The notes under the pieces: generated by a model
Told to the model about the DNA's origin: nothing
Seen by the model: the letters and a program-made list of their open reading frames with translations, nothing else
The model's database searches: none
Program-made: the position numbers and the translations under genes
In this document: piece after piece, positions 1 to 17,733 of the stretch
How positions within the stretch are numbered: the first letter of the stretch is position 1
Layout of the letters: each line of letters opens with the position of its first letter
UHGV virus genome: UHGV-0089955
Length of the DNA stretch: 17,733 nucleotides
Reading direction: 5' to 3' (one strand)
Source of the DNA: a virus

Positions 1-195
1 TTAAGAAGGTTGTTCCGGAATGAGTGGGGCTTCTGTTTTTGCTCCGGCTGACTGACTGGCGCTGATTTTCTCTGCGGCCCTTTTATCAATCTGCCTGCGC
101 CAGAAATCGCGCACTGCCCTGTACCCACCCGAAAGAAGATACAGCACACAGACCGCCGTACAGAAGTACAGCATCACCTGATGAACAAATGTCAT
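1..195 (-). CDS. small single-pass membrane protein (64 aa), function unknown; possibly first gene of the lysis cassette (holin-like)
   Basis: Complete ORF (ATG at 195-193, TAA at 3-1); one hydrophobic segment (MLYFCTAVCVLYLLSGGY) followed by a charged tail; two Met codons in the first 8 residues; lies directly downstream of the esterase gene on the same strand. No match to the lambda S or S21 holins that I can recall. Confidence 0.35.
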   Translation of the reverse strand: MTFVHQVMLYFCTAVCVLYLLSGGYRAVRDFWRRQIDKRAAEKISASQSAGAKTEAPLIPEQPS

Positions 196-291
196 AGTTT
201 CTTACCGTTATGGTTGACAATGAGAACTATTTTCATTTAAAAACCGATATACGAAAGCATCTTTTCTTTACATTCTCCATTGGGATTACCT

Positions 292-328
292 CCGCCAGCT
301 TCCGTTCCTGCCGCTGGCGGCTTTTTTT
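292..328 (+). terminator. intrinsic terminator-like hairpin
   Basis: Inverted repeat CCGCCAGC (292-299) / GCTGGCGG (313-320) followed by TTTTTTT (322-328) on the + strand. Confidence 0.5.
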
Positions 329-333
329 GCCGG

Positions 334-2322
334 TTATGATGATGCCCGGCTTTCGTTAACTTTGACTGTGACCGTATCAAGCAGTACCGGATACGTCGCT
401 TTTGCCCCCGTGATATCTGTCAGCGTCAGCGTATCTGCTGTAAAGCCATCATTTGTCCACATCACAAGGTCAAACGCCGTCTGCTCTGTACCATCAATCA
501 CCGGAACGACTCTTTCGCTGTTATTTCCCGCAAAGCGGAAAACAACCGTATGCCAGTTATGGTCAAACGCACCAAATGTACCCAGTTGTGCATTCGACGT
601 GCCCTTGTGGTGCATAAGATTCAGATTTGATGCATCCGTCTGAAGGAAGAATGATGCCAGCATACTGTTTGCTGCCGCGCCTGACGCCCACTGCGACACC
701 GGCCAGTAGAGACCAAAGACAAACTGTCCGTTCACCAGTTCGCTTCCATCCGGAATTTTGAACCGTACGGCAATTTCACCCCCCTTGCTGAGAAGATTTT
801 TTGCCTCCTCCACTGCAACAGTACAGAACATTTTCCAGGACGTCAGTTTACCGGGCTGTTTTTCCAGTCGCAGCGCTTTCCGTCCACCGTCATCAGTCAC
901 AGTGCCTTTGCCACCGGCAGCCCCCCACTGCTGCTCTGTCCATACACCATTTCCACTGTTCGCATCATATTCAGCCACCGTCCTGGTACTGCTCACGGCC
1001 TCATCATGACCAGTACCAGCAACACCGCCATCCTGCGGTTTCTCAACACCCGGTACCCCCGGACTGACATCATCACCGGGAGTTGTACCACCCGACTGCG
1101 GTGCGCTCTGCCCGGTAAGGAACGATAATGTCCGCCCGGCGTACTGCAAAATGGCACCTGCCAGGCGGTCTGAAACAATGCCTCTTCGCGCCCATGAACT
1201 GAAGTGCGTTTTACGATCGGCTGACGTCCAGTTACTGGCAGTGCGTGACGCAGCGCCATAGTATCCCGCCGGGATAATGTCCGGATCTTCTGACGGCTCG
1301 TTTGTCGGCACATTCACACCATGCTCATCCGTCATCAACGGCACAAAGTGAATATTCTGCGCAGCTTTGCCTTTATACCCACCGTAAACCGCCTCATACG
1401 GCGCTGCATACCTTTCCTTCCAGTAGTACGTGGTATCACCGCAAATCCACGGGACGCTGGCCGTTGTCCCGCCAGTACACTGCTCTGCCACATCTGCCAG
1501 TTCCGTACGGAACTGATTTACCATGGCAAGGAAAAGCGCATTGTGTTCTGCATGTCTCCCCGAACTGACATCTTTTTCTCCCTGCATCCAAATCACTGAT
1601 AACAGCACGTTCTTCGGATTTTTCTTCAGGGCCGCACGGGTTCTGCTGACCAGGTCACGATACAACGGTTTATCCACCCCCCACAGGGAAGAGCCCGCTG
1701 TCGCACCCGACGCCTCATTAAACGCGCCCTCTGCTCCCGCAGTAAATCCCGAATCGCCACGTCCACACGGGACAAGAAGGATCCCCGCACGGGCAGGCAT
1801 AAACGGCAGCAGTTTTTTGGCCACATGCAGGGCATTCCCCACACAGCCATACTGCCCTTTATTGAGGTCTGCTTTCGGGTGATTCAGATTACTCACGTCC
1901 TGCACATCATGCAGACAATGGTCTGCAGGAATAATGTCGTTATATGCACAGGCCGCACCGCCCGGTGTCACCGTGCTGCGACGCGCCAGTTGCTTAATAC
2001 GCGGGTCAGGACGATCATACGTATCCGGCAGCGGCAGCCCCTCGCCAAAAGACATCGAGTTGGACTGCCCGGCCAGCGCAATGACAAAGTAATATTCCGG
2101 TTCGCTGGTGGTGCTGATAACAGCGCCACCATCACCCGACGGTTGCACCACCACCGGTGTGGTGACATCACCTTCCGCCGCAATGGCCTGCATCAGGGTA
2201 TAGGGCGTGATGGCCACCGGACTGCCAAATGGCTGCCACCCCTCCTTCAGTTTTTGAGTCAGTCGCTCCGCAAGGTCTGACGGCGACGCCGCCCTGACCA
2301 CGTCATAGTGTTTAAATGCCAT
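334..2322 (-). CDS. nanS-p: prophage-type sialate O-acetylesterase (NanS-p-like SGNH/SASA-family hydrolase), 662 aa
   Basis: GQSNS block (AGQSNSMSFGEG) typical of SASA/SGNH esterases, read from the translation; long Gly/Thr-rich linker and C-terminal domain; GGAGG 5 nt upstream of the ATG; position downstream of the phage tRNA array as in Stx-type phages. Family assignment is from remembered motifs, not a search. Confidence 0.75.
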   Translation of the reverse strand: MAFKHYDVVRAASPSDLAERLTQKLKEGWQPFGSPVAITPYTLMQAIAAEGDVTTPVVVQPSGDGGAVISTTSEPEYYFVIALAGQSNSMSFGEGLPLPDTYDRPDPRIKQLARRSTVTPGGAACAYNDIIPADHCLHDVQDVSNLNHPKADLNKGQYGCVGNALHVAKKLLPFMPARAGILLVPCGRGDSGFTAGAEGAFNEASGATAGSSLWGVDKPLYRDLVSRTRAALKKNPKNVLLSVIWMQGEKDVSSGRHAEHNALFLAMVNQFRTELADVAEQCTGGTTASVPWICGDTTYYWKERYAAPYEAVYGGYKGKAAQNIHFVPLMTDEHGVNVPTNEPSEDPDIIPAGYYGAASRTASNWTSADRKTHFSSWARRGIVSDRLAGAILQYAGRTLSFLTGQSAPQSGGTTPGDDVSPGVPGVEKPQDGGVAGTGHDEAVSSTRTVAEYDANSGNGVWTEQQWGAAGGKGTVTDDGGRKALRLEKQPGKLTSWKMFCTVAVEEAKNLLSKGGEIAVRFKIPDGSELVNGQFVFGLYWPVSQWASGAAANSMLASFFLQTDASNLNLMHHKGTSNAQLGTFGAFDHNWHTVVFRFAGNNSERVVPVIDGTEQTAFDLVMWTNDGFTADTLTLTDITGAKATYPVLLDTVTVKVNESRASS

Positions 2323-2515
2323 GAATCCTCCCGGTCGGGATAATGTTGTGAGTCAGATGAGGGAACGGGCTGAAGTCCGGAAGTTACAGGACAATGGCAG
2401 GAGGAAGACTACAGCCCGCAATACGAAAAAGGCCGCGCAGTTGCGCAGAGTGATTACTATGGGGTATTATTCGCCAGCTGAAATATTACTTCACGTTTTA
2501 TTGTTTATTCCTTGC

Positions 2516-2543
2516 CGCCCGCGTCTCCCAGCGCGGGCTTTTT
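2516..2543 (+). terminator. intrinsic terminator (GCCCGCG / CGCGGGC hairpin + T6)
   Basis: 7-bp GC stem 2516-2522 / 2531-2537 with 8-nt loop, followed by TTTTTT. Confidence 0.5.
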
Positions 2544-2599
2544 TGTCCATAAGAAAGCCCCTCCGGAGAGGGGCTGAAGCCGCATTTCTGTATCACCAT

Positions 2600-2810
2600 G
2601 AACATGGTGCCGGGTGCCTCCCGGTGAGTTCAGCCCGGTGCCACTGAACCCGCGATCTCTTCTGGGTCATCACGGATGATGAATTGTTGTCACCAGTCGC
2701 CCCACCGCACAGGGGGATTCACCATGCAATACTTTTTTAACAAAAAAGATAAAACGAAATCAACACTCAACTCACTGAAATGTGAAGAATTTAACATTTT
2801 CACATAAGAA
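2600..2810. repeat. copy A of a duplicated ~200-bp structured module (hairpin CCGGGTGCCTCCCGG, block CCAGTCGCCCCACCGC, SD-like AGGGGGATTCACC-ATG, 27-codon micro-ORF 2724-2807)
   Basis: Direct by-eye alignment with copy B at 3015-3220; shared blocks at 2610-2624 vs 3026-3040 and 2693-2726 vs 3097-3130. Confidence 0.6.
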
Positions 2811-2925
2811 CGTATGTTCCTTGTCACATCCCCGATCAGAACACAAATCAGCCTGTTGAAAACAACAATAACCTCAGGGTACTATTTTCAGGCAAATAAT
2901 AAAAAATGTATTCTCATGCATACTT

Positions 2926-2952
2926 GCCCGCTGCCATAGACGGGCTTTTTTT
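2926..2952 (+). terminator. intrinsic terminator (GCCCG / CGGGC hairpin + T7)
   Basis: Stem 2926-2930 / 2941-2945, 10-nt loop, then TTTTTTT. Confidence 0.5.
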
Positions 2953-2956
2953 ACTC

Positions 2957-2988
2957 AAAAAAAAGCCTCTACTAAAATTCGTAGAGGC
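2957..2988 (-). terminator. intrinsic terminator on minus strand (GCCTCTAC / GTAGAGGC hairpin + U8)
   Basis: 8-bp stem 2965-2972 / 2981-2988 with 8-nt loop; A8 at 2957-2964 on the + strand gives U8 after the hairpin on the minus strand; convergent with the + strand terminator at 2926-2952. Confidence 0.6.
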
Positions 2989-3014
2989 CTGAATACATTT
3001 CCAATTTTCCACAT

Positions 3015-3220
3015 TATGCATGATGCCGGGTGCCTCCCGGTAGATTCAGCCTGGCAAACTAAATCTGCGGATTGTGACCATCGTAATGGAGCCTTGCCAG
3101 TCGCCCCACCGCTTAGGGGGATTCATCATGCGGAGTGATTTTTAACAAATTCCCCACCAGAAAAACAATAATCACCTTCCTGAATTGTGAGGTATTTAAA
3201 AATTTCACCAGATAACTGAT
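3015..3220. repeat. copy B of the duplicated structured module (micro-ORF homologue 3135-3215, GTG start, frame change relative to copy A)
   Basis: Same hairpin and conserved blocks as copy A; the translated frame NKFPTRKTIITFLNCEVFKNFTR parallels copy A NKKDKTKSTLNSLKCEEFNIFT. Confidence 0.6.
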
Positions 3221-3254
3221 ACCCGACTAACCATCTGATGTTTTCTTTTTCAGC

Positions 3255-3281
3255 AAATTAAAAGGCCCGCCGAAGCGAGCC
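3255..3281 (-). terminator. intrinsic terminator downstream of the tRNA array (UUCG tetraloop hairpin + U-rich tail)
   Basis: Minus-strand reading GGCTCGC-UUCG-GCGGGCC followed by UUUUAAUUU; 7-bp stem with one G-U pair. Confidence 0.55.
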
Positions 3282-3294
3282 AGGAAAATAAGTG

Positions 3295-3371
3295 TGGCGC
3301 GTTGTACTGGATTCGAACCAGTGACCGATTACTTAGAAGGCAATTGCTCTGTCCGGCTGAGCTAACAACGC
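3295..3371 (-). tRNA. argO: tRNA-Arg, anticodon UCU (reads AGA), 77 nt, CCA encoded
   Basis: Hand-folded cloverleaf: acceptor GCGTTGT/ACAACGC, D-arm GCTC..GAGC, anticodon loop CUUCUAA, T-arm ACTGG-TTCGAAT-CCAGT, 3' GCCA. Third gene of an ileZ-argN-argO-type phage array. Confidence 0.85.
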
Positions 3372-3384
3372 AGAATACCGATAA

Positions 3385-3461
3385 TGGACCGCCATCGAGG
3401 ACTCGAACCCCGCGCAACCAGCTTCGAAGGCTGGCGCTCTATCCTGATGAGCTAATGGCGG
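3385..3461 (-). tRNA. argN: tRNA-Arg, anticodon UCG (reads CGA), 77 nt, CCA encoded
   Basis: Hand-folded cloverleaf: perfect 7-bp acceptor CCGCCAT/ATGGCGG, D-arm GCTC..GAGC, anticodon stem CCAGC/GCTGG with loop CUUCGAA, T-arm CGGGG-TTCGAGT-CCTCG. Confidence 0.8.
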
Positions 3462-3468
3462 TATGTGA

Positions 3469-3545
3469 TGGTGGCCCTTGCTGGATTTGAACCAGCGACC
3501 TGGCGATTATAACTCGCTCTCATCATTTAGCTAAAATGGCTGGGG
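3469..3545 (-). tRNA. ileZ: tRNA-Ile-like gene in the ileZ position; non-canonical, possibly a pseudo-tRNA (anticodon region TTATAA, candidate anticodon UAU)
   Basis: 3' half is canonical (T-arm GCTGG-TTCAAAT-CCAGC, acceptor 3' strand AAGGGCC, discriminator A, CCA). The 5' acceptor strand has two mismatches, and relative to the E. coli tRNA-Ile2 layout as I remember it about 4 nt of the anticodon-stem 5' strand are missing, so I could not fold a full cloverleaf. 5' boundary uncertain. Confidence 0.45.
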
Positions 3546-3665
3546 GAGTGATGATACATCAGTCACATTAAACATGAAAACAAATCGTTTTAGGTGAAAT
3601 ACAAAAAGAATAGTGATTAAATATCAAATGGATATGCTTTAAATCTAACCACAGTAAGGACGAGT

Positions 3666-4610
3666 ATGATTTTTCTCAAGAATGGCGAAAGTTTTATTCG
3701 CGTGAATGACTGGGCAGAAATTCAGGCGAGAGAGTCTTACTATCCCAAATTAGAGTTAAATGATCAGCAACTCTCTGACGTTTTTGGTTACTACGATGAC
3801 CTACCAGAGGAAATTCCATGTGGAAAATCAAATTGCCGCAAAGGGCATAAAAAGGGATTTCTGGTAGTTACGAAAGAAGGATTTGAAACGAATATCGGCC
3901 ATGTATGTGGAACTAATGTTTTTGGTATAGCATTTGATAATTTAGCAATAGAACTTTGCCGAAAAGCAGATTTCCATCGCTTACTTACCGCACTTAAAGA
4001 GGCAAAAGATGATATTTTTAGCTATTACAAACTCAAAGCCAAAATCGAATCTGGGCGTCCATCACTAACTGAGGTTGCTCATAGAATACTTGACATGAAA
4101 GACCCTAAAATCATCGGGCGTGCGGCTTATCAAACATTGAAAAAGATGGCTGCTTCTGGTGATGGGCGTGTTTTCCGCTCAAGATTAAAAAATACAGAAG
4201 AGCTAGAACTGGACGAAATTATGTCCCAGAAGCAAACAAGCGACTCAGCTCCAAAAGTTAACAACAAAAACAAAACCGTAAATGAACTTATTGGGGTAAT
4301 ACAATACCCTGAATGCTTGCTGAATGATTATGACATTGCTCTTCTTTATGAAAGAGATATAAAAATGGTTCTGGAAAAATTAAACAAATGTACCCCAGAT
4401 GAATTGACTGAAAGAGAGGTGTTGTCTTTTGGAATAAAGGTTTCAAGATTAAGAGAACGCTTTAACTTTGCTCAGGAACGCTTAGAAAAATCCAGGGTTT
4501 TTGCAACAAGAGAAAACCTTAAACCTTTACGTGCATTACTTAACATTCAGAAATCTGTAAGCAATAAAGACAAATTACTATTTAAGAAATTTATGGAAAA
4601 TTTACCATAA
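3666..4610 (+). CDS. hypothetical protein, 314 aa, AT-rich orphan (moron) gene; possible small Zn-binding module near the N-terminus
   Basis: Long ORF with SD (AAGGA) 7 nt upstream of ATG 3666; followed at 4618-4635 by a GC hairpin; composition visibly more AT-rich than neighbours; convergent with Q. No recognisable catalytic motif. Confidence 0.7.
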   Translation: MIFLKNGESFIRVNDWAEIQARESYYPKLELNDQQLSDVFGYYDDLPEEIPCGKSNCRKGHKKGFLVVTKEGFETNIGHVCGTNVFGIAFDNLAIELCRKADFHRLLTALKEAKDDIFSYYKLKAKIESGRPSLTEVAHRILDMKDPKIIGRAAYQTLKKMAASGDGRVFRSRLKNTEELELDEIMSQKQTSDSAPKVNNKNKTVNELIGVIQYPECLLNDYDIALLYERDIKMVLEKLNKCTPDELTEREVLSFGIKVSRLRERFNFAQERLEKSRVFATRENLKPLRALLNIQKSVSNKDKLLFKKFMENLP

Positions 4611-4635
4611 TTAAAAAACCCGCTATAAAGCGGGT
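4611..4635. terminator. hairpin terminator, strongest on the minus strand (candidate tR' downstream of PR'), also closes the + strand 314-aa gene
   Basis: Stem ACCCGCT (4618-4624) / AGCGGGT (4629-4635), loop ATAA; on the minus strand the hairpin is followed by UUUUUUAA (4611-4617); on the + strand a looser T-rich tract follows (4636-4650). Confidence 0.55.
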
Positions 4636-4677
4636 TCCGTGTTAATTTTTATATTGGCGCTAAACCCCATAATTAAA

Positions 4678-4707
4678 ATGATACAAGACAATTTTATGCA
4701 AAGTCAA
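4678..4707 (-). promoter_or_regulatory. candidate late promoter PR' (-35 TTGACT, 18-bp spacer, -10 TATCAT) immediately downstream of Q
   Basis: Minus-strand reading TTGACT-ttgcataaaattgtcttg-TATCAT; placed between the Q stop (4747) and the hairpin at 4611-4635, the arrangement expected for a Q-dependent PR'/qut/tR' unit. Confidence 0.4.
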
Positions 4708-4746
4708 GTCGGTTGCTCAAAAATCTCTCCGCCAAAGCTGTTCAGA

Positions 4747-5562
4747 TCAGTAACTCGTTGCCTTCTCAAATTCTCTAGCCGCATGCCGCTCACCTTGATG
4801 CAGGATATCAATCAATTTTTCATAGAATGGTTTCCAATTGCGCGACCATGAAGACTGGTGCAGATCGGGAATGTATATTTGAATAGCTCGATGAACATTA
4901 GCTGATTTGATAGATACGAATCCCTTTCCACTACAACGCTCGCAGATTTTAAACACTGGCACACCACGCTCGCTTGTGGCTTTGCGGTCCAGTACCTCTC
5001 CCTTTCCACCACAACGACACCTGGCACTTATCACTCCCTTCCCTTTACATACATCGCAAACGACTGGTACAACTTCCGTTACCTCTGTCCATCTTTCCCA
5101 GTCTGACGGTCGAACAGCACGGGAGCGACTGGCCCAATATGGTGCTTTACCCCATGGGTATGAAACCTTACGAATGACCTGCTTACGGGGTGTTAGTCCG
5201 GTACCACTGCAACTATGGCATGTTACGCTGGTGGCCGCCGATCGGGAATACTCAGCAAAAGCAAACTGAGCCAGTACCAGCATACACCAGCCAAATTCAC
5301 CACCAGCTGCTTTACGCACATTCTTCGGTGCAATTTCCATCGCGTGACGCGCCAGCGCCTGGACTGCCATCTGCTCATCAGTCTTGCTGATACCGGCCTT
5401 CCCGAAGAAGGCCGCCAGGCCAAACCGCTCACGATTACTGGTGGTACCAATAGCCGCCATAACATCGGTGCCTGTAAGACGTTCCGGAGAGGTTCCTTTC
5501 ACATCGTCGCCGATATACATTCCCTGAGGACTGAAGTATTTTAGCGATGCCTCAAGCTTCAT
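4747..5562 (-). CDS. late-gene antiterminator Q-like protein (271 aa) with repeated CxxCxGxG zinc-finger motifs
   Basis: Four Cys pairs (CHSCSGTG, CDVCKGKG, CRCGGKG, CERCSGKG) resembling DnaJ-type zinc fingers; last gene of the replication/nin block and immediately upstream of the PR'-like promoter and tRNA array; start overlaps the upstream stop (TAATG). Confidence 0.6.
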   Translation of the reverse strand: MKLEASLKYFSPQGMYIGDDVKGTSPERLTGTDVMAAIGTTSNRERFGLAAFFGKAGISKTDEQMAVQALARHAMEIAPKNVRKAAGGEFGWCMLVLAQFAFAEYSRSAATSVTCHSCSGTGLTPRKQVIRKVSYPWGKAPYWASRSRAVRPSDWERWTEVTEVVPVVCDVCKGKGVISARCRCGGKGEVLDRKATSERGVPVFKICERCSGKGFVSIKSANVHRAIQIYIPDLHQSSWSRNWKPFYEKLIDILHQGERHAAREFEKATSY

Positions 5563-6419
5563 TATTCACACTCCCCAACCAGATTGAGAATGACCGCTGC
5601 ACCGTCGTCTTCCATGCATTCACCCTTACCACTTGCCAGAAACCAGCGGCACACCTCCACGGCTTCAGCGCGTGTCACCGGTTTGATGGTTGCCAGCAAT
5701 TTTTCAAGGTAGCGCTCGCGGTCATATACCGATTCGTGATGCTCAGAGTAACCAAACTCATCGCCCTGTTCTTTAGTTGCAGTGTGGCGAACACTGTAGA
5801 GCCAGTCCCAGTAAACGAACTCGCGAACAACATCAGACAGCGTATAAGGCTCAGGCAGCACATCGCGATATCCATCAACAAATGCCCGACGCTGTTCATC
5901 AATTTCGTTCATGCGGCTGCCGCCAATGCTTCCGGCTTTTTTCTCTGCCGCAGTCCAGCCCCAGAGATGATCGTTGATAAATTTCTGGGAAGACCTGATG
6001 ACCCGCTCTGCTTCCACATCTTCGAGCGCTGCTTCATAGCTACCAAACGTAGCCCTGACTGATGCCGCTTTTTTGATGTTCTCCCGGGCGTTCCTGATAA
6101 CCTGCGCAGGGTTATCCATGCCGATGATGCCGAACGCAACCTGGAAAGGTTCGTAACCATTCGCCAGCAGATAACGCGAATAGCGTTCCTGAGCCTCTTT
6201 TGGGGAAATTTTAATTTTCACCAGCGCAGCCTCAGCAGCATCCAGATGTGCGGGTTCGTTCAGACGGATAACCTCCAGCACCCAAAGATAAGCATCAGTC
6301 TGCTTATGCCCGGTGATTCTCCGTTGCTCTGGCAGGGGCTTGATGTTTGCGAGGGCGGAGCTGTACGCTGCCGTCGGGATGGTGAATAGTGCTTTATGTT
6401 CGTTATTATCAGTACGCAT
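5562..6419 (-). CDS. hypothetical protein, 285 aa, translationally coupled between primase and Q (nin-region position)
   Basis: ORF with TAATG stop-start overlaps at both ends (6419 and 5562); no motif recognised. Confidence 0.65.
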   Translation of the reverse strand: MRTDNNEHKALFTIPTAAYSSALANIKPLPEQRRITGHKQTDAYLWVLEVIRLNEPAHLDAAEAALVKIKISPKEAQERYSRYLLANGYEPFQVAFGIIGMDNPAQVIRNARENIKKAASVRATFGSYEAALEDVEAERVIRSSQKFINDHLWGWTAAEKKAGSIGGSRMNEIDEQRRAFVDGYRDVLPEPYTLSDVVREFVYWDWLYSVRHTATKEQGDEFGYSEHHESVYDRERYLEKLLATIKPVTRAEAVEVCRWFLASGKGECMEDDGAAVILNLVGECE

Positions 6420-14185: not shown

Positions 14186-14228
14186 TACATATGCCCGGTA
14201 TTACACGCCGGGCTGTCTGGAGATAAAA

Positions 14229-14978
14229 ATGAATATTGTAACCATCAACAACAAACAGTTTCCGGTAATCGAATATCGCGGTCAGCGTGTTGTGACATTT
14301 GCAATGATTGATGACGTCCACCAGCGCCCGGAAGGTACCGCCCGTGCTGCGTTTAACCGCAACCGTTCTCACTTTATCGAAGGGGTGGATTTTCTTGAAA
14401 TGACTGCGGACGTAATACGTACGGAGTCACTTTCTGATGCCTTTGCCGCGCGAACTGCCAAAGGGATCATTCTTTTCGAGTCTGGTTACCTGATGTTGAC
14501 GAAGCCTTTTAACGATGCTCTTGCATGGCAGGTTCAGCGCGAACTGGTTAACAGCTATTTCCGAACTCATGCGCCGCTGACGGAAATGGAGATGATCGCT
14601 GCAATGGCCGCCGATGCCGTTCGCCAGCAGAAGCGCCTGAGTCATGTTGAAGAGAAGATCGAAACGGTCACCAAAGCTGTGGAGAACATCAAACGCGGCA
14701 CAATGCGCACTGGATATGTCGGTTACCGCCAGGTGGTAGCCAAAAGCGGAATGAGTGACGCCAAGTGTCGGAATCTGGTCAACGCCTACCACATCCCTAC
14801 CGACACGCACGAATTTATGACTCCGGACGGTCTGTTGTCTCGCAGGGCTGTCGTCGAGCTTGAGACATTTATGGCGGCGTTCCACCAAATGATGTCAGAG
14901 GCTGAACCACGCGGCACACGCTGGTATCACCCGAAGATGGGGCTTTTCCAGGTAATCGGATGGGAGGATAAAGCATGA
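14229..14978 (+). CDS. KilA-N/ORF6N-like domain protein (putative antirepressor-like), 249 aa
   Basis: Start set at ATG 14229 (GGAGA 6 nt upstream) rather than the track start 14154; the N-terminal region (FPVIEYRGQRVVTFAMIDDVHQRPEGTARAAFNRN) resembles KilA-N/ORF6N-type phage DNA-binding domains, a weak assignment from memory. Confidence 0.4.
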   Translation: MNIVTINNKQFPVIEYRGQRVVTFAMIDDVHQRPEGTARAAFNRNRSHFIEGVDFLEMTADVIRTESLSDAFAARTAKGIILFESGYLMLTKPFNDALAWQVQRELVNSYFRTHAPLTEMEMIAAMAADAVRQQKRLSHVEEKIETVTKAVENIKRGTMRTGYVGYRQVVAKSGMSDAKCRNLVNAYHIPTDTHEFMTPDGLLSRRAVVELETFMAAFHQMMSEAEPRGTRWYHPKMGLFQVIGWEDKA

Positions 14979-15544
14979 TCATCCAGTCAAAACTTATTCG
15001 CGCCGCTCTGGTGTGCGCTGCTAAAAACGACGTTCGTTATTACCTGAATGGTCTTCACATCACGCCAAAACATATTGAGGCAACCAATGGTTCCGTGGCA
15101 CTGCGCATGACTCACGGCATCCGGACGAAGAAAAACATCATTGTCCAGTTCGAAGGTGGCGTCCCGGCCAAAGCCGAAACGACAGAGCTGATTTTTAGTA
15201 AAGAGCCGATCGCTGTTCATCGCGACCAGTTTCAGCGCCGACTGTCCATTACCGGCATTAAATTGGTGGACGGTTGTTTTCCGGATTTGGAACGCATCAT
15301 TCCGAAAAAATTTGACCTCTGTACACACCCGGTGATCCAGGCGGGTTACCTGAGTTATCCAGAGAAGATGTTTGGTCGTGAGCGTAAATTTATTCCCGTC
15401 CAGTTACGTCCCTCCGGTGACGGGCAAGCGGTCAGAATTCAGTTTGATTCCATCATCAACTCAATGTATGGCAATCCTGAATTTGTTGTGATGCCTTGTC
15501 GTGATCATGGCGATTTCAATGTGGCTCAGGAGCATCCGGAATGA
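14975..15544 (+). CDS. truncated DNA polymerase III beta-clamp (DnaN) homologue, 189 aa, about one clamp domain plus a C-terminal extension
   Basis: Motifs matching E. coli DnaN domain II as I recall it: DVRYYLNG (identical), ATNGSVALRM vs ATDGHRLAV, KLVDGCFPDLERIIPK vs KLVDGRFPDYRRVLPK; ATGA coupling at both ends. Confidence 0.7.
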   Translation: MIIQSKLIRAALVCAAKNDVRYYLNGLHITPKHIEATNGSVALRMTHGIRTKKNIIVQFEGGVPAKAETTELIFSKEPIAVHRDQFQRRLSITGIKLVDGCFPDLERIIPKKFDLCTHPVIQAGYLSYPEKMFGRERKFIPVQLRPSGDGQAVRIQFDSIINSMYGNPEFVVMPCRDHGDFNVAQEHPE

Positions 15545-15663
15545 AAATCGAATACCAGGACGCCGCAGGAGGTGAATCAATGAGCTGGCCTGATGCAATC
15601 GTAACTCTGGGGATGGTATTCGCAGTAGCGTTTGTTGTGTACTCGATTTGTCGATGGGGATAA
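15541..15663 (+). CDS. small membrane peptide (40 aa; possibly 27 aa from the internal ATG at 15580)
   Basis: AGGAG upstream of ATG 15541; a second strong SD (GGAGGTGA) precedes the internal ATG; C-terminal hydrophobic helix AIVTLGMVFAVAFVVYSIC. Confidence 0.4.
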   Translation: MKIEYQDAAGGESMSWPDAIVTLGMVFAVAFVVYSICRWG

Positions 15664-15667
15664 CCAC

Positions 15668-15910
15668 ATGTTCGCTTTGATTCAACGCGGGCAGATATAC
15701 ACCGATAGTGCTGGCTACCCGATAAAAATTGTTCGCTGCATAAACAACACTGTGTTGTACAGAAGAATGGATGGACGAACACAGTCAGTAAAAATAAACG
15801 ATTTCAATGAACTGTTTGAACGGATTGATCACCAGGAATACCGACAAATTCTGGCAGAAACAGAGCAGGAAGCTCATCTGAAAAAATTACGGGCCATGAA
15901 AAGGAAGTAA
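15668..15910 (+). CDS. hypothetical protein (80 aa)
   Basis: ATG 15668 with GGGGA 8 nt upstream; track ORF start 15632 lacks an SD. Confidence 0.45.
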   Translation: MFALIQRGQIYTDSAGYPIKIVRCINNTVLYRRMDGRTQSVKINDFNELFERIDHQEYRQILAETEQEAHLKKLRAMKRK

Positions 15911-15913
15911 ACA

Positions 15914-16048
15914 ATGAATAAAGCATTTGAACGATGGGTCCACCAGCGTTACGGCAATCGCTATGATCTGACGCGAGATGTTGACGGTTTCTACTGTCGT
16001 GAAGTTGTGAAGCGAATGTTTGAAGTGTGGTGCCACTGCCGTGGATGA
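15914..16048 (+). CDS. hypothetical small protein (44 aa, Cys/His-containing)
   Basis: AAGGAAG 7 nt upstream of ATG 15914; below the 60-aa ORF-track cutoff. Confidence 0.35.
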   Translation: MNKAFERWVHQRYGNRYDLTRDVDGFYCREVVKRMFEVWCHCRG

Positions 16049-16066
16049 AAGTTTTATGAGGTTGGC

Positions 16067-16321
16067 ATGCAGACAATCATCTATCAGATAACCCCCAGCA
16101 AATGGTGTACGGAGAGAGTCCTTATTGCATCAACAGGGCTAAAGCCCGGCACCATCGAGCGGGCCAGAAGAAAGTCATGGATGCAGGGAAAAGAATACCG
16201 CCATTACGCTGTAGAAGGTGATCCTGGGCATTACAGTGAATGCCTGTACAACATCGAAGAAATTATGCGATGGATCGAAAACCAGAAACAACCAGGTGCC
16301 AAAAATGCAAGTTCCGGTTAA
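16067..16321 (+). CDS. xis: excisionase-like protein (84 aa)
   Basis: Small basic protein immediately upstream of and co-oriented with the integrase gene; GAGG SD; assignment mainly positional. Confidence 0.5.
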   Translation: MQTIIYQITPSKWCTERVLIASTGLKPGTIERARRKSWMQGKEYRHYAVEGDPGHYSECLYNIEEIMRWIENQKQPGAKNASSG

Positions 16322-16354
16322 CCTGTTAATGCTCCTGGACGTCTGGGAGGTTTA

Positions 16355-17641
16355 ATGAGTAACGTATCATACCCGACAGGCGTTGAAAACCATGGAGGAT
16401 CACTCCGTATATGGTTTCACTATAATGGCAAACGTGTCAGAGAAAACCTCGGTGTTCCTGACACCGCCAAAAACCGGAAGATCGCAGGTGAACTTCGCAC
16501 TTCCGTTTGTTTTGCAATCAGAATGGGGTGTTTCGACTACGCCACACAGTTCCCTAATTCCCCTAACCTGAAACACTTTGGTCTGGGAAAAAGAGAGATA
16601 ACCGTTAAGGCACTTTCGGAAAAATGGTTGGACCTTAAGAAAATTGAGATTTGTGCGAATGCACTTAATCGTTACCAGTCAGTAATTAAAAACATGTTGC
16701 CTATGTTGGGTGAGAAAAAACTGGTTTCATCCATAACAAAAGAGGATTTACTTTTCGCAAGGAGAGATTTGTTGACCGGTTACCAAAAGCTTTCTAATGG
16801 AAAGATTTCTTCCATAAAAGGGCGCTCAGTGGTCACAGTAAACTACTATATGACAACCATAGCTGGAATGTTTCAATTTGCAACAGATAATGGTTATACC
16901 TCAGGAAACCCATTTAACGGTCTGGCACCCTTAAAAAAGTCCAAGGTAAAACCAGATCCTCTCACCCGTGACGAATTTATTCGTTTTATTGAGGCTTGCC
17001 GTCATCAACAAACAAAAAACCTGTGGATTCTCGCTGTATACACGGGTATTCGTCACGGGGAGCTGGTATCGCTGGCATGGGAAGATATAGATCTTAAAGC
17101 AAGGACTATAACCATCCGTAGGAATTATACAAAACTTGGCGAATTCACTCCACCAAAAACCGATGCTGGCACCGGAAGGACAATTCATCTGGTTCAACCA
17201 GCTATTGATGCTCTTAAAAGTCAGGCGGAAATGACCATGCTTGGAAAGCAACATTCTGTAGAGGTAAAGCAGAGGGAATATGGGAGAAGTACTGTGCATA
17301 AATGCACTTTTGTTTTTAGTCCTCAGGTAATAAAACAGCGGCAGTTTTCCGGACCGCACTATAAGGTTGACTCCATCAGGGAGTCATGGACAAGTATCTT
17401 AAAACGCGCAGGTCTGAGACACAGAAAATCGTACCAATCCAGGCATACTTATGCATGCTGGTCACTTGCCGCTGGAGCTAATCCTAGTTTTATCGCAAGC
17501 CAGATGGGCCACACAAACGCACAAATGGTATTCAATGTTTACGGAGCATGGATGAAAGACAACAATCACGAACAGATAGAACTCCTTAACAAAAGACTAT
17601 CTGAAAGTGTCCCATGTATGCCCCATAAGAAAGCTGGGTAA
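16355..17641 (+). CDS. int: tyrosine recombinase / phage integrase (428 aa) with N-terminal arm-type DNA-binding domain
   Basis: N-terminal arm-binding-like region (GGSLRIWFHYNGKRVRENLG); catalytic-domain signatures (TGIRHGEL, SRHTYACW, VYGAWMK); GGAGG 4 nt upstream; last gene before the presumed att site. Confidence 0.85.
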   Translation: MSNVSYPTGVENHGGSLRIWFHYNGKRVRENLGVPDTAKNRKIAGELRTSVCFAIRMGCFDYATQFPNSPNLKHFGLGKREITVKALSEKWLDLKKIEICANALNRYQSVIKNMLPMLGEKKLVSSITKEDLLFARRDLLTGYQKLSNGKISSIKGRSVVTVNYYMTTIAGMFQFATDNGYTSGNPFNGLAPLKKSKVKPDPLTRDEFIRFIEACRHQQTKNLWILAVYTGIRHGELVSLAWEDIDLKARTITIRRNYTKLGEFTPPKTDAGTGRTIHLVQPAIDALKSQAEMTMLGKQHSVEVKQREYGRSTVHKCTFVFSPQVIKQRQFSGPHYKVDSIRESWTSILKRAGLRHRKSYQSRHTYACWSLAAGANPSFIASQMGHTNAQMVFNVYGAWMKDNNHEQIELLNKRLSESVPCMPHKKAG

Positions 17642-17733
17642 AATAAAAACTTGCAAAATCAATTAGTTTACCCTTAATCCCTGTCACGTTACGCGCGTGG
17701 CAGAGGCGTTACGGATTGCTGAAACCGCAACGG

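Follow-up and report, generated by a model that had tools for sequence, protein, structure and literature searches.

Features of the tRNA-esterase interval

The window analysed here, i.e., the whole stretch of 17,733 nucleotides, belongs to an E. coli lambdoid prophage in which the interval between the tRNA array and the esterase gene spans 972 bp. On its upstream side, this slot is bounded by a tRNA array located by ARAGORN (positions 3295-3540, minus strand), which consists of tRNA-Arg(tct) (3295-3371), tRNA-Arg(tcg) (3385-3461), and a degenerate ileZ-like tRNA (3472-3540), scoring 66.7, 56, and only 32.6 bits with the Rfam tRNA model, respectively. The order of the array is matched in 933W and in Sakai prophages. 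On the downstream side lies a nanS-p-type esterase gene (334-2322, minus strand) with the Pfam domains DUF1737, SASA (PF03629), and DUF6645; its homologues bear the annotation SASA family carbohydrate esterase. The minus strand carries the Q gene (4747-5562) as well as the tRNAs and the esterase gene; it is also the strand of late transcription and of the two long RNA genes described below.

An earlier note on this DNA had placed stx between the tRNA array and the esterase gene in Stx-converting phages and had reported no supported long ORF between tRNA-Arg and the esterase ORF in the window. Our analysis agrees on both points: stx has this position in 933W and Stx2_95, and the sole ORF of at least 60 aa in the slot (2321-2647, plus strand, 108 aa) overlaps the RNA genes. 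This ORF was rejected as a gene; its only match was a 40-aa PHROG of unknown function, and it matched no PADLOC family. The PHROG probably represents over-annotated ORFs on the same conserved DNA.

Terminator scanning identified a minus-strand terminator-like hairpin near each edge of the slot, both unnoticed earlier. One lies just after the tRNA array (3256-3281, hairpin 3281-3264; GGCTCGCTTCGGCGGGCC followed by TTTTAATTTG); in 933W, a terminator is annotated upstream of stx in the corresponding place. The other (2427-2448, hairpin 2448-2433; CTGCGCAACTGCGCGG followed by CCTTTTTCGT) marks the boundary between the RNA genes and the esterase gene, and this element is also found in 933W, upstream of its esterase gene.

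Long minus-strand genes of the STnc100 family

The Rfam covariance search that the earlier note had proposed returned two full-length matches (model positions 1-206) to the STnc100 family (RF02076) on the minus strand: copy A (2545-2757; 147.2 bits, E = 3e-33), on the side of the esterase gene, and copy B (2953-3161; 122.1 bits, E = 9e-27), on the side of the tRNAs. Both are far above the curated gathering score of the family (47 bits). Weak Rfam matches to OmrA-B, Spot 42, U7, anti-hemB, and YrlA scored far under their gathering thresholds and resemble noise driven by terminators. Two paralogous modules had been described here before; the copies are real, but they had been read on the wrong strand and with extents that were off, the modules reaching from approximately 2441 to 2810 (A) and from approximately 2856 to 3210 (B). 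Aligned over 379 columns, A and B have a mean column identity of 78%, with shared blocks of 86% identity (2603-2638/3019-3054) and 91% identity (2693-2727/3097-3131). As the Rfam E-values indicate, the repeat is far beyond chance.

Furthermore, the structure is conserved. RNAalifold analysis of 13 STnc100 copies yielded 36 base pairs, nine of them with compensatory double changes, and the main stems are almost unbroken; the stem differences between A and B are likewise compensatory rather than disruptive. In the same alignment, a hypervariable insert (columns 62-108) sits between invariant scaffolds. Full-length matches and covarying structure bear out the earlier view that the segment is not random spacer. 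Each gene includes its own terminator according to the terminator scan, at 2575-2556 in copy A (unnoticed earlier) and at 2990-2963 in copy B.

Putative promoter/TSS regions lie immediately upstream of both genes, at 2758-2810 for copy A (block TGTGAAAATGTTAAATTCTTCACATTTCAG, with a probable transcription start site (TSS) near 2780-2798) and at 3162-3210 for copy B (block GTGAAATTTTTAAATACCTCACAATTCAGG, with a probable TSS near 3190-3200). The block is kept in 12 of the 13 aligned STnc100 upstream regions. Promoter scanning of the STnc100 copies returned no canonical sigma-70 promoter, only the conserved TGTTAAAT...CTCACAATTCAG block, and the aligned upstream regions have no good -35 element. 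Because Northern analysis sizes EcOnc27 at approximately 235/247 nt and the Rfam model covers 206 nt, the 5' end probably lies 29-41 nt upstream of the model start. EcOnc27 has Hfq-CRAC support as well, and STnc100_4 is supported by Northern blot in EDL933.

Comparison with stx-flanking regions, which had also been suggested, showed that the copy A long RNA is 88.7% identical to the Stx2_95 copy 3' of stx2B and approximately 80% identical to that of 933W. The module lies 3' rather than 5' of stx in Stx phages, which argues against the earlier idea of leader elements of lost cargo.

Predicted short plus-strand genes and the dyad arrangement

The earlier note had described back-to-back terminators separating the two copies. 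The hairpins were recovered (plus strand, 2926-2952, by folding; minus strand, 2990-2963, by terminator scan), as was a further plus-strand terminator reported at 2516-2543 (2517-2538 plus a T-run in our scan), but they do not separate the copies. The plus-strand terminators belong to two additional short sRNA genes that converge on the long genes, and at each plus/minus terminator pair the 3' ends of two convergent genes meet. The terminators appear back to back because opposite each STnc100 gene lies a short sRNA gene on the plus strand, and the terminators of the two adjoin.

Convergent pairs of Hfq-binding sRNAs ("dyads") occur at a moron site 3' of pR' in at least eight Sakai prophages (PMC4104026, PMC7873438). 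The pointer to EHEC prophage sRNAs in the earlier note was apt, as the EcOnc27/AsxR-type dyads of EHEC lambdoid prophages match the window. EcOnc27 (sRNA103, STnc100)/AsxR (EcOnc02) of Sp5 and 933W lies 3' of stx2B in the same position relative to the esterase gene, and it likewise has a long sense sRNA converging on a short opposite-strand sRNA with abutting terminators; in 933W, Rfam places STnc100 at 3778-3983 (+) and AsxR at 3985-4037 (-), convergent and abutting. In contrast, the window has no stx upstream and carries two dyads in tandem.

In dyad A, which adjoins the esterase gene, the short RNA gene (2441-2545, plus strand) was assigned to the EcOnc08/EcOnc21/EcOnc42 type by sequence identity to Sakai Sp4 and EPEC loci. 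It has a putative promoter (2441-2470; TTGCGC, 18-nt spacer, TATTAT) that aligns with the AsxR promoter, a candidate transcript of approximately 70 nt (approximately 2476-2545), and the intact terminator at 2517-2538. The transcript may be longer, because Sakai EcOnc08 runs at approximately 271 nt in Northern analysis. The gene is 94.6% identical over 111 nt to Sakai Sp4 (L008, 1931-2041, minus strand), where the matching segment spans the EcOnc08 Hfq-CRAC peak at 1179938-1180010, and 91.7% identical over 229 nt to the E2348/69 PP6 region, which encodes the RIL-seq sRNA candidate E2348C_1409.E2348C_1408.IGR. The EcOnc08/21/42 family is supported by Hfq-CRAC and Northern analysis, and RIL-seq recovered its EPEC homologue together with a target motif. 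On our own anti-sRNA model (see below), the dyad A short RNA scored only 8 bits.

The short RNA of dyad B, adjoining the tRNAs, is a 60-nt candidate for a divergent AsxR/AgvB-class anti-sRNA (2893-2952, plus strand; CAAAUAAUAAAAAAUGUAUUCUCAUGCAUACUUGCCCGCUGCCAUAGACGGGCUUUUUUU). Promoter scanning identified a sigma-70-like promoter, unnoticed earlier, at 2856-2885 (TTGAAA, 18-nt spacer, TACTAT), and the TSS predicted 7-9 nt past it falls at about 2893, where the covariance-model alignments begin. In the predicted fold, a single-stranded 5' end precedes a small hairpin, and the RNA closes with a terminator (2926-2952), a hairpin followed by U7. A class model built only from AsxR, AgvB, and EcOnc03 variants, leaving this RNA out, matched it over its full length with 22.2 bits (a rough E of approximately 0.0025), the best match of the model in the window. 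Among 4,227 Rfam families, AsxR and AgvB were the top two on 2893-2952, both full-length from 2893, with scores below their gathering thresholds (AsxR RF02703, 20.7 against 63 bits; AgvB RF02702, 15.9 against 56 bits). With its predicted TSS, the RNA has the features of the class, namely a length of 51-60 nt, a variable ARN-containing 5' region of 14-18 nt, and a Rho-independent terminator. It ends at 2952 and the copy B STnc100 gene at 2953, convergent and abutting in the same geometry as AsxR in 933W.

Compared with the class 3' region of approximately 42 nt, the RNA shares with AsxR the core GUAU(U)CUCAUGC..UUGCCCG, whereas the spacer and the terminator loop differ. Its 5' end, CAAAUAAUAAAAAAU, reads AAU-AAU-AAA-AAA (ARN repeats), is unpaired in the MFE fold, and contrasts with CGAUUAUUAAAACGA of AsxR. 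AgvB (EcOnc01)/EcOnc06 and EcOnc03/EcOnc28 (Sakai Sp10, Sp17, and Sp9) provide further likeness, with anti-sRNAs of 51-60 nt that combine a conserved 3' part with a variable, ARN-containing 5' part and converge on an STnc100 match; Rfam likewise finds STnc100 with AgvB-family matches in this arrangement in Sakai Sp9 and Sp10. Unlike the dyad B short RNA, however, AgvB contains the GcvB-target mimic CACAACA and paired with GcvB in our control. RNAduplex gave no sign that the dyad B short RNA sponges FnrS or GcvB, its energies being no better than those of shuffled controls (fractions of 0.19 and 0.54, respectively), and it shows no AsxR-like pairing to the FnrS terminator. The positive control AgvB-GcvB reached -19.9 kcal/mol (fraction 0.027), though the test is crude, AsxR-FnrS itself not being significant despite mapping to the FnrS terminator region. 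Among trans pairings of the four window RNAs, only that between the two short RNAs was marginal: AAAUAAUAAAA of dyad B can form 11 consecutive base pairs with UUUUAUUGUUU of dyad A, an energy reached by 4% of shuffles, and because five tests were made it is not significant after correction.

The toxin-free slot of Sakai Sp4 (ileZ-argN-argO, dyad, esterase gene ECs_1088, no cargo gene) has a layout identical to that of the window, and its dyad is EcOnc05 (an STnc100 match)/EcOnc08-EcOnc21. The stretch 2323-2550 is 92% identical between the two. Sp4, by contrast, has one dyad in 490 bp against two in 972 bp here. As the copy A long RNA is only approximately 70% identical to EcOnc05, the two halves of dyad A are of different ancestry. 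PasD1/PasD2 of EPEC E2348/69 (EcOnc13 homologues, 172-173 nt) are proposed STnc100 relatives. Identity with PasD was rejected, since the only BLAST match was 36 nt at 83% to the 172-nt PasD2 and the window copies are STnc100 proper; PasA was rejected as well, its 20-mer being unmatched at up to three mismatches and the window segments giving no BLAST match to PasA of E2348/69 PP2.

The exact tandem pair occurs in 6 of 5,426 complete E. coli genomes, an STEC isolate and NCTC9112 among them, and the segment is 93-99% conserved in these six unrelated isolates and one viral contig; carrier strains include NCTC9112, STEC17-183, and DETEC-S792. Tandem dyad arrays exist elsewhere too. A scan of viral contigs with a 14-base degenerate core gave mostly chance matches; counting all loci examined, an STnc100 core lay downstream in only 28 of 125 matches, 23 of the 28 in viral contigs. 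As a form of a known prophage module, the tandem pair is ordinary, if rare. Homology to Stx2a phages stops inside copy A, in its 5' end (query 1-422; positions 57-256 only). The analysis shows that dyad halves recombine independently within conserved STnc100 blocks.

Alternative readings and proposed function

The earlier note had left open whether the paired genes encode small RNAs or small proteins, citing conserved Lys-rich micro-ORFs in both copies. The strings exist (2725-2808 in copy A; a GTG-started frame, 3135-3215, in copy B), copy A has AGGGGG 7 nt before the ATG of a 27-codon frame, and several homologues retain a frame of 27-28 codons or longer with a recurring FNK...LNCE.F pattern. 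However, when we translated the antisense frame in 25 distinct homologous variants, start, frame, and length were not conserved. The ATG frame ran for 2, 5, 10, 17, 27, 28 or >33 codons (10 in 933W and other Stx2-phage copies, 2-5 in AgvB-dyad copies) and stopped after 5 codons in copy B, where the frame read earlier needs a GTG start in another frame and has no SD. The SD-like AGGGGGATTCAYCATG corresponds, on the opposite strand, to an invariant sRNA stem element, CAUGRUGAAUCCCCCU, and the "conserved peptide" is explained by the promoter/TSS block (...TTAAAT.CCTCACAATTCAG...) and the sRNA 5' end UUUGUUAAAAA; read antisense, the promoter/TSS region of copy A makes up most of the copy A micro-ORF. 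Since many homologues, and copy B as well, have a disrupted ORF, the small-protein reading fails, and we consider it highly improbable that the modules encode Lys-rich plus-strand proteins. The small-RNA half of the proposal stands, with STnc100-family genes of covarying structure.

Two other readings concern the role of the RNA genes. The slot could be debris, i.e., decayed DNA from the flanks of stx and scars of recombination in which a likeness to sRNA genes persists, as might be suspected from the mosaic segment with its Stx2a-phage homology ending inside copy A, from the degenerate ileZ-like tRNA next to it, and from E2348/69 PP6, where one STnc100 copy is split by ISEc13 and where decay has therefore occurred in this very slot. 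Yet both copies cover the full model with intact terminators and a conserved promoter block, differ in their stems by compensatory, not disruptive, changes, and are maintained at the conservation noted above across unrelated isolates, which makes debris quite improbable. Alternatively, the modules might act mainly in cis, as terminators, insulators or processing sites for read-through from the tRNAs into the esterase and lysis genes, or as homology anchors for the exchange of cargo such as stx, any role in trans being secondary. Such a role would fit the presence of four terminator-like hairpins on the minus strand from the tRNAs to the esterase gene, dyads positioned 3' of cargo genes (stx2AB; a terB-like gene), arrays with cargo remnants between the copies (L006 and L004), and the Stx2-phage homology breakpoint inside the conserved STnc100 5' block. 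On the other hand, family members are discrete Hfq-bound RNAs with trans partners according to CRAC and RIL-seq, trans targets have been demonstrated for AsxR and AgvB (PMC4104026), and a hypervariable insert in an invariant scaffold resembles a trans-acting seed; we regard a mainly cis role as unlikely.

The evidence from homology, from structure and its covariation, from the motifs of promoters and terminators, and from synteny indicates that the slot very probably holds two tandem prophage sRNA dyads, whose transcription, Hfq binding, and targets we infer. Each dyad would comprise an STnc100/EcOnc27-family sRNA of approximately 210-245 nt, with a promoter and an intrinsic terminator of its own and the same direction of transcription as the late operon, and a short sRNA gene on the opposite strand converging on it. 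Dyad A would combine a copy of STnc100 like that of Stx2 phages with an EcOnc08-type short RNA, and dyad B a rarer STnc100 variant with a 60-nt AsxR/AgvB-class anti-sRNA carrying a new A-rich 5' end. All four RNAs may be expressed in the lysogen as stand-alone, Hfq-dependent riboregulators that act in trans, the long ones through the hypervariable insert between their invariant stems and the short ones through single-stranded 5' regions that would pair with host mRNAs or sponge host sRNAs. Upon induction, Q-modified polymerase would continue past the minus-strand terminators and transcribe the esterase and lysis genes.

A more specific proposal is that the dyad B RNA is an uncatalogued anti-sRNA that uses its 5' end as seed to sponge a partner other than FnrS or GcvB, perhaps the EcOnc08-type sRNA of dyad A, and that STnc100/short-RNA pairs are swappable cassettes that stack into arrays at the 3' boundary of cargo and give homology for toxin gain and loss; as a whole, we hold this to be doubtful.

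The result is mostly clarifying: the slot in which Stx phages carry their toxin would here hold known prophage riboregulator modules rather than mini-proteins. The dyad B short RNA candidate would add a fifth 5'-end variant to the AsxR/AgvB class, one missed by Rfam thresholds, and breakpoints within STnc100 blocks bear on the movement of the stx cassette. Anti-sRNAs rewire the Hfq networks of the EHEC host, including haem uptake and amino-acid transport, and new seeds are therefore candidate new regulatory links between host and prophage.

The tRNA-to-esterase interval

The window carries the late region of the prophage on its minus strand, in the order antiterminator gene Q (4747-5562, PF03589), a tRNA array (3540-3295), the tRNA-to-esterase interval, a gene for a 662-aa esterase with DUF1737, SASA and DUF6645 domains (2322-334), and a DUF1378 gene (195-1). 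The description of the interval as a toxin slot in an earlier note is correct, because the stx2AB operon sits between the equivalent tRNA array and esterase gene in phages 933W and Stx2_95. Partial matches to the interval were found in 1,517 of 5,426 complete E. coli genomes, with full-length matches (93-99% identity) in only six.

The first tRNA of the array, which is ileZ-like (3472-3540, minus), is degenerate, with no ARAGORN call and an Rfam score of 32.6 bits, compared with 72.5 bits for the intact tRNA-Ile of relatives. Homology to the otherwise identical prophage of DETEC-S792 stops at this tRNA, and the upstream gene content is different. Between Q and the array, a 314-aa ORF on the opposite strand (3666-4610, plus) matched phrog_7003 (unknown function) over its full length (E 4e-118), while Pfam and PADLOC gave no match. 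In another prophage, L004, the equivalent position is occupied by a type I restriction endonuclease gene, which makes this ORF a candidate moron or defence gene. Furthermore, phrog_31368 (40 aa, unknown function) matches 2363-2452 (plus), namely residues 15-44 of a 108-aa plus-strand ORF (2321-2647) that overlaps the non-coding DNA preceding the esterase gene. The PHROG probably groups ORFs that were over-annotated on conserved regulatory sequence. The stretch from the DUF1378 gene to the stop codon of the esterase gene contains an sRNA-like unit (214-329, plus), with a promoter-like site (TTGACA, 17-nt spacer, TTAAAA; 214-242) and a predicted RNA of ~80 nt whose 3' end is a strong hairpin, CCGCCAGC...GCTGGCGG, plus U7 (292-327). 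It is like EPEC PasA/PasC in position and size, but a PasA 20-mer and BLAST gave no similarity. In the early region, the minus strand has genes for a Toprim/zinc-ribbon primase (6419-7387) and a ResIII/DEAD helicase (7389-9047), and the plus strand has genes for an S24-peptidase CI-like repressor (10139-10831) and a second HTH protein (10968-11387). A 285-aa protein (phrog_6204, unknown function) is also encoded there, within 5562-9047 (minus) or 10139-11387 (plus).

STnc100 long RNAs and convergent dyads

An Rfam scan of the window at gathering thresholds returned two full-length matches to STnc100 (RF02076) on the minus strand: copy A, nearer the esterase gene (2545-2757, 147.2 bits, E 3e-33), and copy B, nearer the tRNAs (2953-3161, 122.1 bits, E 9e-27). 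The long RNAs are members of this family, with covarying structure and terminators. The family corresponds to EcOnc27/sRNA103, an Hfq-binding RNA directly 3' of stx2B that runs at ~235/247 nt on Northern blots (PMC7873438); EDL933 has 11 copies, one Northern-verified, and EPEC PasD1 and PasD2 are proposed relatives. We aligned 13 copies from the window, 933W, Stx2_95, three other E. coli prophages, and Sakai Sp4, Sp9 and Sp10. Between invariant scaffolds, an insert (columns 62-108) was hypervariable in length and sequence, and it is completely different between copies A and B. An inverted repeat surrounds the conserved TTAAAT of both promoters (TGTGA-N14-TCACA in copy A, 2775-2800, minus; GGTGA-N14-TCACA in copy B, 3180-3205, minus). 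Similar GTGA...TCAC arms were seen in several homologues, though not clearly in 933W. The repeat could be a regulator site, with spacing that is wrong for CRP.

Convergent pairs of Hfq-binding sRNAs ("dyads") at the moron site 3' of pR' were described by Tree et al. 2014 and in a 2021 review, and are known in at least eight Sakai lambdoid prophages (PMC4104026, PMC7873438). In each dyad, the long RNA has the direction of late transcription and the short RNA comes from the opposite strand, as in EcOnc27/AsxR 3' of stx2B and EcOnc06/AgvB (PMC4104026, PMC7873438). Rfam recovered this geometry in 933W (STnc100 at 3778-3983, plus; AsxR at 3985-4037, minus) and in Sakai Sp9 and Sp10, and the window has it twice. 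The back-to-back terminators reported previously are explained by convergent dyads, as in those prophages.

Predicted short RNAs of the two dyads

In dyad A, on the esterase side, window 2440-2550 (plus) is 94.6% identical to Sakai Sp4 (locus L008, 1931-2041, minus), a segment spanning the EcOnc08 Hfq-CRAC peak. Sp4, like the window, has a toxin-free slot with the order tRNAs, dyad, esterase. The whole stretch 2323-2550 is 91.7% identical to E2348/69 PP6, whose RNA (...CACGUUUUGUUGUUUAUUCCUUGCCGCCCGCG...) is among the newly identified accessory-genome sRNAs of an EPEC RIL-seq study, in which its target motif is complementary to CUUGCG. Our comparisons show both the convergent geometry and the homology of the two short RNAs to Hfq-associated sRNAs that have been detected experimentally. 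In PP6 (L132), the STnc100 copy is split by an ISEc13 insertion (7008-7100 and 8690-8797), and RIL-seq detected its convergent partner, a short RNA of the EcOnc08 type that is still intact. A putative promoter (TTGCGC, 18-nt spacer, TATTAT; 2441-2470, plus) aligns with that of AsxR and, with a terminator at 2517-2538 (plus), predicts a short form of ~70 nt (2476-2545, plus). As EcOnc08/21 runs at ~271 nt on a Sakai Northern, a longer form may exist beside it, beginning opposite the 5' end of the esterase gene. A promoter-like site (ATGCCA, 17-nt spacer, GATAAT; 2316-2344, plus) overlaps the esterase start codon, and the equivalent of the Sakai EcOnc21 peak (~2380-2465, plus) falls between this site and the EcOnc08-like RNA. 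There may therefore be a longer plus-strand transcript, complementary to both the esterase 5' UTR and the terminator on the minus strand at 2433-2448.

The short RNA of dyad B, on the tRNA side, has a promoter-like site (TTGAAA, 18-nt spacer, TACTAT; 2856-2885, plus) and a predicted start at ~2893, giving a 60-nt RNA that ends in the hairpin 2926-2952 plus U7. In the predicted fold, the A-rich 5' end is single-stranded and is followed by a small hairpin and the terminator. From the 5' part through the conserved core (CAAAUAAUAAAAAAUGUAUUCUCAUGCAUACUUGCCCG...), it lines up with the published anti-sRNAs AsxR (CGAUUAUUAAAACGAGUAUCUCAUGCAAUUGCCCG...), AgvB (CGAUAACAACACAACAAUAUCAGUAUCUCAUGCUAUUGCCCG...) and EcOnc03 (CGAUAAAAAUGACAAUGCAAGUAUCUCAUGCUGUUGCCCG...). 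A covariance model built from six canonical anti-sRNA variants only had its best match in the whole window at 2893-2951 (full length, 22.2 bits, rough E 0.0025). When the 96-nt stretch was searched against all 4,227 Rfam families, AsxR (20.7 bits) and AgvB (15.9 bits) ranked first and second, with both alignments beginning at 2893. Because these scores lie far below the gathering scores, we filed the RNA as a putative divergent member of the anti-sRNA class outside both families. Its 5' end (AAU-AAU-AAA-AAA) is a motif of the ARN type that, for this class, was described in connection with the distal face of Hfq (PMC4104026). Predicted pairing with FnrS and GcvB was no better than with shuffles, and the AgvB-GcvB control was recovered. 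The 5' end AAAUAAUAAAA (2893-2907, plus) can pair with UUUUAUUGUUU of the dyad A short RNA (2496-2506, plus) over 11 consecutive pairs (-10.4 kcal/mol; equalled by 4% of shuffled seeds). As five pairs were tested, targeting of the neighbouring short RNA is a weak lead.

Alternative readings, ancestry and proposed function

The earlier note had proposed plus-strand structured modules with conserved Lys-rich micro-ORFs. Its observation was real and its suggestion of sRNA genes right, but the strand and the micro-ORFs were wrong. Each landmark is an invariant STnc100 element read from the opposite strand: CCGGGTGCCTCCCGG corresponds to the hairpin CCGGGAGGCACCCGG on the sRNA strand, CCAGTCGCCCCACCGC to the GGGGCGACUGG junction, and the supposed "SD" AGGGGGATTCAYCATG to CAUGRUGAAUCCCCCU, which forms the 5' arm of a long-range stem and a hairpin arm. 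In all loci compared, we translated from the ATG of the conserved antisense motif GGGGATTYAYCATG. Among 25 distinct variants, the frame had 2, 5, 10, 17, 27, 28 or >33 codons, with 10 in the copies of 933W and other Stx2 phages and 5 in copy B, for which the longer frame proposed was a switch to GTG in another frame. Two conserved non-coding blocks yield the recurring FNK...LNCE.F pattern when translated. One is the 5' end of the sRNA, UUUGUUAAAAA, and the other the promoter/TSS block TTAAAT.CCTCACAATTCAG, which is kept in 12 of 13 upstream alignments. With frame length inconstant and the peptide pattern traced to these blocks, we rejected the small-protein reading, and there is scarcely any chance that the modules encode such products. 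It is also very unlikely that the interval is non-functional debris. The RNAalifold consensus of the 13 copies has 36 pairs, nine with compensatory double changes, and its main stems are essentially never broken.

Dyad A is a mosaic, with a short RNA like that of Sp4, a long RNA body like that of Stx2_95 (88.7%), and a promoter and first ~20 nt of the long RNA that come from a third source. Homology breaks off within the conserved 5' block, and recombination within conserved STnc100 blocks would be the simplest explanation. Mainly cis-acting elements, with insulator or recombination-anchor roles, are improbable, although less so than debris. The tandem arrangement is not unique: in the equivalent slot, Rfam found STnc100 twice in strain SW070917 and three times in S19-651, and three further viral contigs have tandem copies, one of which (L128) carries the window's pair (exact-core count). 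The full dyad B was present in six of the 5,426 genomes and absent from all 50,697 phage records, and relatives of its STnc100 half (88-89% identity) exist without the matching short RNA. Judged by sequence, the copies do not derive from a recent duplication, as their sRNA bodies are only ~70% identical.

As trans-acting sRNAs, all four RNAs would be transcribed in the lysogen and bound by Hfq. The long RNAs would work through the hypervariable insert and the short RNAs through their single-stranded 5' regions, that of dyad B as a sponge; on induction, Q-modified polymerase would pass the minus-strand terminators. The system is of a known kind, with apparently one uncatalogued member of the anti-sRNA class, in a rare tandem combination of dyads.

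Follow-up and report, generated by a model that had tools for sequence, protein, structure and literature searches.

A conserved antisense gene beside the Q antiterminator of lambdoid prophages is a candidate prophage defence gene

The window analysed here, a 17,733-nucleotide stretch of the virus genome UHGV-0089955, is part of a prophage and covers the early-right and late-left regions of a lambdoid phage. To the left of a cI-like HTH+S24 repressor gene (10139-10831, plus strand), the minus strand carries genes for a DEAD-box helicase (7389-9047), a toprim primase (6419-7387), a 285-aa protein just upstream of Q (5562-6419), and a 271-aa Q antiterminator (4747-5562; PF03589, E = 4.6e-51). 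Two tRNA-Arg genes with anticodons tct and tcg (3295-3461), which belong to the late transcript, and a nanS-p-like esterase gene (334-2322) lie farther left on the same strand. An ORF at 3666-4610 on the plus strand starts with ATG and encodes a protein of 314 aa (36.2 kDa, pI 8.8). A prophage of Escherichia coli SCU-106 is 99.9% identical, and its RefSeq annotation lists this ORF as a "hypothetical protein" and as the sole plus-strand CDS in the left half. An earlier note on this DNA had thus correctly described the ORF as the only plus-strand gene there, placed between Q and the tRNA array and convergent with Q. Its further statements that the ORF is more AT-rich than the flanking phage genes and has its own Shine-Dalgarno sequence also held: GC content is 36.6% for the ORF versus 50.6% for Q and 47.8% for the whole window, and TAAGGA occurs at 3655-3660 (plus strand), 5 nt before the ATG.

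The surroundings of the ORF carry other features of interest. The 285-aa protein has a sub-threshold match to UPF0020 methyltransferases, is named "hypothetical" or "HTH domain-containing" in RefSeq, and is swapped in related phages for DUF968, HNH, or NinG/NinH modules. The interval from the tRNA genes to the esterase, which is the place of stx in Stx phages, looks empty but is taken up by two copies of the STnc100 sRNA family (RF02076) on the minus strand, at 2545-2757 and 2953-3161, scoring 147 and 122 bits (gathering score, 47).

The ORF at 3666-4610 is a real gene. A stop-free run of 314 codons at the base composition of this gene has a probability of ∼2e-11 per start. Pairwise comparisons with close and distant alleles gave dN/dS values of 0.06 to 0.10, a range from which the pair of the window and L019 was excluded for an alignment out of register. 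Truncated or split copies in E. coli M8, phage phi467, and locus L036 might be taken as signs of a spurious or decaying ORF without function, but the dN/dS values, the improbable length, the confident AlphaFold model described below, and full-length conservation of the family down to about 21 to 25% identity all speak against this idea. The conservation data already refute it, leaving it next to no probability, and we regard the ORF as very probably a functional gene.

The gene was found in 22 of 5426 complete E. coli genomes, from isolates of human, livestock, and food origin. In a related prophage (L115), whose Q match covers 64% of the query at 84% identity, no family gene is present in the slot and the order is Q, a short methyltransferase pseudogene, and then ileZ-argN-argO. 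The deviant GC content, the sparse distribution in E. coli, and the L115 slot together mark the gene, as judged from genome comparison, as an accessory unit.

A predicted promoter for the gene spans 3594-3622 (plus strand) and consists of GTGAAA, a 17-nt spacer, and an extended -10 element, TGa-TTAAAT. Seven loci encoding proteins with only 59 to 63% identity retain this GTGAAA-17-TGaTTAAAT arrangement. A generic promoter scan did not list the candidate at 3594-3622, and the promoter therefore stays a prediction. The -10 element, the leader, and the Shine-Dalgarno sequence are held within a block of ∼55 nt (3611-3665, plus strand; GATTAAATATCAA...TGCTTTnAATCTAACCA...AAGG) that is also kept among alleles with 59 to 63% protein identity.

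A GC hairpin at 4615-4638 begins 5 nt past the stop codon and had been taken to close the gene. A hairpin is indeed there, but it was called as a terminator on the minus strand, where U6 follows the stem and an A-run lies on the other side. On the plus strand the T-run stands apart from the stem, making the hairpin a weak terminator in this window. The equivalent hairpin in relatives is symmetrical, its stem being flanked by an A-run and a T-run, which suggests that it acts as a bidirectional terminator there. A PR'-like late promoter (TTGACT-18-TATCAT, 10 of 12 matches) lies at 4678-4707 on the minus strand, about 40 nt past the Q stop codon, and its -35 block, TTGACTTTGCATAAA, is conserved beside related Q genes elsewhere. 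The minus-strand U6 and the PR'-like promoter ∼60 nt upstream indicate that the hairpin is primarily the late-operon terminator tR', and we read the layout as the classical order of Q, PR', short leader, and tR'.

In Stx phages, PR' is constitutive and is terminated just downstream in lysogens, yielding the StxS RNA (PMC7547250). A leader RNA of about 60 nt is predicted between PR' and tR' in the window (4609-4671, minus strand), and, like StxS in Stx phages, it would be constitutive in lysogens. The 3' end of this RNA is complementary to the last bases and the 3' untranslated region of the antisense gene. At the other end of the gene, directly upstream, a degenerate ileZ-like tRNA remnant (3472-3540, minus strand; 32.6 bits, just above threshold, with no call by ARAGORN) forms the left border of the inserted block. 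The phage record ON470586 annotates this remnant as a pseudo-tRNA, and the ileZ copy in 62%-identical relatives looks better preserved when judged by eye.

The gene had been described as an orphan, which can no longer be maintained. Residues 1-313 of the product match positions 1-308 of the 309 positions in the PHROG 7003 profile (E = 4.1e-118). This PHROG has no assigned function, so membership supplies a name only. A word-indexed protein search recovered 13 close clusters with 59 to 98% identity in E. coli, Kluyvera, and Ewingella, and an HMMER profile search of 1.84 billion representatives returned 550 clusters, counted at 50% identity, with E ≤ 1e-3, of which 292 reached E ≤ 1e-10. Nearly all of these are ∼300 aa long and are matched over their full length. 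Neither the focal protein nor 76 diverse relatives had a Pfam-A or NCBIfam match above the curated threshold. In PADLOC-DB v2.0.0, which covers defence families described up to 2023, the focal protein matched none even at E ≤ 1, and the 76 relatives gave no defence match beyond two isolated hits with E of about 2e-3. Three family profiles found no relative among PDB sequences, and BFVD contained none of the focal protein. Clear homology to a characterised structural or metabolic protein, which the earlier note had named as evidence against its proposal, was thus found in none of Pfam, NCBIfam, PADLOC, PDB, and BFVD. Literature searches by accession, by Stx2e/Q context, and for lambdoid defence hotspots returned nothing on the focal protein; the Brenes and Laub 2025 screen was outside their scope. 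On this sequence evidence the family appears to be large and uncharacterised, with PHROG 7003 the single membership that can be asserted.

Source records name the family members "hypothetical protein," the exception being one UniRef cluster automatically and without support labelled "transcriptional regulator." This label, the human, livestock, and food isolates, the moron architecture of the gene, and the use of the same slot for stx, nanS-p, and porin-type cargo would fit a lysogenic-conversion factor, one that alters the physiology or virulence of the host and plays no part in conflict between phages. The family ranges, however, over beta- and gammaproteobacteria of soil and water and over marine bacteria, which argues against a virulence role specific to one host niche, and the focal protein has neither a secretion signal nor a known effector domain. 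We therefore consider lysogenic conversion unlikely.

Invariant or near-invariant residues in 138 full-length relatives are Y43, C52, G53, C57, H61, G64, G72, T75, N76, G78, C81, G82, F86, F90, E179, and N284. Conservation is complete for C52, C57, and C81 and 99% for H61, which makes these four residues candidate metal ligands. The earlier note had proposed a zinc module on the spacing CGKSNC...H...HVCG; three cysteines and the first histidine of that proposal stand, but its second histidine, H79, is kept only within the enterobacterial clade and is replaced elsewhere by K, N, S, G, or Q. The metal site is therefore likely C52-x4-C57-x3-H61...C81. The only invariant polar residues outside it are Y43, T75, N76, E179, and N284.

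An AlphaFold model built with 14 close sequences had a pLDDT of 56, while alignment of 76 diverse relatives raised this to 95.5 with a pTM of 0.85. In the model, about residues 1-86 form a beta-rich domain at the N-terminus, whose strands span 2-6, 9-13, 36-43, 64-69, and 74-77, and a helix starts at residue 79. All four candidate ligands fall within this domain, and the order of a knuckle at 52-61, the strands at 64-69 and 74-77, and the helix from 79 resembles a treble-clef-like Cys2-His-Cys zinc finger, a class read from predicted secondary structure. In the rest of the model, long helices come first, followed by a beta hairpin (168-174 and 204-211) whose strands flank the variable linker (189-203), and finally by a bundle of C-terminal helices. 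The helical character that had been suspected after the N-terminal module thus applies to the C-terminal two thirds of the model. The fold is without detectable relatives and is apparently new. The protein is hydrophilic (GRAVY of -0.51), with an acidic N-terminal domain (pI 5.3) and a basic remainder (pI 9.4).

Two assignments for the N-terminal domain were considered and rejected. One of nine N-terminal domains gave a Pfam match to RIG-I_C-RD (E = 0.027, 15 bits against a cut-off of 25.6, in a search at E ≤ 10), but an N-terminal profile run against all PDB sequences retrieved no RIG-I-like chain, and a likeness to the C-terminal domain of RIG-I, MDA5, or LGP2 was dropped. An HNH or His-Me finger nuclease would have a beta-beta-alpha-metal arrangement, a catalytic His ending strand 1, and a match to an HNH model, features that do not describe this protein. 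No nuclease, NTPase, HTH, or membrane signature was found in it, and Pfam, NCBIfam, and PADLOC bear out the earlier statement that it has no catalytic motif. Since it lacks a transmembrane segment and any nuclease, NTPase, or other effector signature and has few invariant polar residues, an effector mechanism cannot be named.

The position of the gene is shared by its relatives. Of 27 loci from IMG/VR, 24 have sequence beyond the 3' end of the gene; 23 of these 24 (all but L032) carry a convergent Q of 271 to 278 aa that starts 112 to 140 nt downstream of the gene, and annotated E. coli records likewise have a convergent Q beyond it. Relatives with 21 to 63% identity lie antisense beside Q in E. 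coli, Kluyvera, Ewingella, and Serratia, in line with the earlier assignment of the gene to a lambdoid slot antisense to the late operon. The gene and Q diverge jointly (59 to 63% identity for the gene, 70 to 80% for Q), while the genes farther out change on both sides. The Ewingella allele opposes a Q of another family, PF06323, and the 26%-identical Serratia allele, which lies before the holin, opposes a DUF1133 protein that we take to be Q-like. By these sequence comparisons the family recurs opposite four or more Q lineages or alleles, in convergent orientation and always against the predicted direction of late transcription.

Exchange among E. coli prophages has kept this arrangement together. 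In eighteen E. coli genomes the match to the window Q is confined to its 5' two thirds, at ≥98% identity in 11 of them and at 84 to 93% in the others, and the mosaic breakpoint lies at about 4919, inside Q. The 3' third of Q is exchanged as a single unit together with PR', tR', and the antisense gene, as would be expected if the C-terminal part of Q co-varied with its cognate qut/PR' site. In one of the 18 genomes, E. coli M8, the replaced segment has a truncated family allele (21% identity, hhalign probability of 99.9%) that is likewise convergent with Q, here with an alternative Q 3' end. The same slot in the Stx2f phage phi467 contains an allele that is annotated as two CDS and has 31% identity across the N-terminal 132 residues.

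In several Shiga toxin prophages the gene lies between Q and the toxin genes. It precedes stx2i in E. coli CFIAFB20180511 and stx2e in STEC276 (L002 7128-8072 and L003 7122-8066, respectively), and the diverged phi467 allele (L117 5001-5875) lies between Q and stx2f. With the gene antisense in this interval, the toxin transcript has to cross it. A 63%-identical allele (L004 8001-8963) was observed with no Q nearby, among Ail/Lom, autotransporter, PsiA, and ParE genes and large gene-free gaps, a setting that probably represents a decayed prophage or a region of plasmid origin.

Other relatives occupy the immunity region. Pseudomonas prophages carry the homologue immediately downstream of an HTH+S24 repressor gene and in the same orientation. 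Its counterpart in Klebsiella phage ST13-OXA48phi12.2, Pseudomonas aeruginosa phage D14S, and a Serratia fonticola prophage is found in the interval that separates the leftward early operon from the repressor, oriented against the lytic operon. The family thus recurs, by gene order, in two prophage locations that are expected to be transcribed in dormancy, against lytic transcription in both.

These placements bear on the main rival to a defence role, which holds that the gene regulates the late switch of its own phage or the maintenance of lysogeny, for instance by dampening Q action or PR' read-through in lysogens and hence Shiga toxin production. The repeated presence of the family at the Q/PR'/tR' junction, beside four or more Q lineages or alleles, its co-inheritance with the Q 3' end and PR', the adjacency of other relatives to cI, its position between Q and stx2e, stx2i, or stx2f, and the basic C-terminal domain are all consistent with such a regulator. 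On the other hand, no HTH or other DNA-binding model matched the protein, the related L115 prophage works without the gene, and many relatives lie on chromosomes outside any phage, with neither Q nor a repressor near. We judge a role in the late switch to be improbable.

Outside prophages, the neighbours of family members include integrases, transposases, resolvases, Phd/YefM and ParDE, TnpB, Gabija, and a type I restriction endonuclease. These chromosomal loci were obtained with a subfamily alignment against genomes; the close-family profile gave no confirmed locus in genome contigs, its loci being confirmed on viral contigs. In Rhizobacter sp. Root1238, a complete Gabija pair lies directly upstream of a family member and divergent from it (L070 2098-5792; GajB, E = 4e-243; GajA, E = 8e-236), and in another locus (L090) a type I restriction endonuclease gene lies two genes downstream. 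Such defence neighbours occur in a few of about 45 loci, an anecdotal raw count. In a distant chromosomal subgroup, the stop codon of the homologue is overlapped by the start of a 158-aa gene (L041 7969-8445, L042 5622-6098); this gene had no Pfam match and may be a partner specific to the subgroup. Pseudomonas agarici LMG 2112 has four copies of a distant homologue with identical tblastn statistics on four ∼10-kb contigs (L107 to L110), which suggests a repeated mobile element or prophage.

The earlier note had raised the questions of whether the gene always occupies the slot between Q and the lysis genes and whether it travels with a partner. The Q slot is recurrent, but other relatives sit beside cI-type repressors or outside prophages, and no partner gene was conserved across 61 further beta- and gammaproteobacterial loci. 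Taken over these loci, the gene appears conserved, solitary, and mobile, occurring also in small mobile or defence islets. The same distribution weighs on the possibility that it is a counter-defence protein or an early helper of the lytic cycle, expressed on infection from its own promoter. Carriage by a phage, a predicted promoter and terminator of its own, and a product that looks like a non-enzymatic binder would suit such a helper. Nevertheless, the gene opposes every neighbouring lytic operon, the Pseudomonas relative is co-oriented with the repressor, and many chromosomal copies lie outside phages, which makes a counter-defence role very unlikely.

We propose that the gene is a self-contained moron inserted immediately downstream of tR' and pointing against the late operon. 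Its own weak extended -10 promoter would drive the gene, and the transcript would stop at the shared hairpin. In a lysogen, PR' transcripts would halt at tR' and leave expression of the gene undisturbed, whereas after induction Q-modified RNA polymerase would pass tR', cross the gene in the antisense direction, and shut it off. Termination at tR' in the lysogen and Q-dependent antisense read-through on induction would therefore confine expression to the prophage state, much as for genes placed in the cI operon. The family would then have two placements that couple it to dormancy, one in the repressor operon and one antisense just behind the late terminator. Expression during lysogeny as an accessory gene is, from this arrangement, likely.

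What the protein does in the lysogen can be proposed more tentatively. It would bind a phage or host macromolecule instead of catalysing a reaction, and Q-driven late transcription would switch the gene off and so spare the phage's own lytic growth. Our best overall explanation, put forward with less than even confidence, is a lysogen-expressed, Q-antisense-silenced, non-enzymatic factor of superinfection exclusion or abortive infection. Genomic context strengthens the defence interpretation, which we offer as a candidate role and still short of a probable one. It is rather doubtful that the gene represents the first known member of a widespread and hitherto undescribed single-protein immunity family, in which a zinc-site sensor and a helical domain of new fold are tied to dormancy by gene placement.

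If the protein is a defence or exclusion factor, it would represent a new non-enzymatic family of ∼550 clusters at 50% identity across the Proteobacteria, with an unmatched fold, and silencing by antisense late transcription would be a simple principle of self-immunity. The gene could also modulate toxin output in Stx2e, Stx2i, and Stx2f phages, where the toxin transcript crosses it, and its position between the Q switch and stx in these prophages may bear on toxin expression. Should the protein show no activity in phage assays, the constancy with which the gene pairs with the Q/PR'/tR' junction would still want an explanation.

Several known systems share parts of this design. Morons are a class of lambdoid phage genes defined for HK97 and HK022, with lambda bor and lom and the lc porin gene of PA-2 as examples. 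Like these, the focal gene is autonomous, with a deviant base composition and presence/absence polymorphism among similar prophages, lies in the late region with a predicted promoter and terminator of its own, and is presumably expressed from the prophage. Its product differs in being a cytoplasmic protein with a candidate zinc site, while those of the morons are envelope proteins. The slot differs as well, since it is no free-for-all but holds one family in one exact antisense position abutting tR' in very diverged phages.

The exclusion genes of the rexAB and sieB type, from the lambda immunity region, offer a second comparison. Pseudomonas relatives of the focal gene lie downstream of a cI-type repressor gene and co-oriented with it, the Klebsiella, P. 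aeruginosa, and Serratia relatives lie in the immunity region, and expression of the family is predicted only in the prophage state. Unlike rexAB and sieB, the focal gene lies in the Q-lysis region and not in the cI operon, and its product has no sequence or fold similarity to theirs. RexAB moreover comprises two genes that are co-transcribed with cI and includes a membrane protein, whereas the focal gene is single and has no membrane component.

BstA (PMC8585504) and HepS (PMC13043305) are single-protein abortive-infection factors of prophages. The focal gene resembles theirs in being solitary and prophage-borne and in encoding about 300 aa, and in each case the phage's own growth must be spared, for which antisense silencing by late transcription is the solution proposed here. 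The focal protein differs from BstA in having no KilA-N match in the Pfam search and from HepS in having no HEPN domain, and from both in having no recognisable effector domain and in being known from sequence alone. Because the defining domains were searched for and found absent, the gene falls outside the rexAB, sieB, BstA, and HepS families.

The stx operons provide the closest positional parallel: they too lie immediately downstream of PR'/tR' and by the ileZ/argN/argO tRNA genes, but on the sense strand and under Q control, whereas the focal gene is antisense and is crossed by the late transcript. The likeness to morons, rexAB, sieB, BstA, and HepS is, by analogy, one of placement and autonomy. 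Set among these systems, the gene at 3666-4610 is best described, from the comparisons made here, as an accessory gene of prophages and a candidate for defence, whose product has an apparently new fold and whose antisense position is conserved to an unusual degree.

Follow-up and report, generated by a model that had tools for sequence, protein, structure and literature searches.

The Eru1 replication unit has been described as an SF2 DEAH helicase gene (Eru1A) followed by a Toprim primase gene (Eru1B), and its third gene encodes a 149-aa DUF1367 protein, Eru1C (Llarena et al. 2021; PMC8044961). In RefSeq, Eru1C is named as the NinB/Orf recombination mediator. An Eru1 module is found in Stx phage TL-2011c, where the region runs through SF2 helicase, Toprim primase, NinB/Orf, NinG, NinH, and Q. 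The window analyzed here, that is, the whole stretch of 17,733 nucleotides from the virus genome UHGV-0089955, has a similar helicase-primase backbone, with a primase 57.5% identical to that of TL-2011c, and it holds the first two genes of an Eru1-type unit (ResIII/Helicase_C, then Zn_Ribbon_Prim/Toprim_3). However, its third gene is not Eru1C and encodes an unrelated 285-aa protein. The slot in which this gene lies is identical in TL-2011c, and in both phages the first gene of the slot overlaps the primase stop codon, but TL-2011c fills it with several nin genes (NinB-NinG-NinH) after a homologous helicase-primase pair, whereas the window has one gene. The preliminary description of this DNA, in which a single gene was said to stand where lambda has its nin region, was thus borne out, the nin genes of TL-2011c occupying exactly that slot.

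A second counterpart is phrog_2887, a 157-158-aa protein of Klebsiella phages such as ST11-OXA48phi15.1, which have this short form (158 aa) in the slot, where its gene, like the 285-codon gene, shares bases with both the primase stop and the Q start. It is homologous to the N-terminal peptide and the C-terminal lobe of the 285-aa protein, with 42% identity to residues 172-285, but is devoid of approximately residues 16-130, the lobe with the TGDxExDAxLW signature. No match of the 285-aa protein to NinB/Orf, NinG/Rap, NinH, the NinI phosphatase, or Ren was obtained in Pfam, NCBIfam, or PHROGs; the profile searches thus did not yield the identification as a known nin protein by which the preliminary description would have been refuted. 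Helicase loaders and replisome organizers (lambda P, DnaC/IstB, DnaD-like) gave no Pfam or PDB-sequence match either, even with the 121-sequence profile, and loci of the DnaB type already hold a separate IstB/DnaC-like gene upstream. In Gram-negative satellites, the gene for the PICI protein Rpp follows the replication module, a position also taken by some HTH-bearing relatives of the 285-aa protein. Rpp is a 144-153-aa protein with a winged HTH, a coiled-coil dimerization helix, and beta strands (PMC6739421). An Rpp-like packaging redirector was rejected, the protein of the window having 285 residues, an all-alpha structure, and no such PDB match. Literature searches with STM0902, phrog_6204, and accession numbers found no paper on the family, the lone trace being a predicted operon, STM0900-STM0903, from an operon analysis of mutagen (MX)-treated Salmonella.

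Table 1. Coordinates of the 285-codon gene, its parts, and its neighbors in the window.
Feature	Coordinates	Strand	Description
285-codon gene	5562..6419	(-)	285 aa, 32.4 kDa, pI 5.4, all-alpha, ATG start; phrog_6204 member, form without N-terminal HTH
Primase/285-codon gene TAATG junction	6417..6421	(-)	GCGTAATGCGT; primase TAA 6421-6419 and ATG 6419-6417 have a single A in common (1-nt overlap)
285-codon gene/Q TAATG junction	5560..5564	(-)	GAATAATGAAG; TAA 5564-5562 and Q ATG 5562-5560 have a single A in common
P4-type DNA primase, upstream neighbor	6419..7387	(-)	322 aa; Zn_Ribbon_Prim + DUF7146 + Toprim_3; phrog_510 DNA primase, E 1.8e-130
SF2 helicase, first gene of replication module	7389..9047	(-)	552 aa; ResIII + Helicase_C, C-terminal zinc ribbon
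Antiterminator Q, downstream neighbor	4747..5562	(-)	271 aa; PF03589 (Antitermination protein Q), E 4.6e-51; not conserved as partner
Conserved N-terminal peptide, codons 1-15	6375..6419	(-)	Consensus DN-x-x-H-x-x-LF-x-(L/I)-P
Family signature, codons 36-47	6279..6314	(-)	T-G-D-x-E-x-D-A-x-L-W-L; reads TGHKQTDAYLWV in the 285-aa protein
C-terminal lobe, codons 190-285	5565..5852	(-)	Conserved P191, E200, W204, R211, R234, P247, E252, N279-L280

Direct reading of the ORF and of both junctions confirmed the TAATG stop-start overlaps previously reported on its two sides, and the profile matches agreed with the neighbors proposed for it: the upstream product can be called a primase because it contains Zn_Ribbon_Prim, DUF7146, and Toprim_3, the downstream product is Q by PF03589, and the gene preceding the primase encodes an SF2 helicase given its ResIII and Helicase_C domains (Table 1). 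An in-frame TAA lies 21 nt 5' of the ATG of the 285-codon gene with no alternative start codon in between, and an N-terminal extension is thus impossible. The primase-side TAATG geometry was kept in all 82 close loci. On the Q side, a GGGGAG Shine-Dalgarno sequence is located 8 nt upstream of the Q ATG, within the final codons of the 285-codon gene; in E. coli TUM1886, the same position serves as the junction for a short, unrelated Q, and Fels-1 has a 4-nt ATGA-type overlap there, relatives being tightly packed with junctions of different types. Since packing is tight throughout the operon, in which the helicase and primase genes are 1 nt apart, the TAATG overlaps are real but represent ordinary phage operon architecture and no special signal. 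The window prophage also carries an ORF6N anti-repressor and a gene encoding a RusA-like resolvase.

A dN/dS of 0.10-0.13, calculated against five relatives, indicates that this is a real gene under purifying selection. The protein has 390 relatives in databases, the family forms 143 clusters at 50% identity among 1.8 billion representatives, and the gene was found in 97 of 5426 complete E. coli genomes.

Over its whole length (residues 1-285 on profile positions 1-285 of 286), the protein matched phrog_6204, a family to which PHROGs assigns no function (E 2.4e-182) and to which the distant relatives P0288, P0190, P0142, P0200, and P0134 were likewise assigned. No match above cut-off was obtained in Pfam, NCBIfam, PADLOC, or PDB sequences: the sole Pfam match, UPF0020 (E 0.009), fell under the curated cut-off, PADLOC-DB returned no family at E ≤ 0.1, and the PDB sequence search gave no match, even with the 121-sequence profile. 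The only other matches in these searches, run with the single protein and with the profile, were to HTH families and were confined to the N-termini of relatives. The earlier statement that the protein has no nucleotide-binding, methyltransferase, or nuclease motif agrees with these searches, in which no enzymatic signature was found in Pfam, NCBIfam, or PADLOC profiles.

The AlphaFold (AF2) model built on a 121-sequence alignment (pLDDT 95, pTM 0.89; 23 sequences with ≥79% identity gave only pLDDT 54) contains 15 helices. The protein is predicted to be soluble and all-alpha and to have two lobes, one N-terminal and one C-terminal. No fold counterpart was found in PDB or BFVD; the top matches were non-catalytic helical repeats, and winged-helix/HTH proteins did not head the list. 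The N-terminal peptide, in which N5, F12, and P15 show 87-94% conservation across the diverse relatives compared, is part of the modeled fold (pLDDT ~90 for residues 1-20) and is retained together with the C-lobe in a 158-aa short variant (P0186); a disordered docking motif of the beta-clamp type was thus rejected for N-x-x-H-x-x-LF. In the family signature, the most conserved columns are T36 (96%), G37 (96%), D42 (95%), and W46 (94%), but in the window protein H38 and Q40 stand in place of two of the three acidic residues, and the acidic TGDxExD signature is degenerate across its clade. The C-terminal lobe alone matches phrog_2887 (E 5.4e-22, residues 170-285) and phrog_19083. Database matches confined to the C-lobe resemble fragments or internal deletions, and their extra domains were uninformative. 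A DNA mimic was also rejected, the protein being only mildly acidic (pI 5.4, net charge -9).

Most relatives differ from this protein at their N-terminus. Among 82 full-length representative clusters aligned, approximately 60% carry an N-terminal DNA-binding domain, which may be a sigma-70 region-4-like HTH, a ParB-like domain, or Bro-N: Sigma70_r4_2 was detected in 16 and HTH_23 in 12 of the 82, Bro-N in one member (P0142), and ParB-like N-termini in P0200 and P0212. Of the 82 members, 50 are extended at the N-terminus by more than 30 residues and 25 have no extension, and the window protein is a bare core, as are approximately 30% of the clusters. The HTH is confined to an N-terminal extension of ~45 residues (the Pfam HTH matches of P0245 cover residues 6-42), and the window protein starts, in the alignment, immediately after it; in the protein itself, no HTH family was detected in Pfam at E ≤ 0.1 nor in NCBIfam. 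Proteins 80-92% identical to it are called "helix-turn-helix domain-containing protein" by NCBI, a name unfit for this clade, since the clade is the form without the N-terminal domain. HTH-bearing members from Pseudomonas and lambdoid contigs, named "sigma-70 region 4 domain-containing protein", share the core (22-52% identity) and the position at the end of the replication module, but they usually follow a DUF927 helicase and SSB or ProQ, whereas the bare core of the window follows an SF2 helicase and a separate primase.

The association with replication genes extends to the whole family. A replication gene on the same strand ends within 4 kb upstream in 91 of 108 family loci, a figure that is no count of independent events because the locus sets are phylogenetically redundant, and whose meaningful part is the diversity of helicase types. 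At least four unrelated types precede family members (SF2 with Toprim primase, DUF927, DnaB/AAA_25, and DUF3987). In Pseudomonas elements, a Toprim primase and a DUF927 helicase come before the family member, and in lambdoid contigs a Zn_Ribbon_Prim+Toprim_3+DUF927 fusion is followed by SSB or ProQ, the HTH-bearing form, and Q. DnaB-type loci read DnaC-like, DnaB, and an HTH-less form with an overlapping start; the upstream replication genes also include one for a T7 gp4-type protein (Toprim_2+AAA_25), as well as PriCT_2+AAA_25 and DUF3987. In 81 of the 82 close loci, the primase ends directly before the homologue, the 82nd being the window's own segment. Five loci from Pseudomonas and the betaproteobacteria Achromobacter and Pigmentiphaga have the homologue in the cI-to-integrase arm, away from replication genes. 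In temperate phages and satellites of Gamma- and Betaproteobacteria, family members usually occupy the final position of the replication module. The link to replication or late-gene control suggested in the preliminary description was supported on the replication side by this synteny (91/108) but not on the Q side, as Q is swapped for unrelated antiterminators in ~20 of the 82 close loci while the homologue is retained. A kinship with c3, the conserved upstream neighbor in the Pseudomonas loci, was rejected (hhalign probability 0.1%). In relatives, iteron clusters with repeats TGAACCAAC or GGGGGAAC are located directly 3' of the DUF927 helicase genes, ahead of both the SSB gene and the homologue. 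Positions 5400-6500 of the window contain neither iterons nor an AT-rich tract, and a replication origin inside or beside the 285-codon gene was rejected, the iterons of relatives also lying outside the homologue.

The contents of the slot are variable. In Yersinia phage YP3, a close relative of the phage studied here, a primase 84% identical to that of the window is directly followed by Q and the slot is empty; of the 129 phage records in which a homologous primase was found, only 12 carry any family member; and an IS3-disrupted copy of the gene persists in one E. coli prophage. Synonymous divergence (dS) jumps at both borders of the gene, which was thus exchanged independently of its neighbors. 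From these comparisons, the gene is judged to be dispensable for the helicase-primase-Q backbone. The family cannot be adapted to a single helicase/primase system, because at least four unrelated systems accompany it. The idea of a stoichiometric partner of primase or Q, put forward earlier from the tight coupling, was not supported, in view of the exchange of Q, the absence of the gene from YP3, the 12/129 co-occurrence, the dS jumps, and the multiple helicase systems, and the protein is probably not a dedicated stoichiometric partner of the window primase or Q.

Our preferred reading, to which we give a probability of approximately 38%, is that the protein is a non-enzymatic accessory factor acting on replicating phage DNA or on the replisome. 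Its core would be a non-catalytic protein-interaction module that acts on replicating phage DNA or on a component common to all these replication systems; candidates are a host replisome component, SSB-coated DNA, and the fork itself, as opposed to any single primase or helicase. Most relatives would use their own DNA-binding domain to carry the core to DNA, whereas the untethered form of the window would have to reach its site via protein contacts, and the stop-start overlap may couple its synthesis to that of the primase. More tentatively, the family as a whole may be an unrecognized and structurally new type of accessory replication factor of phages and satellites that "caps" the module. 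Members with an HTH, ParB-like, or Bro-N domain would be anchored to DNA close to the origin, and the form of the Fels-1 type would be delivered by translation coupled with that of the primase. Such a factor would serve at least four unrelated helicase/primase systems by acting on a target present in all of them (SSB-coated DNA, a host replisome subunit, or the origin-proximal fork). Synteny alone, however, may only reflect a permissive slot, since lambdoid phages keep assorted nin cargo there. The empty slot of YP3, NinB/NinG/NinH in TL-2011c, the IS3-disrupted copy, and the five cI-to-integrase loci also count against an accessory role in replication.

The protein could also be a regulator of transcription or of the lysis-lysogeny decision, although we consider this unlikely. 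Bro-N/KilA-N anti-repressor-like proteins are found in early operons and nin regions, and Roi of HK022, a Bro-N protein, is located in the nin region. Such Ant/Roi proteins combine exchangeable DNA-binding modules at the N-terminus with a conserved effector at the C-terminus, as does the family, and the effector core would bind repressor or RNA polymerase, the form in the window being a free effector. In favor of this view, P0142 fuses Bro-N, typical of Ant anti-repressors, to the family core, most relatives bear a sigma-70 region-4-like HTH, lambdoid phages have the gene immediately ahead of Q, Pseudomonas elements have it ahead of packaging or tail genes, and some homologues are found within the cI-to-int arm. 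However, the C-terminal ANT, KilA-C, and P22_AR_C domains of these anti-repressors are unlike the family core, the window protein is without any N-terminal module, and neither these domains nor Bro-N, KilA-N, or ORF6N were detected in it with Pfam and PHROGs. In addition, the Q partner is freely exchanged, the prophage already has its ORF6N anti-repressor, and an effector aimed at the repressor would be expected to follow immunity types, whereas the family follows replication modules.

A role as accessory cargo used against the host or against other phages, in anti-defense or superinfection exclusion, appears less probable still. The HTH of relatives would then be an autoregulator, as in the anti-CRISPR AcrIIA1, and fusions of an HTH to an effector with HTH-less orthologues are typical of Acr/Aca fusions. 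A dispensable gene that behaves as an independent module, with dS jumps at both borders, in a slot of variable contents and without a known fold or family, would be consistent with such cargo. PADLOC, however, gave no match, and the gene has a dN/dS as low as those of primase and Q, without signs of an arms race. With 22-50% identity, the core is maintained across Escherichia, Pseudomonas, and Betaproteobacteria, which indicates a conserved target. A length of 285 aa and the ParB-like fusions of relatives are atypical of an inhibitor, and positional fidelity to replication modules is unexpected for defense or anti-defense genes.

An enzyme acting on DNA in replication or recombination, for instance, a new all-alpha nuclease with conserved acidic residues as its metal site, is a very improbable alternative. 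Across the diverse relatives compared, conservation reaches 83-95% for D42, E138, E200, and E252 and 79-89% for R79, R211, and R234; these residues could make up an active site, which counts against a non-enzymatic role. In addition, relatives are fused to DNA-binding domains, and recombination or resolution proteins (NinB, NinG, RusA) fill the slot in other lambdoid phages, but no nuclease or other enzyme was matched by profile or fold, the top fold matches are non-catalytic, the clade has lost two of the three acidic residues of TGDxExD, and the phage already has a RusA-like resolvase. A stand-in for a Holliday-junction resolvase was rejected on this last ground.

Whatever its function, the gene is an independently exchanged cassette outside the primase/Q machinery, and the widespread name "helix-turn-helix domain-containing protein" is wrong for its clade. 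If it were ordinary nin-type cargo, it would be one more conserved phage ORF without an assigned function. If the replication role is true, the family would be a new and widespread player in the replication modules of temperate phages and satellites, and also a new protein fold, and the finding would reach the non-lambdoid (Eru-type) relatives of Stx phages, whose replication has barely been studied and whose induction drives toxin production.

The 285-codon gene located between primase and Q is a real gene. A 100% identical copy is carried by Escherichia phage vB_EcoS-611R1, the Fels-1 orthologue (STM0902) is 82% identical, and the gene was present in 97 of 5426 complete E. coli genomes, with 390 relatives in a collection of 5.8 billion proteins. 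When compared to five relatives, its dN/dS was 0.10-0.13 (Nei-Gojobori), and primase and Q fell in the same range. The preliminary description had placed the gene between primase and Q and had proposed that stop-start overlaps locked it to both; the Zn_Ribbon_Prim and Toprim_3 domains of one neighbour and the PF03589 domain of the other were indeed found, as were the one-base overlaps. On the minus strand, the primase junction reads GCGTAATGCGT, the A at 6419 being common to the primase TAA and the ATG of the gene, and the junction with Q reads GAATAATGAAG, the A at 5562 being common to its TAA and the ATG of Q. The N-terminus of the protein cannot extend further, since 21 nt 5' of the ATG of the gene there is an in-frame TAA, with no start codon in between. 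Helicase and primase are also only 1 nt apart, so tight packing is a trait of the whole operon and is not peculiar to this gene. A 171-aa antisense ORF at 5547-6062 (+) is most likely spurious, since the signal of purifying selection sits in the minus-strand frame.

Features located in the window and, for the iterons, in contigs (L numbers) carrying relatives of the 285-codon gene
Feature	Position	Strand	Details
Gene under study	5562-6419	-	285 codons
P4-type primase	6419-7387	-	Zn_Ribbon_Prim + DUF7146 + Toprim_3
SF2 helicase	7389-9047	-	
Antiterminator Q	4747-5562	-	PF03589
Sigma-70-type promoter, predicted	4678-4707	-	TTGACT, 18-nt spacer, TATCAT; 10/12 matches; 40 nt downstream of Q
Strong intrinsic terminator	4615-4638	-	10-bp stem, T run; about 40 nt past promoter
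Two tRNA-Arg genes (anticodons TCT and TCG) and a third weak tRNA-like element	3295-3371, 3385-3461, 3472-3540	-	
STnc100 sRNA family (RF02076), two tandem copies	2545-2757, 2953-3161	-	147 and 122 bits
662-aa protein	334-2322	-	DUF1737 + SASA esterase + DUF6645
TGAACCAAC iterons, dense direct and inverted	L155 4897-5023; L165 5365-5498		Enterobacterial-type contigs
GGGGGAAC iterons, dense direct and inverted	L083 5636-5880; L132 6788-7034		Pseudomonas

The window is a lambdoid prophage inserted beside yecE in commensal E. coli such as SCU-106, in the order int-xis, early left operon, LexA-family repressor, cro, helicase, primase, the gene under study, Q, and lysis and head genes. In the early left operon lie genes for a RusA-like Holliday-junction resolvase (phrog_3007; 14975-15544), an ORF6N-type anti-repressor (14154-14978), and an SPFH-domain protein (13358-14185; all +), and no single-strand annealing recombinase or exonuclease was recognisable in it.

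The protein matched phrog_6204, a family with no known function, from end to end (E 2.4e-182), and its C-terminal third also matched phrog_2887 and phrog_19083. Nothing significant was found in Pfam, NCBIfam, PADLOC, or all PDB chain sequences, with either the single sequence or a 121-sequence profile. The preliminary description would have been refuted by a profile match to a well-characterised nin-region protein, and no such match was obtained. An exhaustive HMMER search recovered 143 family clusters among 1.84 billion representatives, so the family is small but real. With a diverse family alignment, AlphaFold2 predicted fifteen helices and no strands (pLDDT 95, pTM 0.89; a shallow alignment gave a pLDDT of only 54), the N-terminal 38 residues being extended yet confidently placed. 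Foldseek returned nothing at E<=0.001 against all PDB chains and BFVD, and the predicted fold therefore has no counterpart there. In a comparison of 112 sequences, the residues kept in 75% or more were N5, F12, P15, the signature T36-G37-D-x-E-x-D42-A-x-L-W46-L, R79-Y80, F125-G126, E138 within a T-P-A-E motif, P191, E200, Y203-W204, R211, R234, P247, E252, and N279-L280. Two of the three acidic positions of the signature are gone in the window's clade, where it reads TGHKQTDA; the protein is mildly acidic (pI 5.4). We found no publication on this family, the sole mention being that of STM0902 within a predicted operon, STM0900-STM0903, in an operon analysis of MX-treated Salmonella.

The primase end directly precedes the gene in all 82 loci around its close relatives. 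About 20 of these loci have an unrelated replacement for Q; the antiterminator that E. coli TUM1886 has there is 140 aa long, belongs to a different family, and begins at the same one-base overlap. Against Fels-1, dS was 1.04 for the gene and 0.26 for primase, and against another family locus, L042, it was 0.46 for the gene and saturated for primase. These abrupt changes at its borders indicate that the gene is exchanged as its own cassette. In Yersinia phage YP3, an 84% identical primase is directly followed by Q with no gene between; Klebsiella phages carry in the slot a short form of 158 aa, in which the N-terminal peptide and the C-lobe are retained; TL-2011c, an Eru1-type Stx phage, has NinB-NinG-NinH there (PMC8044961). 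A homologous primase was present in 129 phage records, and only 12 of these had any family member. In a prophage of E. coli 2013C-3033, the orthologue is interrupted by an IS3-family element (locus L133, 3548-5747); downstream of Q, this prophage also has type I restriction-modification genes as cargo. The replacement of Q, the dS jumps, YP3, the 12 of 129 records, and the IS3-split copy all argue against the earlier proposal of a stoichiometric partner of primase or Q; a module-level link with replication is plausible, a partnership with this primase or with Q is not. In two other loci (L032 and L039, about 4495-5998), only the last 91 primase residues were detectable, adjoining the helicase match, which suggests a deletion fusing helicase and primase; the gene and Q are intact beside it.

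In the wider family, the genomic position is kept at a broader level. In Pseudomonas, a Toprim primase, a DUF927 helicase, and a conserved 244-aa protein precede an HTH-bearing homologue on integrative, AlpA-containing, satellite-like elements. In five of these loci (L083, L085, L089, L099, and L132), a lambda gpI-like tail assembly protein (phrog_32, E 1.9e-57) directly follows the family member, and three encode a protein of ~1120 aa, tape-measure-like in appearance; such tail-type genes are odd content for satellite-like elements. In lambdoid viral contigs, Zn_Ribbon_Prim+Toprim_3+DUF927 (or DUF927 alone) and SSB or ProQ/FinO precede the HTH-bearing homologue, and in many of them Q, up to 80% identical to that of the window, comes next. 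HTH-less homologues with an overlapping start follow a DnaC-like and DnaB pair or a Toprim_2+AAA_25 protein, and in other loci PriCT_2+AAA_25 or DUF3987 lies upstream. A replication gene ended at most 4 kb upstream on the same strand in 91 of the 108 loci (tblastn, and also a Pfam census), a count that is not a statistic since these loci are phylogenetically redundant; what counts is the diversity of replication systems, and one family accompanies at least four unrelated ones. The exceptions are five Pseudomonas and betaproteobacterial prophages (Achromobacter, Pigmentiphaga), in which the gene lies between a cI-like repressor and xis/int.

Iterons were located directly 3' of DUF927 genes, preceding the SSB gene and the homologue, a placement like that in SaPI and PICI pri-rep-ori modules, and these clusters are probably replication origins. 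No iteron-type repeats or AT-rich tract were found in or beside the gene of the window. A 413-nt non-coding gap (9048-9460) separates a 102-aa ORF from the helicase. Its GC skew is strongly negative (down to -0.38), the G-rich motif GGTAAGGGGGGTAAGGGGGG occurs near-tandemly in it around 9325-9355 (-), and it could contain the replication origin of the SF2/primase module; this region is occupied by a NUMOD4 homing-endonuclease-like gene in E. coli TUM1886 and by STM0899 in Fels-1.

Proteins 80-92% identical to the one studied here are named 'helix-turn-helix domain-containing protein' by NCBI. An N-terminal extension of >30 residues was present in 50 of 82 full-length representative clusters and absent from 25; by Pfam, the extensions are Sigma70_r4_2 (n=16), HTH_23 (n=12), related HTH families, or Bro-N (n=1), and two further members have ParB-like N-termini. 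The protein of the window starts precisely where the extension of its relatives ends (RSGLFRDNPEH in the relative P0122, MRTDNNEH here). The HTH is confined to other branches, and the name does not fit the window's clade.

The region downstream of Q was also inspected. Promoter and terminator form a classic pR'/tR' arrangement, presumably the target of Q. A 314-aa ORF on the opposite strand (3666-4610, +), between this Q-dependent terminator and the tRNA genes, is AT-rich (GC 0.29-0.41, about 0.52 around it) and matched only phrog_7003 (unknown function), with no match in Pfam, NCBIfam, or PADLOC. Related contigs have at this position an ORF of ~320 aa, only 25-31% identical, and the ORF of the window may represent a moron or defence gene that is diversifying. 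Stx phages carry stx in this cargo position; no stx genes are present in the window prophage. In layout, the tRNAs are similar to the ileZ-argN-argO cluster that Stx phages carry, the third element being weak (32.6 bits by Rfam, no ARAGORN call). The STnc100 copies sit between the tRNAs and the esterase gene. The product of this gene appears to be a 9-O-acetyl sialic acid esterase of the NanS-p type, which is typically encoded in the late regions of Stx phages. The prophage looks like a relative of Stx phages that lacks stx.

A conserved, constrained all-alpha core without enzymatic signature, the interchangeable N-terminal DNA-binding modules of most relatives, a place that closes replication modules, whatever their type, and dispensability with cassette-like exchange all need explaining. 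The most likely reading, to which we tentatively give a probability of about 0.4, is that the protein is a non-catalytic accessory factor, whose target would be phage DNA undergoing replication or a component that all these systems share, not one primase or helicase. The form in the window would be an untethered version, whose synthesis may be coupled to that of primase. An Ant/Roi-like regulator, as the Bro-N and HTH fusions of relatives and the position before Q might suggest, is unlikely, as there is no ANT or KilA-C similarity and the gene is tied to replication modules, not to immunity types. Somewhat less probable still is conflict cargo such as an anti-defence protein, with Aca-like HTH in relatives: the gene is dispensable and exchanged as a module, but low dN/dS, deep conservation, and positional fidelity speak against it. 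A new DNA-processing enzyme, despite four conserved acidic residues, is improbable given helical-repeat-like fold matches, a signature degenerate in the window's clade, and the RusA-like resolvase that the prophage already has.

Among known systems, the gene fills the same slot as the lambda nin region, yet is none of its characterised proteins. The backbone is like that of the Eru1 unit of Stx phages (SF2 helicase, then Toprim primase), but the third gene differs, and the modular architecture of the family is similar to that of Bro-N/HTH anti-repressor-like proteins, with a new effector domain. Rpp was ruled out by its size (144-153 aa), winged HTH, and coiled coil (PMC6739421). This family, with a predicted fold absent from PDB and BFVD and an unusually consistent genomic position, merits testing.

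What the first reader, a model, noticed from the sequence alone, without database searches (positions are those of the whole stretch)
14975..15544. Phage gene encoding a single-domain fragment of the DnaN beta sliding clamp
The 189-aa product contains sequence blocks I recognise from domain II of E. coli DnaN: DVRYYLNG is identical, and the ATDGHRLAV-like and KLVDGRFPDYRRVLPK-like segments are conserved, but it is only about half the length of DnaN and ends in an unrelated C-terminal region. A free clamp domain could heterodimerise with or poison the host clamp, sequester clamp-binding proteins, or recruit host polymerase to the phage helicase-primase replisome. It is coupled by ATGA overlaps to a KilA-N-like gene upstream and a small membrane peptide downstream, suggesting a functional unit.
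Basis: partly seen in the sequence, partly recalled or inferred. Interest (0 to 1): 0.7.

Follow-up and report, generated by a model that had tools for sequence, protein, structure and literature searches.

The report
Phage mini beta-clamp keeping only the binding pocket
This prophage gene encodes a conserved, cut-down copy of the bacterial DNA sliding clamp that keeps the pocket where polymerases and repair proteins dock but has lost the parts needed to close a ring, so it most likely binds host clamp partners rather than acting as a clamp.

Summary

Residues 112-176 are the second half of DnaN domain III (DnaN 316-366, E = 4.5e-8), ending in the clamp's own C-terminal strand (FVVMPCR versus YVVMPMR). 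The protein therefore equals DnaN about 132-250 joined to about 316-366.

All 18 residues of the clamp-binding-motif pocket fall in the retained parts. All 7 dimer-interface residues fall in the deleted parts. In 140 diverse relatives (median identity 27%) the four best-conserved columns are pocket residues.

The family is large: 549 clusters at E <= 1e-10, typically 170-214 aa. RefSeq already calls it "beta clamp domain-containing protein", PHROGs mislabels it as a RusA-like resolvase, and a 2011 paper noted it in one sentence. No function has been reported.

Best reading: a soluble, non-ring pocket module that binds host clamp-binding proteins, as a decoy or an adaptor. The downstream "membrane peptide" is a deletion chimera.

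The parts
14975..15544 (+). Coding sequence of the 189-aa 'mini beta-clamp' (stop codon included)
   Evidence: The ORF and its translation are. PHROG 3007 matches at E = 5.8e-65. RefSeq names the identical protein WP_000586690.1 'beta clamp domain-containing protein'. dN/dS is 0.09-0.22. The AF2 model has pLDDT 88.2 and pTM 0.84.
14975..15307 (+). Residues 1-111: equivalent of DnaN domain II (DnaN about 132-250), including the RYYL, TNG(H) and FPD..R pocket motifs. The second channel-lining helix is replaced by a loop containing a conserved proline (P64).
   Evidence: The family N-part HMM hits DnaN 136-250 at E = 1.6e-16, and the hhalign alignment agrees. The model has no helix at residues 60-68. 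P64 is conserved in 96% of 140 relatives and has no DnaN counterpart.
15308..15502 (+). Residues 112-176: one beta-alpha-beta-beta-beta unit equivalent to the second half of DnaN domain III (DnaN about 316-365), ending in the clamp's C-terminal strand FVVMPCR
   Evidence: The C-part HMM hits DnaN 316-366 at 19.0 bits, E = 4.5e-8, against -1.7 bits for DnaN 275-300. Pairwise z-scores are 6.9-10.4 in distant members P0062 and P0063. The model's secondary structure here is H123-133, E142-147, E153-157, E169-172.
15503..15541 (+). Residues 177-189: clade-specific C-terminal tail beyond the point where DnaN ends
   Evidence: The tail is absent from distant family members, which end at ...MPxR(L). 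The model has low confidence here, pLDDT 52-72.
14963..14967 (+). Shine-Dalgarno sequence GGAGG, 7 nt before the ATG
   Evidence: Read directly from the sequence.
14229..14978 (+). Upstream gene for an ORF6N-domain, anti-repressor-like protein. Its stop codon overlaps the mini-clamp start (ATGA). Its C-terminal module is the conserved neighbour of mini-clamps in this clade.
   Evidence: Pfam ORF6N matches at E = 3e-13, and PHROG 1726 'anti-repressor' at E = 1.9e-70. The upstream ORF overlaps by 4 bp in 90 of 111 loci. The C-terminal motif RW[YQ]HPxxGxF is present in 70 of 83 upstream proteins, while the N-terminal domains differ (ORF6N, BRO-N, other).
15541..15663 (+). 40-aa chimeric ORF. The first 7 codons belong to a lost ~75-aa gene (phrog_1001). 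A deletion fused them in frame to a 27-aa hydrophobic small ORF (15580-15663) that has its own Shine-Dalgarno sequence.
   Evidence: The BLAST breakpoint against L062 is. In L062 the 27-aa ORF stands alone at 6753-6836 and the intact 77-aa gene lies at 5567-5800. The 77-aa protein matches phrog_1001 at E = 1.7e-38.
15555..15561 (.). Junction of a deletion of about 1.14 kb relative to the common arrangement. The deletion removed most of the phrog_1001 gene and the genes that follow it.
   Evidence: Two HSPs overlap at the junction: window 15481-15561 matches L062 1-81, and window 15555-16400 matches L062 1221-2067. The best full-length E. coli matches to 13300-16400 are in two pieces and carry about 1.15 kb extra, annotated as Ea22-like and DUF551 genes.

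Best explanation
The gene encodes a functional 'mini beta-clamp'. It consists of DnaN domain II joined directly to the C-terminal half of domain III. This three-repeat piece contains every residue of the pocket into which clamp-binding motifs (QLxLF-type peptides of Pol III alpha and epsilon, delta, Pol II/IV/V, Hda, MutS/L) insert. It lacks domain I, the first half of domain III, both halves of the dimer interface and one channel-lining helix. It therefore cannot close the canonical two-subunit ring around DNA.

The most likely mechanism is as follows. The gene is expressed from the prophage's early-left operon on induction or infection. The protein acts as a soluble pocket module that binds proteins carrying clamp-binding motifs and competes with the host beta clamp for them. 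This re-routes or dampens host replication and repair functions during lytic growth.

Shown here: homology, anatomy, selective retention of the pocket, purifying selection, family size and genomic position.
Inferred: that the pocket still binds such motifs (my estimate 0.6), and that the biological role is competition or decoy rather than recruitment (my estimate 0.35 against 0.25).
For: Homology and fold:
- Profile against PDB clamps, E = 1.2e-10; hhalign 97.9%.
- AF2 model with pLDDT 88.

Anatomy:
- The N part equals DnaN 136-250 (E = 1.6e-16). The C part equals DnaN 316-366 (E = 4.5e-8) and not the first half of domain III.

Pocket (the 18 pocket residues are listed in PMC11139829):
- All 18 lie in the retained segments.
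- The window protein keeps 11 identical and 2 conservatively replaced.
- Identity to E. coli DnaN is 69% at pocket positions against 17% elsewhere in 18 relatives (p = 1e-6). It is 67% against 19% in 140 relatives with median pairwise identity 27%.
- In those 140 relatives the four most conserved columns are R152, G174, P242 and M362, and 10 of the top 20 columns are pocket positions (hypergeometric p = 6e-7).
- The Gln-binding subsite II (N320, Y323, P363, R365) is kept as well, which points to canonical Q-containing motifs.

Loss of ring features:
- The dimer-interface residues I78, F106, R103, I272, L273, E298 and E304 all lie in the missing segments.
- The helix equivalent to DnaN 197-209 is replaced by a loop with a 96%-conserved proline.

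A functional gene:
- dN/dS is 0.09-0.22.
- The family has 549 clusters at E <= 1e-10, and most of the 150 listed hits are 170-214 aa and end at the MPxR strand.
- BFVD holds many phage proteins of 163-215 aa with TM 0.7-0.8 to the model.

An accessory role rather than a core replisome role:
- The gene lies among early accessory genes between the repressor and xis/int.
- It is a lone opposite-strand insert inside structural modules in Dhillonvirus Bas14 and Shewanella phage 1/41.
- It occurs in a phage with no annotated polymerase (Bas77) and in one with its own Pol I (Bas14).
Against: - No binding was measured, and no complex or oligomer could be modelled with the tools available.
- Pocket residues are also the most conserved residues of cellular DnaN, and some (G174, P242) are structural. 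Part of the enrichment could therefore reflect fold constraints.
- This window's copy has Ser where 90% of the family and DnaN have His175, which bridges the two subsites. It also has Gln for N320 and Cys for M364, so its specificity may differ.
- A decoy that titrates Pol III or the clamp loader would also hurt a lambdoid phage that depends on host Pol III.
- The family is mildly basic (window pI 9.1, family median 8.5, against 6.1 for the same part of DnaN), which would suit direct DNA binding.
- No convincing clamp-binding motif was found in the window's own proteins above chance.
Confidence: 0.5

Rival explanations
1. Adaptor or tether. The same pocket binds host Pol III (or another motif-bearing enzyme), and the aim is recruitment. 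The mini-clamp would hold the enzyme at phage DNA without a clamp loader. It could do so through a partner such as the translationally coupled anti-repressor-like DNA-binding protein, or by binding DNA directly as the non-ring herpesvirus factors UL42 and UL44 do.
For: - The pocket is conserved.
- The pI is basic, unlike DnaN. The literature links basic pI to non-ring viral clamps that need no loader (PMC3201878; PMC9690074).
- In 90 of 111 loci the upstream gene overlaps by ATGA. In this clade it is a DNA-binding-type protein whose C-terminal module stays linked to the mini-clamp while its N-terminal domain is swapped.
- That module contains ...HPKMGLF..., which resembles the Pol II (QLGLF) and delta (AMSLF) motifs.
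- Many carrier phages have a helicase or primase but no annotated polymerase.
Against: - The gene also occurs in a phage with its own Pol I, far from that gene.
- Outside the enterobacterial prophage clade there is no conserved neighbour.
- The MGLF element is EFGGF in 18 partners, which lacks the key Leu, so it is not a canonical motif.
- One channel-lining helix is lost.
- No second family-wide conserved surface stands out beyond the pocket.
Confidence: 0.25
2. Unconventional processivity clamp. The three-repeat protein self-assembles into a closed or C-shaped clamp. Examples are four copies giving the 12 repeats of a full ring, or a two-fold dimer that completes the split half-domain. This clamp would serve host or phage polymerases.
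For: - It has exactly 3 of the 12 beta-alpha-beta-beta-beta repeats of a ring.
- The half-domain III-b would otherwise expose the face that packs against III-a in DnaN. This is an inference from the clamp fold.
- Database annotators call these genes 'DNA polymerase III beta subunit'.
Against: - The native dimer interface is absent (residue list).
- A channel helix is missing and is replaced by a proline loop.
- The monomer model is confident and compact (pTM 0.84).
- No clamp-loader gene and no linked polymerase gene is present.
- Oligomers could not be modelled here.
Confidence: 0.1
3. Clamp poison. The fragment pairs with a host DnaN protomer and blocks ring closure.
For: The homology to DnaN is real.
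Against: Both sides of the head-to-tail interface lie in the segments this protein lacks: domain I residues I78, R103, F106, and III-a residues I272, L273, E298, E304.
Confidence: 0.03
4. Non-functional remnant of a captured dnaN gene, or a RusA-like Holliday junction resolvase as PHROG 3007 is labelled.
For: - Fels-1 carries only a split C-terminal remnant.
- The PHROG label is 'RusA-like Holliday junction resolvase'.
Against: - dN/dS is 0.09-0.22.
- The architecture is constant across 549 clusters.
- There is no RusA Pfam match even at E <= 1.
- The fold is a clamp, not RusA.
Confidence: 0.02

Closest known systems
Bacterial beta sliding clamp (DnaN, DNA polymerase III beta subunit; TIGR00663; Pfam PF00712/PF02767/PF02768)
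   Same: Homologous sequence and fold. The clamp-binding-motif pocket residues and the C-terminal ...VVMPxR strand are retained.
   Different: - 189 aa instead of 366 aa.
- No domain I and no first half of domain III.
- No dimer-interface residues.
- One channel helix lost.
- Basic instead of acidic pI.
- Fails the curated cut-offs for the family.
'Shorter' phage polIII-beta homologs noted by Kazlauskas and Venclovas 2011 (PMC3201878); PHROG 3007; RefSeq 'beta clamp domain-containing protein'
   Same: This gene belongs to that group. PHROG 3007 matches at E = 5.8e-65. It carries the RefSeq name. It is homologous to the Bcep781, Dhillonvirus and T1-like phage genes annotated as beta subunit.
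   Different: [quoted passage not shown] Here the third domain is shown to be only its C-terminal half, and the pocket is shown to be the selectively retained feature. The PHROG functional label (RusA-like resolvase) is wrong.
Monomeric beta clamp variant I272A/L273A and its complex with the clamp-loader delta subunit (PDB 1JQL)
   Same: It is a non-ring form of beta that keeps the pocket. The review reports that delta binds it about 50-fold more tightly than it binds the ring (PMC11139829). This shows that a pocket freed from the ring can be a strong ligand trap.
   Different: It is a laboratory mutant with all three domains. The phage protein is a natural protein of about 1.5 domains, and it lacks the III-a loop that delta also contacts.
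Non-ring herpesvirus processivity factors UL42 and UL44
   Different: They have two full domains and bind their own polymerase and DNA. They are related to PCNA, not DnaN. The phage gene is not linked to a polymerase gene.
Phage proteins that target or use the host clamp pocket from the other side (Mu MuC with two clamp-binding motifs, PMC12867686; Twort Gp168, PDB 7EVP)
   Same: They act on the same host interface, the beta pocket and its motif-bearing partners, during phage development.
   Different: Those proteins carry the motif or bind the clamp. This protein carries the pocket, so it is the mirror-image strategy.

Membership tests
Bacterial beta sliding clamp DnaN | Detectable sequence homology and clamp fold | tested here: met
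Bacterial beta sliding clamp DnaN | Three-domain architecture of about 366 aa that passes the curated family cut-offs | tested here: not met
   The protein is 189 aa. TIGR00663 scores 19.1 bits against a cut-off of 137.65. PF02767 scores 17.4 bits against 27, and there is no PF00712 or PF02768 hit. Only DnaN 136-250 and 316-366 are matched.
Bacterial beta sliding clamp DnaN | Head-to-tail dimer interface (I78, F106, R103 with I272, L273, E298, E304) | tested here: not met
   All seven residues (PMC11139829) lie in the DnaN segments that have no counterpart in this protein.
Bacterial beta sliding clamp DnaN | Hydrophobic pocket for clamp-binding motifs (subsites I and II, 18 residues) | tested here: met
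   All 18 positions are present. In the window protein 11 are identical and 2 conservatively replaced. The family averages 67-69% identity at pocket positions against 17-19% elsewhere. Actual binding was not tested.
Bacterial beta sliding clamp DnaN | Closed ring lined by 12 helices that encircles DNA and is loaded by the clamp loader | not testable with these tools
   Oligomers and DNA complexes could not be modelled. Indirectly, the model lacks the helix equivalent to DnaN 197-209, and no clamp-loader gene is present in the window.
Short phage polIII-beta homologs (PHROG 3007; Kazlauskas and Venclovas 2011) | Phage or prophage protein of about 170-210 aa matching the family profile end to end | tested here: met
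   PHROG 3007 matches at E = 5.8e-65 over residues 1-179. There are 253 phage records with homologs. Most of the 150 listed relatives are 170-214 aa.
RusA Holliday junction resolvase (the label attached to PHROG 3007) | Match to the RusA family (Pfam PF05866) and RusA fold | tested here: not met
   There is no RusA hit at E <= 1. All significant structural neighbours are clamps. A true RusA gene sits elsewhere in a related marine phage.
Non-ring viral processivity factors (UL42/UL44 type) | Basic DNA-binding face and partnership with a cognate viral polymerase | tested here: inconclusive
   The pI is 9.08 (family median 8.5) against 6.06 for the same part of DnaN, but no surface analysis was possible. 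There is no polymerase gene in the window. In Bas14 the gene lies far from that phage's Pol I gene.
Known anti-phage defence systems (PADLOC) | Match to a defence-system protein model | tested here: not met
   No PADLOC hit for the mini-clamp or for six neighbouring proteins.

The most novel reading that the evidence does not exclude
Phages of Proteobacteria widely encode a 'pocket-only' beta clamp. It would be a natural soluble competitor for the clamp-binding motif. It would titrate host replisome, repair or initiation-control proteins (for example the clamp-loader delta subunit, Hda, translesion polymerases, MutS/L) away from the host clamp. That would be a previously undescribed class of host-takeover factor, and the mirror image of phage proteins that carry clamp-binding motifs.
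Probability: 0.35. Interest if true: 0.8.

Novelty: new variant of a known kind. Interest (0 to 1): 0.6.

Why it matters
The beta-clamp pocket is the hub through which bacterial polymerases, repair enzymes and the initiation regulator Hda are coordinated, and it is an antibiotic target. A large phage family has kept exactly that pocket while discarding everything needed to be a clamp. This suggests that phages manipulate the hub with a molecular decoy or adaptor.

If confirmed, it would have several consequences:
- It would add a new host-takeover mechanism.
- It would give a natural minimal scaffold (189 aa, probably monomeric) for studying or screening pocket ligands.
- It would correct hundreds of database annotations that now read 'DNA polymerase III beta subunit' or 'RusA-like Holliday junction resolvase'.

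The question can be tested directly with peptide-binding assays and pull-downs.

Tried and rejected
- Near-identical DNA search in the phage collection found nothing. The gene is known from prophages in E. coli genomes instead.
- A scan of the window's 23 proteins for clamp-binding motifs gave counts equal to chance: 2 pentamer and 1 hexamer matches against 1.2 and 1.1 expected. One exact QLxLxF (QLLLRF in ORF 11953-12312) was not pursued.
- The ...KMGLF... element near the C-terminus of the upstream ORF6N protein looked like a motif. It lies in a conserved module, and 18 partners have EFGGF there, so I kept it only as a weak lead.
- The idea that the gene is restricted to phages without a polymerase was rejected. 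Dhillonvirus Bas14 has Pol I.
- The long homologs P0013 and P0035 were checked as possible natural fusions to use as pseudo-complexes. One is a C-terminal coiled-coil read-through and the other a mis-called start.
- Model coordinates are not exposed to scripts. Pocket geometry, surface charge and oligomer interfaces could therefore not be inspected, and complexes could not be predicted.
- Defence-system models gave no hit.
- Literature searches for a characterised phage 'beta clamp domain', 'DnaN-like' or 'clamp-like' protein found nothing beyond the 2011 one-line note. The library lacks most subscription journals.
- The promoter and terminator scan found no plus-strand site in 12300-16400. 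This is compatible with one long early transcript but is weak evidence.
Full report
WHAT IS THERE. The window is the early region of a lambdoid prophage. Near-identical copies lie next to yecE/yecN/cmoA in E. coli. On the plus strand an S24-type repressor (10139-10831) is followed by a run of small accessory genes, an excisionase (16067-16321) and an integrase (16355-17641). On the minus strand lie a cro-like gene, a DEAD/DEAH helicase (7389-9047), a toprim protein (6419-7387) and an antiterminator. The finding is the ORF at 14975-15544 (+), 189 aa. It has a GGAGG ribosome-binding site 7 nt upstream and ATGA stop/start overlaps at both ends. No plus-strand promoter-like or terminator-like site lies between 12300 and 16400. 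This fits one long early-left transcript, though the evidence is weak.

IS THE DnaN SIMILARITY REAL? DVRYYLNG is identical to E. coli DnaN 150-157. KLVDGCFPDLERIIPK aligns with KLVDGRFPDYRRVLPK. The alignment is collinear over DnaN 136-253. With the single sequence the statistics are marginal:
- Pfam PF02767 gives E = 0.005, below the gathering score.
- TIGR00663 scores 19 bits against a cut-off of 137.
- PDB phmmer gives E = 0.002-0.003.

ANATOMY: NOT ONE DOMAIN PLUS AN UNRELATED TAIL. 163 superposed residues are more than one ~120-residue clamp domain. Distant family members end in ...VVMPMRI or ...VVMPCRL and carry IGFNxSY, which are the hallmarks of DnaN's last helix and last strand. Three results place the C-terminal module:
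- Pairwise tests put the C-terminal ~65 residues on the second half of domain III. z is 6.9-10.4 there, against 2.1-4.4 for the first half and about 0 for other half-domains.
- A profile of that module from 140 diverse relatives hits DnaN 316-366 at 19.0 bits, E = 4.5e-8. The first half of domain III scores -1.7 bits.
- The N-terminal part hits DnaN 136-250 at E = 1.6e-16.

WHAT WAS KEPT AND WHAT WAS LOST. A 2024 review lists the 18 residues of the clamp-binding-motif pocket (PMC11139829):
- Subsite I: R152, L155, T172, G174, H175, R176, L177, P242, R246, V247, V360, M362.
- Subsite II: H175, N320, Y323, V344, M362, P363, M364, R365.
- Dimer-interface residues: I78, F106, I272, L273 and the charged R103, E298, E304.

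All 18 pocket positions fall in the retained segments. All 7 interface residues fall in the deleted segments. The window protein keeps 11 pocket residues identical and 2 conservatively replaced. Among 18 relatives, identity to E. coli DnaN is 69% at pocket positions against 17% elsewhere (Mann-Whitney p = 1e-6). Among 140 representatives at <=50% mutual identity (median pairwise identity 27%) it is 67% against 19%. In that set the four most conserved columns of the whole family are R152, G174, P242 and M362 (97-99%). Ten of the twenty most conserved columns are pocket positions (hypergeometric p = 6e-7). Subsite II, which holds the motif's glutamine, is conserved too: Y323 88%, P363 92%, R365 79%, N320 67%.

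One caveat applies. These are also the most conserved residues of cellular DnaN, and some are structural. Other DnaN features were discarded, however, so the retention is selective.

A REAL, WIDESPREAD GENE. dN/dS against copies 77-94% identical in DNA is 0.09-0.22. The gene was found in 60 of 5,426 complete E. coli genomes, and 59 of the 60 matches span the whole gene. The exact protein occurs on at least 1,000 contigs. An exhaustive profile search found 4,210 cluster representatives at E <= 1e-3 and 549 at E <= 1e-10. Most of the 150 listed hits are 170-214 aa, and most run to the MPxR strand. tblastn finds homologs in 253 phage records, covering Salmonella, Escherichia, Klebsiella, Vibrio, Acinetobacter, Burkholderia, Shewanella and other phages. 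BFVD contains many phage proteins of 163-215 aa with TM 0.7-0.8 to the model.

CONTEXT. In enterobacterial prophages the gene always lies among early accessory genes between the repressor and xis/int, while the replication modules differ. Its position varies in other phages:
- In the T1-like lytic phages DS8 and Bas77 it ends an early operon next to ParB-like and methylase genes. Bas77 has no annotated polymerase.
- In Dhillonvirus Bas14 and Shewanella phage 1/41 it is a lone opposite-strand gene inside the structural module. Bas14 encodes its own Pol I.
- A marine phage has it after a DnaB-like helicase and nin-type genes.

This patchy, moron-like distribution, independent of replication strategy, argues for an accessory, host-directed function with a ligand conserved across hosts. 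It argues against a core replisome part.

I analysed 111 related loci. The upstream ORF overlaps by 4 bp in 90 loci, and the downstream ORF does so in 84. In this clade the upstream protein is anti-repressor-like. Its N-terminal domain is swapped (ORF6N, BRO-N, others), but its C-terminal module is shared, with RW[YQ]HPxxGxF in 70 of 83 loci. The usual downstream partner is a ~75-aa protein, phrog_1001, of unknown function (73 loci).

THE 'MEMBRANE PEPTIDE'. Compared with the common arrangement (L062), the window has a deletion of about 1.14 kb. Window 15481-15561 matches the start of the phrog_1001 gene, and homology resumes at window 15555 with sequence about 1.14 kb further downstream in L062. 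The deletion fused the first seven codons (MKIEYQD) in frame to the leader of an independent 27-aa hydrophobic ORF. In L062 that ORF stands alone with its own GGAGGTGA ribosome-binding site, just before the DUF4222 gene. The 40-aa ORF and its ATGA coupling are therefore by-products of a deletion. The mini-clamp remains intact and constrained without phrog_1001.

MECHANISM. Shown: homology, fold, the domain II + half-domain III anatomy, selective pocket retention, loss of ring-forming elements, purifying selection and accessory genomic placement.

Inferred: the protein binds clamp-binding motifs and does not encircle DNA. I favour a soluble competitor of the host clamp for motif-bearing proteins. 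The review notes that the clamp-loader delta subunit binds a monomeric clamp about 50-fold more tightly than the ring. A free pocket can therefore be a strong trap. Conservation of the glutamine subsite points to canonical partners such as polymerases, Hda and MutS. Phage use of this interface has precedent from the other side: Mu MuC carries two clamp-binding motifs and perturbs Hda-dependent control (PMC12867686), and Twort Gp168 binds the clamp (7EVP).

The main rival is recruitment rather than competition. The same pocket would tether host polymerase to phage DNA through the coupled DNA-binding protein, or through direct DNA binding as in herpesvirus UL42/UL44. This is compatible with the basic pI (9.1 against 6.1 for the same part of DnaN). 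A self-assembling unconventional ring cannot be excluded without oligomer data. Poisoning of the host ring through the native interface is unlikely, because that interface is absent. The pseudogene reading and the RusA-resolvase reading are contradicted.

COMPARISON WITH WHAT IS KNOWN. RefSeq already names the protein 'beta clamp domain-containing protein'. Phage depositors call homologs 'DNA polymerase III beta subunit', and PHROG 3007 carries the wrong label 'RusA-like Holliday junction resolvase'. [quoted passage not shown] I found no functional study, within a library that omits most subscription journals. The existence of the family is therefore known. The precise anatomy, the pocket-only logic and the scale of the family appear not to have been described.

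VERDICT. This is a new variant of a known kind: a non-ring, pocket-retaining derivative of the beta clamp. It belongs to an already annotated but uncharacterised phage family. Interest 0.6.

Noticed in passing
window 15541-15663 and 15555-15561: A deletion of about 1.14 kb relative to the common prophage arrangement removed the conserved ~75-aa phrog_1001 gene and the following Ea22-like and DUF551 genes. It created a 40-aa chimeric ORF. The underlying 27-aa hydrophobic ORF (15580-15663, own Shine-Dalgarno sequence) is conserved as a separate small gene before DUF4222 in other prophages.
   Followed up: yes
window 15092-15094 (codon 40 of the mini-clamp): The residue equivalent to DnaN His175, which bridges the two pocket subsites, is Ser in this window. 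It is Phe in E. coli A34, and His in strain G3/10, Providencia and 90% of the family. This may reflect tuning of ligand specificity within the E. coli clade.
   Followed up: partly
window 14229-14978; loci L010, L011, L007 and 83 others: The anti-repressor-like proteins upstream of mini-clamps share a C-terminal module (phrog_6610; RW[YQ]HPxxGxF, most often ...HPKMGLFQVIGWE...). Their N-terminal DNA-binding domains are exchanged (ORF6N, BRO-N, others). MGLF resembles clamp-binding motifs, but 18 partners have EFGGF.
   Followed up: partly
PHROG 3007 and many RefSeq phage records (for example NC_025458.1, NC_031924.1, NC_054650.1): The family is labelled 'RusA-like Holliday junction resolvase' in PHROGs, and the label has propagated into RefSeq phage annotations. 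There is no RusA signature and the fold is a clamp, so the label is an annotation error.
   Followed up: yes
window 13358-14185 (+): A prophage-encoded SPFH (band-7, HflK/C-like) protein with a lipoprotein-type signal sequence (…LVGC) lies in the early-left operon. Host HflK/C modulates FtsH, which controls lambda CII and CIII, so a phage copy could bear on the lysis-lysogeny decision.
   Followed up: no
window 11953-12312 (+), residues 51-56: A 119-aa hypothetical protein in the same operon contains QLLLRF, an exact match to the high-affinity hexameric clamp-binding consensus QLxLxF. One such match is expected by chance, and its conservation was not checked.
   Followed up: no
window 3295-3371 and 3385-3461 (-): There are two tandem tRNA-Arg genes (anticodons TCT and TCG) in the late-regulatory region of the prophage, downstream of the antiterminator gene.
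   Followed up: no
L012 (Salmonella phage Fels-1, NC_010391.1 2520-3154): Fels-1 retains only the C-terminal ~110 residues of a mini-clamp (72% identical), split over two small annotated ORFs (STM0896, STM0896.2n). This is a decayed copy, and it is probably the source of PHROG 27198.
   Followed up: partly
protein collection, cluster of the window protein: The 90%-identity cluster that holds the window's mini-clamp is represented by a 249-aa ORF6N protein and mixes both gene products. This looks like a clustering artefact, possibly caused by read-through or fused gene calls across the ATGA overlap.
   Followed up: no
P0013 (282 aa): One homolog is a mini-clamp whose pocket strand reads VVMRCR. 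It continues into a ~100-aa coiled-coil extension, probably a frameshift fusion with a downstream Ea22-like gene.
   Followed up: no
window 12493-12711 (+): RefSeq annotates the near-identical prophage gene as a 'ParE family toxin-like protein', with no obvious antitoxin partner annotated beside it.
   Followed up: no
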